64,000 nucleotides of DNA from Candidatus Latescibacterota bacterium (GCA_965237525.1 CBDEFO010000007.1:672001-736000), one strand, 5' to 3'; positions 1 to 64,000 are shown, counted from the stretch's first letter. Notes: a model not told the origin generated them from the letters alone. A program made the numbers and translations.

Positions 1-2
1 CG

Positions 3-857
3 AGGGTCCCACCGACGCTGGCCGACTCTAAGAGGATAGGACTCGACGCCGAAGTATGGATGAAAGAAGGGCTCATAGACATACTCATCGCGGGTGGAGG
101 GTTCATCCCGTTCCAGATGCCCATTGCAGAGTTTGTGGAGGCAGCCAGGGACACCGATTGCCAAGTCTGCGGATGCTTCGAGGCGCTCAGGCCGTTTGTG
201 GATGAGGAATTGCTCAGGGCTGCAGCCGCTCGGTACTGGAGGGCAGGTGTCGATGGAATCTATCTCTTTAACTACTTCAGCATGTCAAACGAGTGGAGAC
301 GCAGTGTCCTGGCCCAGATGGCCGACCCGGATGCGCTGGTGCTTACTGACAAGCTCTATGAACTGGACTGTTCTGATAGGGACAGGCCGACTACCCAGCT
401 CTGGCATTCGTTCCGGAACGCAATTCCTTTTGTTCAGCTGCCCGTTACCTTAGAGGAGACCCTTGCCGAGCGCGGCACGATCCTCAGCACGGACATCGCC
501 GACGACTTAGAGACGGCCTTCGCTGATGGAACATTAGTTAAATGCATCCTTGCGCTTCGGTTTGACGACATTATGGATGGAGACGAGATAGAGGTAAGTC
601 TCAACCAGGTATCGGTCCCATGGGAATCAGGTAAGATTCCCACACATGGCTGGAGTCGCCGGGTGTATGACCTAAATCAATATCCAGCTACGCTGAAAGA
701 GACCGCTGTGGAAGGTGACTGCATCGAGTTCGAAATAGCCGCTCCTCCGCTTAAACAGGGGGCAAACGAGCTTGAGGTACGCCTGGTCAAGCCCGCCTCG
801 GAGCGTACACAGCCGGTAGTCCTTGAAGGTCTAAGGTTGTCAATTATCTACAAATAG
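3..857 (+). CDS. 5'-truncated TIM-barrel protein, glycoside hydrolase-like GHL10/DUF187 type, C-terminal part
   Basis: The frame is open from the window edge (RVPPTLADSKRIGLDAEVWMKEGLIDILI). It carries the motif AAAARYWRAGVDGIYLFNYF, followed by a beta-rich C-terminal domain. Confidence 0.55.
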   Translation, partial: RVPPTLADSKRIGLDAEVWMKEGLIDILIAGGGFIPFQMPIAEFVEAARDTDCQVCGCFEALRPFVDEELLRAAAARYWRAGVDGIYLFNYFSMSNEWRRSVLAQMADPDALVLTDKLYELDCSDRDRPTTQLWHSFRNAIPFVQLPVTLEETLAERGTILSTDIADDLETAFADGTLVKCILALRFDDIMDGDEIEVSLNQVSVPWESGKIPTHGWSRRVYDLNQYPATLKETAVEGDCIEFEIAAPPLKQGANELEVRLVKPASERTQPVVLEGLRLSIIYK

Positions 858-929
858 ATAATTGCGACGTCGACCTTGTTGGACTATGCAACGCGACGAG
901 CAGCCGGAACCGGAGAGGAACGTACTTTG

Positions 930-1924
930 TCATCTGCTTCGACTTGATCTCATCCCCTCGATGAAACGCACGGCATTCCCTGAGAAGTGATCCTCGATCT
1001 CCTCTTGAGTCAATCCTAAAATGTTCGCCACCTGCTGCTCCTGGCGCAACTGCTCGTAAATCACAAACGTCGGTGTAGGATCGCAGTGAGAAAGTTCCGG
1101 AAGACCCTCGAAGTAGTCCCAGGCTCGGACATAGCTTATGTACTTGCCGCGAGAACACTTGGCCACGATGTTGTCCGAGCCGAACATCACTCGTTTTCTA
1201 TCCACATGTTTCATCAGCAGATAGTGCGAGAATATCTTGTTCACCGCCGAAGTGTCGTACCAGATATTCGGCATGTCCTTGAGTACGTAGTTCGACTCCT
1301 CCATAATGAAGGCGTTGAAGGCCCGGGCACAGTGTGCCAGGAACCACTGGGCCTTCGGGTCCTCTTTAGTATAGTACTGCAGATCCTTCAAGTTTTCGGG
1401 ATCAGCAGCCCCGGTTTTCTTGGAAAGATGCATGGTGATCGCCAGCCCCATGTCGTGCGCTACCTCGATTAAGGACTTGGGCAGGAAATCCTGAATCCGA
1501 CAGTTGACCGGATCGGGGACGAATAAACGATAGGGCTTTAATCCAAGGAAGTTGTGTTTTGTTACTTTAGCGGCGACGCAGTCAGGCGTCATATCCGGCG
1601 TAACCACCATGTTGACCTCGGATTGAGGGTCCTCCGCCATCTGTGCCGCCATCCAATCGTTGTGGCCCTCTAGATCCATGCCCGGAATCGGGCTCCCCAG
1701 GACCAGGTAGTGTATCTTACGACCGGGGTACAGCTTTGCCGCCCAAGCCAGGTGGTTCTGGTAATCTACCTCCCAGCGTTGACCTGTGGGAGGGTCATCG
1801 ATGCGCCTTTATGTGCCTCCGACCAGATGTGGGTGTGCGTGTCGTGAATCACCGGGGGCACAACGTCCTCCAATTCCTTTTCTCAGATATCGCGGTCCAA
1901 GCTTCTGTAATAAATAGTTCCCAT
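930..1924 (-). pseudogene. Amidohydrolase_2 family protein, disrupted near its N-terminus
   Basis: ATG at 1924 reads MGTIYYRSLDRDI*EKELEDVVPPVIHDTHTHIW, with an in-frame TGA at 1883-1885 and an HxH motif. A frameshift near 1775 leads into EVDYQNHLAWAAKLYPGRKIHYLVLG, which joins ORF 930..1679 (LAHCAR, YDTSAV, MFGSD). Confidence 0.8.
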
Positions 1925-2507
1925 GAGTTTTCACTCACATATATGTAGCATCAAGCGCATTGAACCGCGGCGGTCACTATAGGTTGCTCGATCTAATTTT
2001 CGCTGTTGTTGAGCAACTGATGCTTGGTTTTGTATGGTAGATATGCGGCATCTCCCTCTTTACTGCTTAGGACTCAACATGCCCTTAATAAAGTATTACC
2101 AAGGAGCTTCCCAATTCTGGAAGGATCGTTCGAAGAAAGTGAGAAATCAGTGGTAGGACACCTGCTTCGGCTGCAATGCCTGATGCAGAAACAAAGAGCC
2201 TGCAATCAGGGCAATTTACTTTCTTTCGAAGGTAAGAGAGCACTGATGGAACGCTATGCAGGGACGAGGGCACTTCGCTACTTCGTGGTTTGTTCACACA
2301 TCTCCTCCCATCTGGGGTGACAGCAGATTACGTAATGCTCACTGCGCCTCGCCCTAGGGTGCGGTAGCCAATCCCTGTATTGGATAGGTGTATTCAAATC
2401 AACAGAGGGGCCAGCTCAGACCTGCCGCTTGGTCTTGATAGGTCTCTTGTATGCTACCGAACCACCGCTACTAGAAATAAAATAGCCCTGCGTGACACCT
2501 TGCAGTA

Positions 2508-2536
2508 TTGACAAACAGATAGGAAAAGTTTATATT
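2508..2536 (+). promoter_or_regulatory. sigma70-type promoter upstream of coaX
   Basis: TTGACA-N17-TATATT. Confidence 0.7.
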
Positions 2537-2722
2537 CTCAAATAACTCAGATGGTCATAGAAGATGCTGGTGGACTACGGAAGTTACTGAAATATCCAGG
2601 TGTTTCAGGTGAGTTTTTTTCAAGGACTTTCAGATGGGCAATTATATCCCAGTATTTGTGCGGGAACGTCTAACTATCCTAAAGGAGAGCGGCTTGGCTC
2701 CATAAGTGGCTTAGAGAATACG

Positions 2723-3496
2723 ATGCTTGTGGCGGTAGACGTAGGAAATTCAAATGTCTCGGTGGGGGTCTTTGCCGGGGACTTTCTTGAAGGGAGTTGG
2801 AAGTTTCCTGCTGATCAGAATAGGTCTGTGGAAGAATATGTTCAGGATATATTGATCGCCTTCAGGGACAGCAGAATGTGTTGGGGAAGCGTAAAGGGCA
2901 CGGTTATATCCTCCGTCGTCAGAGAAATGGCAGATAAGTTCGTCGCAGTCTCCGGTGAGCTTTTTGGCAAGGACGGGATCGTAGTCTCTACCCATATGGA
3001 TCTTGGGTTAGAAATTAACCTCAAATGTCCTGAAGACGTGGGTACAGACAGGCTCCTTGAGGCATCTGCTGCCTACGACTTATACAAGGGTCCGTGTGTA
3101 GTTGTGGACGTCGGAACAGCTATAACTGTAGATGCCGTGTCTGTGGATGGTAAGTTCTTAGGGGGGGCTATAGCGCCGGGCTTGAACATGTCTCTAAAGG
3201 CTCTCTCCGAAGGAACGAGCCTGCTCCCGTGTGTCGAGTTGAGCAAGCCTGATTCTGTGATAGGGAAAGATAGCCCCAATTGCATACGATCGGGAGTAGT
3301 ATATGGTTCTGTGGGACTGATAGATGGACTTGTAGAGAAAATGAAGGAGATATTAGGACAGGAGACCAAGGTGATAGCCACTGGGGGGGATGCTGAACTC
3401 ATATCTGGGGAATCGAAATCGATTCAAGAAGTAGATCTATGCTTAGTCCTAAAAGGATTAAGGTCTGTCTATATAAGAAATTGGGGGACAATATGA
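2723..3496 (+). CDS. coaX: Type III pantothenate kinase
   Basis: Motifs MLVAVDVGNSN, VGTDRL, VVDVGTAITVDAV, GGAIAPG and IATGGDA. The likely start is ATG 2723 rather than GTG 2600. Confidence 0.93.
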   Translation: MLVAVDVGNSNVSVGVFAGDFLEGSWKFPADQNRSVEEYVQDILIAFRDSRMCWGSVKGTVISSVVREMADKFVAVSGELFGKDGIVVSTHMDLGLEINLKCPEDVGTDRLLEASAAYDLYKGPCVVVDVGTAITVDAVSVDGKFLGGAIAPGLNMSLKALSEGTSLLPCVELSKPDSVIGKDSPNCIRSGVVYGSVGLIDGLVEKMKEILGQETKVIATGGDAELISGESKSIQEVDLCLVLKGLRSVYIRNWGTI

Positions 3497-3593
3497 AAGC
3501 AGTAGAAAGTTAAGAGTACAGAGCATAGGGGGAAACCCTGTTTAGAAACTATTGCCTACTTATGATAACGCAGGCGACCAGGAGGATGAAAAT

Positions 3594-4199
3594 ATGTCAC
3601 AGGAGAGTCTATCAGATAGCTATTTGGAGGAAATCTTGGGGGACATATATCCGAAAGATGAGACTTTGAAGGACGGTGCTGAAATTACCGTAAAGTTATT
3701 AGAGAGCGGGGATAAGGAGGAGCTTGTGGAGTTTTTCCGTCATATTCAGGCCAGAGACAGGATGTTCCTCAAGGACGATGTGACAGATGAGTCCGTTATT
3801 CAAGGATGGTGTACAAATGTAGACCTCGGGAGAGTTATCCCTTTAGTGGCGAAGACAGAAGGAAAGATTGTAGCCGACGCTACACTCCATCATCAAAAGA
3901 TGGGCTGGATGAGGCGCGTGGGACAGGTTCGGGTCGTAGTGCATCCTGACCATAGGCGTCGCGGCTTATCGGCTCTGCTTTTGAGTGAGTTGTCGGACAT
4001 AGCCCTGCACGCCGGATTGGACAGGTTAAACGCCGAATGTATGATAGAACAGCATGGGGCTATTCAGATGTTCCTGGATATAGGTTATATTCAGGCGGCA
4101 ACGCTCGCGGACCAGGTCATAGACCTCAGAGGACAGCCTCACGATCTGGTGATATTGGTAAACGATCTAAGGGACAGGGAATATCCCGAATTGGATTAA
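3594..4199 (+). CDS. GNAT family N-acetyltransferase
   Basis: Acetyl-CoA binding motif VVVHPDHRRRGLS. GGAGG RBS before ATG 3594. Confidence 0.85.
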   Translation: MSQESLSDSYLEEILGDIYPKDETLKDGAEITVKLLESGDKEELVEFFRHIQARDRMFLKDDVTDESVIQGWCTNVDLGRVIPLVAKTEGKIVADATLHHQKMGWMRRVGQVRVVVHPDHRRRGLSALLLSELSDIALHAGLDRLNAECMIEQHGAIQMFLDIGYIQAATLADQVIDLRGQPHDLVILVNDLRDREYPELD

Positions 4200-4289
4200 A
4201 ATTATAAAGAGTGTTAAAAAGCTTGACTCGTCTGTACCCTGAAAATGGAGCCAGTTTAGTAGGAGTGTTTTATTTTGGGGCTGAATTAG

Positions 4290-4538
4290 CCCGATTAATT
4301 CATAAACTTGATGGAAGTCATTGCGAGGAGCAAAGCGGTCCCCGATTGAGTCTATCGGGGAAGCAATCTCAAGGTTTTATAGTGGTCTCCTATCAGAGCC
4401 GGAGAGTATTACATCTACCACAGAATCGAGATTGCTTCGCCTCCGGCTCGCATTGACACCGAAGGTGGTTAAACGGCATAACTATAATATAATACAATCC
4501 CTTAATTAATACACGGCCTTTTTTGTGAATTATTCGGG
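4290..4538 (+). mobile_element. MITE, long subfamily, copy 1 (249 bp)
   Basis: TIRs CCCGATTAATTCATAAA ... TTTGTGAATTATTCGGG, flanked by TTAG direct repeats (4286-4289 and 4539-4542). Near-identical to the copies at 42601 and 55770. No transposase ORF. Confidence 0.9.
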
Positions 4539-4606
4539 TTAGACGAAGAACATTTATTTTATATGCTTTCCCAAAGTCCAAAGCGTTACCGAGAAAGAGG
4601 ATCCAA

Positions 4607-5001
4607 ATGAGCCGAAAAATAATCGTAGCAATCCTGCTGAGCATCTTGTTGCATACCGCATGTAGTTCTACAAAACCCCCTGCAAGCTTTATAAGCGCCT
4701 TTGACGAGCCTGGGATATGGCAAACTGTTGAGATTCCAGAAGAGCTGAAGAAGGAAGTTTTATGGCAAATAGTATCGGATGGCTTAACTCAAAAATTTGA
4801 CCTGGAGGTGATCGACAAAGATAGTGGTTAGATACGTACTTCTTGAAAGTACAGTTATAGCGCTATAGGAAGGATCAATGAAAAATATAGAACGCGTGTA
4901 TCCTCAAATTGATGGGCAAGGACGGGAAAATCATTCAGATTAAATCGGAGGCTAATTGGCTGAGTAAGGGTGGATCGGTACTTGGCAATGATACATGGTT
5001 G
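4607..5001 (+). pseudogene. Lipoprotein pseudogene
   Basis: Signal peptide with lipobox (LHTAC). The frame continues through stops (DKDSG*IRTS*KYSYSAIGRINEKYRTRV), then frameshifts and abuts a MITE at 5006. Confidence 0.65.
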
Positions 5002-5005
5002 TTAG

Positions 5006-5168
5006 CCCGAATTATTCACAAACTTGGCTCAAATATTGCATAAGTCACTGTTACACAATAGTTCGTTGACTGGTGAATCCACTGGTTCTTCAAAGGAGAC
5101 CGAAAATTAAAAGTCCTGTATTGACAGTAGCTTATCACAGGTTCCTCAGAATGTATGAATTATTCAGG
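5006..5168 (+). mobile_element. MITE, short subfamily, copy A (163 bp)
   Basis: CCCGAATTATTCACAAACTTG ... TGTATGAATTATTCAGG, flanked by TTAG and TTTG. Shares the internal AAAGTCCwGTATT and CTCAGA motifs with the 40751 element. Confidence 0.72.
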
Positions 5169-5300
5169 TTTGAGCATATATACGGTGATCTTCAAGGGAG
5201 AATAGGGAGGGTGCGTGGCTAAAACTTCCGTTGTGCATCACTCCCAGGTAAGCATTTTCCTTTATATATAGAGTCCTGATCTTTAGCGACTAAAAAGTTC

Positions 5301-5329
5301 TTGACAGGGAAGGAATTTTTTCATATATT
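5301..5329 (+). promoter_or_regulatory. sigma70-type promoter of groESL
   Basis: TTGACA-N17-TATATT. Confidence 0.8.
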
Positions 5330-5331
5330 TA

Positions 5332-5359
5332 TTAACACTCAACTTGATAAGAGTGCTAA
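5332..5359 (+). promoter_or_regulatory. CIRCE-like operator (HrcA site)
   Basis: TTAACACTC-N10-GAGTGCTAA versus the consensus TTAGCACTC-N9-GAGTGCTAA, directly downstream of the groES promoter. Confidence 0.75.
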
Positions 5360-5417
5360 AATCTTAACGTAATAAGAGTCTGTTCACAATTACTTATTGG
5401 CAGGAGGAGAAAGCAGA

Positions 5418-5708
5418 ATGAAGGTGAAACCACTGGGCGACCGTGTTTTGATTAAGCCCGTTGAAGAAGAGGAACAGATCAAAGGTGGTATAATTATTCC
5501 GGATACTGCAAAGGAGAAGCCTCAAGAAGGAGAAGTCATCGCTGCGGGACCCGGAAGGATCACAGAATCAGGAGATAAGCTCGCCATGGAGGTAAAAAGT
5601 GGCGACAGGGTCCTGTATGGGAAATATTCAGGCACCGAGGTGCGTTTGAACGATGTGGAGCATCTTATTATGCCAGAGAGTGATATTTTAGCTGTTATCG
5701 AAGATTAG
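5418..5708 (+). CDS. groES: Co-chaperonin GroES
   Basis: [13 protein letters not shown]...[26 protein letters not shown]. Confidence 0.98.
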
Positions 5709-7364
<1,656 letters not shown>

Positions 7365-7391
7365 TGAGAGAAGTTGAGGTCTATTCTCTTC

Positions 7392-7428
7392 GAGCCCCCA
7401 TAGGAACTCCCTGTGGGGGCTTCTTATT
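7392..7428 (+). terminator. Probable intrinsic terminator after groEL
   Basis: Hairpin GAGCCCCCATAGG-AACTC-CCTGTGGGGGCTT followed by CTTATT. Confidence 0.65.
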
Positions 7429-7450
7429 GCGGCCAAAAAATGCTCTGCAA

Positions 7451-7478
7451 TTGAAAAATTTACGCTATGGCGTATAAT
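7451..7478 (+). promoter_or_regulatory. sigma70-type promoter
   Basis: TTGAAA-N16-TATAAT upstream of ORF 7545. Confidence 0.55.
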
Positions 7479-7544
7479 TCTGAAAGAGAGCAGAAGAATA
7501 CAGATTGTCAAGTTTGCTGAAATTCAAAACAGAGGGAAAGGGCC

Positions 7545-8423
7545 ATGAGAGACTTTTCGGAACGTTTGAAGCAAGAGATTTTAGTGTCTGAGTGCGCTAT
7601 GGGGACTATGCTTCAGGGCATAGGGCTTCAGACGGGCGTGGAATTCGGGGAGGAGTGGAACCTTACGGCAAGGGAGAAGGTTCAGTCGATTCACAAAGCA
7701 AACATAGATGCGGGAGCAGGTATTATTTTTACAAATACGTTTGGGGCAAATAGGTTCAGACTTGAGCACTATGGACTTGCCGAGAAGAGCGGGGAAATCA
7801 ATAGTAAAGCTGCTGAGAACATTAGGCAGATAGCCCCAGATTCGGTGTATGTGGCCGGGAATATGGGCCCTTCGGGAGGGATACTGGAAATCTGGGGTGG
7901 AAATAAGTCCCCTGAGGAGATATATGAGGCGTTCGTGGAACAGGTATCGGCTCTTTCAGACGGAGGAATAGACCTGGTGATAGTTGAGACTATGATGGAC
8001 TTGGAGGAGGCTAAGATCGCAGCTCGGGCTTCAAAAGAGAATACAAACCTTCCCGTAATAGCTTCTATGTCTTTCGATAAGGATAGGAATGGTTACAGGA
8101 CTCCCTGGGGGATAAGCCCTCAGATGGCGGTGGAAGGGTTAGCTGCCGCAGGAGCAGATGTGGTGGGAGCAAATTGTCAGATTACCATAGCAGATATGGT
8201 AGGTTTAGCGGCTGAATTTAGGGCGTGCACAGACATTCCTATCATAGTGCAGCCGAACGCCGGAAATCCGGAGATGATAAAAGGAGTCACATATTACAGA
8301 CAGACAGCCCGGGACATGGCAAAATACTTAGACGAGCTTATAGCGGCAGGTCCTAATATAGTAGGCGGCTGCTGCGGCACAACTCCCGAGTACACAGAGC
8401 TCGTGGCCGAAAAAGTCAAGTAA
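7545..8423 (+). CDS. Stand-alone homocysteine S-methyltransferase domain protein (MetH N-terminal module)
   Basis: Motifs AMGTML, TNTFGANR, ETM, GANC, PNAGNP and GGCCGTTPE (zinc-binding cysteines). Confidence 0.9.
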   Translation: MRDFSERLKQEILVSECAMGTMLQGIGLQTGVEFGEEWNLTAREKVQSIHKANIDAGAGIIFTNTFGANRFRLEHYGLAEKSGEINSKAAENIRQIAPDSVYVAGNMGPSGGILEIWGGNKSPEEIYEAFVEQVSALSDGGIDLVIVETMMDLEEAKIAARASKENTNLPVIASMSFDKDRNGYRTPWGISPQMAVEGLAAAGADVVGANCQITIADMVGLAAEFRACTDIPIIVQPNAGNPEMIKGVTYYRQTARDMAKYLDELIAAGPNIVGGCCGTTPEYTELVAEKVK

Positions 8424-8818
8424 CAGGGCGTGATAGATGGGATTTATAATCGTCAGTCTTTTTATGTTTGCCACCTTCAGTCAGTTTATGAAGTTGACTG
8501 TGCACAAAGGATACAATCGCTTTGCCATAGCAACCATAAACTATTTCATTGCCGCTCTGGCGGTGGGCTTGTATGAGCTGAATATAGGGATTTGTAAGTT
8601 CAACGGGAAAGTATTATGGCTTGGGATATTGGCGGGCATCTCTTTTACCGCGGGTTTGATGGCTCAATTCAGAGGAATAGGGATAGGAGGGCTGTCAGTA
8701 ACTCAGACTGTATCTAGGCTCTCCGTGTTGGTTCCTATCAGCCTGTCGATAATCATCTGGCACGAGACTCCAAGTTCGGGGCAAATAGCAGGGATACTAT
8801 TCATCGTGTTGGCCTTAG

Positions 8819-10337
8819 AAGCCTTGTGAAAAACCCTTAGATTCAGAAAGTAGTATAGAACAAGCATTGATAAAGCAGCTCCGATGTATTATATTATGTT
8901 ATTGATAATATTATACATGGAGGAAACAATGACCCCACAAAAGCAGGAACAGACAAATCCGATGTTTCACTATTTTCAGATGGAGGATTTAGTTCCCGAG
9001 GATCATATCCTTCGTCAGATTGATGAGGCAGTTGATTTTTCATTTGTACGAGACGTTGTATCAGATTGTTATTGCCCTGACAATGGCAGACCCGGTATTG
9101 ATCCTGAATTAGTTGTTCGAATGATCCTTATTGGCTATCTGTATAATTTGAGTGAGAATCGGCTCTGTCAGGAAGTGGGGATGCATGCGGCATATCGGTT
9201 GTTTTGTCATCAGACATTTGATGATGCGGTTCCGGATAGGAGCACGATCAACAAGCTTCGCAATCACAAGTGGGCATCCAGTGGGTTGTTTGAACGGATA
9301 ATGCGTCAGGTAGTCCAGTGTTGCATAGATGTCGGTCTTGTGAGCGGTAAACACCTTAGTGTCGACGGTACTCAGATACAAGCTGATGCTTCAGTGAAAA
9401 GTATTGAGCCGATAGAACCCCCTGTTTCTCTTGATGATTATCTCAAGGGAATCGGTTTTGAAGGTGATAAGACAAAGGGTAGGTCCGGGCATCCTCAGGA
9501 TAAAGACTTTCATGGTGAAAAGTGGACGAACCAAACACACCGTTCGACTACAGACCCCGACGCGCGCTTATACAGCAAATCGAAGGGCAAAGGGGCTTTT
9601 CTCTCGTTTATGGGCCATGATCTGATCGACACAAAAAGCAGAGTAATCCTTGAGACTCAGGGCACGCAGGCGACAGGGACAGCAGAGCCCGAAAGTGCCC
9701 TTAAGATGGTAGATGACCTTGAAACATACACCATGCCCAAAGACATTCAGACACTTAGTGCCGATACCGGTTACGGTTCTGGTAATTTTATCGCTGATGT
9801 ACTTGACCGGGGAATCATACCCCATATTCCTCTGCGAGCCGATGAGAAGATTGAACCGATTCCTACATGGAAAAACAAGACAAATTCAGCACATATTCAG
9901 GCCGAACGCGATAGAAAAGTGCGAGAGGCGAAAGCCAGAAATCATGCACGGTCTATCTCATTAACAGCTGACTACAAACTCTCCCGGAGACTCCGTAAAC
10001 GCAGTGAACATATCTTTGCTGAAGCCAAGCAACAACACGGTATGGGACGAGCCCGTTATAGAGGACTAGCCTCACTGAATGAACAGTTGAATCTTGTTGC
10101 AACAGTACAGAATCTCAAGAGGCTTGTATCTTTCATAAGAAGGGGGAAAGCGTCTATGTGTGCCCTGTCTGTCAAAGACAGTGCATCCTGTTCTTCAAAC
10201 AGCTCCTATTCCTTGCTGACCAGAACTCTGATAAGACTATTTTGCTTATTCCACAGCAAAACGATACGATATGCTACTCTTTGACCCATAATCGGCGCTT
10301 CAGACGCTGCCTGGGACATAACTATTTCACAAGGCTT
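8819..10337 (+). mobile_element. IS1182-family insertion sequence, copy 1 (1519 bp)
   Basis: 13-bp TIRs AAGCCTTGTGAAA / TTTCACAAGGCTT and a TTAG target duplication (8815-8818, 10338-10341). Confidence 0.92.
8929..10284 (+). CDS. IS1182-family DDE transposase
   Basis: DUF772-like N-terminus (VPEDHILR...GRPGIDP) and catalytic motifs SVDGT, SADTGY and EHIFAEAK. GGAGG RBS before ATG 8929. Confidence 0.9.
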   Translation: MTPQKQEQTNPMFHYFQMEDLVPEDHILRQIDEAVDFSFVRDVVSDCYCPDNGRPGIDPELVVRMILIGYLYNLSENRLCQEVGMHAAYRLFCHQTFDDAVPDRSTINKLRNHKWASSGLFERIMRQVVQCCIDVGLVSGKHLSVDGTQIQADASVKSIEPIEPPVSLDDYLKGIGFEGDKTKGRSGHPQDKDFHGEKWTNQTHRSTTDPDARLYSKSKGKGAFLSFMGHDLIDTKSRVILETQGTQATGTAEPESALKMVDDLETYTMPKDIQTLSADTGYGSGNFIADVLDRGIIPHIPLRADEKIEPIPTWKNKTNSAHIQAERDRKVREAKARNHARSISLTADYKLSRRLRKRSEHIFAEAKQQHGMGRARYRGLASLNEQLNLVATVQNLKRLVSFIRRGKASMCALSVKDSASCSSNSSYSLLTRTLIRLFCLFHSKTIRYATL

Positions 10338-10947
10338 TTAGTGTTGCTGAGCAAGAAAAGTAGCGTGGTCGTCTCCGAGAATTCGAGTAGATGGTCTGTG
10401 TGGATTGTGCTTTCACTTTTTATCCCTGCAGGTGCGAGCTCGACGATGTCGAAATTAGTGCACGAGGTGGGCTTGGACGACTACAGATCAGCCTATCTTT
10501 TTGTGCTTTATATATCTGCGACAGTTTTATCGGGGGCAGTGTTTTATTTTAAGAGGGATAAGATAAGCCGAGTGGAAGTTCTTATAGGGGTTTTGTTGGG
10601 GTTATGTAACGTGTCAGGAGTGTGGAGTCTGCTGATAGCTTTATCACAGCTCAAAGGTGTGGTGGCCTTTCCTTTTATGAGCTCGGGCGCGGTGATCATA
10701 GTAACTATATTGTCTACGGTGATATGGAAGGAGCATCTGCCATTGAGAGGTGTCTTTGGAATCCTGTGCGCTGCAGCGGCGCTGATACTTATAAATCTGT
10801 GAAATTACCCTATTTCCCCTCTACTGTGAGCCGCATCACAGTAGAGATGCTAATATTTGATTACCTTTGACAATGGGGCAATTTTGAATTACTCGTTGCC
10901 GGAGCGTTTTCCGGATTTTTAGGGCTTTAACAATAAAAAGGCATACG

Positions 10948-13900
10948 ATGAGAAAAATGCTCATATTTCCGGCTCTGCTCCTTGTAATACTATCCTTCGG
11001 GGCGGATGTTCAAGCACAACAAAATAGTAAGTACGTTGAACATCAAGTGATTGTTAAGATGAGTGAAAAGATTCAAGCAGCGGATATCGTTAGTATGAGA
11101 GAGAACCTTAATGCTTCAGTGCTCAAGAAATTATGGATCGTTGACGCTGAACTTTGGGAAACACCGGGAATTACCGTGGAAGATGCTATCTATCAATACC
11201 GTAATGACCCTCGTATCGAATATATTGAGCCGAACTATCGTGTCTGGGCTGTGGAAACTATCCCGAACGATAGCAGCTTTTCTCAGCTTTGGGGATTGCA
11301 CAATACTGGGCAGACAGGCGGAACATCCGATGCGGACATCAATGCTGTTGACGCCTGGGATATTCAGACTGGCACTGATGTCTTAATAGGCGTCATAGAT
11401 ACAGGCGTAGACTGGACGCACGAAGAACTTGCGGATAATATCTGGACTAATCCGGGAGAGATCCCAGATAACGGTATTGATGATGATGGAAACGGTTACA
11501 TCGATGACGTCAGAGGATGGGACTTTGTAAACAAGGATAATGATCCTATGGACGACAACGGTCACGGAACTCACGTAGCCGGGACCATTGCTGCTGTCGG
11601 AAATAATGGAATAGGCGTTGTTGGAGTCTCTTGGTCGGCACAAATAATGCCACTTAAGTTTTTGGGAGCCGATGGTTCTGGAATTACCTCCGATGCGATT
11701 TTAGCTATAGAATATGCGATGATGATGAGCGCAAAATTAACTAACAATAGTTGGGGTAGCAGTGGATTTTCCCAGGCTTTATATAATGCGATTGCTGTTT
11801 CAGGGAACGCTAACATCCTCTTCATAGCCGCCGCAGGAAATGGAGGTGATGATAATATCGGAGATGATAATGATCAGGACCCTCACTACCCTTCCAGCTA
11901 CGATTTGGACAATATCATTTCCGTTGCCTCCACGAATCATAACGATGCTAAATCTTCCTTTTCCAACTTCGGCTTTACGTCAGTCGATCTGGGCGCTCCG
12001 GGCTCAAGTATTCTCAGCACCGTGCCAGGAGATACCTACAGCTTTCTCAGCGGGACCTCTATGGCGACGCCACATGTGTCCGGCGCTGCCGCTTTGATTT
12101 GGGCTCAATATCCAGATCTGACGAATCTTCAGGTCAAGAATAGGATTGTGAGCACTGTAGATCCGATCCCTGCGTTAGATGGCAGATCGGTTACAGGTGG
12201 AAGACTGAATGCCTTTGTTGCATTAGCAGAACCGGATAGTATCCCACCGGCTGCCGTGACCGATTTAGCCGCAGCAGACCCGACCTCAAATTCTATAACG
12301 CTTACATGGACAGCCAGCGGGGATGACAGCGCCTTCGGCACATCAGCGTATTATGATATCCGATATGCAACCTCTCCGATCGATTCCGGGAATTTTGATT
12401 TGGCTACTGAAGTTTTGAACGAACCGGATCCTCAAGAGACTGGTTCTTTGGAGACGTTCACAACAGGTGGACTAGGTTTCAATACGACCTACTATTTTGC
12501 CCTGAGAGTTTTTGATGAGCAGGGGAATGGGTCAAAAGTTTCTAACTCGCCATCGGCTGCGACGTTGGGCAAACCTGATATCTCAGTTACACCGGATTCT
12601 CTGAGCGATAGTCTGCTCACAGCAAGCACATCCACTCAAATCCTTACTATATACAATGTAGGAGAGGGAACGTTAGACTTTACTTTTCCGGATTTTGCTT
12701 CTGCCGCTTTATTAAACACGCCAGGGATTGAAAGGAACGATGTCTCAAGTCGTTTTGAACATTTAGGACTCGAAAAGGGGCTGACAGATCTGCGAGAGGG
12801 GAATCCCCTCATTTTAGGAGCAGGAGGCCCAGATGGCTTTGGCTATCGGTGGATCGATAGCGATGAACCGGGTGGACCCATCTTTAACTGGATTGAAATA
12901 TCGAAAGTCGGGACACCGATATTGTTACTTGATGATGATGTTGAGGAAGTCACTCTGCCTTTTACCTTTCCGTTTTATGGAGAAGCAAAGACAACCCTCA
13001 AGATCTCGTCGAATGGCTATCTTACGTTTGGTGCAGATGGGACAGATTTCTCAAATGATCCTATTCCAGATCCTGTTGATCCCAATGACTTAATTGCGCC
13101 ATTTTGGGACGATTTGAATCCGAGCGCTGACGACACTATCTTTTACTATCACGACACTGATCAGAATCGATTTATTGTGCAGTACACTGGGCTTCCTCAC
13201 TATAGCGCTGGAGGTCCCTACACCTTCCAAGTTATCCTCTACACTGATGGCAGTATGCTCTTTCAGTATCTGGATATGCTTCCTCCTTTGGATAGTGCCA
13301 CGATAGGTGTCGAAAACCGAGATGCTTCCGATGGCTTACAAGTAGCTCTTAACACAGACTTTATCCATGATAGTCTCGCCGTTAGTGTCTCAGCTATTCC
13401 TCAATGGTTAAGCCTTAATCCTGTATCTGGCACTGTTCTACCGGGTTCATCGGTGGACATTGCTGTGAACTTCGATGCAACAGGTTTGAACGGCGGCAAT
13501 TATGATGCGCATATTGTGATTGCCAGCAACGATCCGGATGAGCCACAGGTACGAGTTCCTGCGCATCTGCATGTGACAGGCGTGCCGGATATTGCTGTTT
13601 CTGCTGATACTTTGGATTATGGCTTTGCCCTCATTGGAGCATCTGTCGACGATACGCTGATTGTCTCGAATATAGGGACCGATACATTGACGGTGAGCAG
13701 CATTGCATCGGATAATCCAAATTATACCGTAGATTTGACCGGTCTTAGATTAGCTCCCGGAGAAAGTCAGGAGGCGTTGGTAAGTTTTGCGCCGGTAGAT
13801 ACAGGAATAAGTAGCGGGACATTGACGATAACAAGTGATGTTCCGGATGCACCCATGGTGACTGTGACGCTAACTGGCGAGGGATTAATTGCGCCGAATA

Positions 13901-16018
13901 TTTCTGTTTCTCCAGATTCGTTAAGTGCAGATTTGCGAACTGGAGAGACATCGACACAGTTATTGACAATCAAGAACACCGGTGGCAGTGATTTGAATCT
14001 TGATATCTCGATTGAAGGAGTGGCAGCTGCTTCAGTGTCGGTAGAAGTTCGTTCCAGGAGTTTCGAGCGAAGATTAACTATTCAATTGCAGGATAATCCA
14101 CAAAAGGAATGGAGCGACTATCGGCAAATTCGTCAGGTAAAGACGGCGATGAAGAAGCTACCTCTCGAGCAAGATGCTCTGAGAATGTCGCTTCCTGTTG
14201 TGATAGAGGATCCTGTTGGTGATGGCGGCGTTGTTGACGTAACCGTTCTACGAGGCGCCAGTACATCGAACGAACTTCAGATCGAGATGGAATTTAATAC
14301 AGAAATTGATCCATTCGAATTTGGCGGTTTTCTTTCACTTGACGTAGATCAAAACCCCAGTACAGGTCTTCCTCCAAGTTTCGGGATCGCTGGACAAGAT
14401 ATCGGTGCAGAATATGAATTTCGGTTTTTCACAGTTAGCAGCGGTTTTGTGGGACTTTATGATGTCATATCAGGTTTTGTAGGTGCCTATCCTGTTGAAG
14501 TTGGGATATATACCTTGCGTTTTTCTGCACCGCTGTCTGATATTGGCAATGATGATGGAAACATGGATGTCACGGGAGCTATAGGAGACGTATTTGGCCC
14601 TACGGATTGGCTCCCAGATGCAGGTCATGGAACTATCAGTGGTGTCAGTTGGTTGTCAGTAACGCCTACCATGGACACTGTGCCAGCGAGTTCATCGGTG
14701 GATGTTGGAGTGGCCTTCGATGCCGCACATCTTAATGGTGGCGATTATGATGCACATATTGTGATTGCCAGCAACGATCCGGATGAGCCAGAAGTTCGAG
14801 TTCCTGCATATCTGCATGTAAGGGAAAATAGCTCGCCCGGCTCCTTTACCCGATTACTCCCTGCAGATAGCAGTCTTGTCCTGGCTCAAGCCGTAATCTT
14901 CCGCTGGACGGCGGCTCCCGATGTGGATACGATTATCTATTCGCTGTCCATCAGCGTAAATAGGATCGATATGACCTTCACCATAGAAGACACGACACTG
15001 ACGATTGATTTCCAGACGTTCGGCTTGCCGAACGATCGGCTTCCGGTGACGTGGTCGGTGCTCGCCTCCGACGGCATCTTGACCTCGTCGCCGACCAACG
15101 GCGACGGACACTTCACGCTGAACAACCTCTTCCTGTTCGGCGATCCTTCGGGCAACGGTTCAATCACCGCTTTTGATGCGACATTGGTGCTGCGGCACTC
15201 CGTGGGGCTTTTCACGCTGGCAGGCAGTGCCGCGGTGGCCTCGGATGTCTCCGGCAATGGCCTGATTAGTGCTTTTGATGCCTCCTCGATCCTGCAGTAC
15301 GTCGTCGGGCTCATCGACTGCTTTCCTGTCGATCCGGGCTGTGGGACACCACTGGCTAAGAGGACAAGCGTTAGAGGTACACTCGGCTGGTCTGATGTCA
15401 GATCGGTCGATCTTTCCGAACTTGTTAGTCTGCCTATCCTCTGGAGCGGAGAAGTAGGAAGGGTTACTTCAGCGCAGTTAACCGTCCACATAGACCCGAT
15501 GCAGGCTGCAGTTGAAAAAGTAGTCGCTCATGTACCTCAAGACTGGCAGTTGGTCTATAGCGTGGGGGACAGTGCGCTGTATGTGGCGATGGCCGGTGTG
15601 ACCCCGATCTCGGTCGGCGAGCTGGTGACCATTACAGTGCAGGTGCACGATCCAGTGGCGCAGGTGACGCTGCACGGCACGGGGTTTGTGAATGAAAGTG
15701 TCACAGGAACTCGGCGTGGTGACGATCGGTCAGGTGCCGACAGAATACGCGCTGGAGCAAAACTTCCCAAACCCATTCAACCTCACCACACAGATTATGT
15801 ATCAGTTGCCAGAGGCTTCGGAGGTACACCTGGTCATCTACGACCTGTTGGGTCAAAAGGTCCGGACTCTGGTGAACACCCAACAGGCACCAGGGTTCTA
15901 TAGAGTCCAGTGGGACGGACAAAATGACGCAGGTGTGGATGTCGCAGCAGGTGTCTATCTGTATCGAATCCGGGCTAAGCACTACCAACAGACGAGGAAG
16001 ATGTTGCTGTTGAAATAA
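10948..16018 (+). CDS. Secreted multidomain S8 (subtilisin-like) serine peptidase with a frameshift before the C-terminal FlgD/T9SS-like domain
   Basis: Signal peptide and prodomain, catalytic triad IDTG / HGTHVAG / GTSMATPH, FN3, Ig-like repeats, dockerin-like GDPSGNG/SDVSGNG and cohesin-like domains. The C-terminal domain (YALEQNFPNPFN...RKMLLLK) lies in another frame (15692..16018). Confidence 0.9.
13405..14820 (+). repeat. Intragenic duplication of about 170 bp (approx. 13405-13575 and 14650-14820)
   Basis: Both copies encode GG(N/D)YDAHIVIASNDPDEP(Q/E)VRVPA(H/Y)LHV with near-identical DNA. Confidence 0.8.
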
Positions 16019-16198
16019 CGAATAAACTGCATAAGTCTCTGCAAATTCATATAAATCACCACGCAAAAGCACGATCTGTTCCTCTTTCATCTGTCCATCT
16101 GTTCTGCTTACCTTTTCCAAGCAGATATGATTTCCCCTAACCTCGTAAGTATCCTATCATATTCCCGACTTGTGCAGAATGGCTACACGAGTTTTACC

Positions 16199-16227
16199 TT
16201 GACACAGAGGGCTTTTTTAGCTAAATT
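16199..16227 (+). promoter_or_regulatory. sigma70-type promoter
   Basis: TTGACA-N17-TAAATT upstream of the DUF2723 gene. Confidence 0.6.
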
Positions 16228-16272
16228 TCTGGAAGTTCAGATGGCTACGACACGATCTAGGAACGGTGTTAC

Positions 16273-18834
16273 TTGGCAAACAGGGGAGTTATGGTCAATC
16301 ACAAGATGATCAATAGAATCACAGGAGGAATAATATTCTTAACTGTTTTAGGGGTCTATCTGAAGACTGTGGCACCTACGGTCTCCTTCTGGGACTGTGG
16401 AGAGTTCATAGCATCGGCTTATATAATGGGTGTTCCGCATCCCCCGGGGACCCCGCTCTATGTTCTTATAGGGAGGCTATTCAGTCTACTTCCGATAGGA
16501 GGAGAGATCGCCTGGAGGGTTAATATAATATCCTCTGTAAGTAGCGCGCTGGCGGTTCTGATGATATACTTGGTTACTGTACGCTTAATCTTGTTCTGGA
16601 GTGGAATTGGATTTTCTACGATTCAATCACAGACGGAAGGCCTGTCACAAGACCTGTCACTTACGGAGCTTATCCCCGCATATGCAGGCGGAGCTATGGC
16701 GGCGTTCTGTGTGGCTTTTTCAGACACATTCTGGTTCAACGCAGTGGAGGCTGAAGTCTATGGTTCTTCTGTTTTGGTGACTATGTTGGCCGTGTGGCTG
16801 TCGATGTTGTGGATGGAACGGCACGATGATCATGAAAGCGACAAGATATTGCTCTTTATAGCTTACCTGTTCGGATTGGGGAGCGGGATGCATCTTCTGT
16901 CTCTTTTGACTATTCCGAGTATTTTGATTTTGATACTCTTTACAAATGCAAGACCGCTCAAGAATCCTAAACTGTGGATCGCAGCTATATCCCTCTTTAT
17001 TTTAGGATGGTCTACGGTTTTTGCGCTCTACATAAGGTCCGGATTGAATCCGGCTATTGATGAGAATAATCCGGAAAACTTCCGTAATTTTATGCAGTTC
17101 CTTCAAAGGAAGCAGTACGGTCAAGAGAGCTTACTTGTGACTCTATTTAATCGAAAATCGGACTTCTGGGGATTTCAGGTATGGCATATGTTTATGAAGT
17201 ACTTCTTTCAGCAGTTTCCCCTCCCTGACGTGTTTCCATTTTCGCTATTTAGTAGGATCTCCCAGTTCAGAAAAGCTACAGCAAATGAGTATATGACAGT
17301 TAAGATCTCGCTTATCCCTTACATCCTGGGAATCGCAGGGATGTACGTCCATTTAAGGAAAGATTGGAAAAGAGCGCTTGCGTTTGTGGTGTTGTTTGTG
17401 ATTATGGGATTCGGGTTGGTAGTGTACCTGAATATGCAAGATCCTCAGCCCAGAGAGAGGGATTATTTCTTCGTGGGGGCATTTACGATATTCGCCATGT
17501 GGATTGGGATAGCCCTGTCTGGGATCTTAGATTGGTTAGTTAAAAGGATAAGGAGGCTAACAGGGATCGCCTATGCTGTTATAGCCCTCGTGGTGTTGAT
17601 CTTTCTGGCGGTGCCTGCGGCGATGTCAAAAGCGAACTATCACTCTCACGACAGGACAGGGGATTACGTTTCGTTCGATTATGGATACAATATAATTCAA
17701 TCGTGTGATAAAGACGCTATATTGTTTACGAACGGGGATAATGACACATTTCCACTGTGGTTCCTTCAGGAGGTTATGCAGATAAGGAAGGATATTAAAG
17801 TTGTAAATTTGAGCCTTCTGAATACGCCATGGTATATAAAACAGCTGAGGGATTTCGAGCCTAAGATTAAGATAGAGTACAGCGATAATTATATAGATAA
17901 CGTGCTGTGCGGATCGACTGCGGAGGCTGTGATGACCAGGAAATGGGATAAGGAACGGTTCGAAAAGGCGGTGGCCGCTGGGATGAAGTGGAAGATCCCC
18001 TCTCCGGGTGGTAATTATAATATACTCAGGATTCAGGACGTGATGGTCTATAATATCATACATTGGAATAAGTGGGAAAGACCTGTATATTTCGCTGTGA
18101 CTGCGGCAACGTCGAATATGATAGGTTTGAAGAGTGCAGGACATCTGATTATGGAGGGCATGGTCTTCCGCGTTATGAAGGATAAGGTCACAAGTTACAG
18201 AAGCTTGGATCCAGAAAGGTCGAAGCATAACCTGTGGAATGTGTATCAGTACAGAGGATTAAAGGACCCTGAGGTATATAAGGATGCGAACACTTTGAAG
18301 CTGTTGGCAAACTACAGGGCGGCGTATCTCCAGCTTGCCGACGTCTACAGGGTTATGAGAAGACCCGATGAGGCTGTAGAGACACTCGAAAGGTGCGACG
18401 AGTTGGTCCCTATGTACTGGGTGGACTACAGGGTGTCGTCTCAGATATTGGCCGCGGCGGGCAGGCGCGAAGCAGCGGGGGAGTTTTTAGAAAAGGGGCT
18501 GGAAGATGCCAAAAAGAAAGGAACGAACGCTCTTCTTCAGATCGCCTCTTCTTTTATAACGGACGCGCAGAATTACGACAGAGCGGTCAAAGTGTACACA
18601 GAGGTGACAGAGGTATCTCCTTTTGAGAAGGACGCATACTACGGACTCGCACTTGCTCTTGAGAAAAAGCAGGACTACAAAGCCTCACTAGAGACTCTGG
18701 AGCACCTTCTGGAACTTTTTCCTGAAGATGAGAAGGCCAAAAGCGGCATCGAGGGGCTCAAGAAGTTAGCCGATGTGGAGAAAGAGCCAGGGGATGCAGG
18801 AAACAGTGGACAATCTGAGTCGGGAATACCTTGA
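16273..18834 (+). CDS. DUF2723 / TMEM260-like GT-C membrane glycosyltransferase with C-terminal TPRs
   Basis: Motifs APTVSFWDCGEFI, GVPHPPGTPLY, AVEAEVY, RERDYFF and FTNGDNDTFPLW, with many TM helices and a TPR-like tail. The true start may be slightly downstream. Confidence 0.88.
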   Translation: MANRGVMVNHKMINRITGGIIFLTVLGVYLKTVAPTVSFWDCGEFIASAYIMGVPHPPGTPLYVLIGRLFSLLPIGGEIAWRVNIISSVSSALAVLMIYLVTVRLILFWSGIGFSTIQSQTEGLSQDLSLTELIPAYAGGAMAAFCVAFSDTFWFNAVEAEVYGSSVLVTMLAVWLSMLWMERHDDHESDKILLFIAYLFGLGSGMHLLSLLTIPSILILILFTNARPLKNPKLWIAAISLFILGWSTVFALYIRSGLNPAIDENNPENFRNFMQFLQRKQYGQESLLVTLFNRKSDFWGFQVWHMFMKYFFQQFPLPDVFPFSLFSRISQFRKATANEYMTVKISLIPYILGIAGMYVHLRKDWKRALAFVVLFVIMGFGLVVYLNMQDPQPRERDYFFVGAFTIFAMWIGIALSGILDWLVKRIRRLTGIAYAVIALVVLIFLAVPAAMSKANYHSHDRTGDYVSFDYGYNIIQSCDKDAILFTNGDNDTFPLWFLQEVMQIRKDIKVVNLSLLNTPWYIKQLRDFEPKIKIEYSDNYIDNVLCGSTAEAVMTRKWDKERFEKAVAAGMKWKIPSPGGNYNILRIQDVMVYNIIHWNKWERPVYFAVTAATSNMIGLKSAGHLIMEGMVFRVMKDKVTSYRSLDPERSKHNLWNVYQYRGLKDPEVYKDANTLKLLANYRAAYLQLADVYRVMRRPDEAVETLERCDELVPMYWVDYRVSSQILAAAGRREAAGEFLEKGLEDAKKKGTNALLQIASSFITDAQNYDRAVKVYTEVTEVSPFEKDAYYGLALALEKKQDYKASLETLEHLLELFPEDEKAKSGIEGLKKLADVEKEPGDAGNSGQSESGIP

Positions 18835-18898
18835 AGAAAGGAACAGCGAAGCTCAATCGTCTCCATGTAGGAATCTATAGGAAGGAGCTAGGGAGGAG

Positions 18899-19087
18899 AT
18901 GAAGAATTGGATAGACGATAAGGTGCTGGAAAGATGCGTTGAGCCTCTGTACATTTGTGGCTCTATGAATGGAAGTTATATAATCTACGCTCCACACGAT
19001 TCATGGGCTGTTAAGAGGGAAAGGGATTATAAAGGACTGATCGAGGACGTAATAGGCGTGACTGTGGATGTAGTTGGTGAGGATTGA
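18899..19087 (+). CDS. Small hypothetical protein
   Basis: 62-aa ORF with a GGAGG RBS, in operon orientation. Confidence 0.4.
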   Translation: MKNWIDDKVLERCVEPLYICGSMNGSYIIYAPHDSWAVKRERDYKGLIEDVIGVTVDVVGED

Positions 19088-19106
19088 GGATTAAGAAAAT
19101 AATGTA

Positions 19107-19451
19107 ATGGCGGAGCGGATAAACAACTGGCAGGAGATAGTGCTTCCACCGGGATGGTCTGAGGTTTCGGTCCCCCAAAAGGATGGAAAGGTGCACTTTG
19201 ATGGAAAAGTCAGGGAGTTTATACTCGGAGGGGAGAAAAACTACGGGGAGTGCAAAAACAGGATAAGGGTATTCTGGAACAGCAGAAAGGATGAAAAGCG
19301 CGGATGGGGTATATACCAGATGAAAAATGGGAAGGTCGCGTCTAAAATGATCGTAAGAGCAAAGGGGATAGCTCAAAAGGGGAGAGACCCTGAAGAGTTC
19401 CCCACTGAGGAATTATTGGACACAATAGATAGGTTTGAGATCTTCGATTAG
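19107..19451 (+). CDS. Hypothetical protein
   Basis: 114-aa ORF in operon orientation with no recognised motif. Confidence 0.55.
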   Translation: MAERINNWQEIVLPPGWSEVSVPQKDGKVHFDGKVREFILGGEKNYGECKNRIRVFWNSRKDEKRGWGIYQMKNGKVASKMIVRAKGIAQKGRDPEEFPTEELLDTIDRFEIFD

Positions 19452-19502
19452 AGATAGGAGTGCATGGGAGAGTCAAGGATACGATTCAAGAGAGGATAGG
19501 TT

Positions 19503-20465
19503 ATGAAACGGGCATTGATAACTGGAATTACTGGTCAGGACGGATCTTATCTTGCCGAGTTTCTACTGGGGAAAGGATACAGGGTGTACGGCTTAATAAG
19601 GAGGAGTAGTACGGTACATCTTGAGAGAATCCATCATCTGGAGGACAAGATAATTACTCTACCTGGCGATCTTTTGGATCAGAATTCGCTTGTAAGCGCC
19701 CTCAAGGAGTCCGATCCCGATGAGGTCTATAACTTAGGTGCGCAGTCTTTCGTCGCTGCGTCCTGGTCTCAGCCTATACTGACGGGGGAGATCACCGGCC
19801 TTGGGGTTACCAGCCTGTTGGAGTCCATAAAGGCCGTAAAGCCAGACGCTAAATTCTACCAGGCGTCCACGAGTGAGATGTTCGGTAAGGTTCAAGCGAG
19901 TCCGCAAAACGAAAAGACGCCCTTTTATCCGCGCAGTCCTTACGGTGTATCTAAGCTTTATGGCCATTGGATAACTGTAAATTATCGCGAGAGTTACAAT
20001 ATATTCGCCTGTTCCGGCATATTGTTCAACCACGAATCTCCCAGAAGAGGGTTTGAATTCGTAACCAGAAAGATAACAAGCACTATTGCAAAGATAAAGT
20101 GGGGATTGGCAGATAGACTAAGCCTCGGCGATCTGGATCCTGAAAGGGATTGGGGGTTCGCCGGAGACTACGTTGAGTCTATGTGGTTGATGCTTCAGCA
20201 GGATGAGCCGGACGAATACGTCGTGGCTACTGGAGTGGCTCACTCTGTCAGGGATTTCGTGAAACTGGCGTTCGAGTGCGCAGATATGAATTGGGAGGAC
20301 TATGTAGACATAGACAAGCAGTTCTTCAGACCAGCTGAGGTCAATAATCTAGTGGGCGATGCGACCAAGGCAAGAAAAAGGTTAGGCTGGGAGCCGAAGG
20401 TTACCTTTGAGGAACTGATAAAGATGATGGTGGAGTCAGACTTGGTCCTGTTCAGCCGAAAGTAG
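19503..20465 (+). CDS. gmd: GDP-mannose 4,6-dehydratase
   Basis: Motifs [35 protein letters not shown] and NHESPRRG. Confidence 0.97.
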
Positions 20466-20482
20466 AAGTCGTATTATCCCTT

Positions 20483-21604
20483 ATGTATAATATATTAGTT
20501 ATTGACTACAGGGATATTTCCCATCCCGAGGCCGGCGGCGCTGAGGTCCTTGTACATGAAATTTTCGGAAGGTTAGCCAACAGGGGACATAGAATAACAC
20601 TGCTATGTTCAGGCTACAAAGGCGGAAAACTCAAGGAGTATATAGGAGGGATGAGGATCTTAAGGGTGGGCAATCAACACAATTTCAATTTTGTGGTGCC
20701 CTATGTCTACCGCAGGAGACTTAGCAAAAACAGCTACGATGCAATTGTGGAGGATATAAATAAGATCCCATTTTTTATGCCTCTTTTTTCAAATACCTGT
20801 GTCCTGCCTGTGCTGCCTCATATCTTTGGAACGACACTGTTCAAGCAGGCACCTTTTCCGTTGGCTCTGTATGTGTACAGCTACGAGAAACTCATCCCTT
20901 TCGTATATAGAAACTGTAAGATCTCAGTCCTGTCCCAAAGCACGAAGGAAGATCTTATCGAAAGAGGACTGCCCGAGGAGAATCTACAGGTTATACATCC
21001 AGGGGTGGACCGGATTCTATATAATACAGGGGATGGAGTTGCAAAGGACTCTTCCCCGATAATCCTCTACGTTGGGAGGATAAAGCAGTATAAGTGCATA
21101 GATCACGTAATACGGGCTATGCCGAGGATTTTGCATAGGGTGCCAGACGCTCAGTATCTTGTCGCAGGGACGGGAGATTATTTAGATAGTTTAAGACGTT
21201 TGACGTCGAAACTGGATTTAGATGATAATGTTAAGTTCTTGGGGTACATAAGCCATGACAAGAAGGCGGACCTTATGAGGAGGGCGAACCTTTTGGTCTA
21301 TACGTCTCCGAAGGAGGGCTGGGGCTTGTCGGTGATCGAGGCTAACGCCTGCGGGACATGCGCCGTGGGAAGCCGCTCTCCGGGGCTTAAGGACGCTGTG
21401 GTCGATAAAGAGACGGGATTTTTGGTGGAACATGGGGATATAGAGGCTCTTGGGGAGGCGATAGTTGAGGTGCTGTCGAACGATGCCCTTAGGGGAAGAC
21501 TTTCGAGAAACGCCCATGCCTGGTCCCAAAACTTCAGCTGGGAGAGGGCGGCAGATGAGACGCTTGAACTGATTGAGCAGGCGATCGAAGGGACGGATAG
21601 TTGA
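20483..21604 (+). CDS. Glycosyltransferase family 4
   Basis: HPEAGGAE, YVGRIKQYK and EGWGLSVIEANACG (EX7E motif). Confidence 0.92.
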   Translation: MYNILVIDYRDISHPEAGGAEVLVHEIFGRLANRGHRITLLCSGYKGGKLKEYIGGMRILRVGNQHNFNFVVPYVYRRRLSKNSYDAIVEDINKIPFFMPLFSNTCVLPVLPHIFGTTLFKQAPFPLALYVYSYEKLIPFVYRNCKISVLSQSTKEDLIERGLPEENLQVIHPGVDRILYNTGDGVAKDSSPIILYVGRIKQYKCIDHVIRAMPRILHRVPDAQYLVAGTGDYLDSLRRLTSKLDLDDNVKFLGYISHDKKADLMRRANLLVYTSPKEGWGLSVIEANACGTCAVGSRSPGLKDAVVDKETGFLVEHGDIEALGEAIVEVLSNDALRGRLSRNAHAWSQNFSWERAADETLELIEQAIEGTDS

Positions 21605-22578
21605 AGAGATTTCTAATCTCGGCCATAAAGATATGCGTGAGTCTGGGATTGATCGCCCTTCTGCTCTACAAAATAGGTCTTGAGCGTCTCTTTTTGGATA
21701 TAAGTTCTGCAAGGTTGGACTATGTCCTCATTGCGATTTTGATATTTGTGCTGAGCATGTTGTTAGGGGCTGCCCAGTGGTATCTTCTCCTTGTAGCTCA
21801 GGGTATCCAAATCTCTTTTGGCAAGGCTGCCTTGTTCTACTTTATTGGGATGTTCTTCAATAACGTCCTTCCGGGGAATATAGCGGGGGATGCGGTTCGA
21901 GTCTATGACGTAAGGAGACTGTCAGGTGAGGGGAGCAGGGCGTTCGCAGCGACGTTTATGGACAGGTTCGTGGGGTTTTTTTTCCTGATATCCCTTTCTA
22001 TTGCAGCTTTTGCCTTTTCGGACGAGCTTTGGGACTATAGGTTGCTCCTTTTTTCTATAGGATTACTGTGCCTCGTGTCGGCAGGTGCGTTATGCGTTGG
22101 GCTGAGCAGGAGACTGGGAACTTTAGCTGAGAGGGCCGCGCTTGCGGTCGCTCCCACGTGGATAGCTGAGAGGCTAAAGAAGGTGAAGGAGGCTCTATTC
22201 TTGTATCGTTCGAGGCTGAGGCTGCTCTGCTGCGTAGCTTTGATTTCACTGTGCGTTCAAGTTCTGAGGATCGCCGTGCACTACGTCGCAGGTCTGTCGT
22301 TAGATTTGGATGTGGGATTCAAATACTTTCTGGTCTTTGTGCCTTTGGTAGCTATATTCGGGAGCGTTCCTATCTCATTTGGAGGATTGGGAGTAATGGA
22401 GACTATAGAAGTTCTATTCTTTAGTCTGTTAGATGTGGAAAGTTCTACTGCTTTTTCCATAGGGCTCCTGGCTCGGTTTGCAGGTATAGTTTCAAGCGTT
22501 ATAGGAGGAGTCCTATTTGTGATGAGAAGAGGCGAGAGGGAACCACAGGGTTTGCAGGTACAGAGACTTCGAGATTGA
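21601..22578 (+). CDS. Lysylphosphatidylglycerol synthase TM-domain / flippase-like membrane protein
   Basis: Motifs FFNNVLPGNIAGDAVR, DRFVG and PISFGGLGVME, multi-TM. Confidence 0.85.
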   Translation: MKRFLISAIKICVSLGLIALLLYKIGLERLFLDISSARLDYVLIAILIFVLSMLLGAAQWYLLLVAQGIQISFGKAALFYFIGMFFNNVLPGNIAGDAVRVYDVRRLSGEGSRAFAATFMDRFVGFFFLISLSIAAFAFSDELWDYRLLLFSIGLLCLVSAGALCVGLSRRLGTLAERAALAVAPTWIAERLKKVKEALFLYRSRLRLLCCVALISLCVQVLRIAVHYVAGLSLDLDVGFKYFLVFVPLVAIFGSVPISFGGLGVMETIEVLFFSLLDVESSTAFSIGLLARFAGIVSSVIGGVLFVMRRGEREPQGLQVQRLRD

Positions 22579-22579
22579 G

Positions 22580-23521
22580 GTGAGAGCAATGCAGGAACCC
22601 GGATATATACGCATATATGAGTCCGGCCAGTTTGAAGATAGAGTCGAAAAGGCACTGTCTCTCCTTGAGGATTGCCGCGTGTGTCCTCGGGATTGCAGTG
22701 TGAACCGACTCAAGGATGAATGGGCGGTGTGTCACACCGGACGCTGGTCGGCCGTGGGGAGCTGTTTTCCTCACTTCGGCGAGGAAGATTGCCTGAGAGG
22801 ATGGAACGGATCGGGAACTATCTTCTTTTCACACTGCAACTTAAAGTGTATCTTCTGTCAAAATTTCGACATAAGTCAGGAGGGCAAAGGGAGAAAGGTA
22901 AATCCGGATGAACTTGCGGGGATGATGATAGAGCTTCAGGAAAGGGGTTGTCACAACATCAACTTTGTGACTCCTGAGCACGTGGTGTCCCAGATGATGG
23001 AGGCGCTTCCCATCGCAATCGAGCGCGGCCTTCATCTCCCTTTAATCTATAATACGAGCGGGTACGATTCGTTGGACAGTCTGGAACTCCTGGACGGGAT
23101 AATAGACATCTATATGCCCGACTTTAAGTTCTGGGATTCTGAGACCTCCCGAAGGCTCGTCAAAGCTAAGGGCTACCCCGAGGCTGTAAAGGCCGCTGTC
23201 GTGGAGATGCATCGGCAGGTGGGTGATTTAACTTTTGATGAAATGGGCTTGGCAAGGCGAGGCCTTTTAGTTCGCCACTTGGTTATGCCCGGGGGATTGG
23301 CTGGAACTCGGGATGTGATGAGGTTCATAGCTCGCCCGATTTCCCCTGATACATATCTGAATATAATGCCTCAGTACAGGCCCGCGGGGAAAGCCCATCT
23401 TTATTCCGAGATAGACAGGTCTATAACCGCTGCAGAATTCGAGGAGGCTATAAGAATAGCCGAGGAGGAGGGGCTGCATCGTTTCGACGAGCGGCGGAAG
23501 AGTTTTCTGAGACTGGGGTAA
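22580..23521 (+). CDS. Radical SAM protein (PflX-like)
   Basis: Motifs CRVCPRDC, HFGEE, CNLKCIFCQN (CxxxCxxC) and LLVRHLVMPG. Confidence 0.88.
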   Translation: MRAMQEPGYIRIYESGQFEDRVEKALSLLEDCRVCPRDCSVNRLKDEWAVCHTGRWSAVGSCFPHFGEEDCLRGWNGSGTIFFSHCNLKCIFCQNFDISQEGKGRKVNPDELAGMMIELQERGCHNINFVTPEHVVSQMMEALPIAIERGLHLPLIYNTSGYDSLDSLELLDGIIDIYMPDFKFWDSETSRRLVKAKGYPEAVKAAVVEMHRQVGDLTFDEMGLARRGLLVRHLVMPGGLAGTRDVMRFIARPISPDTYLNIMPQYRPAGKAHLYSEIDRSITAAEFEEAIRIAEEEGLHRFDERRKSFLRLG

Positions 23522-23652
23522 TTCTTTATTAATCTATCGTGTATCTATAAGCAGGGGAGTAAATTACAACTAAATTATAACAGATTGGTTTAAGTGTCTT
23601 TTTGATCTTGTTCAGGTTGTCTTAGGCAAAATCGTTTCGAGAAGATAAAAAG

Positions 23653-24468
23653 ATGGATGATCAGGTATTCAAAGTGCTTGTCCCGTTGATTTATGGGATG
23701 AGTTCTATTCTCTACGTAGTAAATTTTGCCGAGAAGAACAAGGGTGTGGGAAGGTTCGCGACCGGACTTTTGTACGTGGGATGGGCAGTTCATATCACCT
23801 TCTTGGCCATAAGGGCAACAGCTTCTGGCCACATTCCGTTTGCAAGCTTAGGCGAAGCTCTGTCAATTTGCGCCTGGATGGTCTGCTCAGTGTATATGTA
23901 TCTGGAATTCAGCAGCAAGGACAGATCGTTGGGGGCTTTCCTCATCCCTGTGGCGACGCTTATGCAGACTGCGGGTTCAGTGATGATAAAGGGAGTAGCT
24001 CCTCTGCCAGAGAATTTGAGCAGTGGATGGTTTGAAACGCATGTAGCTGCCTCTCTTGTAGCGTATACGGCGTTTGCAATTTCGTGTATGAGTTCCATTA
24101 TGTACATATTTCTGTTCGACGAGATTCACGCCAAGCATCTGGGTTTCTTCTACAAGAGATTGCCCCCTTTGGCCACTTTAGATCATATAAATTACAGAGC
24201 GGCGATGACGGGCTTCTGGTTTATGACTTTAGGCATTATGTCAGGGTCGCTGTGGGCATCCAGCGCCTGGGAGGGCTTCTGGCAGTGGGACATCAAGCTT
24301 ATAAGCTCGTTTGCAATATGGATCCTGTACGGGGTCCATCTGTTCGGGAGGATGACCGCAGGATGGCAGGGCAAAAGGGCTGCTCATCTTTCTATTGCAG
24401 GCTTTGTCCTTGTCCTGTTTACATTTTCGGTGACGAGTATATTACCTGTGGGAAAACATGTTTTCTAA
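23653..24468 (+). CDS. ccsA: Cytochrome c assembly / HemX-like membrane protein (CcsA family)
   Basis: Tryptophan-rich motif GSLWASSAWEGFWQWDIK, GWQGKRAA, multi-TM, and position upstream of hemA. Confidence 0.82.
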   Translation: MDDQVFKVLVPLIYGMSSILYVVNFAEKNKGVGRFATGLLYVGWAVHITFLAIRATASGHIPFASLGEALSICAWMVCSVYMYLEFSSKDRSLGAFLIPVATLMQTAGSVMIKGVAPLPENLSSGWFETHVAASLVAYTAFAISCMSSIMYIFLFDEIHAKHLGFFYKRLPPLATLDHINYRAAMTGFWFMTLGIMSGSLWASSAWEGFWQWDIKLISSFAIWILYGVHLFGRMTAGWQGKRAAHLSIAGFVLVLFTFSVTSILPVGKHVF

Positions 24469-24516
24469 GCAAGTAGATAATAGTCAGTAGACAGGAGAAT
24501 CGCCTTGCTCTGCACC

Positions 24517-24625
24517 GGATTGCTTCGCTTCCCCGATCCCCGATAGACTCAATCGGGGACTTGCAATGACATTGTCTGTCTTTAGCCCTTTGTCATTGCA
24601 AAGGGCACATTCCCGAAGGAATCTC
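24517..24625. repeat. REP-like inverted pair (GATTGCTTCG...GCAATGAC / GTCATTGC...GAAGGAATCTC) with a nested 21-bp hairpin at 24538-24558
   Basis: The same motifs recur at about 4317-4457, 26878-26952, 42627-42770, 43547-43675, 46064-46262, 51443-51580, 55850-55972 and 56111-56155. Confidence 0.8.
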
Positions 24626-24676
24626 ACTATCTAACGTATTCTGTTTAGTTATTTGCATAAACTGGAGAAATTATTT

Positions 24677-25552
24677 GTGGAACGTAATATAAATTTAACT
24701 GTAAATGGCGAGATTTTCAATATAGATATTGATGATGAAAGGAGCCTCGTATCGGTCTTGAGGGACGATTTAGGCTTCAGAGAGGTTAAGCAGGAATGCG
24801 ACGACGGCTCGTGCCGTTCCTGCACTGTGATGATGGGCAAAGAGGTGGTGCGACCACTCCGTGCGGTAAAGTCATGCACTATCAAGGCTGTGGAGGCTGA
24901 TGGAACAAAGATCGAGACAGAAAAACTCTATTATCCTATGTTCGTGGATATTATGGGCAGAAGGTGTCTTGTGGTAGGAGGAGGAGAGGTGGCGTGCAGG
25001 AAGGTTGAGGCTATTGTGAAGTACGGAGCAAAAGTGCACGTAATCAGCCCTGAGTTTAACGAAGAGATGGAGAGGATGATAGAGGATAGAGTGGTGACTG
25101 CGGAAAAGAGAGAGTTTAAAAGGGGCGATCTTGATGGGTTCTTTCTGGTGATAGGGGCAACGGATGACAACAGTGTGAACAGAGAGATCTACGCCGAGGC
25201 TGAGGAGAGAGGGATTTTGTGCAATATTGTGGATGTGCCTCCTCTATGCGGCTTTATAGTGCCCTCAATTGCAAAGAGAGGAGCGCTCCAGATAGCTATC
25301 TCTACCGCAGGCAAGAGCCCTGCATTTTCGAGGACCCTGAGGCAGAAGTTTGAAGAGGAGTTTGGGGATGAGTACGCCCAGTTTTTAGAGGTTATGGGTG
25401 GATTGAGAGAGGTTCTGAAGGATAAGTACCCTGAAGATGAGAACAAACGCAAAGAGATCTTTGAACGTCTTGTAAGGTCTGATCTTTTGGATTCCATAAG
25501 GATCAAGGATGAGGAAAGGATTCAGGAGATATTGTCGGAATGCACATCTTAG
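24677..25552 (+). CDS. Precorrin-2 dehydrogenase/sirohydrochlorin ferrochelatase (SirC/CysG-N) with a fused N-terminal CoxS-like [2Fe-2S] domain
   Basis: The N-terminus VNGE...VLRDDLG...CDDGSCRSCTV...SC...EADG is followed in frame by YYPMFVDIMGRRCLVVGGGEVACRK, CNIVDVPPLCGFIVPS and ISTAGKSP. GGAG RBS before GTG 24677. Confidence 0.88.
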   Translation: MERNINLTVNGEIFNIDIDDERSLVSVLRDDLGFREVKQECDDGSCRSCTVMMGKEVVRPLRAVKSCTIKAVEADGTKIETEKLYYPMFVDIMGRRCLVVGGGEVACRKVEAIVKYGAKVHVISPEFNEEMERMIEDRVVTAEKREFKRGDLDGFFLVIGATDDNSVNREIYAEAEERGILCNIVDVPPLCGFIVPSIAKRGALQIAISTAGKSPAFSRTLRQKFEEEFGDEYAQFLEVMGGLREVLKDKYPEDENKRKEIFERLVRSDLLDSIRIKDEERIQEILSECTS

Positions 25553-26838
25553 CTGTAGGTTTGAGCCATCACACGGCTCCTGTGGAGATAAGGGATAAGG
25601 TGGCGTTTCTGCCACACGGCTTGGACGAATCTTTAGGGGCTTTGAAGTCTCAGGAAGATTTCAAGGAGTCCTTGATCTTATCTACGTGCAACAGGAGCGA
25701 GCTTTACGCTGTGTGTGAAGATGCCGGGTCGGGTCGGGAGCGTCTCTTTTCGTTCTTTTCGGACTTTCACAATGTGGATCTGGAGGAGTTAAAGCCGTAT
25801 CTGTTCTGCCTTGTAGATGGTGAAGCGATAAGGCACACGTTTTCGGTGGCGTGCGGATTGCAGTCTATGGTTATGGGCGAACCGCAGATCGCAGGCCAGG
25901 TGAAGGAAGCGCATCAAAGGGCGATGGAGCGAAAGACTACAGAAGTGCTGCTGAATCGCCTCTTTATGGCTGCAGCTGAGGTGTCGAAGAGGGCAAGGAC
26001 TGAAACCAGGATAAGTGAGGGACCGGTGTCTGTCAGCTTTGCGGCTGTCGAGCTTGCAAAGAAGGTATTCGACCGCCTGGAAGGTAGAACAGCTCTCTTG
26101 ATAGGGGCAGGTGAGATGGCAGAGCTTACGGCTATTCATCTTTCCTCAAACGGGATAAGTTCGATTATTATAGCCAGCAGGACCCTGGAGCGGGCATCTC
26201 AATTAGCGCGGAGAATCGGAGGGAAGCCCGTAGCTTTTCAGGAGCGCATAAACTATCTGGATAAGGCTGATATAGTGGTGAGTTCGACGAGCGCGCCTTA
26301 CTACGTGCTGGGAGCAGATGACGTAGCTCGTGTGATGAGGAGGAGAAATAACAATCCGATATTTTTCATTGACATAGCTGTGCCGAGGGATATTGACCCG
26401 GAAATTGGGAATCTGTATAATGTGTTCTTGTACAATATAGACGATATAGAATCTGTTGTGTCTGATAATTTGATGAAGCGGCAGGAGGAGGCACAGAAGG
26501 CAAGGGTTATCATAGATGAGGAACTTGAAAAATTCCTCTCGTGGTGGGGTTCTTTAGATGTCGTTCCTACTATTAAGTCTTTGAGGGAGAAGTTTCAAAA
26601 GGAGCTTGACATGGAATTGAATCGTCTAAAATCAAAGATGGACAATCTATCTGATGAGCAAAAGGACATTGTCCTTATGCTTATGAGAGGTTACATGAAT
26701 AAGCTTTTGCATTCTCCGACTACAAGGCTAAAAGAGGCAGTAAATTCCGACGACGGCTTGGAGTATGTAAGCTCAATAAGGTATCTTTTCGATCTGGATT
26801 CGGAGCCCAAGCACAAAAAAGTAGACAGCAAGCAGTAG
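25540..26838 (+). CDS. hemA: Glutamyl-tRNA reductase
   Basis: Motifs GLSHHTAPVEIR, LSTCNRSE, GEPQIAGQVK, IGAGEMA and DIAVPRDID. Confidence 0.97.
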   Translation: MHILAVGLSHHTAPVEIRDKVAFLPHGLDESLGALKSQEDFKESLILSTCNRSELYAVCEDAGSGRERLFSFFSDFHNVDLEELKPYLFCLVDGEAIRHTFSVACGLQSMVMGEPQIAGQVKEAHQRAMERKTTEVLLNRLFMAAAEVSKRARTETRISEGPVSVSFAAVELAKKVFDRLEGRTALLIGAGEMAELTAIHLSSNGISSIIIASRTLERASQLARRIGGKPVAFQERINYLDKADIVVSSTSAPYYVLGADDVARVMRRRNNNPIFFIDIAVPRDIDPEIGNLYNVFLYNIDDIESVVSDNLMKRQEEAQKARVIIDEELEKFLSWWGSLDVVPTIKSLREKFQKELDMELNRLKSKMDNLSDEQKDIVLMLMRGYMNKLLHSPTTRLKEAVNSDDGLEYVSSIRYLFDLDSEPKHKKVDSKQ

Positions 26839-27053
26839 ACAGCATTGAGCGGAAAGGTGTTCCTGCCTGCTGTCTACGAGATTGCTTCGCTAGCAATGAC
26901 AAGTTATTCGCTATTGATGCTTTATGTCACTTCTCGCCGCAAAGCAATCTCAATAGTGAGAACTGAATGACCCCGAGAGGTGGTCTAACTAATGCCTGCT
27001 AATCTTAATATGTAATTTGGGCGTGCAAGTCTTACACACAAGGAAAGAAGTGA

Positions 27054-28028
27054 ATGCGAATACATAGAAGAAGACAGATTATTATAGGAACAAGGGGCAG
27101 CAGGTTAGCTCTGTGGCAGTCGGGGTTTGTCAGGGATCTTCTCAAGGATAAGTTCCGAAAGCTTGACGTGGAACTGAAGGTGATAAAGACAAAAGGCGAT
27201 AAAATTCTGGACGCTCCACTGTCGAAGATAGGTAGGAAGGGCGTGTTTACAAGAGAGATCGAAAATGAGCTTCTAAGCGGAGATATAGATATAGCTGTGC
27301 ACAGCATGAAGGATCTTCCGACGGAGCTGCCTGAAGGCCTGAGCGTAGGAGCTATACCTAAGAGGGATGACGTAAGGGATGTCCTAGTATCCAGAGATAG
27401 AGTGGGTCTCCGCCAGCTTGCTGGCGGTTCAAAAATAGGGACGAGCAGTCTCAGGAGGCGGGCTCAGCTTGCAAATTTGAGAAACGATCTCGACTTTGCG
27501 GACATAAGGGGGAATATAGATACGCGTTTGAAGAAATTAGATTACGGGGACTACGACGCACTCATCCTGGCTTCTGCGGGCCTGGAGAGGATGGGCTGGA
27601 AAGATAAGATAACGGAGTATATATCTCCGCAGATATGCCTTCCGGCTCCGGGCCAGGGGGCATTAGGCGTGGAGATCCGCCAGGATGACAGGCGGGTTTT
27701 GGAGTTCGTATCTGTCCTTGGAGATGAGGACACAAGACTCGTGGTCGAGGCCGAAAGGGAATTTCTGCGGGGACTGGGAGGAGGATGTCAAGTACCAATC
27801 GGCGCCTGGGGGAGAATAGAGGATGACAGCCTCTGCCTTGAGGGTGTGGTCGCGCTTTTGGACGGCAGTAAACTGCTCAGGGAGAAGGTAGTTGAGGGCA
27901 AATCGGACGCCGGTGGGACAGGCAAAAAGTTAGCGGATATACTCATAGAAAAAGGCGCTGATAGAATACTGGAAAGTGTGCTGACAGAGGCGGAGCGTCC
28001 TCCTCAGAACGCTTCAGAGACTGTCTAA
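27054..28028 (+). CDS. hemC: Hydroxymethylbilane synthase
   Basis: Motifs IGTRGSRLALWQ, AVHSMKDLP, GTSSLRR and GGCQVPIG. Confidence 0.98.
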   Translation: MRIHRRRQIIIGTRGSRLALWQSGFVRDLLKDKFRKLDVELKVIKTKGDKILDAPLSKIGRKGVFTREIENELLSGDIDIAVHSMKDLPTELPEGLSVGAIPKRDDVRDVLVSRDRVGLRQLAGGSKIGTSSLRRRAQLANLRNDLDFADIRGNIDTRLKKLDYGDYDALILASAGLERMGWKDKITEYISPQICLPAPGQGALGVEIRQDDRRVLEFVSVLGDEDTRLVVEAEREFLRGLGGGCQVPIGAWGRIEDDSLCLEGVVALLDGSKLLREKVVEGKSDAGGTGKKLADILIEKGADRILESVLTEAERPPQNASETV

Positions 28029-28086
28029 AGGCTGATCACGGAATCGTCAGGCAAGGAGCAGTAATCATTAATCAGGAGTTACACAC

Positions 28087-28923
28087 GTGAAACTGAGCTC
28101 AGTAACTTTTACATGGCCTCTCCTGCCCATGGACGGGGCGGCTGCGATCTTGAGTCTCTTGGGCTTTGAATACGTGGACATCTCCGGCTACACAGATGCC
28201 CCGTTTGAGACGATTACGCCGTGGCAGATCTCCGACGATCCGGACGGCGCGAAGGCAAAGGTGAATGCCATGCAAATGGAGCATGGACTTCAGCCGGCAG
28301 ACTACTTTTTCAGTTTCGGTGAGGGCTTTAGGGGGTCTCCGGTGAATCACCCGGACCCTCACGTGCGAAAGAGGAACCGGGAGACGTTTGAGAATGTCGT
28401 CTCTTTTTGCAAGGATCTCGGCTTTTCTCACATCACTCTCCTGCCGGGAGCTATCTGGAATGACCTGGGACCTGAACGATCGCTCGAACTTTCGGCTGAG
28501 GGACTAAGCGAAATTGTGGCTATCGGAGGTGAAGCAGGCATCCCGGTCGGAATCGAGCCACACTGGGAGTCCGTAGTTGAGACCATCGAAAGGACACAGC
28601 GTCTCTTACAGATGGTGAACGGCCTGACGCTGACTTTAGATTACACCCATTTTATCGCTCAGGGCGTCGAGCAGTCCGAAGTGGATGTCCTTGCTCCTCA
28701 CGCCTCTCACTTTCACGCACGGCAGGGCGCGCCCGGACATGTCCAGATGGGAATGGACGACGGGACGCTGGACTATGAGCAGATTATGCAGGTCTTAAAA
28801 GGAGCGGGCTACGACGGCTTTCTGACGCTGGAGCACACCTACCAGGAGTGGAAGAGCTGCTATAAGACGGAGAACATCTCTGAGACAATGCGTCTGGCTG
28901 ATCAGTTGAGGGAATTGATCTAA
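28087..28923 (+). CDS. Sugar phosphate isomerase/epimerase (xylose isomerase-like TIM barrel)
   Basis: Metal-site motifs GIEPH, LDYTH, HFHAR and YDGFLTLEH. Confidence 0.82.
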   Translation: MKLSSVTFTWPLLPMDGAAAILSLLGFEYVDISGYTDAPFETITPWQISDDPDGAKAKVNAMQMEHGLQPADYFFSFGEGFRGSPVNHPDPHVRKRNRETFENVVSFCKDLGFSHITLLPGAIWNDLGPERSLELSAEGLSEIVAIGGEAGIPVGIEPHWESVVETIERTQRLLQMVNGLTLTLDYTHFIAQGVEQSEVDVLAPHASHFHARQGAPGHVQMGMDDGTLDYEQIMQVLKGAGYDGFLTLEHTYQEWKSCYKTENISETMRLADQLRELI

Positions 28924-28927
28924 AGCT

Positions 28928-30472
28928 ATGAGCAGGGCAAAGGTCTATCTAGTCGGCGGTGGTCCGGGTGACCCGGGTCTGATCACACTGAAGGGATTGG
29001 ACTGCATTAAGAAGGCCGACGTTTTAGTATACGATTATTTAGTTGACGGGAGGCTCGTGGATGAGGCTGGAGAAGATTGTGAGAGGGTGTACGTGGGTAA
29101 GAAGGCGGGAGAGCATACTCTAAGGCAGGAGGAGATAAACGATCTCCTTGTGGAAAGGGCGAAAAAAGGCAAAGTGGTGGTCAGGTTGAAGGGAGGTGAT
29201 CCCTTTGTGTTCGGTCGAGGTGGAGAGGAGGCTTTAGCTCTGTCTGAGGCGGGCGTTGAGTTTGAAGTAGTCCCCGGCGTGACTGCGGCTGTCGCCGCTC
29301 CCGCTTATGCGGGGATTCCCCTGACGCACAGGGGACTGACTTCGACGCTGGCTCTGATTACGGGACATGAAGATCCCACAAAGGAAGGGTCGGATATAGA
29401 TTGGAGCAGTATTTCTACGGGGATTGGAACTCTGGTCTTTTTTATGGGTGTGGGGAATCTTCCCGGCATAGTCAAGAAATTGGTGGAGAACGGCAGATCT
29501 CAAGATACACCTGTGGCTCTGATCAGGTGGGGGACCAAGCCCTGTCAGATGACGGTTGTGGGATCTTTGAGGAATATTGTAGAGAAGGTCGAGTCGCACG
29601 ATCTGAAGCCCCCTGCGGTTATTGTCGTAGGGGACGTTGTGAAGCTGAGAGAAAATCTGAACTGGTTTGAAAACAAGCCTCTGTTCGGAATGAGGATACT
29701 GGTCACACGTTCGAGGGATCAGGCAAGCGAACTCTCCAGAAGACTCGAGGATTTCGGGGCTCTCGCCATGGAGTTTCCCACGATAAGTATAAAAGAGCCT
29801 CATGATTGGAGGCCGCTGGATAACGCTATAAGGAAGATCGTTTCTTTCGACTGGATCGTCTTTACCAGCGCAAATGGCGCCGACAAGTTCTTCCTTCGTT
29901 TCTTTCAGTTGGGAGGAGATATTCGAAAGTTGGGGGGGATCAAGATATGCGCTATAGGCCCGGCGTCAGCAGAGAGAATAGAGAGATGCTATATAAAGGT
30001 CGACCTTCTGCCCGAGTCTAATACCTCTGAGTCTGTAGTCTCGGCTTTTGGGAAAATAGGGAATATCTCCGGGCTGAAGTTTCTGCTGCCGAGGGCAGAT
30101 ATAGCGGGGGATCTCCTCCCTGATGGTCTGAGAAAAATGGGAGCAGATGTGATGGACATTGTAGCTTACAGGAATGTAAAACCGGATAGGGGAGATGATA
30201 GGGTTTTAGAAATGTTGGAAGATGGAAAAGTGGACATGATGACGTTCGCAAGTTCGTCCACTGTGAGGAATTTTGCAGATATTATTGGTAAAGAACGGTT
30301 TAAGCATGTTATGAATAATGTGAAAGTGGCGTCTATTGGCCCCGTGACATCCAGAACTATACTGGGATGGGGAGGAAAGATCGATATCGAGGCGGATGAA
30401 AATAATATCACTATACCAGGCTTAGTTGACGCTATAGTCTCTTATTATTCACGATTACAAGCAGACACGTGA
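28928..30472 (+). CDS. cobA: Fused uroporphyrinogen-III C-methyltransferase / uroporphyrinogen-III synthase (CobA-HemD)
   Basis: VYLVGGGPGDPGLIT and RLKGGDPFVFGRGGEE, followed by the HemD motifs ILVTRS, FTSANG, FASSSTV and SIGPVTS. Confidence 0.95.
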   Translation: MSRAKVYLVGGGPGDPGLITLKGLDCIKKADVLVYDYLVDGRLVDEAGEDCERVYVGKKAGEHTLRQEEINDLLVERAKKGKVVVRLKGGDPFVFGRGGEEALALSEAGVEFEVVPGVTAAVAAPAYAGIPLTHRGLTSTLALITGHEDPTKEGSDIDWSSISTGIGTLVFFMGVGNLPGIVKKLVENGRSQDTPVALIRWGTKPCQMTVVGSLRNIVEKVESHDLKPPAVIVVGDVVKLRENLNWFENKPLFGMRILVTRSRDQASELSRRLEDFGALAMEFPTISIKEPHDWRPLDNAIRKIVSFDWIVFTSANGADKFFLRFFQLGGDIRKLGGIKICAIGPASAERIERCYIKVDLLPESNTSESVVSAFGKIGNISGLKFLLPRADIAGDLLPDGLRKMGADVMDIVAYRNVKPDRGDDRVLEMLEDGKVDMMTFASSSTVRNFADIIGKERFKHVMNNVKVASIGPVTSRTILGWGGKIDIEADENNITIPGLVDAIVSYYSRLQADT

Positions 30473-30644
30473 CATTGCTTCATGGCTTCACTCCTTGCAA
30501 TGAGCAAAGGCCCTGAGTAAGCAGTCTGATTGTTAGGCGGCGTAGCAGCTGTTGCCGGGGGGCAACAAGCCACGACGTAAGCCAAGCAGTGTCGCGCACA
30601 GGGGACTTCATCCCCTACATGCTGTCTACTGGGAGGTAATATAG

Positions 30645-31877
30645 ATGCCGGAGCTTTTCAACGTGCTTGCGCCGGCTGCGGCGTATGAAAAATTTCAAAA
30701 AGAGTTGTCGCCTTTAGTACAGGCGGAGACGATAGCAACTGAGGACGCTTTAGATAGGGTGACTGCTCAGGAGATTCGTTCTCTCATAGATCTTCCCGAA
30801 TTCCCGCGCTCTACGATGGACGGGTACGCCCTCAGGGCTCAGGATACTTACGGGGCATCTGAGGGGCTGCCGGCCTATCTTAATGTGATAGCGGAGATTG
30901 AAATGGGAAATGCTCCTGACGTTAATATCGCGATAGGAGAGGCGGTGAAGATCCATACGGGCGGAATGATAGCTGACGGCGCGGACGCCGTTGTGATGGT
31001 GGAGAATACGCAAGAGGTTGACGACGCAACGATAGAGGTAATGCGCCCTGTAGCTATGGGAGAGAACGTGATCCAGATAGGGGAGGACGTCAAGAGGGAC
31101 GAAGTTCTGCTTTCCAAGGGGTATATATTAAGACCGCAGGATATCGGTGGCTTGATGGCTGTGGGGGTCACAAAAGTCGCTGTGGCAAAAAGACCGCGTG
31201 TGGCCATAATCTCCACAGGCGACGAAGTGGTACCGCCACAGGTCAAGCCCCAGATGGGGCAGATAAGGGATATAAACTCTTACACTGCTTCGACGCTGGT
31301 TACAAGGGCGGGAGGTATCCCCGTTTTGATAGGGATAGTGCGCGATAACTATAAGGCTTTGAAGGACGCACTCTCTAGAGCTCTCAATGAGGCAGATATG
31401 GCTGTGATCTCAGCGGGAAGTTCGGTCAGCGCCAGAGACATAACGGCTGACGTGATAAACGATGTGGGAGATCCAGGCGTGATAGTTCACGGCGTGTCTA
31501 TAAAGCCGGGTAAGCCGACAATATTAGCTCTGATCGGCGATAAGCCCGTGTTCGGACTTCCGGGAAACCCGGTGTCGGCTATGGTGATATTCGACCTTTT
31601 TATAACTCCTACTATCTATCGGTTAAGCGGTTGTGAAAATCCTCCGTCAAGACAGTTTATAAGAGGCAAGGTCACGAGAAACATCGCCTCTACCGCGGGC
31701 AGGGAGGACTATGTTCAGGTCAGGATAGAGGAAAAAGACGGAGAGATGTGGGTCGATCCTGTCTTCGGGAAGTCGAATCTTATTTACTCGCTGATCAAGG
31801 CCGATGGCACGGTGAAGGTGCCTTTAGAAAGCGGTGGATTATCTGAGGGCGTGATAGTGGATGTGAAGCTATTTTAG
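30645..31877 (+). CDS. moeA: Molybdopterin molybdenumtransferase
   Basis: Motifs STMDGYA, IHTGG, ISTGDE, KPGKP and GLPGNPVS. Confidence 0.95.
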   Translation: MPELFNVLAPAAAYEKFQKELSPLVQAETIATEDALDRVTAQEIRSLIDLPEFPRSTMDGYALRAQDTYGASEGLPAYLNVIAEIEMGNAPDVNIAIGEAVKIHTGGMIADGADAVVMVENTQEVDDATIEVMRPVAMGENVIQIGEDVKRDEVLLSKGYILRPQDIGGLMAVGVTKVAVAKRPRVAIISTGDEVVPPQVKPQMGQIRDINSYTASTLVTRAGGIPVLIGIVRDNYKALKDALSRALNEADMAVISAGSSVSARDITADVINDVGDPGVIVHGVSIKPGKPTILALIGDKPVFGLPGNPVSAMVIFDLFITPTIYRLSGCENPPSRQFIRGKVTRNIASTAGREDYVQVRIEEKDGEMWVDPVFGKSNLIYSLIKADGTVKVPLESGGLSEGVIVDVKLF

Positions 31878-31944
31878 ATTAGAGGATATTCTCAGACGTT
31901 CCAAGTAATGAGAAAGACACGAACCAAGGGAGGTTCGAAGGACT

Positions 31945-32919
31945 GTGGAAGATCATAACAACGCAGGATCTGCAGCATTTTCGGTGAACATATCGAGGAG
32001 GAAGTTTCTGAAGGGCAGCATCGCTACTGCAGCGGCTGTCTCTGTGGAAAGTTTCATCTCGGACAGAGCCGCAGCACAACTACCAATGGAGATCAACCAA
32101 GGAGGTTCTATGCCTATCATCGATGCTCACGTCCACGTCCTCAATAACTATGTGACTATGGCTCCTCTTGAGGATATTGGGCGGCATGACCGACTCCTGT
32201 GGCATATGGATAAATGCGGGGTAGAAAAAGCAGTTATGTTGCCGGTGTTGGCGGACTTCTCGCCGAAGAACAATGAGGAATGTGCACAGCTTGCCAGAGA
32301 ATACCCTGACCGTCTGGTCACCCTGACCTATGTCCATCTCGGAGAGCCAAACGCTGCGGAACAGATTGCGCGGGCGCGGGGGGAATTCGGGGCTGTGGGA
32401 ATCATCTGCTATCCGTCGCCCAGGGATATCAAATGTATGACAGATCCAGCTTGTGAGCCGGTCTGGGAGGCCTTCAGTGCCAATGATCTGGTCTGCAACT
32501 TGCAGATCGCGCCGCCAAATTACGCCATTTTACTGGATCTGGCGCGAACTCATACAGATATCCGATTTGTGTGCAATCATATGGGCCTACCGCACAGTTT
32601 GAAGCTGGACGATGATAGCTACGGGGGTCTAATGGAAGCGGCGTCATTGCCCAATCTATTTGTCAAGGCGTCGGCGTTCTACTCTCCAGCGACGAGGTCC
32701 TGGGATTTCCGGTGTCCGCGGTCGCTGGGCTTTTTTTCGAATCTTCTGAAAGGATTGGGAGCAGATCGATTGCTCTGGGGATCAGACTGGCCATCGGCAG
32801 GCAACCACGTTACCTACAGGCAGACCCTAGAGACTGTACGCACCTTTGCCGTAGACTTGGACGATGAAAGTCGTGCACTGGTTTTGGGCGGGAATGCCGC
32901 CAGGGTTTTCAAGATCTGA
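31945..32919 (+). CDS. Amidohydrolase_2 family protein, copy A, with a twin-arginine (Tat) leader
   Basis: SRRKFLK leader, IDAHVH, NHMGLP and LLWGSDWP. A second RBS and ATG lie at 32110. Confidence 0.85.
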   Translation: MEDHNNAGSAAFSVNISRRKFLKGSIATAAAVSVESFISDRAAAQLPMEINQGGSMPIIDAHVHVLNNYVTMAPLEDIGRHDRLLWHMDKCGVEKAVMLPVLADFSPKNNEECAQLAREYPDRLVTLTYVHLGEPNAAEQIARARGEFGAVGIICYPSPRDIKCMTDPACEPVWEAFSANDLVCNLQIAPPNYAILLDLARTHTDIRFVCNHMGLPHSLKLDDDSYGGLMEAASLPNLFVKASAFYSPATRSWDFRCPRSLGFFSNLLKGLGADRLLWGSDWPSAGNHVTYRQTLETVRTFAVDLDDESRALVLGGNAARVFKI

Positions 32920-33228
32920 GGATCTTGCTGTAGCAAAGCCGAGACCGCTGTATCTAGATATAATCAGATTATGGGTCCTCAATTTCAATTGGAGACTTCT
33001 AACGCCAAGTTTGTCAAGACTCTGATTGCTACTTATAGATCGCCAGTGAAGGAGGTTCGAAGGACTGTGGAAGATCATAAGGGCAAAGATCTGCGCCATT
33101 CCCGGTGAAGATATCGAGACGGAAGTTTTGAAGGGAAGTATCGCTACTACAGCAGCTGCCTCTATCGAAAGTTCCATCTCCGATAGAGCCTCAGCACCAC
33201 ACAAATGGTAATTGACCAAGGGGATTTT

Positions 33229-34038
33229 ATGCCTATCATTGATGCTCACGTCCACGTCCTGGATAACTATGTGTCAATGGCTCCGTTTGAGGATAACGGC
33301 CGGTATGACCGACTCCTCTGGCTAATGGATGAGTGCGGGGTAGAAAAAACGGTTATGTTGCCGGTGGTGGCTGACTTCTCACCGAAGAACAACGAGGAAT
33401 GTGCACAGCTTTCCAGAGAATATCCAGACCGCCTAGCTGCCTTGACCGATGTCCAGCTCGACCGGCCAAACGCAGCGGAGCAGATTACTCGCGCCCGGGA
33501 GGAATTCGAGGCAGTGGGCATCAGCTACTATCCGCCGTCCAGCGATCTCAAATGGATGACAGAGGCGGCGTATGGCCCGGTCTGGGAGGCGTTTCGTGCC
33601 AATGATCTGGTCTGCAACTTGCATGCCTCACCGTCCCATTACGCCGTTCTACTTGAGCTGGCGCGGACTCATACAGATATCCGGTTTGTGCTCAATCATT
33701 TGGGCTATCCGGGCAGTCTGAAGCTGGACGATGCCAGTTACGGCGGACTGCTGGAGGCAGCGTCATTGCCCAATCTGTTTGTCAAGGCATCGGCGTTGTA
33801 CGCCGCAGCAGCGACACCCTGGGATTTCCGGTGTCCACGGGCTCTGGGCTTTTTTTCGAGACTTCTGAAAGGACTGGGGGCAGACCGACTGCTCTGGGGA
33901 TCGAACTGGCCACCGGCAGGATATCACCTTACCTACAGGCAGACCCTGGAGACAGTCCGCACCTTTGCTGCAGACCTGGACGATGAAAGTCGTGAACTGG
34001 TTTTGGGTGGGAATGCTGCCAGGGTTTACAAGATCTGA
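33229..34038 (+). CDS. Amidohydrolase_2 family protein, copy B (tandem paralog, Tat leader frameshifted)
   Basis: Highly similar to copy A (MPIIDAHVHVL...LLWGSNWP...GGNAARVYKI). Upstream DNA at about 33050-33228 is a degenerate copy of the copy A leader. Confidence 0.85.
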   Translation: MPIIDAHVHVLDNYVSMAPFEDNGRYDRLLWLMDECGVEKTVMLPVVADFSPKNNEECAQLSREYPDRLAALTDVQLDRPNAAEQITRAREEFEAVGISYYPPSSDLKWMTEAAYGPVWEAFRANDLVCNLHASPSHYAVLLELARTHTDIRFVLNHLGYPGSLKLDDASYGGLLEAASLPNLFVKASALYAAAATPWDFRCPRALGFFSRLLKGLGADRLLWGSNWPPAGYHLTYRQTLETVRTFAADLDDESRELVLGGNAARVYKI

Positions 34039-34232
34039 GGGATTCTTGCAGGAGAGCCGAGCCTGCCATATCTCTATATAAGTCTACTAGTGATTCTCAG
34101 CTTCAAGCGCGAGACATCCAACCACAAAAGGTGGAAATGCAACGAAAGACATTGTGGGGCAGACCCATCTGTCTGCTCTGAAGTGAAACCAAAAGTACTT
34201 CTTGCAATAGTCAAAAGCGTATACTTATACAC

Positions 34233-34757
34233 ATGCACTTGAATCAGTTTGAGATTCGGTTAATAACGAGCTCCATTCCGACGAGTACTCTCTCTTATAT
34301 AATGGTTTTTGCTGCCGTTTGGTTTTACGCGCCGTCGCCATGTCTTGGTTGCAATTGTCTACCTCTGGGTAGTGCACTCGAACAACTTGAAAGGCAAGAT
34401 GCTGTTTTCTCAGGTAGTGTAATTGAAATTATAATGGTAGAGGATGAACTATTGAGTATCAAGTTTGATGTGATAGATGTATGGAAAGGAGTTGAGGGGA
34501 AAGAAATTACAGTTTATACAGGATCTCATGATGGAATTTGTGGATATAATTTCCAGATGAATAAAGATTATTTGGTCTACGCCAATTGGAATAATGAAGC
34601 TAAAAGATTAGGAATCATCGGAGTAAGCCTCTGTAGCAGAACCAGACTTTTGATTGAGGCATCTGAGGATCTCTCTGAGTTGGGTACGGTGGTTGAGCTA
34701 ATTACATGGGGTGCTATTAAGTTGCATTTTGCGAAAAATCCAGTAAACGATCAATAG
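34233..34757 (+). CDS. Secreted TIMP/NTR-like domain protein with a C-terminal TWGxIK motif
   Basis: Hydrophobic leader followed by CNC, AVFSGSV, VWKG, CGYNF, YLVYA, SLCSRT and ITWGAIK. Confidence 0.7.
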   Translation: MHLNQFEIRLITSSIPTSTLSYIMVFAAVWFYAPSPCLGCNCLPLGSALEQLERQDAVFSGSVIEIIMVEDELLSIKFDVIDVWKGVEGKEITVYTGSHDGICGYNFQMNKDYLVYANWNNEAKRLGIIGVSLCSRTRLLIEASEDLSELGTVVELITWGAIKLHFAKNPVNDQ

Positions 34758-34881
34758 GTAGAATATCAACCTCCGATAGATTCAAGCGGGGGTCAACCCA
34801 ATAGTATGCGTTATAATAGGAGACAAATACTGTCGGCTTTGCTGGGGCTACAACAAACTATGAAGTGGAATGAGGTAAAAG

Positions 34882-36822
34882 ATGCCTGAGCATAGATATA
34901 GAAAGGTATATCTGAAGGAGACGTCTTTAGATGAGGGACTAAAGAGGTTCCTGAGCGCTTTGGAGAAGGTTGGGGCACTTGAACCCCTTGAGGGTGAGAC
35001 TGTTGCCGTGGCGGATTCTCTGGGGAGGGTTACGTCCCGTCCTGTGTGGGCGAAGATCTCCTCGCCTCATTACCACGGATCGGCAATGGACGGTGCAGCG
35101 GTGAGGGCAGTGGAAACTGTGGGGGCGTCTGAGGTGTCGCCAGTAAGGTTGAAGATGGACAAGCAGGTTCGATGGGTCGATACGGGCGATCCTATACCTG
35201 CAGGGTTTAATGCAGTTATTATGATCGAAAACATCCACGAGATAAATAAAGAGACGATCGAGATCATGGCCCCTGTGGCTCCATGGAATCACGTGAGGCT
35301 CTTGGGCGAGGACATTGTGGCGACGGAGCTTATACTACCCGAAAATCACAGGATCCGCCCTGTGGACATGGGGGCGATAGCCGCATGTGGTCTCTCGGAG
35401 GTCGAGGTAAGGAGAAAGCCCCGCGTGGGGATCATGCCGACGGGATCTGAGCTTGTGAACCCCCGCGAATCACTAAAGGTCGGAGAAATAATAGAATTTA
35501 ATTCTCTTGTGCTTGCGGGGTTTGTGGAGGAATGGGGAGGGATCACAAAGCAGATAGGTATCGTAAAGGACGAGTACAATCTTATTAAGGAAAACGTAGA
35601 GAAGGCCTTGGAGGAGAACGACATAGTCGTGATAAATGCAGGGTCATCCGCGGGAGCTGAGGATTACACTGCTCCTGTTATAGATGAGTTAGGGGAGGTT
35701 CTGGTTCACGGGATTTCTATAAGGCCGGGTCACCCTGTGGTATTGGGAATTGCAAAGGACAAACCTGTCGTAGGGATTCCGGGTTATCCGGTATCGGCTA
35801 TTCTGACGTTCGATCTATTAGTGAAGCCTGTGATATACAGGATGTTGGGGAACGCCCCTCCCTCAAGGAGTAAGATGAAGGCTTTTATGACGAGGAAAGT
35901 GCTTTCTCCTATGGGCGAGGACGAGTTCTTAAGGGTCAAGGTGGGGGTGGTGGGAGACAGGGCTGTGGCTACGCCTCTTCAAAGGGGAGCAGGGATAATT
36001 ATGTCTTTAGTGAGGGCTGACGGTCTGGTCAAGATTCCACAGTTCTCTGAAGGTATCCAATCGGGATCCGAGGTCGAGATTGAGCTTCTAAGAGAACAGG
36101 AGGAAGTCGAAAATACTATCGTTGCAATAGGGAGCCACGATCTGACTTTGGATCTTTTGGCCAGCTTCTTAAGCAAAAAGTATCCGGAGCTGAGTCTCGC
36201 TTCATCCAATGTGGGTAGCTTCGGGGGACTGACTGCTTTGCATAGAGATGAAGCACACTTTGCAGGGTCACATCTATTAAATGAAAAGACGGGGGAGTAT
36301 AACGTTTCATACGTAATGAAGTTATTGAAAGGCAAAGAGATAGTGCTTCTCAATTTAGTCTATCGGGATCAGGGATTGATAGTCCCAGTGGGGAATCCGA
36401 AGAACATAGTAAGTCTGGAGGATCTTTTGAGGGGTGAGGTCAATTTTGTGAATCGTCAAAGAGGCTCTGGAACTAGGGTCCTTTTAGACTATAAATTGAA
36501 GGAGATGGGCGTAGATCCTTCCAAGATAAACGGATACGAGCGCGAGGAGTTTACACATCTTGCCACAGCTGCGGATGTGAAAAGTGGGACTGCGGATACA
36601 GGCTTAGGTATACTTGCGGCTGCCAGAGCATTGGGTTTAGACTTCGTGCCGCTGTTGAAGGAAAGATACGATCTTGTGATACCGAAGGAATATTACGAAA
36701 GCGATATACTTCAACCCCTTTTGAATATTATACGAGGGAATGAATTTAAGGAAACGGTGGAGTCTCTGGGCGGATACGATGTATCGCAAATGGGACAGGT
36801 GATAGATGAGATAAATGTGTAG
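34882..36822 (+). CDS. moeA: MoeA fused to a C-terminal substrate-binding (PBP/LysR-like) domain
   Basis: SAMDGAAV, PTGSEL and IPGYPVSA, followed by GSHD, VGSFGGL, NRQRGSGTR and ERYDL. Confidence 0.9.
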   Translation: MPEHRYRKVYLKETSLDEGLKRFLSALEKVGALEPLEGETVAVADSLGRVTSRPVWAKISSPHYHGSAMDGAAVRAVETVGASEVSPVRLKMDKQVRWVDTGDPIPAGFNAVIMIENIHEINKETIEIMAPVAPWNHVRLLGEDIVATELILPENHRIRPVDMGAIAACGLSEVEVRRKPRVGIMPTGSELVNPRESLKVGEIIEFNSLVLAGFVEEWGGITKQIGIVKDEYNLIKENVEKALEENDIVVINAGSSAGAEDYTAPVIDELGEVLVHGISIRPGHPVVLGIAKDKPVVGIPGYPVSAILTFDLLVKPVIYRMLGNAPPSRSKMKAFMTRKVLSPMGEDEFLRVKVGVVGDRAVATPLQRGAGIIMSLVRADGLVKIPQFSEGIQSGSEVEIELLREQEEVENTIVAIGSHDLTLDLLASFLSKKYPELSLASSNVGSFGGLTALHRDEAHFAGSHLLNEKTGEYNVSYVMKLLKGKEIVLLNLVYRDQGLIVPVGNPKNIVSLEDLLRGEVNFVNRQRGSGTRVLLDYKLKEMGVDPSKINGYEREEFTHLATAADVKSGTADTGLGILAAARALGLDFVPLLKERYDLVIPKEYYESDILQPLLNIIRGNEFKETVESLGGYDVSQMGQVIDEINV

Positions 36823-37023
36823 GGTTTAAGAGCAGCTTTAAGGGCAGCTGAAAAGCGCTTGAAAGGAAGTTCGCCTCTTAAAAATGGAGATAGAGGCTAT
36901 ATTTTTATTGTGTGAAAACTAGATCGTCCTTATATTAAGCATTGTTCTTAAGTTCAGTTAAGCAGCGGCATCTGTATTGAACAACTTACCGCTTGTTGCT
37001 GCTAACGTACGGAGGATTTTCAT

Positions 37024-37895
37024 GTGAAAGAGTTTGAGTATTTCAGACCGAATACCATAGAGGAGGCAATAGAGATTCTGAGCCAATGGGGAGAAGGGGC
37101 GGTGGTGTTTGCGGGCGGGACAGATCTCCTCGTCAGGATGAAGGATAGGCACTTAACGCCCAAGTGTCTGGTAGATATCAAGGGGATTCCAGGATTAGAT
37201 ATTATCAAATACGATGAAAATGAAGGACTTACCTTGGGATCTATGGTATCTTTCAGGGATATAGAGAAGTCTGAGGTGATCAGCAGGCACTACCCGATAT
37301 TGGTTCAGGGCGCCGAGTTGTGGGGTCTTTTCAGATAAGGAACAGAGGGAGCATAGGTGGGAATCTGTGCAACGCCGCTCCGTCTGCGGACATCGCTCCT
37401 CCCTTGATAGTGCTCGGGGCTGTGGCCCATATAGCGGGACCGGAAGGTGAAAAATCAATGCTTGTAGAGGAGTTCTTCCTGGGACCGGGGAAGACTGCGC
37501 TTGCAAACAACGAGATACTTTTGAGATTGACTGTACCTCCTTCCGTAAAAAGAGGCGGCGCCTATATGAGACATACGACACGGGAGGCCATGGACATAGC
37601 TGTCGTGGGCGTGGGAGCAATAGTCCAACTTGGAGAGGATAACGACGTGTGCAAAGACAGTAAGATATGTCTGGGCGCTGTGGCTCCTGTTCCGATGAGG
37701 GCCCACAATGCAGAGGGGATACTCAAGGGAAAAGAAATTACGGATGAGTTAGTAGAAGAGGCAGCTCAGGCGGCGTCGGACGAATCGAAGCCCATAACTG
37801 ATGTGAGGGGGACAGCCCAGTTCAGAAGGGAATTAGTAAGGGCGTTGGCAAGCAGGATGGTCACGAAGGCGATTGATGACGCAAAATCGCGGTAG
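37024..37895 (+). pseudogene. Xanthine/CO dehydrogenase family FAD-binding subunit (CoxM/CutM-like), frameshifted near 37315
   Basis: FAGGTDL is in frame 37024..37338 and GSFQIRNRGSIGGNLCNAAPSAD is in frame 37320..37895. A single-base loss would join them. Could be a sequencing error. Confidence 0.8.
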
Positions 37896-37909
37896 ATCGG
37901 AGGGAAACT

Positions 37910-38392
37910 GTGAAGCTTCACGTAAGTATGATCGTAAATAGCGAAGATTATGAGGTCGAAGTGGAGCCCAGAAAGGTGCTGCTCACGGTTTTGAGGGACT
38001 ACTTGGGGCTAATAGGGACCAAGGAGGGGTGCGGGACAGGAGACTGCGGGGCGTGCACGGTCATTATGAACGGCCAGACGGTCAATTCGTGTCTTGTGTT
38101 AGGAGTTGAGGCTGACGGAGCAAATATTGTGACCATAGAAGGAATTGCTACGAGCGAAGGACTGAGTCCAGCGCAAGAGGCGATAGTGAAGTTCGGAGGG
38201 ATTCAGTGCGGGTTCTGCACACCGGGGATAATTGTGTCGGCCAAGGCTCTTTTGGATGAAAATCCCGATCCGAACGAGGAAGAGATCAGGAAAGGAATTG
38301 CCGGGAATCTATGCAGGTGCACGGGGTACAGTAAGATCGTCGAAGCGATTCAGGATGCCGCAAGACTTAGAGTTGAGACGATAAAGACTTAG
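37910..38392 (+). CDS. Xanthine/CO dehydrogenase family [2Fe-2S] subunit (CoxS/CutS-like)
   Basis: Motifs GTKEGCGTGDCGACTV, QCGFCTPG and GNLCRCTGY. Confidence 0.93.
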   Translation: MKLHVSMIVNSEDYEVEVEPRKVLLTVLRDYLGLIGTKEGCGTGDCGACTVIMNGQTVNSCLVLGVEADGANIVTIEGIATSEGLSPAQEAIVKFGGIQCGFCTPGIIVSAKALLDENPDPNEEEIRKGIAGNLCRCTGYSKIVEAIQDAARLRVETIKT

Positions 38393-38524
38393 CGCTATTT
38401 TCATTTTGCGCAAATTTTGAAGCCGATCGCTTTTGTCTTCTCGTAACTACTTCCAGCTATCTGTAACGCGGATAACGGTATAGCTCTTGTGAGTTCAAAC
38501 CAACGAAGAGGGAGGAGTGCAACA

Positions 38525-39349
38525 ATGAATCGTATCATCGTAATGGCCCTTATATGCATGTGCTGTACGGGAAGCAAGATAGATGCTTGGATTATTGACT
38601 TGAAACAGTCTCTTAATCTTGCGAAAGGCGGCACAATCTCCGCAGAGACTGTAGCAAACTGGGTAAACGAAACTACAAGTGCAGATACGCTGCTGTGCAA
38701 CTCCCTAGTGGTCAGCGGAGATATTGATTTCAGGAGTAGTGGGATCGATACCGTGTGGTGTATGCTTTACTTTAAGGAAGCGACATTTCGAGGAAAGTCC
38801 TACTTCACAAGGACGATGTTTCAAGGAGGAGCCGACTTTACAGGAGCGACGTTTCAGGAAAAGGCCGACTTTGTAGAAGCGATCTTTCAAGGAGAAGCCG
38901 GCTTCGCAAAAGCGACGTTTCAACGTGATGCTGATCTCAGGGAAGCGATGTTTCAACGAGATGCCTACTTCACAGAAGCAACGTTTCAGCGAGAAACTAT
39001 CTTCTGGGGTGTAACGTTTCAAGGGGAAGCTCACTTCACAGAAGCGACGTTTCAAGAAGCAGCCGATTTCACAGAAGCGACGTTTCAAGAAGCAGCTGAT
39101 TTCACAGAAGCGACGTTTCAAAGAGGGACGGATTTCACAAAAGCAACGTTTCAACGAGAGACCGAATTTGCAGAAGCGATGTTTCAACGAGATGCCCACT
39201 TCGCAGAAGCGATGTTTCAACGAGAGACAAACTTTAGGGGTGTAATGTTTCAAGGAGAGGCTGACTTCAGGGGTGTGACGTTTCAAGGGAAGGCCGACTT
39301 CAGGGGTGTGACGTCTCACGGAAAGGCCGACTTCAGAGATGCATTTTAG
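38525..39349 (+). CDS. Secreted pentapeptide-repeat protein, probably 3'-degraded
   Basis: GGAGG RBS, hydrophobic leader and 17 repeats of 11 aa. A degenerate continuation follows in another frame after TAG 39347-39349. Confidence 0.75.
   Translation: MNRIIVMALICMCCTGSKIDAWIIDLKQSLNLAKGGTISAETVANWVNETTSADTLLCNSLVVSGDIDFRSSGIDTVWCMLYFKEATFRGKSYFTRTMFQGGADFTGATFQEKADFVEAIFQGEAGFAKATFQRDADLREAMFQRDAYFTEATFQRETIFWGVTFQGEAHFTEATFQEAADFTEATFQEAADFTEATFQRGTDFTKATFQRETEFAEAMFQRDAHFAEAMFQRETNFRGVMFQGEADFRGVTFQGKADFRGVTSHGKADFRDAF
38780..39340 (+). repeat. Coding tandem repeat, 17 x 33 bp
   Basis: Units such as GCGACGTTTCAAGAAGCAGCCGATTTCACAGAA (ATFQEAADFTE), contiguous and without spacers. Confidence 0.92.
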
Positions 39350-39460
39350 TCAAAAGGGAGTCGACGTGACAACTCACTTCCTGAACTCCTTCAAATTACG
39401 TGATGCAACGGCCTTCGCTGATAAAATTTCGTTGAAGATATGCTTCATCTCTTAGGGGCA

Positions 39461-39680
39461 GTGCGTGAAAACTGCGTCGTTCCGTCTAACTTGTTGATGA
39501 GTGGACGTATGTTCTTGGGAAATCGGCGATAGAGAGCATAGATGAGTTTCCTTCGGGTTTGACATCTTGCAGCAACTTAAGTGAGTCACTGTCTCCGGAA
39601 ACCGAAGCCTGCTGAAAGGTGAAAAGTCAGAACGGAAACCTGTCATCGTGAGCGATTACGAGTAAGCGCGGTTCTGTGGC
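39461..39680 (+). ncRNA. Probable 5' fragment (domain I) of a group IIB intron, no RT ORF
   Basis: Starts with the GTGCG 5' splice consensus. Contains GATGAGTTTCCTTCGGGT, GAGTCACTG, GGAAAC, GGTGAAAAGTC and AACCTGTCATCGTGAG, which I recognise from memory as resembling chloroplast-like IIB intron domain I. The 3' boundary is uncertain. Confidence 0.55.
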
Positions 39681-39900
39681 TAAAAAGTTGTGAAAATCTA
39701 AGAATGATATTGCTTAGCTACAGATTCAAAGGTCGTTTGATATACGGGAGATCTAAGGAAAACTCAACCTTTCGGAAGCTCGGGCAATATGCTACCAAAG
39801 ATTGCTATCCAGTCTGAGTTTCAAGTCAAATGATGCTGCTCGTCGTATGTTGACCACTCTAACTTTACTTCCGAAACACCCGCGCTGCTGTAGTCCTCTC

Positions 39901-40272
39901 TTAAAGATCCTCCAAATATCTCCTAATTGCCCTATTTACCAGTTCTGCCGTGGCCTTGCCTTCCTCTTTCGCCTTATTACTCAATGGTTCGTACAGTGCG
40001 TCTTCGATCCAGTGGGTTCTCCGTGACTTTGGACTTTTTGACTTCTGAAATTTGTGCGTGCTCTCAGCTTCTTCCTCGGCAAGCGACGACGGTTCCTGCG
40101 AGTTTTCGGAGATTATGCTCTGGTTTGTCTTTGAATGATCCCATTCATCGACACGGCCCACGGATGAGATTTCTGCTACGTTTCTTCTCCGTAGAATTAA
40201 GAGCGCGACCAGTCCAAGAGCTAGAGACAGTGCGCTGGTCAAAAAGAGTCCCAAAATGATCCATTTATACAT
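39901..40272 (-). CDS. Membrane-anchored protein with a C-terminal ribbon-helix-helix (CopG-like) domain
   Basis: N-terminal TM helix. C-terminus RRTHWIEDALYEPLSNKAKEEGKATAELVNRAIRRYL. Confidence 0.6.
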   Translation of the reverse strand: MYKWIILGLFLTSALSLALGLVALLILRRRNVAEISSVGRVDEWDHSKTNQSIISENSQEPSSLAEEEAESTHKFQKSKSPKSRRTHWIEDALYEPLSNKAKEEGKATAELVNRAIRRYLEDL

Positions 40273-40750
40273 CGGTTACTTTCTTTCTCTATGCCTGGAT
40301 ATGTATCGTCTGCCTCTAATCGAAGTTGGGCCCCTTCACACACTGCAGTGCAACCGCTTCCTGCTCTTTCCCTCCTGGTGTCTTTATATTATACCAGGAG
40401 CGCAGAGGAGAAAAGAGAGCTGCACAAGCCTAATGATCACCCAATCGAATGAGGGAAGTACTGACTCGGCTGAATATACTGAAAAAAAGGAGAAAAGTCA
40501 ATAACAATCGATCTGGATCCAGGTTCATTGAGTTTTTTCGGAGGTAAGCTAGCACTGACTGCACGCCAGGCGGGCCCCTCTGTTCGCTCCAAGCGTAGGG
40601 CAATACAGGCACTACATGTAAGAAAGAAGAAAGAGGTGCCCAAATCCAGCACACGACACAGTGCAGAAGTCTTACTTAAATCTTAATACTGCACTTGCCT
40701 TCTACCAAAGCTAAAGCTTCTAAGAACATTAAATGGCCCTGCTAATCTAA

Positions 40751-40899
40751 GCCGAATAATTCGTGAAATCTGAGAAATCTGCACAAATACTGGACTTTCC
40801 AGTTATCGCACGAAAACAAAGTTTCTTAGCCTAAATTGTATAATCGATTGTCGTACATAGAATTATAGAACTTTTCAGCAAGTTTATGAATTAATCAGG
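40751..40899 (-). mobile_element. MITE, short subfamily, copy B (149 bp)
   Basis: GCCGAATAATTCGTGAAA ... CAAGTTTATGAATTAATCAGG, flanked by CTAA direct repeats (40747-40750, 40900-40903). Confidence 0.8.
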
Positions 40900-40913
40900 C
40901 TAATTGGTTTCTC

Positions 40914-40942
40914 TTGACATCTAACAAGTTCGTCTGTATCAT
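40914..40942 (+). promoter_or_regulatory. sigma70-type promoter with no ORF immediately downstream
   Basis: TTGACA-N17-TATCAT. Confidence 0.55.
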
Positions 40943-41607
40943 TGTAGGTTAATCGGTCTATATACTAAACTTCCGTATTTTTTCCAGTAAGTGAGAACCG
41001 ACTATACTCAGGGGAGAATCCCTGCGCGTGACTTCCTTTACTGAAGCTATAGGATTCTGGACACATCTCGAGTGAGATAGCGCGCATTCTTTCCGCTAAG
41101 GATCTTGAGAAGGCCGTAATCGGAGAGCGAAGCGTGGCAGCCAAAGACGATAATGTATATTGGGGCCCCTTCTCAACTAAGAGCAGAGCACTCATAAATC
41201 ACGGAGATGTTAAAGGCAGGAGCCTGTGAGAATACAATATGATGTAATACCTACAGAGCACGCAAATATGATGTTATAAAAGGAAGTATGACGTAGGCAA
41301 TAATGTAACTTAATATACAATAGATTAGATTACTTAGCAAGATATTTCGTTTTATGGAAAGAAATATTAAGGTATTACCTAATTCGTAATACTTACCAAC
41401 AGGAGGGTTCTATCTAATATTGTCACTCAGAGCAGAGAAGAATTGACATCAGCGATGTCGCTGGATTGGATGACCGTGCTGCTGGAAGCGAAGACGATTT
41501 TAGACCTTTGATTGACTTTCTATAAAACAAACCTCTGAACCGATTTTGTGCACGAGGGTCCTAAGAAATATTCTCCAGAATCCTAACGAGACGTTAAGGA
41601 GCAACGG

Positions 41608-42585
41608 ATGATCCTAGCTGGGGATGTAGGCGGTACGAAGGCACGGTTGGCGCTTTACCAACTGGAAGATGGGAAGCTTATGCGCCAGCAGATGGAAACG
41701 TTTGTAAGCCGTGACTTTGCCAGTTTAGAAGACATAATACGTACTTTTCTCTGCAAGAATTCGTGTTCCCCTGCGAAAGCCTGTTTTGGCGTTCCGGGTC
41801 CGGTTATGAAAGGGCATGCACAGGTAACGAACTTGCCCTGGCTTTTGGATGAAGCACGTATTGCCGCTGGTCTTTCTATTTCATCCTTTAAGTTACTCAA
41901 TGATCTTGTGGCAACTGCTATGGCGATACCCCTCCTTGCTCAGGATGATCTGGTCACTTTGCACAAAGGTGAGCCAGTAGATGAGGGAGCAACCTGTGCT
42001 GTGCTTGCTCCTGGTACCGGTCTTGGCATGGCCTTTTTGCATAACGACTCTGGCCGGTGCCGCGCCTTAGCATCTGAAGGAGGGCATGTGGACTTTGCTC
42101 CCACAACAGAGGTAGAAATCAAACTCCTCAAATATCTGAAAGCAAAATTTGGTCGCGTCAGCTATGAACGTGTGCTTTCCGGACCCGGGTTGGTTAATAT
42201 CTACAACTTTCTTAAGGAAAGCGGTTTTGCTCCTGAACCTCCGGAACTGGAAAAACGGCTTCAAAGGGAGGATCCTGCCGCTGTAATCTCTACTGCGGGC
42301 GAAGGCGGTCAGTATGAGCTTTGTGTGAAGGCACTGGATATTTTTGCTTCTATCCTGGGGTCCCAGGCCGGCAATATAGTACTGGCTACCCTGGCTACCG
42401 GCGGCATTTATCTCGGCGGTGGAATCCCGCCAAAAATATGTGAGAAGTTGCAGGATGGCACGACAGTGTCAGCTTACCTGAAGAAAGGACGGCTGTCAGA
42501 GTTAGTCAAAGCTACACCTTTGTATGTGATTCTCAATGACCATGCGGCACTTCTCGGGGCGGCATACTTCGCTTCGACGCTTTGA
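41608..42585 (+). CDS. glk: Glucokinase
   Basis: Motifs MILAGDVGGTKAR, NLPW, LLND, APGTGLG, SEGGH and ERVLSGPGL. Confidence 0.95.
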   Translation: MILAGDVGGTKARLALYQLEDGKLMRQQMETFVSRDFASLEDIIRTFLCKNSCSPAKACFGVPGPVMKGHAQVTNLPWLLDEARIAAGLSISSFKLLNDLVATAMAIPLLAQDDLVTLHKGEPVDEGATCAVLAPGTGLGMAFLHNDSGRCRALASEGGHVDFAPTTEVEIKLLKYLKAKFGRVSYERVLSGPGLVNIYNFLKESGFAPEPPELEKRLQREDPAAVISTAGEGGQYELCVKALDIFASILGSQAGNIVLATLATGGIYLGGGIPPKICEKLQDGTTVSAYLKKGRLSELVKATPLYVILNDHAALLGAAYFASTL

Positions 42586-42600
42586 CAGAGAAGGAGTTAG

Positions 42601-42849
42601 CCCGATTAATTCATAAACTTGGTGGAGTCATGGCGAGGAGCAAAGCGGTCCCCGATTGAGTCTATCGGGGAAGCAATCTCTAGGTTTTATAGTGGTGTCC
42701 CATGAGAGTCGGAGAGTATTACATCTATCACAGAATCGAGATTTCTTCGCCTTCGGCTCGCAATGACACCGAAGGTGGTTAAACGGCATAACTATAATAT
42801 AATACAATCCCTTAATTAATGCACGGCCTTTTTGTGTGAATTATTCGCG
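42601..42849 (+). mobile_element. MITE, long subfamily, copy 2
   Basis: Near-identical to 4290-4538. TTAG at 42597-42600 and again at 42851-42854, so the right end is ambiguous by 1 bp. Confidence 0.9.
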
Positions 42850-42861
42850 TTTAGGTAGAAA

Positions 42862-43536
42862 ATGCGTAAAATAACAAAATCCTCTTTGTGTCCGCTTCTG
42901 CGCCTGGTGTTTCTTGGCATGTGGCTTTTTAGTTGTCCATTGTGGGCACAGGAAAAAGCGATCAAGTCGCAATATCCCTTGATGTCGCCGAAACTCGGTG
43001 AACGCTGCATCGTCTGTGGAGTCCTGTTGACAGAAAACGACACAGTATTGATCGTTCGCGGCCGTCGGGTGCCATTAAAAAGAGCGATGGTCGATTCGTT
43101 CTTGAGTAATCAGGAAAAGTACTTTTCCCAAAAGCAGCCGAAAAGCGCCTTATTTCAGGAGGAACTTGATGTCCCGGTCGGTGTTGCACAAGGCGGAATC
43201 AGTTTGAGCTGGTTCCTCATCGGCCTCTACACGTTAGTCGGGCTCATTTTCGGCGGAATGAGCGGGTACACTGCGGTGTCAAAGGGTTTTTCACCGATCC
43301 CTCATTTTTTCATCGGTCTACTGTTCAACGTGTTCGGCTATCTGTACGTGTTGACGCGGAAAGCCACCGCCCAGAAAGGCGAGATACCAGCCGGGCTGGT
43401 CAAAGTACCGATAACGCATGCGCCAGTTCCCTGCTGGGAGTGCGGCAGGACCAATCACCCGTCAGCCAGACACTGCGCAGACTGCGGAGCCGAATTAGAG
43501 CCGAAAATAGAGTCAGAAGTAGATCGGACGTCCTAA
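42862..43536 (+). CDS. Membrane protein with an exported CxxC (YHS/TRASH-like) domain and a C-terminal zinc ribbon
   Basis: Signal peptide, CIVC...FLSNQEKYF, two TM helices, then CWEC...CADC. Confidence 0.7.
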   Translation: MRKITKSSLCPLLRLVFLGMWLFSCPLWAQEKAIKSQYPLMSPKLGERCIVCGVLLTENDTVLIVRGRRVPLKRAMVDSFLSNQEKYFSQKQPKSALFQEELDVPVGVAQGGISLSWFLIGLYTLVGLIFGGMSGYTAVSKGFSPIPHFFIGLLFNVFGYLYVLTRKATAQKGEIPAGLVKVPITHAPVPCWECGRTNHPSARHCADCGAELEPKIESEVDRTS

Positions 43537-43698
43537 ATAAACCAGTATCATTGCGAGGCGGCGTGGGCACTGTGTGCGTTGCTGCCACCGTTTTTTGCAG
43601 GGGGCACGAAGTGAGAAGAAGCCACGAAGTGGGTGGGTGAAGCAATCCCCGATTGAATCTATCGGGGACAATCTCAAATAAACTGAGGTTATACATTA

Positions 43699-46050
43699 AT
43701 GCCGAAAAAACGAGAGCAACTGTCTTTAGGAGATAAAATCAAAGATCAGATTGTCAAGATTCTTCACTCCGGAAGCAGCCAGAACGAGCGTCCCTATCTG
43801 AAGAAGCACAATGAGAGCAACGTTCCCGGATTGTATATAATCGGAGACCTTGCCGGCGCGCCGGTTATTAAATATGCCATGAAGCAAGGGTACGATATCA
43901 TAGAGGACATCGCTTCGTTGGCCGGCGCTATCGGTGGAGATGACCCTGATCTTTTCGACGCAGTTATCATTGGCGCTGGTGCGGCCGGTTTGAATGCGGC
44001 GCTGCAAGCCAGAGAGCGCGGCATGCGTTACCTCCTCCTTGAGAAAGAGAAGCTCGCCAACACCATTGAAAATTTCCCCGAAGGCAAATGGGTGTACGCG
44101 GAACCCGATAGCCAGCCGCCCCAAGGTAAGCTCTGGCTCGATGGCGCCAGTAAGGAGGATTTGATCAAGCGTTGGCAACAGATCGTCAATGACAATCAAC
44201 TCAACGTGCGAACAGCAGAAGGGGTGACCAGTTGTGAGAAAAAAGACGGCATCTTTCATGTCCAAACGTCCAAAGGGGTATATCGCTCCAAACGGGTCGT
44301 ATTGGCAACCGGACAGCGGGGGAACCCGCGCAAACTCAATGCGACCGGTGAGGATCGGGAGCAAGTTTACCACCGTCTCTACTCACCGCGCAAGTACAAA
44401 AATGAGAACATCCTTGTAGTTGGAGGCGGAAACAGCGCTGTCGAAGCGGCGATCACACTTAGCGAAAGAAACAAGGTCTATCTTTCCTACCGCGGCGGTG
44501 AATTTGCAAGGATCTTCAAGGACAACAGAGAAAAGCTCGATGAAAAGATCGCCACCAAAAAGATAGAGCCACTTTTAAACTCCAATGTGGTTGAATTCGG
44601 AGAAGATCAAGCCACGTTGAAGATGGATCGCGTCGGGTCCAAAGATACTCAAAAGGTCCCCTGCGACCACGCTTTTGTCTTAATTGGCGCCGAGGTGCCG
44701 CGTGATTTTCTCAAATCGATCGGCATCAAAATGGAAAACGAGTGGGAGGGGAGCATCCTGCGCTCCCTCGCTCTGGTACTCTTGGGCTTCATCGGGCTGT
44801 GGATTTTCGGAGTGCGGTTCGGTGGACATGCATCGCTTGCTGGGGTTGACCTGTCGTTTATTCCCGGGTGGATCGGCTTTCTGATCTGGGCGCTAGGACT
44901 TTATGGATTGATCCACTTTGGGAAAAAAGGTGACCGCTTCGCCTGGTTAGGGTTATCGTTCTTCGTCTGCTACACGGTCTACGGCGCCAAACTCGGTGCG
45001 GGTGAGGAGTTCTGGCCATACAGAGATTGGGGCTATAGATTCCTTTCATTCTTTGATCGACCCTGGTCATTTTGGTACACAGTCCTCTACACGACCTTAA
45101 TGACCGTCTTCGGCTTGGAGGCGCTCAAACGCTGGGGCCTCGACCGCAAGGACAAATTCCAAATCTGGCGCTACGTCAGTCTGATCAGCTTCCAGTTGAT
45201 CTTCTTCTTTCTCATACCCGAGTTCCTCTTTCAATATGCGGTCAAATACCAGTGGGTCGGCGAAAATTTAGCTAACGATCCGGTCTTTGCAGAGCAGGCA
45301 TGGCGCAGCTATGGCATCGTCTACGCCTGGCCGCTCTTTTTCTATACTTTTTTTTATAATCCGCATCAGATATGGGTGCTATGGGGCGTGTTTTTGACTT
45401 TTGTGATAATTCCGATTTTTGTCCTCTTTCATGGCAAACGCTATTGTTCGTGGATCTGCGGTTGCGGCGGACTGGCGGAGACATTTGGCGACCGCTGGCG
45501 ACACCTTGCGCCCAAGGGTAAAACCTCAATCAAGTGGGAGCGGATGATTCTGGTGGTGTTGATCTTCGCCGCTGTCGTCACTGTTCTGGTTTTGGTCAAA
45601 GATATTTACGGAGTCATCGCCGGATCTGCGGATTTAGGGATACGTATCTACCGCCTCTGTGCAGACGTCTGGCTGGTCGGGATCTTGCCGGTGACGCTTT
45701 ATCCGTTTATGGGTGGCAAAGTGTGGTGCCGCTACTGGTGCCCGCTGGCGAAATTGATGCATTTGCAATCGAATCTTTTCACCAAGCTCAAATGGAGCAA
45801 ATATAAAATCGTCGCTAACGACAAGTGCATCAGCTGCTACGAGTGCTCGCGCAATTGTGAGGTGGGCATCGACGTAATGAGCTTTGCTTTGAAGCAAGAA
45901 GAGCTGAACACCTTGAACAGCTCCTGCATCGGCTGTGGGATCTGCGTCAGCGTCTGCCCGATGGATGTCTTAAGTTTTGGCAAAGAGCCTGAAAAAGCAA
46001 ATTCTGGACTAGTGAAGTTGTTGAATACCCAAGGCGAGGTTGTCACTTAA
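43699..46050 (+). CDS. NAD(P)/FAD oxidoreductase (TrxB/YpdA-like) fused to a NapH/MauN-like polytopic 4Fe-4S membrane domain
   Basis: IIGAGAAG, VLATG and VVGGGNSAVEAA, a TM region, CSWICGCG, CRYWCP, CISCYECSRNC and CIGCGICVSVCP. Confidence 0.85.
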   Translation: MPKKREQLSLGDKIKDQIVKILHSGSSQNERPYLKKHNESNVPGLYIIGDLAGAPVIKYAMKQGYDIIEDIASLAGAIGGDDPDLFDAVIIGAGAAGLNAALQARERGMRYLLLEKEKLANTIENFPEGKWVYAEPDSQPPQGKLWLDGASKEDLIKRWQQIVNDNQLNVRTAEGVTSCEKKDGIFHVQTSKGVYRSKRVVLATGQRGNPRKLNATGEDREQVYHRLYSPRKYKNENILVVGGGNSAVEAAITLSERNKVYLSYRGGEFARIFKDNREKLDEKIATKKIEPLLNSNVVEFGEDQATLKMDRVGSKDTQKVPCDHAFVLIGAEVPRDFLKSIGIKMENEWEGSILRSLALVLLGFIGLWIFGVRFGGHASLAGVDLSFIPGWIGFLIWALGLYGLIHFGKKGDRFAWLGLSFFVCYTVYGAKLGAGEEFWPYRDWGYRFLSFFDRPWSFWYTVLYTTLMTVFGLEALKRWGLDRKDKFQIWRYVSLISFQLIFFFLIPEFLFQYAVKYQWVGENLANDPVFAEQAWRSYGIVYAWPLFFYTFFYNPHQIWVLWGVFLTFVIIPIFVLFHGKRYCSWICGCGGLAETFGDRWRHLAPKGKTSIKWERMILVVLIFAAVVTVLVLVKDIYGVIAGSADLGIRIYRLCADVWLVGILPVTLYPFMGGKVWCRYWCPLAKLMHLQSNLFTKLKWSKYKIVANDKCISCYECSRNCEVGIDVMSFALKQEELNTLNSSCIGCGICVSVCPMDVLSFGKEPEKANSGLVKLLNTQGEVVT

Positions 46051-46354
46051 AATAGTAGACGGTGAGATTGGTTCTGGTTCTGCTTCGTGTCTCGTTCGGG
46101 GTCGAAACTCCTGACGGCGTCGGGGCTTGGCACCTCGCAATGACTAAGGGTAAAATCCAAGCAACGTCATTGCGAGTCCTCGATTGAGTCCCCGATTGAG
46201 TCTATTGCGGGGGGGGATCGGGGAAGCCCAGAGCGAAGCGAAGGGTCAGCGAAGTAATCTCACCTCGAAAGGAGACGCGAAGCGGAGTTCTGTGGTTGAA
46301 ACGGCTTTTGCAGGACTTCTTTCACCTAGCCACTGATATTAAAGGGAAACTACT

Positions 46355-47773
46355 ATGAACAAACAGGAATTCGGTTTGATAGGCCTGGGTGTTATGGGAC
46401 AAAACTTCGTGCTCAATGTTGAGCGAAACGGGTTTAGTGTGTCCGTTTACAACCGAACTCTTTCAAGGACGACCGCCTTTGTTGAGGACGAAGCAGTGGG
46501 GAAAAATATCCAGCCGAGCTACGCTCTGGAGGAATTTGTGGCGTCTTTGGAAAGACCGCGCCGCATCATGCTTCTGGTCAAAGCAGGAGCGCCTGTAGAT
46601 GCTACTATTGGTCAACTTGTGCCTCTATTAGACGAAAATGACCTGATTATAGACGGGGGCAACTCCTGTTTTCTGGATACGGGGCGGCGTGCAAAAGAGC
46701 TAGAGGCTTACGGGATCAACTTTTTGGGTATGGGAGTTTCAGGCGGAGAAGAAGGCGCCCTGTGGGGACCGAGCCTGATGCCCGGCGGCTCTCCTGAGGC
46801 TTACAGGAAAGTTGAACCGATTATGAAAGCTGTAGCCGCCCAGGCAGGGGAAGACAGGGAACCTTGTGTAACCTATATCGGACCGGGGGGTTCTGGGCAT
46901 TACGTAAAGATGATTCACAACGGCATCGAGTACGGCGATATGCAGCTTATAGCGGAGGCATATGATCTCCTCAAAGGCGCTTTAGATCTTTCAGCGCTGG
47001 AATTCCATCAGCTTTTCTCTGAATGGAATGAGTCAGGACTTTCCTCTTTTCTTATCGAAATCACTGCCAAAGTTTTCGAGAAGATAGATGGAGAGACTGG
47101 AAAGCCGTTAGTTGACGTTATCCTGGACAAGGCAGGTCAAAAGGGAACGGGAAGATGGACCAGCCAAAACGCCCTGGAGTTGGGAGCCGCAATACCCACA
47201 ATTACCGCCGCTGTGGACGGACGTATCCTATCGGCGCAAAAAGATGAACGCGTTGCGGCGGCTAAGATCTTAAAGGGTCCGTCGGGAAAATATAGCGGCT
47301 CCTCACAGGAGTTGATAGATTCGGTCAAAGATGCGCTCTATGCGGCTAAAATCTGCTCTTATGCCCAAGGGATGAGCCTGCTTAGAACAGCTTCAGGAGA
47401 ATACGAGTACAATCTGAACTTAGGCGCTATTGCGAAGATATGGCGCGCAGGCTGTATTATCAGAGCAAGGCTCCTTGATGACATCACGAACGCCTATCTT
47501 CGCAATGGGAATTTGCCCAACCTCCTCGTTGACGAAGAATTCCGAAAGGCGATCAACGCCCACCAGGGTGCCTTGCGTTTTTCGATTGGTAAAGCTGTAG
47601 CGTTAGGCGTCCCCGTTCCAGCTATGAGCGCTTCACTGGCTTATTATGATGCCTACCGCAGCGAACGACTGCCTGCTAACTTGATCCAAGCGCAGAGGGA
47701 TTTGTTCGGAGCCCACACCTTCCAGCGCATCGATAAGCCGGGCATTTATCATGCCGATTGGGATATGGAATAA
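46355..47773 (+). CDS. gndA: 6-phosphogluconate dehydrogenase, NADP-dependent, decarboxylating
   Basis: Motifs GLIGLGVMG, VYNRT, GVSGGEEGA, KMIHNGIEY and QAQRDLFGAHT. Confidence 0.97.
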   Translation: MNKQEFGLIGLGVMGQNFVLNVERNGFSVSVYNRTLSRTTAFVEDEAVGKNIQPSYALEEFVASLERPRRIMLLVKAGAPVDATIGQLVPLLDENDLIIDGGNSCFLDTGRRAKELEAYGINFLGMGVSGGEEGALWGPSLMPGGSPEAYRKVEPIMKAVAAQAGEDREPCVTYIGPGGSGHYVKMIHNGIEYGDMQLIAEAYDLLKGALDLSALEFHQLFSEWNESGLSSFLIEITAKVFEKIDGETGKPLVDVILDKAGQKGTGRWTSQNALELGAAIPTITAAVDGRILSAQKDERVAAAKILKGPSGKYSGSSQELIDSVKDALYAAKICSYAQGMSLLRTASGEYEYNLNLGAIAKIWRAGCIIRARLLDDITNAYLRNGNLPNLLVDEEFRKAINAHQGALRFSIGKAVALGVPVPAMSASLAYYDAYRSERLPANLIQAQRDLFGAHTFQRIDKPGIYHADWDME

Positions 47774-47828
47774 TCTCACAGCGGATAGGGTTCGCTAAGT
47801 AAGGACTCAAACTGACGAGGAGCATAAA

Positions 47829-49376
47829 ATGGATCGATCCACACCCACCGTTATCGTTATCTTCGGTGCGTCGGGGGATTTAACGAAACGAAAATTGATA
47901 CCGGCCCTTTTTCAATTAGCCCACGAGGGTCTGCTCCCAGAACATACTCAGATTGTAGGCTTTGCCCGGAGGCCGAAATCGCACGATCAGTTTCGGGCTG
48001 AAATGGAAGAGGCCGTGACGAATTTTTCCCGAGCTCGGTCCGCAAAAGGCTCAAAAGAGTGGTCTGACTTTGCCTTACGCCTTTACTACCACACAGCAAG
48101 CTTCGAAGATGCCCTTGGATTCGTCGGTCTAAAAGATTTACTTGGCCAGCTCGATAGAGATAAGGGGATTCCTCCCGACACTGGCAATCGCCTCTTCTAT
48201 CTTTCTACTTCTCCCGATGTCTTCCCTGATATCATGCCCATGCTGGAGGCAGCCGAACTCATCGCAGATCCATATGATGAGAGCCGCTGGACCCGCGTGA
48301 TTGTGGAAAAACCGTTCGGGCGAGATCTGGATTCGGCCCGTAGCTTGAACAGGGACATACTGTCGATATTAGACGAAGGCCAGGTTTACCGGATTGACCA
48401 CTATTTAGGCAAAGAGACGGTCCAAAATATTATGGCCTTCCGCTTCGGCAACAGCATCTTTGAGCCTCTGTGGAATCGCCGGTACGTCGATCATGTTCAA
48501 ATCACAGTGGCAGAGACCATGGGTGTAGAAGGGCGCGGCGGCTATTACGATCGTTCAGGGGCTCTGCGCGACGTGGTGCAAAATCACATGCTGCAGCTTT
48601 TGGCCCTGGTAGCCATGGAACCGCCTGCTTCCTTTGCGCCCGATGCTGTGCGAGGTGAAAAGGTGAAGGTTTTAAGCGCCCTGCGTCCCATTTTGCCAGA
48701 TGAGGTGGGTAAATATGCCATCCGCGGTCAATACACCACCGGATCTATTAATGGACGGGCGATCCCCGATTATCGCACGGAGTCGAATGTGGATCCTAAC
48801 TCTTCCACTGAAACCTACGTAGCCTTAAAGTTACATGTTGACAACTGGCGCTGGGCGGATGTCCCCTTTTACCTGCGCACTGGAAAAGCCCTGCCGGAGC
48901 GTGTCACTGAAATTACTATCCAGTTTAAACAGCCTCCGTTAGCCCTTTTTGGCCATGCCTACCACGACGGCCATAAAAAAGCTGATAAAATGCAGCCTAA
49001 CACCCTGCGTCTTCGGGTCCAGCCCGATGAGGGCATCAGCTTAAATTTCGGTCTGAAAATCCCCGGTCCACAAATGATTTTGCAACCCACCGATATGGAA
49101 TTTTACTATAACAAAGTCTTCGATGCCGAACCTCCTGAAGCCTATGAGCGTCTCATTCTGGACGCTATCTTGGGTGACAGCACCCTCTTTATCCGCCACG
49201 ATGAGGTAGAGGCCGCCTGGAAGCTAATTGACGGTGTCCTGGAAGGTTGGGCACAAGATAGCCCGCCCCCGATTTACCCTTATCGGGCCGGTAGCTGGGG
49301 TCCACACACGGCAGATGAGTTTATAGAAAAAGATGGCAGAAGGTGGGTAGCATTAACGATAGGCTGTGATACTTAA
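47829..49376 (+). CDS. zwf: Glucose-6-phosphate 1-dehydrogenase
   Basis: Motifs IFGASGDL, EKPFG and RIDHYLGKETVQN. Confidence 0.98.
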   Translation: MDRSTPTVIVIFGASGDLTKRKLIPALFQLAHEGLLPEHTQIVGFARRPKSHDQFRAEMEEAVTNFSRARSAKGSKEWSDFALRLYYHTASFEDALGFVGLKDLLGQLDRDKGIPPDTGNRLFYLSTSPDVFPDIMPMLEAAELIADPYDESRWTRVIVEKPFGRDLDSARSLNRDILSILDEGQVYRIDHYLGKETVQNIMAFRFGNSIFEPLWNRRYVDHVQITVAETMGVEGRGGYYDRSGALRDVVQNHMLQLLALVAMEPPASFAPDAVRGEKVKVLSALRPILPDEVGKYAIRGQYTTGSINGRAIPDYRTESNVDPNSSTETYVALKLHVDNWRWADVPFYLRTGKALPERVTEITIQFKQPPLALFGHAYHDGHKKADKMQPNTLRLRVQPDEGISLNFGLKIPGPQMILQPTDMEFYYNKVFDAEPPEAYERLILDAILGDSTLFIRHDEVEAAWKLIDGVLEGWAQDSPPPIYPYRAGSWGPHTADEFIEKDGRRWVALTIGCDT

Positions 49377-49506
49377 AAACCTGCGTAACCTGTTGCCTGA
49401 GCACGCCATTGATCTGCAAATATAAACAAAAGGTTTGGCTGTTTAGCTTTCATCAGCTCCTTCTTTGTCCCTTCACATAGTAATCTATTCACCAGTTGCT
49501 GTTTCT

Positions 49507-50268
49507 TTAGTGAAGGGAGTGGTCAGGTGCACTTGCTCCTAAAGTAGTTGTGAGTAACTCACTTTTTTCTTCCGTTGGCAGATTTGAGGGAAAAATTTCT
49601 ACTTCATCAGTCCACCCATCAGTACCTTCACAATTAACAGACACTTCAACCTTAAAGGGTTCTAACTTCTTGCCTTCATCGAGAACCATTCTAATCCAAA
49701 TAGTTATAGGTTGTTGCTTATTCCTATTCCAATACAGCAAATTGCTATTGGAAAGTACACCTGTATCTCCAAACTCTAACCAATGAAGCTCCCTCTGGGA
49801 AGAAAACATATTAGAATTGAAGGTGAGTTCTGTGTAATGCCTTTGCCCTTCTTTCTTGTCTTTGGGATGTAGTTTCTTAAGGGGAAGTCTAAAAGTCAAA
49901 ACTGGCTTAACCCAATCGAAGTCTGAAGTATTAGTTATCTCAAATTCAACTTTACGGGAAGTAAAAGGATTAGGATGATCTTGGTAGACTCTTTTCAATG
50001 GTTCTGACAGCTCATCCTTAGGATGTTTATGAATTTCAGCCGAACTAATATGTGCTTTTACTTCCGCCTTCACCTTCTTCCTAGGAGGATCTGCTATAGC
50101 TAGGGCAACAATAACAGTAATCAATACTGCGAGCGTGCCTACAACTTGAACTACATTTCCAATATTAGAGGGTTTCTTCTTTGGTAAATCGTGAATCCAG
50201 AAACAAGATACCACACCCACAAAAACCAGAATCATTATGACGATCCAGTATCCCCACTTAATATTCAT
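49507..50268 (-). CDS. Hypothetical membrane protein, AT-rich
   Basis: 253-aa ORF with two N-terminal TM helices, an AGGAGG RBS, and a minus-strand promoter TTGTCT-N17-TATATT at 50334-50362. Confidence 0.7.
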   Translation of the reverse strand: MNIKWGYWIVIMILVFVGVVSCFWIHDLPKKKPSNIGNVVQVVGTLAVLITVIVALAIADPPRKKVKAEVKAHISSAEIHKHPKDELSEPLKRVYQDHPNPFTSRKVEFEITNTSDFDWVKPVLTFRLPLKKLHPKDKKEGQRHYTELTFNSNMFSSQRELHWLEFGDTGVLSNSNLLYWNRNKQQPITIWIRMVLDEGKKLEPFKVEVSVNCEGTDGWTDEVEIFPSNLPTEEKSELLTTTLGASAPDHSLH

Positions 50269-50621
50269 ATTTTTCTAACCTCCTAGCATTTGCTCCATAT
50301 TTGATCGTAGTAACTCATTTTGATTCTCCCTATAATATACAAAAGTTCAGAGCAGTAGACAAGGATTTATGCCAGTTACCCACAAGTTCCTATGATTCCA
50401 TTGTTAAATCATAGCTTCCACAGAGAGAAACATATAAAACTCCTCGGTAAAAGTCGAGGTCTAATAGCCTCTGAACGAAACAAACGCACGTGATTTTCAT
50501 CCGATTATTTCTTAAAACACATTGACAAACAAAGACAGCAAAGATTATATTTTTGAACGGAATTGTATCGGCATCGAAGCCGTTGCGTATCTTCCTATCT
50601 TGTTTCCACCACGAGGAGAGG

Positions 50622-50970
50622 ATGGCCTCTAAAATCAGAATAGGGTTCATAGGATGTGGGGGCATATCGAACGGTCACGCAAAGAGGATCGCTCAGATTT
50701 AAGAAGGACAGATCCCGAGCTCTCGGGAAGAGGGCAGTTGAACGATTCGGGAAGCCATCTTCCGGATATAATCTTTTGGATGACAGATCTTGGCGTATCT
50801 GAGGTCTCTGCGTTCTGCGATGATTTAGGGACCCCTGTGGATATAAACACCCTTGTGTCGATGTAGTTTGAGAACGGAGCGCAGGGGAAATTACCATAGT
50901 AGGCGGCGCGCCGACGACGTACTTGGAGGACATAAGTATGATGAAAGTCTCCAATTATTAGGATTTGCAC
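50622..50970 (+). pseudogene. Gfo/Idh/MocA oxidoreductase remnant with a large internal deletion
   Basis: MASKIRIGFIGCGGISNGHA...* is joined to DPELSGRGQLNDSGSHLPD...M*FENGAQG. RBS present, and TTGACA at 50522. Confidence 0.8.
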
Positions 50971-51072
50971 TAAAAATAGCTAGGGAAACAATGTTCAAAC
51001 CCCAGACAAAGGGGCGGGATTATTGTCAGAAGGAATTGAGTTCTGAAAGAGACAGAAAAGGGATCTGCACTT

Positions 51073-51372
51073 GTGGCTAATCTGGAGTCCATGATCGAAT
51101 TTGCCAGCGATAGTATTGTGAGCAAGACGGTTGCGGAACAGTCCTGCTGCAAGGTGGTGTTGTTCTGCATGTCGTCCCGACATACGCTGTCCGAGCACAC
51201 AGCGCGTTCCGCCGCCGCGATTCAGATCCTCCAGGGGAGAGGAAAGTTACAGCTGGGAGAAGAAAGCTGTTGTGCCGAGGCGGGCGTCTGGATATACATG
51301 CCTTCAAATTTGCCGCACGCTGTCCAGGCAGAAGAAGACCTCGTGTTTCTGCTCACGTTGTTCCAATTATAG
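51073..51372 (+). CDS. Cupin domain protein
   Basis: Motifs LSEHTA, QILQGRG and MPSNLPHAVQAEED. Confidence 0.8.
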   Translation: MANLESMIEFASDSIVSKTVAEQSCCKVVLFCMSSRHTLSEHTARSAAAIQILQGRGKLQLGEESCCAEAGVWIYMPSNLPHAVQAEEDLVFLLTLFQL

Positions 51373-51627
51373 AAACGATTTACTTTCTCAAGACCGACTG
51401 TGCTCCCAGAGACGTGTGGACAGCATAACGGCAGCGGACAGCGAGATTGCTTCGGGGGATTTCATTCCCCTATCAATGCCTAAGTCAGAACCGAGGAATG
51501 ACAGAAGGCAAGAGCAGCCAGGGATTGAAGATCTCACAAGCAACGTCTTTGCGACCCCCCCCGATTGAATCTATCGGGGATGGCGTTGGGGGCTACTGTT
51601 TACTGGAGAAGGAAGAGGAGGGGTATT

Positions 51628-52383
51628 ATGCGGTTTCTCGACCAGGTAGCCGTAGTTACAGGAGGCGGCAGCGGAATAGGGAAGGCTATCGCCTCTGTTT
51701 TGTCGGAAGAAGGGGCGTCCATAGTGATTATGGACGTGGATAAAGGTGCCACAGACGAGACAGTGCGGGAACTGGGGAAAAATAATGTCAAAACTTTGGG
51801 CCTGGAATGCGATGTCTCCGAAGTAAGACAGGTTCAAAAGGCTTTTGACTCTGCGATAGATCAGTTTGGAAGGATCGACATTCTGGTCAACAACGCAGGT
51901 ATTCAGTTCAACTGCCCGATTGTAGAGCTTTCCCCGGAAGATTGGAAGCGGGTCTTGGGCGTGGATTTAGACGGTGTTTTCTTCTGCAGTCAGGCGGCGG
52001 GACGGTATATGATCGATCAGAAAGGCGGCTGTATCGTGAACATCTCCTCGATAGCAGGGCCTTTTGCCTTCCCAAGGAGAGCGCCCTATTGTGTAAGCAA
52101 ATCCGGGGTGATAGCCCTAACCAAGGTGTTAGCTGCAGAATGGGCGGAATATAACATCCGTGCCAACGCTGTGGCACCCGGATATGTGGAAGCGGGAATA
52201 TTGCTCAAGTTTGCCGAACTTGGACACGTAGACCTGGAAGAGCTCAGGCAAAAGAATCTGATGAAGCGTCTGGCAGATCCTATTGAGGTAGCCCGGACCG
52301 TGGCGTTTCTGGCGTCTCCCGATGCAAGCCACATCACGGGCGAGACGCTCTTTGTGGATGGAGGATACAGCGCGATGAAGTGA
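51628..52383 (+). CDS. SDR family oxidoreductase
   Basis: Motifs VTGGGSGIG, NNAG, YCVSK (YxxxK) and VDGG. RBS before ATG 51628. Confidence 0.92.
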   Translation: MRFLDQVAVVTGGGSGIGKAIASVLSEEGASIVIMDVDKGATDETVRELGKNNVKTLGLECDVSEVRQVQKAFDSAIDQFGRIDILVNNAGIQFNCPIVELSPEDWKRVLGVDLDGVFFCSQAAGRYMIDQKGGCIVNISSIAGPFAFPRRAPYCVSKSGVIALTKVLAAEWAEYNIRANAVAPGYVEAGILLKFAELGHVDLEELRQKNLMKRLADPIEVARTVAFLASPDASHITGETLFVDGGYSAMK

Positions 52384-52433
52384 TAAATGCAAAGGTATCA
52401 CAACATCGCAATAAGCCCTGTCGATCCTGTAGC

Positions 52434-53261
52434 TCAGCAGTAGTACGAGAATCTCTCAATTTTCCCTCTCCTTACAATGCCTAATATGACCCTGATGGCT
52501 GCGTAGCCTGAGATGTACGCCGCCGCTGTCGCTGAGAAGAAGTGGATAAGAGAGGGGTCACCGAAGAGTATGGAAAAGCTTTTGGGGGAGAAAGAAGTAT
52601 AGGACACGTGCAAGGCGATCGGGCGACTTAACTGGAGCACTGTTTGCGCCGAGTATTGCAGGGATGGCAAATAGGAATGAGAATCGAACGGTGTATTCCA
52701 CCTGGACGCCTCTCAGAAGGGCTGTGACGATGGTGAAACCCGACCTGGAGATACCCGGAAGAACGCGAAGGCCTCAGCGATCCCTATAACGATAACATCT
52801 CTTGCATTCTGATCTCTTGCAGGGTTAGGACTGTAGCGGGTGCACCAAAGGAATGTCCCTGTAACTATGAGCATGATAGGTGCCAGCTGAGGGATGGGAA
52901 ATAAGCACTCTATATGACTTTTGAAAAAAAACCGGCTATCGCTATTGGAACTGTGGCAAGAAGCAGGAACAAGATGGTCCTCAGATTCAGGGCTTCGTTC
53001 GACAATAAGCGTAAATTTTGACCTTTAGAGACGCTCTCTGTCGCAACTAAGAGCGAGGATGTGAGGTTCTTCAAGTCCCTCCAGAAGGCTGTACATATGG
53101 TAAGGAGGGGACCAAAGTGGGTCATAACCTCAAAGGAGATTCCAGGGGGATCGATATCTAATATGTATTGTAGAAACACCAGGTGACGGCTACTGCTTAC
53201 TGGGCGGAATTCGGTTTGACGCCTGGGCAAGACCGATCAGGAGAGCTTGAGATAGGGTCAT
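52434..53261 (-). pseudogene. uppP: Undecaprenyl-diphosphate phosphatase pseudogene with multiple frameshifts
   Basis: The fragments MTLSQALLIGLAQ, TEFRPVSSSRHLV, PGISRSGFTI, RFSFLFAIPAILGA and FSYYC are spread over different frames. Confidence 0.85.
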
Positions 53262-53267
53262 GCTCGT

Positions 53268-54869
53268 TCAAAGCTCCATCGGTTTTAGCATACAGCCCTC
53301 TGTAAATATCTCAAAGAAGTCTGCCTCCTGTTCCAGTTCGATATGTTCTATCTTCTTGACTTCTGTTTCGAGGAACTGCCGTCTTTGTTTTGAAAGCAGT
53401 ATTTCTTTCGCCCCTTCCAGAGCTGCGTTCCCGACCTTTACTATCTTTTCTTTGGGAAACGGCGGGATAAGGCCGATGGCGATGGCGTTTTCGGCCGTCA
53501 TATAATTTGCAAAGCCTCCGGCAAAGTAGAATTTCTTGATTTTATCTAAACTTATTCCGGATTTCCTCAAAAGTATCTGCTGTCCCGAGTAGTTGGCGGC
53601 TTTGGCCTGCGCAAGTTCGCTCAAGTCCTTTCTGGAGAGCGTTATCTTCGGGCCCTCTGCGACCGTGTATTTGTCTACGCCGTCGGTGAACCTTGTGAGT
53701 TGATCGAGTCTGCCCTTTCTCAGAAGTTCCGCCATAAGGTCTATAAGACCTGAGCCGCATATCCCTCTGGGCTCTATGCCTCCTATTGTGCTACATCTCA
53801 GTTTACCGTTATCGAAGGATGCGGACTCTATTGCTCCCTCCAGTCCGGGCATTCCGTAGGTGATTCCTCCTCCCTCAAAGGCGGGTCCTGCAGGACAGGA
53901 GGCTGCCAGCATACGGTCTCTGTTTCCAAGCAGGACTTCTGTGTTCGTGCCTATATCTACGAGCATATTCGGCTCGTCAGATTCGAGCATTCCTGTGGAC
54001 ACTAGACAGGATGCGGCGTCGGCTCCCACGTGGCATCCGACTAAAGGAGCGCCGTAGACCTTCCCTTTGCGGTTTATTCTGACGCCCGTTTTGAACGCCC
54101 TTGCGCTTAAGGACGTGGTGGATCTTTTGCCCTGTTCCATCTCTATTTCGGTGACGGATTTGTAGGGCTTCTCTCCGATAGACTTTACACTTATTTTGAA
54201 GAATATATCTCTCATCGTGGCATTTCCGACCGCGACCATTTCGTATATCTGGTTCCTTCTGCAGGGAAAGTCTCTTATTTCGTTGTTTATATATGCCAGC
54301 AGGACTTTGTTGAGTTCTCCGTTTTGATGTTCGTTTTCGTACTGGATCCTGTGCATTATGTCGCTGCCGCCGAACATCTGTGGATTTTCAAAGGAGGTAT
54401 TGGCTACTTCCTCTCCTGTCTGCAGGTCCATAAGACTCATCACTATCGTAGTTGTGCCGATGTCGGCTGCGATGCCGTAGATTTTGTCTCTATATTGATC
54501 TATCTCCTCATCGTTGTAGAGGACTACCTCGCCTCTTCTCTTAACCACAGGGTCCAGTTCTATCTTCTTGGGCTCTCCGAACGTAAGTATTTTGGGGCGT
54601 CTTACGAGTGTAAGTACCTGTATATCTTTTGTGGAATCTGCTATTTTCGCCTGACAGGAGAGCCTGAAGTTCTCTTCGAGAAACTGTTCCTGTTCGGCTT
54701 TGGGTGTTAGGGCGCCGATCCCCTCCTTGATTTCGACTATGCATTCGTGACAGCTTCCGACTCTACCGCAGGAAGTGGGCACTTTTATGTCGAGATCGTC
54801 CGCAAAATCAAATATGGTTGCTTCTTTCCGGAGTTTTGTCTCTTTATAATTTATGGAGATTTTCCCCAT
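53268..54869 (-). CDS. ASKHA/DUF4445 reductive activator of corrinoid proteins (RACo/RamA-like) with an N-terminal [2Fe-2S] domain
   Basis: CGRVGSCHEC...RLSCQ, ADIGTTT, DIGTNTE, AGPAFEG, GICGSG and AGGF. Confidence 0.88.
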   Translation of the reverse strand: MGKISINYKETKLRKEATIFDFADDLDIKVPTSCGRVGSCHECIVEIKEGIGALTPKAEQEQFLEENFRLSCQAKIADSTKDIQVLTLVRRPKILTFGEPKKIELDPVVKRRGEVVLYNDEEIDQYRDKIYGIAADIGTTTIVMSLMDLQTGEEVANTSFENPQMFGGSDIMHRIQYENEHQNGELNKVLLAYINNEIRDFPCRRNQIYEMVAVGNATMRDIFFKISVKSIGEKPYKSVTEIEMEQGKRSTTSLSARAFKTGVRINRKGKVYGAPLVGCHVGADAASCLVSTGMLESDEPNMLVDIGTNTEVLLGNRDRMLAASCPAGPAFEGGGITYGMPGLEGAIESASFDNGKLRCSTIGGIEPRGICGSGLIDLMAELLRKGRLDQLTRFTDGVDKYTVAEGPKITLSRKDLSELAQAKAANYSGQQILLRKSGISLDKIKKFYFAGGFANYMTAENAIAIGLIPPFPKEKIVKVGNAALEGAKEILLSKQRRQFLETEVKKIEHIELEQEADFFEIFTEGCMLKPMEL

Positions 54870-55029
54870 TGTGGATTATGCCCTTAATCTTGATTTGTGA
54901 AAATGGCTTGACAATCCTCGTCATATTTCTTTAAGATCTGGAGAGGAAATAGCGGACAGATCCAACAGTGCTTAACATTCATCGAATAGGAGGGGCATGA
55001 AGGAGAGCATAGAGGGGGCAAGTGAGCAA

Positions 55030-55620
55030 CTAAAAGAATTCTTTCAGGTCGCGCTCTTTACGTTTTGGACTTTCTTTTTCCTCTTTTTCTATCATATCCT
55101 GGTTAATGCCATTTTCATCCATTATCCTTCGGGCTACGTATATAGGGGCTGATACCCTGACAGCCAATGCTAGCGCGTCACTGGGGCGGGCGTCTACTTC
55201 CAGGGTGGAATCGTTGGTCTTCAGGCTAATAGTGGCATAATAAGTATTGTTTCTAAGGTCATCCACATATATGTAGAGAACTTCCACACCAAGGGTCCTG
55301 AGTACTGACTTCAAAAGATCGTGAGTCATAGGTCTGATCATCTTCTTTTTATATGTCTCGCGAAGGATAGCCTCAGATTCACAGGTGCCTATGGTGATAG
55401 GAAGGAACCTTTCTTCTTCCTTGTCGCTCAGGAGAACGACAGGAAAACCGAGGATGTTGTCGGCCGTGACGGTATATATCTTAGCCTCAACGGACGAACG
55501 GGGAACATTGGAGGGCAATTTTCTCTCAGACGCAAAGATGTCACGGCTTCTGTTGCCGGAGCAGTCTAAAAGAGCTGCAAGAGCAACAGCTATCAGCAGA
55601 AATAGTCTGAGTTTAACCAT
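55030..55620 (-). CDS. DUF151 bifunctional nuclease family protein with an N-terminal signal/lipoprotein-like leader
   Basis: Motifs LPITIG..E..AI, RPMTHDL and DARPSDALALA. Leader MVKLRLFLLIAVALAALLDC. Confidence 0.88.
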   Translation of the reverse strand: MVKLRLFLLIAVALAALLDCSGNRSRDIFASERKLPSNVPRSSVEAKIYTVTADNILGFPVVLLSDKEEERFLPITIGTCESEAILRETYKKKMIRPMTHDLLKSVLRTLGVEVLYIYVDDLRNNTYYATISLKTNDSTLEVDARPSDALALAVRVSAPIYVARRIMDENGINQDMIEKEEKESPKRKERDLKEFF

Positions 55621-55704
55621 AGTGACTCTCCTCTTTACATTGAAGATTTAGGTTCAACTTATGAAGCTGACGACTGCTCCATGCAGACAGGCATTGCATG
55701 TCAA

Positions 55705-55733
55705 AGTATAGGGTATATTGTGTGAGAAGTCAA
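55705..55733 (-). promoter_or_regulatory. sigma70-type promoter for the DUF151 gene
   Basis: Minus-strand TTGACT-N17-TATACT. Confidence 0.7.
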
Positions 55734-55769
55734 GGTCTTTTTTGACGCTTTCGGACAGGTTGTTTTTAG

Positions 55770-55998
55770 CCCGAATAATTCATAAAAAAAGGCAGTGTAT
55801 TAATTAAGGGATTGAATTATATTATAATTATGCCGTTTGACCACTTTCGGTGTTATTGCGAGCCGAAGGCGAAGCAATCTCGATTCTGTGGTAGATGTAA
55901 TACTCTCCGGCTCTCATAGGAGATCACTATAAAACCTTGAGATTGCTTCGTCGCTTTGCTCCTCGCAATGACTCCACCAAGTTTATGAATTAATCGGG
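55770..55998 (-). mobile_element. MITE, long subfamily, copy 3 (229 bp, inverted, lacks the nested hairpin)
   Basis: Reverse complement of 4290-4538, flanked by TTAG at 55766-55769 and 55999-56002. Confidence 0.9.
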
Positions 55999-56237
55999 TT
56001 AGAAGATTATGAGAAAGCTTTTGAGTTTGGTTCTTCTTTGCTACTCCTTCACAGAGTCGAGATTTGGCACTTATGAATGGCTCTGCTTGGCCTCGGACTC
56101 AATTCGCTGTCAGCCGAAGCCCAGAGCCACGCGAAGGGTCAGCCAAGCAATCTCAATTATCAAGCGGCACGCAGGAGTTTACATTTTGGAGCAACGTAGT
56201 GATTGTCACATATCAATCAAATCTTCGTAACCGAATT

Positions 56238-56891
56238 ATGCCGAAGATCAAGAAAGCCTCGGATGAGGATACGGAGGTGTCGAGCCTGTGAGATTGACCG
56301 GATAGTTTGTTGAGGGATACACTCTGGATTGCAACAAAAAACAGTTGGGGGAAGACACATAAGAAAAGAGATAGTGGATCTTGTATTCATGTGCAAATAC
56401 AGATTTGAGAGGAGTCCGGCAGCGGATATAGCTGATAGGATAAATATCTTTTCGACAAAACCAGACAATTTGCAGACGTAGACGTAATAACAAACGCGCC
56501 TTCGGCGTTGAAGGGCAGACCCTTTGACCCTATGGTCGTTATCGGAGAGGAGTTGGAAAAAAGGAAAGGAATTAAGCACGATGCAAGGCTCATAACGAAG
56601 GAGAGAAAGAACTATCCTCAGAAGGTCATGATAGGTCGGGATCAAAAAGATGCCAACGTTAAAGGAACCTTTGCGATAAAAGATGCAGGAAAGGTCAAAG
56701 GAAAGCAGGTTCTGTTTGTGGACGATATTTACGATTCCGGTGCGACGGCTAACGAGTGCGCGAAGGTGCTGAAGATGGCAGGAGCATCGGGGGTCAATGC
56801 GTTGTGTTTAACTGAGACGATTCGTTTTTATACTCACCAAATAATAGATGGTAAAGAAAGTGTATTGGATTGGATGATCTCGAGTACATAG
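56238..56891 (+). pseudogene. ComF-like phosphoribosyltransferase with a disrupted N-terminus
   Basis: PRPP loop VLFVDDIYDSGATANECAKVL in ORF 56508..56891. Upstream fragments (RLTG*FVEGYTLD...LVFMCKYRF) contain a stop and frameshifts. Confidence 0.75.
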
Positions 56892-57757
56892 TGACGTTAG
56901 GACAGGTGGAGGGAATTGGGCCCAGGATATTCAGGCGGTTAGTGAGAGAACTTGGGTCGGCGCGCAAGGTCCTGTCAGCTTCGCCAAAGGATATCAGAGA
57001 CATTCGCGGGATCGGCAATGAGAGGGCACAACTGATCCGTAAGGCATCGGGGAATGTGGGGCAGACAGGAAATAATATAGCGGCGATAAAGAACAGAGGA
57101 ATAGATGTGATCACCTTTTCGGATGCATCCTATCCGAGGAAGTTACTGAAATTGGAGGATGACGCTCCGATCTTTCTTTACGTGAAAGGTACTTTAAAAG
57201 TCGAAGACGAAAAGTGCGTAGCGATTGTGGGGACCCATAAAGCCACTCAAAGGGGAATGAAAGATGCTCTAAAATTAGCGCGCAGTCTGGCAGAGGAGGG
57301 CGTAACTATCGCCAGCGGTCTGGCTTTGGGAATAGATACCGAGGCTCACAGAGGCGCACTGGAGAAAGGCAGGACGATTGGAGTCCTGGGTTCAGGCTTA
57401 GAAAGAGTGTACCCTAAAGATAACAAAGAATTAGCCGATAGGATTATTAAAAGGGGAGCGCTAATTTCAGAGTATGAGCCGAACACAGGCGTAAGTGTGG
57501 GACGGTTGATGTCAAGGAACAGGGTCGTTGTAGGCATTTCAAAGGTGTTGATAGTGGTCGAAGCTCTTATTAACAGTGCAGGCACAATGGAGGCCCTGGA
57601 ACGTGCCAAACAGCAGAGGAAGACAGTTTATGCCTTAAAGCCGAAGGGATTATCTGAAGCTGCAGGTGGGTTTGAGGAGTTAATAAAGGTTGGAGCTGTT
57701 GTACTTGAGAGGGCCGACCTCTTAGAGATGGTACTGCAGAGCGTAAAGGGAAAATAA
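56870..57757 (+). CDS. dprA: DNA-processing protein DprA/Smf lacking the C-terminal winged helix
   Basis: GIGP HhH/SAM-like start, YPRKL, VAIVGT, SGLALGIDTEAHRGAL, ISEY, RNRVV and VVEA. Confidence 0.9.
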   Translation: MDDLEYIVTLGQVEGIGPRIFRRLVRELGSARKVLSASPKDIRDIRGIGNERAQLIRKASGNVGQTGNNIAAIKNRGIDVITFSDASYPRKLLKLEDDAPIFLYVKGTLKVEDEKCVAIVGTHKATQRGMKDALKLARSLAEEGVTIASGLALGIDTEAHRGALEKGRTIGVLGSGLERVYPKDNKELADRIIKRGALISEYEPNTGVSVGRLMSRNRVVVGISKVLIVVEALINSAGTMEALERAKQQRKTVYALKPKGLSEAAGGFEELIKVGAVVLERADLLEMVLQSVKGK

Positions 57758-57868
57758 AGAGACTTACCGTGTCCTCAAAGAGGCGGCCGATTTTAGAAAT
57801 CAGGTAACTTCTCTATTTATCCCGAACTTATATTAGACGAGTCATCTTCTACTAATGTGCTTTTTCAC

Positions 57869-57898
57869 TTGACAAATTCAGGTATTTGTGTGTATAAT
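57869..57898 (+). promoter_or_regulatory. Consensus sigma70 promoter, now separated from its genes by the IS
   Basis: TTGACA-N18-TATAAT ending 31 bp before IS copy 2. Confidence 0.7.
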
Positions 57899-57929
57899 AA
57901 ATGGGTTATATAATTTACACATTCTTTAG

Positions 57930-59448
57930 AAGCCTTGTGAAATAGTTATGTCCCAGGCAGCGTCTGAAGCGCCGATTATGGGTCAAAGAGAAGCATATCG
58001 TATCGTTTTGCTGTGGAATAAGCAAAATAGTCTTATCAGAGTTCTGGTCAGCAAGGAATAGGAGCTGTTTGAAGAACAGGATGCACTGTCTTTGACAGAC
58101 AGGGCACACATAGACGCTTTCCCCCTTCTTATGAAAGATACAAGCCTCTTGAGATTCTGTACTGTTGCAACAAGATTCAACTGTTCATTCAGTGAGGCTG
58201 GTCCTCTATAACGGGCTCGTCCCATACCGTGTTGTTGCCTGGCTTCAGCAAAGATATGTTCACTGCGTTTACGGAGTCTCCGGGAGAGTTTGTAGTCAGC
58301 TGTTAATGAGATAGACCGCGCATGATTTCTGGCTTTCGCCTCTCGCACTTTTCTATCCCGTTCGGCCTGAATATGTGCTGGATTTGTCTTGTTTTTCCAT
58401 GTAGGAATCGGTTCAATCTTCTCATCGGCTCGCAGAGGAATATGGGGTATGATTCCCCGGTCAAGCACATCAGCGATAAAATTACCAGAACCGTAACCGG
58501 TATCGGCACTAAGTGTCTGAATGTCTTTGGGCATGGTGTATGTTTCAAGGTCATCTACCATCTTAAGGGCACTTTCGGGCTCTGCTGTCCCTGTCGCCTG
58601 CGTGCCCTGAGTCTCAAGGATTACTCTGCTTTTTGTGTCGATCAGATCATGGCCCATAAACGAGAGAAAAGCCCCTTTGCCCTTCGATTTGCTGTATAAG
58701 CGCGCGTCGGGGTCTGTAGTCGAACGGTGTGTTTGGTTCGTCCACTTTTCACCATGAAAGTCTTTATCCTGAGAATGCCCGGACCTACCCTTTGTCTTAT
58801 CACCTTCAAAACCGATTCCCTTGAGATAATCATCAAGAGAAACAGGGGGTTCTATCGGCTCAATACTTTTCACTGAAGCATCAGCTTGTATCTGAGTGCC
58901 GTCGACACTAAGGTGTTTACCGCTCACAAGACCGACATCTATGCAACACTGGACTACCTGACGCATTATCCGTTCAAACAACCCACTGGATGCCCACTTG
59001 TGATTGCGAAGCTTGTTGATCGTGCTCCTATCCGGAACCGCATCATCAAATGTCTGATGACAAAACAACCGATATGCCGCATGCATCCCCACTTCCTGAC
59101 AGAGCCGATTCTCACTCAAATTATACAGATAGCCAATAAGGATCATTCGAACAACTAATTCAGGATCAATACCGGGTCTGCCATTGTCAGGGCAATAACA
59201 ATCTGATACAACGTCTCGTACAAATGAAAAATCAACTGCCTCATCAATCTGACGAAGGATATGATCCTCGGGAACTAAATCCTCCATCTGAAAATAGTGA
59301 AACATCGGATTTGTCTGTTCCTGCTTTTGTGGGGTCATTGTTTCCTCCATGTATAATATTATCAATAACATAATATAATACATCGGAACTGCTTTATCAA
59401 TGCTTGTTTTATACTATTTTCTGAATCTAAGGGTTTTTCACAAGGCTT
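57930..59448 (-). mobile_element. IS1182-family insertion sequence, copy 2 (1519 bp, inverted)
   Basis: Same TIRs and length as 8819-10337. Flanks are TTAG (57926-57929) and TTAA (59449-59452). Confidence 0.92.
57983..59338 (-). CDS. IS1182-family DDE transposase
   Basis: Differs from the copy 1 protein at 5 residues that I could see (P/S, S/P, K/R, L/P, T/S). Confidence 0.9.
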   Translation of the reverse strand: MTPQKQEQTNPMFHYFQMEDLVPEDHILRQIDEAVDFSFVRDVVSDCYCPDNGRPGIDPELVVRMILIGYLYNLSENRLCQEVGMHAAYRLFCHQTFDDAVPDRSTINKLRNHKWASSGLFERIMRQVVQCCIDVGLVSGKHLSVDGTQIQADASVKSIEPIEPPVSLDDYLKGIGFEGDKTKGRSGHSQDKDFHGEKWTNQTHRSTTDPDARLYSKSKGKGAFLSFMGHDLIDTKSRVILETQGTQATGTAEPESALKMVDDLETYTMPKDIQTLSADTGYGSGNFIADVLDRGIIPHIPLRADEKIEPIPTWKNKTNPAHIQAERDRKVREAKARNHARSISLTADYKLSRRLRKRSEHIFAEARQQHGMGRARYRGPASLNEQLNLVATVQNLKRLVSFIRRGKASMCALSVKDSASCSSNSSYSLLTRTLIRLFCLFHSKTIRYASL

Positions 59449-59481
59449 TTAAGGAATATACTGTAGACGCGGAGGGTCGTC

Positions 59482-60501
59482 TTGACTGCTGATCTCATAG
59501 AAGCGACCGATATTGAGATAAACCTTCTGATCGTGGATGATGAAGCGCCTTTGAGGAAACATCTGAAGAAACTCCTGACCATGAAGAACTTGCAGGAGGA
59601 GTTAGGCAGGACGATCTATATAGATGAGGCCCCGGACGCCGATACGGCGGATGCTTTGATCGAGAGGCACTACGATATTATCCTTATGGATATGAGCATG
59701 CCAAATAGTAAGGGCGATCCGGACAAAGAAGTAGGGATCAAACTCCTACAGAGGATAAAGGAGAGGAGCCCGAAATCTGAAGTGATAGCCATAACGGGCT
59801 ACGGGACAGACGAAAAGGCCATCACTGCTATCGAGATGGGAGCTTTTTATTTTTTGCATAAGCCCTTCCCGAATGAGCTCTTGATCGCCCTGATTAAGCG
59901 GATCATCAATATGAAACATACTGAGAGATTAGCTCAGATAGACGGTTTGACAAATCTTTACAACAAGGCGTTCTTCAACACTATCTTAGAAAATGAAGTA
60001 AATAAATTCCCTAAGAAGGGGGAACCTAAAAGGAGGCTGGTCTCAGCCCTTTCTATCGCTATTGTGGATATAGACAACTTCAAACGGATCAACGATACCT
60101 ACGGGCACATAGAAGGGGACAGGACACTGAAGGCGGTGGCGAATGCCTTAAGGAGTTCCTCAAGACGGACGGATATAGTGGCGCGATGGGGAGGGGAAGA
60201 GTTTACGGTAATACTCCCAGGAGCGACAACTGCACCGGCTTTGAATCAAGCTGAAAGGATACGAAAAGCTGTAGGTAATGTGTCAGTTCCGCGCGAGGAT
60301 GGCAATGGGGAAATCCGCGTTACCGCTCGTGTAGGGGTGGCGACCTATCCATCTTTTTTTGAAGATGTGGAGGAATTACTCAAAAGGGCGGATGAGGCGA
60401 GCTATTTTGCAAGACAAAATGGGGGAAATACGACATGTGGGTACGATAGCGAAGGGAAGATCAGGAAGTTTTCGGAATTAGTAGAAAAAGTCGAAGCATA
60501 G
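59482..60501 (+). CDS. Response-regulator diguanylate cyclase (REC-GGDEF)
   Basis: REC motifs IVDDE, LMDMSMP, ITGY and HKP. Cyclase motifs DGLTNLYN, DIDNFKRINDTYGH, RRTD I-site and GGEEF. Confidence 0.93.
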   Translation: MTADLIEATDIEINLLIVDDEAPLRKHLKKLLTMKNLQEELGRTIYIDEAPDADTADALIERHYDIILMDMSMPNSKGDPDKEVGIKLLQRIKERSPKSEVIAITGYGTDEKAITAIEMGAFYFLHKPFPNELLIALIKRIINMKHTERLAQIDGLTNLYNKAFFNTILENEVNKFPKKGEPKRRLVSALSIAIVDIDNFKRINDTYGHIEGDRTLKAVANALRSSSRRTDIVARWGGEEFTVILPGATTAPALNQAERIRKAVGNVSVPREDGNGEIRVTARVGVATYPSFFEDVEELLKRADEASYFARQNGGNTTCGYDSEGKIRKFSELVEKVEA

Positions 60502-60616
60502 AGGTTGGAGAGGATAAGGTTGCAAAGAAGCCACAAAAACGACCGAACTGTAATGTATTCTGCTTTTGCGTGCGTATTAAGTGATGATTCAGGATAGCCT
60601 CCTTTAAGGTGTAGAT

Positions 60617-61414
60617 TTGTATAAAGAATATTGGGGTCTAAAGGAATTTCCGTTCGAGAACGTTCCAGATCCGCGCTTCTTCTGGTCTTCCCCTGAGCAC
60701 GAAGAAGCTCTGGTAAGACTATTCTACACTATAAGCAACCGCAAGGGCGCGGCTATGCTCACGGGGGAAATCGGGTCGGGGAAGACGCTCCTGAGCAGAA
60801 CTCTGGTCAAAGCTTTGGGGAAAGATAAATATGAGATAGGATTGATAGCTAATCCGACCCTCTCTCCGATTGATTTTTTGAAGGAGATACTGTATCAACT
60901 GGGAGTCAAACCTAAAGCTGACGATAAATTAGAACTCCTGCACGCTTTGAGCGATTCAGCTGTAAATAATATCAGGATAGGAAAGAATACTGTTGTCATT
61001 GTGGATGAGGCTCAATCTATAAAGGACGATGATATTCTGGAAGAACTGCGGCTGCTTTTGAATTTTCAGTTGAACAACCAATTCCTTTTGACTCTTGTGC
61101 TTATAGGTCAGCCTGAGTTTAGAGAAAGAGTCGCCAAGATAAAACAGCTTGAACAGAGAATAGCTATCAAATACCACCTGAACAACCTGAATCTGGAAAA
61201 CACCAAAAACTATATCAATTTCCGTTTGAAGAAGGCAGGGGCGCAAAGAAAGATATTTACGGATGTGAGTACCGAGGCGCTGTACCGATATTCTTTAGGG
61301 CTTCCCAGGGAAATAAATAATCTTTGCGATATGTCGCTCCTTTTTGGATTTAGCGACAAAGTTCAAGAAATAGACCTCGATATTGTAGGGAAAGTCTCAG
61401 ATACGAGGAAGTGA
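60617..61414 (+). CDS. ExeA/GspA-like AAA ATPase
   Basis: MYKEYWGLKEFPFENVPDP, Walker A GEIGSGKT, Walker B VDEAQ, LIGQPE and GLPREIN. Confidence 0.9.
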   Translation: MYKEYWGLKEFPFENVPDPRFFWSSPEHEEALVRLFYTISNRKGAAMLTGEIGSGKTLLSRTLVKALGKDKYEIGLIANPTLSPIDFLKEILYQLGVKPKADDKLELLHALSDSAVNNIRIGKNTVVIVDEAQSIKDDDILEELRLLLNFQLNNQFLLTLVLIGQPEFRERVAKIKQLEQRIAIKYHLNNLNLENTKNYINFRLKKAGAQRKIFTDVSTEALYRYSLGLPREINNLCDMSLLFGFSDKVQEIDLDIVGKVSDTRK

Positions 61415-61418
61415 GATT

Positions 61419-62729
61419 ATGGTTAGATTATCGGACATCATAAACGAAGACGATCTGCTTAAGAAAGATAAAGAGGGGAAAGATAGCAGCTCTGAGTTGG
61501 ACCCAGGTGCCAAGGATAAGGCCAGATTATCAGACATCATAAAGGGCGATAACCTTTCTAAACTGATTGAGGAACATAGCAGGAAAGATAAAGAAGGGGG
61601 CAATATCACGCTTTTGAGGGAGGTTTACGAAGAGTTGGGTCAGGTGATTAATCAAGATAAACCAGATACACAGGGACAGTTTCCACCTCAGAAGGATCGT
61701 TCTGTGTCACAGACAGCCAAGGACGCCGATGCTACAACCTCAGAGCTCAGTGACATCCCGGCAACCGACGCGTCGGATGACGACATAGAAGAAGTGGATA
61801 AAAGCGGAATAGAAAATCTTTACGACAGGATGTACAGCTACGTTGAGGAGGTTATATTTTCGATTAAGGAGGGAGGCGATTTTTCGCTGCAGGAGGCATT
61901 CCAGATTGCTGAGGAAATTGTGGATTCGTCTGATGCTCAAAACACTCTCTTCCACAAAGCCGTGTACACTGAGGATGAACCGGACACAGATATTCTACAC
62001 TCGTCGGTCATATCCCACTCTGTGAATGTAGCTATATATTCTCTGAGGCTAGGCAAAGGACTGAGTTACGATTACGATAGAGATGAACTTATCCAATTAG
62101 TAGTGGCGGGACTGCTTCACGATGTGGGGATGGTCAAAGTAGAGGACATAATCCGCAAGGAGGGAAAACCTACGCAGGATGAGATGGCTGAAATTCGCAG
62201 GCATCCACAGTACGGCTGTGAGATCCTGGAGAAATTCGGTCCGGACTATTCGTGGCTGGCCGAAGCGGCGCTCCAGGAACATGAAAGACACGGAGGTCAA
62301 GGATATCCCGATCACCTTGCAGGCGAGGAGATTAGCGAATATGCCAGAATCATCGCTGTGGCCGATACCTATGAGGCTATGACTCACACCCGACCGCACA
62401 GGAAAGGTCTGATGTCCTTTGATGCTGTAACTCAGATAGTCCAGAGAGAGAAGGGGCAGTTCGAAAGAGAGGTGGTAAAGGCGTTGATAATGAAACTTTC
62501 AGCGTTTCCGATAGGATGCTACGTTCGATTGAACTCTAAGGCAGTGGGCAGAGTGATAGAGACGAGAGACGAAAGTCCCCTCAAGCCGGTCGTAAGGCTC
62601 CTTTATAATCCTCAGGGAAAGCCTCTAAAGGAGGAAAAAGAGATCGATTTAAGAGATATGTCGATGCTAAGCGTCTCAGAGGCTATCCACGAGAGGGATC
62701 TTCCCAAGAACATAAGGGGCAGGAGATAG
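61419..62729 (+). CDS. HD-GYP domain protein (putative c-di-GMP phosphodiesterase)
   Basis: Motifs HSVNVA, LLHDVG, EHERHGGQGYP, IAVADTYEAMT and RPHR. Confidence 0.9.
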   Translation: MVRLSDIINEDDLLKKDKEGKDSSSELDPGAKDKARLSDIIKGDNLSKLIEEHSRKDKEGGNITLLREVYEELGQVINQDKPDTQGQFPPQKDRSVSQTAKDADATTSELSDIPATDASDDDIEEVDKSGIENLYDRMYSYVEEVIFSIKEGGDFSLQEAFQIAEEIVDSSDAQNTLFHKAVYTEDEPDTDILHSSVISHSVNVAIYSLRLGKGLSYDYDRDELIQLVVAGLLHDVGMVKVEDIIRKEGKPTQDEMAEIRRHPQYGCEILEKFGPDYSWLAEAALQEHERHGGQGYPDHLAGEEISEYARIIAVADTYEAMTHTRPHRKGLMSFDAVTQIVQREKGQFEREVVKALIMKLSAFPIGCYVRLNSKAVGRVIETRDESPLKPVVRLLYNPQGKPLKEEKEIDLRDMSMLSVSEAIHERDLPKNIRGRR

Positions 62730-62731
62730 AG

Positions 62732-63883
62732 ATGGCCTGGAGAATGGAAGATAGATTCCTTCTTTCTTGTTCGAAGCTGAGTTTAGATGAGGATGCGATT
62801 TATGCCTGTGAGATTGGGTTAGATTGGGATTATGTCTTTACAAAGTCCCTGGATGAAGGATTATCGGGTCTGGTGTACAAGAGTTTGAAACAGATAGCAG
62901 TAGAGGACAGGATTCCACGGGATGTTTTAGAGGATCTAAAAGAGGAGTACTATAGGTCTTTCGGCCGGAACATGGTCCTCCATGCTGCTACCTTAGAGGT
63001 GTTAGAGGCGTTTGAGGATGAAGGAATAGATTGCATCGTTCTTCCGGGCGTATCGCTTATGGATGTGTATAAGGATCCAGGTTTAAGACCGATGGAGGAC
63101 GTAGACATACTGGTACGAAAAAGGGACCAGAGTAAAGCAAGGCGGACGATGCGGAACTTAGGGTATCAGGACAGCGGAAGGTATAAAGATGTGTTTGTAA
63201 AGAACGCGACGATCTTCTTCGATTTGCACACGGATCTTATGAACGCCTCAAGGATAGGTGCAAGGAGCTTTGCCCTCGGGATAAAGGAGGAGGATATATG
63301 GAGCGAAGCCCTTAAAAGAGGAGATGGTAAAGGGGCTTTCCTATCAAAAGAGGATACGATCTTATATCTGGCCGCTCATGTCCTTAAACACTCTTTCAAC
63401 AGGAAGATATGGTTCGTTGACATCAGAAGGTTATTAGAAAGTTGGGACATAAATTGGAGGCGGTTATTGACTCGGGCCCGCCATTTCAACCTGGAAAAGC
63501 CCCTGTACTACTCTTTGACATACGTAAAGGAGATTATGGATGCGGATATTCCGAAAGACGTGTTAGAAGAGATGAAACATTTGAAATTTAACTTTCTGGA
63601 AAGAGCGGTTCTGCGTTCGGCTCTGGAAAACAGGAACGTCGACAAATTGGGCGACCTCCTGTTGTTGTTTAACATAGAGCAGAGAGGGCAAAGGTTCGAG
63701 TTTCTTAAAGAGACCTACCTTCCTAGGCCTGAGGTGATGGCACAGGTCTTCCCAAGGGCGTCCGCGCGATCTTTCTTTTTTGCATATCTTTTGAGGCTTC
63801 TGCAGTTGATGCGGGAGGGTCTTAAGGGATCGACTGGATTTTTGATGGGACTTGTGGGAGAACGGAGAGGATGGGAGACATAA
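62732..63883 (+). CDS. Nucleotidyltransferase family protein (NTP_transf_5-like)
   Basis: IVLPGVSL, YKDPGLRPMEDVDILV (DxD), FDLH and WFVDI. Confidence 0.8.
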   Translation: MAWRMEDRFLLSCSKLSLDEDAIYACEIGLDWDYVFTKSLDEGLSGLVYKSLKQIAVEDRIPRDVLEDLKEEYYRSFGRNMVLHAATLEVLEAFEDEGIDCIVLPGVSLMDVYKDPGLRPMEDVDILVRKRDQSKARRTMRNLGYQDSGRYKDVFVKNATIFFDLHTDLMNASRIGARSFALGIKEEDIWSEALKRGDGKGAFLSKEDTILYLAAHVLKHSFNRKIWFVDIRRLLESWDINWRRLLTRARHFNLEKPLYYSLTYVKEIMDADIPKDVLEEMKHLKFNFLERAVLRSALENRNVDKLGDLLLLFNIEQRGQRFEFLKETYLPRPEVMAQVFPRASARSFFFAYLLRLLQLMREGLKGSTGFLMGLVGERRGWET

Positions 63884-63944
63884 TCTTTTGTCTGCTGTCT
63901 ACTTTTTAAAGGGTCTGTTTGAAAATAAAAGGAGGGAACTCCTA

Positions 63945-64000
63945 ATGGATCTCCAAAGAAAAGGAGTTATAATAGGCGTGATGGTCTTATTAGTAGGGTG
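63945..64000 (+). CDS. 5' end of a probable exported protein or lipoprotein, cut by the window edge
   Basis: AGGAGG RBS followed by MDLQRKGVIIGVMVLLVG. Confidence 0.5.
   Translation, partial: MDLQRKGVIIGVMVLLVG

Follow-up and report, generated by a model that had tools for sequence, protein, structure and literature searches.

Ferredoxin/flavodoxin-NADP+ reductases (FNRs) of the thioredoxin reductase (TrxR) type, such as FNR1 and FNR2 of Bacillus (6gar, 6gas) and the Chlorobaculum enzyme (3ab1), exchange electrons with NADP(H) on one side and an iron-sulfur or flavin protein on the other, and their C-terminal extension stacks on the FAD. On the membrane side, NapH/MauN proteins (TIGR02163, PRK09477) have a polytopic core, Cys motifs after the TM helices and a C-terminal cytoplasmic pair of [4Fe-4S] clusters. 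The bacillithiol disulfide reductase YpdA (Bdr) is described as NADPH-dependent and as needing Cys14 for activity in the available part of PMC6591457, and as a soluble tetramer in that of bioRxiv 10.1101/2020.12.02.408641. The accessible sections of PMC8238504 describe NapH as a putative quinone-binding subunit and report the same membrane iron-sulfur core as an electron-transfer module in flavinylated systems of the NosR/NirI/PceC type. Those systems serve periplasmic reductases and bear their FMN-binding domain outside the cytosol. The cupric reductase CcoG/FixG (and YccM) belongs to the NapH family of membrane proteins and has two [4Fe-4S] clusters; in the part of PMC7558416 available, its Cys motifs form two Cu sites, Cu(II) is the substrate that it reduces, and the physiological electron donor is given as unknown.

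We have analysed a window of 64,000 nucleotides from a Candidatus Latescibacterota bacterium (GCA_965237525.1, CBDEFO010000007.1:672001-736000), in which a gene for a flavoprotein-membrane ferredoxin fusion (hereafter the fusion) and a gene for a zinc-ribbon protein (the partner) lie between glk and gnd-zwf. All five genes were confirmed on the plus strand by an ORF check of the window (Table 1), and Pfam and NCBIfam profiles bore out the identities of the flanking genes proposed when the sequence was first read. The lack of pgl in the window had also been noted and was confirmed; the single PF01182 match of the genome lies on another contig, adjoining the second of its two zwf genes. In the same genome (96.6% complete), no match was found to the PntB transhydrogenase or to the PFK family PF00365.

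Table 1. Genes and protein features of the locus, numbered from the first nucleotide of the window
Feature	Position	Strand	Basis
glk, glucokinase, 325 aa	41608..42585	+	PF02685 E 4e-102; TIGR00749 289.6 bits vs cut-off 225
Partner gene (ZR), 224 aa: signal-peptide-like N-terminus, exported Cys domain, 2 TM, C-terminal C4 zinc ribbon	42862..43536	+	
Partner, predicted exported domain, residues 30-110, C49-x2-C52	42949..43191	+	
Partner, zinc ribbon, residues 186-214, C191-x2-C194 ... C205-x2-C208	43417..43503	+	
Fusion gene, 783 aa: permuted flavoprotein, 8-TM NapH-like domain, 2x[4Fe-4S]	43699..46050	+	
Fusion, displaced FAD-binding GD segment (ESNVPGLYIIGDLAG...KQG), residues 28-80, normally C-terminal	43780..43938	+	
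Fusion, FAD (GAGAAG) and NAD(P)H (GGGNSA ... SYRGG) dinucleotide-binding core, residues 85-348	43951..44742	+	
Fusion, eight predicted TM helices, residues 353-671	44755..45711	+	DSSP of AF2 models
Fusion, Cys motif 1, C583-x3-C587-G-C589, predicted cytoplasmic loop	45445..45465	+	
Fusion, Cys motif 2, C677-x3-C681-P682, NapH-type CX3CP, predicted cytoplasmic	45727..45744	+	
Fusion, two [4Fe-4S] motifs, residues 704-757	45808..45969	+	Fer4_21 E 6e-10
gnd, NADP-dependent 6-phosphogluconate dehydrogenase, 472 aa	46355..47773	+	TIGR00873 673.5 bits; NF006765 684 bits
zwf, glucose-6-phosphate dehydrogenase, 515 aa	47829..49376	+	TIGR00871 639.9 bits

The flavoprotein core of the fusion was closest in sequence and fold to YpdA/Bdr (TIGR04018; 7a7b, 7apr, 7a76). 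Residues 87-348 aligned with residues 5-267 of 328 of 7a7b (E 1e-30), Foldseek against this structure gave E 7e-20 with TM 0.70 on the target, and Pyr_redox_3 matched the core at E 4e-44 (Pfam); in the NADPH domain, both proteins have the GGxNSA and YRGG stretches. In contrast to YpdA/Bdr, the order of the fusion is circularly permuted. The Pfam and NCBIfam flavoprotein profiles ended at about position 282 of 305 and 265 of 316, indicating that the C-terminal GD piece is absent from that position. Two relatives of canonical order matched both pieces in swapped order: in P0216 (303 aa) residues 1-257 matched fusion residues 85-347 (E 4e-74) and residues 256-301 matched 28-71 (E 1e-8), and in P0264 (310 aa) the N-terminal 262 residues matched 85-347 (E 2e-63) and residues 243-306 matched 11-72 (E 2e-9); this is a true circular permutation. 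In the AlphaFold2 (AF2) model of the whole fusion (pLDDT 86.2, pTM 0.83), the N-terminal piece 31-80 was predicted at pLDDT 91-96 with a strand at 45-47 and a helix at 57-72, and G49 and P55 of the GD segment were invariant in 32/32 aligned sequences. The permutation claimed in the original prediction is borne out by these two-piece matches and by the confident model of the N-terminal piece. It is not peculiar to the membrane fusion: among the 150 top library representatives, 74, many of them soluble proteins, have the GD piece directly before the core, and a 2x[4Fe-4S] domain lay directly before the permuted module in 8 of 14 permuted proteins of other architectures that were scanned (P0207, P0210, P0214, P0223, P0248, P0251, P0255 and P0261).

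The fusion has GAGAAG at the GGGPC14G position of YpdA, with Ala in place of the catalytic Cys14, and the residues at the CxxC position of TrxR are H-R-L-Y in the alignment to 4zn0. Cys was absent from the YpdA and TrxR active-site positions in 32/32 aligned family members. The redox CxxC had been predicted to be missing, which holds, but the residues named for its place, LYSP, are not those that align there. Alignments and models together identify the flavoprotein as a relative of YpdA/TrxR-type enzymes that is circularly permuted and free of Cys. TrxR-type FNRs were clear matches in sequence and fold and among the nearest solved folds after Bdr (6gar, E 1e-13 by sequence and 5e-15 by Foldseek), and they too have a TrxR-like two-domain fold without a redox disulfide. 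These reductases are the most likely model for how the flavoprotein half functions. On the other hand, the iron-sulfur acceptor of the fusion is fused and membrane-bound, its order is permuted, and it has no C-terminal FAD-stacking extension because its C-terminus runs into the membrane.

The helices of the membrane part are predicted at residues 353-372, 390-409, 413-431, 456-481, 486-516, 557-578, 615-637 and 642-671. Helices one and two form an insertion confined to the orthologous subfamily: 10 of the 32 aligned sequences have it and 22 lack it. The K+R counts per loop agree with an N-in/C-in topology, the rich loops 579-614 (7) and 672-699 (5) being on the flavoprotein side, and this topology would place the two Cys motifs, like the two Fe-S motifs, in the cytoplasm. 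C583 and C587 were invariant and C589 was kept in at least 90% of the 32 sequences, while W676, C677, R678, C681 and P682, together with all eight cluster Cys (C710-x2-C713-x2-C716-x3-C720 and C743-x2-C746-x2-C749-x3-C753-P), were invariant in 32/32. In this alignment, Cys, His and Met are nowhere conserved in the predicted outer loops.

This part matched TIGR02163 (NapH/MauN) at residues 567-760 with E 4e-18 and 65.9 bits against a cut-off of 213, and PRK09477 (NapH) with E 7e-15; PF12801 (Fer4_5) matched weakly at residues 562-598. We consider the NapH/MauN sequence match real, yet under the family cut-off. Accordingly, the NapH/MauN-like domain with two Cys motifs and 2x[4Fe-4S] that had been predicted stands, with the amendment that eight TM helices are predicted instead of the four of NapH. 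The second Cys motif is a true CX3CP as in NapH, whereas the first is CX3CGC, the locus has no NapG or nap genes nearby, and the fusion has its own NAD(P)H flavoprotein attached. Unlike CcoG/FixG, it lacks a periplasmic Ig domain and its locus lacks ccoHIS and copper genes; unlike the NosR/NirI/PceC systems, its FAD/NAD(P)H domain is cytoplasmic, and FMN_bind was not found in it with Pfam. Some public annotations of fusion relatives read 'NosR/NirI'. No solved structure resembling the membrane fold was found in the structure comparison.

The partner has hydropathy peaks at residues 9-27, 112-130 and 146-164. Its zinc-ribbon residues C191, C194, C205 and C208, and also C49 and G67, were invariant in 27/27 sequences; DZR/Zn_ribbon profiles of Pfam matched all 27, always under the cut-off, and no Pfam family was found for the exported domain. 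In the larger set, C49 was kept in 50/52 and C52 in 42/52 sequences, so the exported CxxC of the original prediction is reduced to one near-invariant Cys and is not a conserved pair. The predicted linkage of the two genes was confirmed: the partner lies directly upstream of the fusion in 62/66 assessable loci, is missing at three loci with ample upstream DNA (L011, L019, L022), and is present in exactly those 11 of 121 sampled genomes of the phylum that have a fusion orthologue. The partner is a specific, subfamily-bound neighbour of the fusion.

Identity over the 79 loci compared was 62-81%, the record titles naming several phyla, and 1314 relatives scored E 1e-3 or better among 7994 candidates. 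No paper on a permuted flavoprotein-membrane ferredoxin fusion was found in a literature search; the protein pair is widespread and without prior study. The stretch itself was not found in any sequencing run recorded as RNA. Pentose-phosphate or glucose genes (glk, ROK, pgi, zwf, pgl, gnd, rpiA, rpiB or tkt) adjoin the pair in 21/79 loci, in at least seven gene orders and nearly always on the same strand; many of the other 58 loci, which have no pentose-phosphate gene, are short contigs, and the link was seen in 13 of 33 loci with at least 7 kb on both sides. An NAD(P)HX epimerase (YjeF_N) gene occurred in 5/79 loci. Among paralogue loci (ten fetched, neighbours scanned for nine), monomeric isocitrate dehydrogenase adjoins the NapH-like gene in two, and glutamate synthase or glutamate dehydrogenase in two. 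In the phylum sample, no zwf was detected in five of the 11 orthologue genomes; relatives of the fusion occurred in 18/18 of family f12 and 24/28 of family f7, with zwf in 0/18 and 3/28. The linkage to zwf and gnd that had been proposed is recurrent but not obligate, and it is a tendency.

We tentatively propose, at somewhat below even chances, that the fusion is a membrane flavo-iron-sulfur enzyme passing electrons from NADPH through FAD and two [4Fe-4S] clusters to a membrane acceptor, most probably quinone. The flavoprotein would oxidise NADPH in the cytoplasm; NADPH is suggested as donor because YRGG is common to NADPH-dependent YpdA and the fusion and because NADPH-producing neighbour genes are frequent. 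We infer NADPH rather than NADH from this one short motif, and an acidic residue replaces a residue of the motif in some distant members of the 32-sequence alignment. FAD would then pass electrons to the fused clusters, as suggested by many other proteins in which the same permuted module adjoins a 2x[4Fe-4S] domain. At the predicted cytoplasmic face, the clusters together with both Cys motifs would reduce the acceptor, which by likeness to NapH is probably quinone. For the partner, we suggest the role of an accessory subunit, with the subfamily-specific TM pair as its possible docking site.

The exported Cys domain of the partner hints at a periplasmic task, which would be superfluous for a plain quinone reductase. 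As an alternative, the NapH-like core could carry NAD(P)H electrons across the membrane to an extracytoplasmic acceptor, with the partner Cys domain as first acceptor or as adaptor for a thiol, a protein or a metal. NapH-like proteins are proposed as modular transmembrane electron carriers to extracytosolic domains (PMC8238504, in the part available), the partner combines a signal-peptide-like N-terminus with a near-invariant exported Cys and is strictly bound to the orthologous subfamily, and MsrA/B genes adjoin the pair in two loci (cluster of L065). However, the profile search revealed neither an FMN-binding domain outside the cytosol nor any other site for a redox cofactor, the Cys motifs and clusters are predicted on the cytoplasmic side, with outer loops in which neither Cys nor His nor Met is conserved, three loci entirely lack the partner, and replacement of its second Cys in 10/52 sequences counts against a dithiol/disulfide relay. 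We consider such export unlikely. Of the predicted conduit from pentose-phosphate NADPH, the link to NADPH genes persists as a tendency, and the extracytoplasmic thiol or metal route has so far gained no support.

Quite unlikely, in our judgement, is a metal reductase like CcoG but driven by NADPH, in which the flavoprotein would feed the clusters and Cu(II) or another metal or metalloid would be reduced at the cytoplasmic CX3C. The properties of CcoG cited above, the high conservation of both Cys motifs in the fusion family and weak PF19335 (heavy-metal-binding domain) matches in 4/27 partner sequences (E 0.07 or worse) are consistent with it, but sugar and NADPH genes recur around the pair instead of copper or metal-handling genes, the 25 best NCBIfam matches listed include NapH but not CcoG families, and the chain ends after the ferredoxin part without the CcoG-type Ig domain. 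Reverse flow from quinol to NADP+, with or without the membrane potential, or a sensor in which the redox state of flavin and clusters signals the NADPH pool to a partner protein via the zinc ribbon, is improbable. NapH is described as a quinol-oxidising subunit (PMC8238504, in the part available, citing Brondijk 2002), and two relatives, L082 (1130 aa) and P0207, carry Ser/Thr kinase or FHA domains; yet transfer from quinol to NADP+ is uphill and requires energy coupling, of which no feature was seen, the gene neighbours are NADPH producers and not consumers, and all cofactor motifs are very highly conserved, as would suit a catalytic enzyme. A membrane-anchored disulfide reductase like YpdA/Bdr or TrxR is hardly credible, since the fusion and its 32/32 relatives lack the required Cys and the fusion scores far under the YpdA and TrxR family cut-offs (165 bits against 340 for TIGR04018), although Bdr/YpdA and TrxR are its top sequence and structure matches and public annotations read 'thioredoxin reductase/polyferredoxin'.

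If the fusion is an NADPH-oxidising enzyme that reduces quinone, it would bleed surplus NADPH into the respiratory chain or maintain a reduced quinone pool. The fusion also illustrates one possible electron feed for a CcoG-like core.

In our classification, the 783-aa fusion protein is a membrane module for electron transfer of the NapH class, into which an NAD(P)H flavoprotein is built as the input. Each half of it belongs to a known superfamily but does not pass the tests that define the named families. The circular permutation of the flavoprotein claimed in the original prediction is, on sequence comparison, real, and it is settled by two relatives of ordinary order. In P0216 (303 aa) and P0264 (310 aa), both library proteins, the first 257-262 residues match fusion residues 85-347 (45% identity, E 4e-74, and 39% identity, E 2e-63, respectively), and the last 46-64 residues match fusion residues 28-71 and 11-72 (E 1e-8 and 2e-9). 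The matches thus come in swapped order. Pfam profiles are covered over their full length by these two proteins (1-305/305 and 1-291/291), and the matches of the same profiles to permuted proteins stop near 281 and 251. Likewise, the YpdA, Pyr_redox_2 and Pyr_redox_3 matches in the fusion break off before the C-terminal ends of the profiles, and the GD FAD-binding segment occupies residues 28-80, N-terminal to the GxGxxG fold. Residues 5-267 of the 328 in 7a7b (Bdr/YpdA) align to fusion residues 87-348 (E 1e-30). The structural checks agreed: in the AlphaFold2 model of the whole fusion (pLDDT 86.2, pTM 0.83), the displaced GD piece is among the best-defined parts (pLDDT 91-96; strand 45-47, helix 57-72), and Foldseek ranked Bdr/YpdA first (7a7b: E 7e-20, rmsd 3.3, 270 columns), with thioredoxin reductases and TrxR-type ferredoxin-NADP reductases ranking behind it.

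Considering that 74 of the best 150 representatives from a library of 1.8 billion proteins carry a contiguous GD-then-core match (from query residue 40 or earlier to at least residue 340), the permutation is common outside this fusion; a canonical start was found in 5 of the same 150. Among relatives of the permuted module, P0207 bears FHA domains and P0228 a class III cytochrome c domain, and a 1130-aa protein of one paralogous locus has a Ser/Thr kinase domain N-terminal to its flavoprotein-NapH part. The permutation is a clean natural case in which a shifted chain end permits a new fusion.

On the one hand, the fusion has the two-dinucleotide-binding-domain fold in common with YpdA/Bdr (TIGR04018). 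On the other hand, it scores 165.1 bits as a whole and 168.8 bits for residues 1-364, below the cut-off of 339.9 bits, and its GD segment is N-terminal, whereas that of YpdA/Bdr is C-terminal. Thioredoxin reductase (TIGR01292) has a cut-off of 343 bits and a redox CxxC, whereas the fusion scores 76.9 bits and lacks that motif. The TrxR-type ferredoxin-NADP+ reductases, with matches including 6gar, 3ab1, 6gas and 2zbw, have a TrxR-like fold without the redox disulfide, as in the fusion. YpdA is described in PMC6591457 as needing Cys14 in GGGPC14G for BSSB reduction, and the GAGAAG of the fusion aligns to the YpdA GGGPCG with no equivalent of Cys14. The aligned place of the C-A-I-C (CxxC) of 4zn0 is occupied by H-R-L-Y, and in the alignment of 32 family members the YpdA and TrxR active-site positions are free of Cys throughout, which bears out the predicted loss of the TrxR redox CxxC. 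The 'SYRGG' stretch of the NADPH domain is common to the fusion and the NADPH-dependent YpdA; from this motif and the gene context, we infer a preference for NADPH.

Beyond residue 348, the predicted models show eight long helices. The loops 579-614 and 672-699 contain 7 and 5 Lys plus Arg residues, and the four alternate loops contain 0-3, a distribution that fits a predicted topology with both termini cytoplasmic. By this predicted topology, both Cys motifs and both CxxCxxCxxxC motifs would lie on the cytoplasmic face. In the alignment of 32 sequences, Cys motif 1 (C583-x3-C587-G-C589), Cys motif 2 (C677-x3-C681-P) and the two CxxCxxCxxxC motifs are invariant or nearly so, with all eight cluster Cys invariant (Fer4_21, E 6e-10); the predicted outer loops hold many conserved Trp, Tyr and Pro, and no conserved Cys, His or Met. 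The first helix pair (353-409) is an insertion present in 10 close relatives and missing from 22 distant ones of the same alignment. The chain ends 26 residues past the last cluster motif in a tail that is disordered in the model, and no signal peptide was seen on the fusion, which starts with the FAD/NAD(P)H flavoprotein. A Foldseek search of the PDB with just the membrane part gave nothing at E <=1e-3 and returned only ferredoxin pieces of about 70 residues; in VIA-align, the highest Z among 48,161 chains was 5.2, a value at the level of helical background. No solved relative of the modelled membrane part was thus found in these searches, which does not make its fold a novel one.

The definition of NapH/MauN proteins asks for two CX3CP motifs, four TM helices and nap genes (NapG/NapAB) nearby. 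The second Cys motif of the fusion fits this pattern, whereas the first is without Pro, and the fusion has eight predicted helices and glk, gnd and zwf as neighbours. It also contains the C-terminal cytoplasmic 2x[4Fe-4S] ferredoxin domain of NapH/MauN. The NapH/MauN-like domain with 2x[4Fe-4S] first read from the sequence was matched, though far under the family cut-offs (TIGR02163: 65.9 bits, E 4e-18, residues 567-760, cut-off 213 bits; PRK09477: E 7e-15). CcoG/FixG is described in PMC7558416 as having a periplasmic C-terminal Ig-like domain and a ccoGHIS context, whereas the fusion has no Ig-like domain and no adjoining cco genes. Compared with NosR/NirI, the fusion is without an FMN_bind match.

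The 224-aa partner, here called ZR, has a start that resembles a signal peptide by inspection, with a hydropathy peak at 9-27, followed by a domain of about 80 residues. In the CxxC proposed for this domain, the first Cys (Cys49) held up, being invariant in 27/27 members and present in 50/52 of a larger set, whereas the second (Cys52) is variable and kept in just 42/52. Two hydrophobic helices come next, and then a C4 zinc ribbon, conserved without exception in 27/27, with zinc-ribbon families all sub-threshold in Pfam. With an exported domain ahead of two helices, the zinc ribbon would be expected outside; the Lys/Arg-rich segment that follows helix 2 favours a position inside. An identity as a YHS/TRASH domain was dropped for the exported domain, though some resemblance may exist. 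No YHS/TRASH Pfam family was found for the ZR of the window, nor does one figure in the list of the 25 families most frequent in the 27 members, which gave weak HMBD matches in 4/27 and a weak RseC/MucC match (E 0.41). A look-up in the ESM Atlas returned nothing but unnamed 'hypothetical protein' clusters, and complex predictions of the whole fusion with mature ZR gave run scores of 0.52, 0.06 and 0.00, which speak neither for nor against a complex.

The linkage of the two genes was upheld. The same-strand gene directly upstream is ZR in 62 of the 66 loci with enough upstream DNA (median gap 39 nt); in one locus ZR lies 2 kb away, and in three it is absent. These three (L011, L019 and L022) combine a close fusion orthologue (65-72% identity) with ample upstream DNA and no detectable ZR; in L011, about 600 nt before the fusion gene are without a sizeable plus-strand ORF. 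Among 121 sampled genomes of the phylum, 91 have relatives of the fusion at E <=1e-40, and only 11 have an orthologue at >=65% identity. The ZR profile (E <=1e-55) finds exactly these 11 genomes, in each adjoining the fusion gene (11/11), with just six weak TM-only matches in the other 110. Based on this shared distribution and adjacency, we consider ZR a dedicated partner of the subfamily with the extra helix pair.

In the window, the cluster comprises five genes in the order glk, ZR, fusion, gnd and zwf, and the identities of glk, gnd and zwf rest on scores well over the curated Pfam and NCBIfam cut-offs. A near-twin of the locus (L010; protein identity 99%) lies on a chromosome labelled Candidatus Latescibacterota. 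Rfam gave zero family matches over 40000-50500, and a promoter and terminator scan gave counts close to the shuffled expectation. None of the sequencing runs recorded as RNA was listed as containing this DNA. The best promoter-like site of the region, with 10/12 positions, lies in the 304-nt gap between fusion and gnd, so that gnd-zwf may be transcribed separately from the ZR-fusion pair. Outside the cluster, a 286-aa ORF consists of repeats of about ten residues (…ATFQ.EADF.E…), and a long antisense ORF arises from the same repeat.

Coordinates of the features in the window, its genome and the compared loci
Feature	Location	Strand	Remark
Five-gene cluster	41608-49376	+	window
ZR	42862-43536	+	window
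Fusion	43699-46050	+	window
Promoter-like site	46127-46156		window, before gnd
Repeat ORF	38489-39349	+	window
Antisense ORF	38705-39319	-	window
Second zwf	G000:C3:361348-362927		own genome (L080)
Kinase-flavoprotein-NapH protein	L082:5621-9013	-	paralogous locus
NapH-like gene, isocitrate dehydrogenase	L084:5708-10061		paralogous locus
NapH-like gene, isocitrate dehydrogenase	L087:5468-10654		paralogous locus
YceI-like gene	L083:9023-9733		paralogous locus
YceI-like gene	L088:8809-9450		paralogous locus
Ergothioneine-type genes	L014:11804-14445		Acidobacteria-labelled
Ergothioneine-type genes	L023:1575-5674		Acidobacteria-labelled

When all ORFs of 79 related loci were clustered, ZR was the sole near-universal neighbour, and the next most recurrent were nearly all glucose-6-phosphate or pentose-phosphate genes: pgi (10 loci), zwf and glk (7 each), rpiB (5), pgl (3), tkt, rpiA and a ROK kinase (2 each), and gnd (L010 and L067, besides the window). 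The NAD(P)HX epimerase YjeF_N occurs in 5. At least one pentose-phosphate or glucose gene is present in 21/79 loci, the near-twin included, and in 13/33 loci with >=7 kb on either side, nearly always on the strand of the ZR-fusion pair. At least seven gene orders occur, such as glk-ZR-fusion-gnd-zwf, ZR-fusion-yjeF-glk-tkt, rpiB-pgi-zwf-pgl...ZR-fusion, ZR-fusion-zwf-pgl, zwf-glk-ZR-fusion and ZR-fusion-rpiA. The labels of the loci name Latescibacterota, KSB1, Acidobacteriota/Terriglobia, Bacteroidota/Ignavibacteria and Planctomycetota, and also Calditrichia and others; labels of MAGs may be wrong, and genomes that are related do not count as independent cases. In two loci, ergothioneine-type genes (a histidine-specific methyltransferase, Methyltransf_33, and a DinB_2 plus FGE-sulfatase protein) lie just downstream of the pair, with a dimeric pyridine-nucleotide disulfide oxidoreductase in the same stretch.

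For the paralogous subfamily, ten loci were hand-picked from relatives in the 121 genomes and the neighbours of nine were scanned, leaving out L089 with its overlapping ORF calls. Monomeric isocitrate dehydrogenase, an NADPH-type neighbour, adjoins the NapH-like gene in 2/9, and glutamate synthase or glutamate dehydrogenase is present in 2/9. In both isocitrate dehydrogenase loci, the NapH-like membrane Fe-S gene stands alone, and in L087 a separate gene for a pyridine-nucleotide oxidoreductase comes before it. In two genomes of the same genus, the gene after the paralogous fusion gene is YceI-like. Proteins of this type bind polyisoprenoids, which is a weak hint at quinone or isoprenoid chemistry.

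The expected linkage to zwf and gnd stands for recurrent neighbourhood, but not for co-occurrence. Across the 121 genomes, zwf is found in 54, and the phylogenetic profile shows no obligate co-occurrence, which counts against a strict pentose-phosphate role. Of the 11 orthologue genomes, six have zwf (one a fragment) and five have none, at a completeness of 94-100%. In family f12, fusion relatives occur in 18/18 genomes and zwf in 0/18; in family f7, the counts are 24/28 and 3/28. Since zwf was not found in many carrier genomes, the fusion enzyme does not depend on the oxidative pentose-phosphate pathway, and the link is most readily understood as a pyridine-nucleotide theme common to both. 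The own genome of the window (96.6% complete) has one fusion copy, two NuoF-type genes and, on another contig, a second zwf (PF02781, 366 bits) directly before the sole PF01182 (pgl/NagB-type) gene; the zwf-gnd pair of the window is without its own pgl. In this draft, where absence is no proof, PntB transhydrogenase (PF02233) was unmatched, as was PFK in a search that covered family PF00365, and KDPG-aldolase gave a weak partial match only (29 bits). This gene set suggests that glucose is used mainly via zwf and gnd, and the genome fits a cell with glucose oxidation largely by this route and without a membrane transhydrogenase.

The established features are a Cys-free NAD(P)H/FAD module, a covalently linked NapH-type core with two cluster and two Cys motifs, and a dedicated small subunit. 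In the mechanism that we propose, NADPH would reduce FAD, which would pass electrons to the adjacent [4Fe-4S] pair, as modelled on the TrxR-type ferredoxin reductases and on proteins combining Fer4 with the permuted module. A 2x[4Fe-4S] domain lies directly N-terminal of the permuted module in 8/14 scanned permuted proteins of other architectures, and together with the clusters fused here these Fer4 domains hint, indirectly, at NADP(H)-Fe-S electron exchange in the fusion. The clusters, possibly with the five-Cys site, would then deliver electrons to an acceptor at the cytoplasmic membrane face. NapH is described as a putative quinone-binding subunit in PMC8238504, and all cofactor motifs are predicted on the same side; a quinone is therefore the most economical acceptor. 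We favour this route from NADPH through FAD and clusters to a membrane acceptor, most economically quinone, with confidence just short of even. That electrons are exported to the outer domain of ZR or further, we consider unlikely. Metal reduction as by CcoG, whose donor is called unknown in PMC7558416, is quite unlikely in our view; the absence of the Ig domain is compatible with such activity considering that YccM-type homologues also lack it. Reverse or sensory roles appear very improbable. A disulfide reductase is rejected on the missing Cys, and we give it next to no credence.

Public annotations of these proteins are generic ('NAD(P)-binding domain-containing protein', 'thioredoxin reductase/polyferredoxin', 'NosR/NirI'). 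Our full-text literature searches returned no paper on the fusion, the enabling permutation, the dedicated partner or the NADPH-gene context, and supplementary file 1 of PMC8238504 (NapH-like clusters) might list relatives. We consider it possible, rather than probable, that these proteins form a class of respiratory NADPH dehydrogenases that is widespread and has gone unrecognised, in which a permuted flavoprotein, permanently joined to a membrane polyferredoxin of the NapH/CcoG class and served by its own small zinc-ribbon subunit, would send electrons of oxidative pentose-phosphate NADPH straight to the membrane in sugar-burning bacteria and reveal the donor-module type of NapH-class proteins. 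The cytoplasmic-side electron source or sink of the NapH-class polyferredoxins (NapH, MauN, YccM and CcoG) is poorly known, and for one branch of this class the natural fusion with an NAD(P)H flavoprotein offers an answer that is direct and can be tested. To our knowledge, the bacterial routes for respiring surplus NADPH are few, namely transhydrogenases and some NDH-2 enzymes. Soils and sediments are rich in the groups concerned (by record label, Acidobacteriota, KSB1, Latescibacterota, Ignavibacteria, Calditrichia and others), and a dedicated membrane NADPH dehydrogenase, if true, would alter the metabolic models of several phyla.
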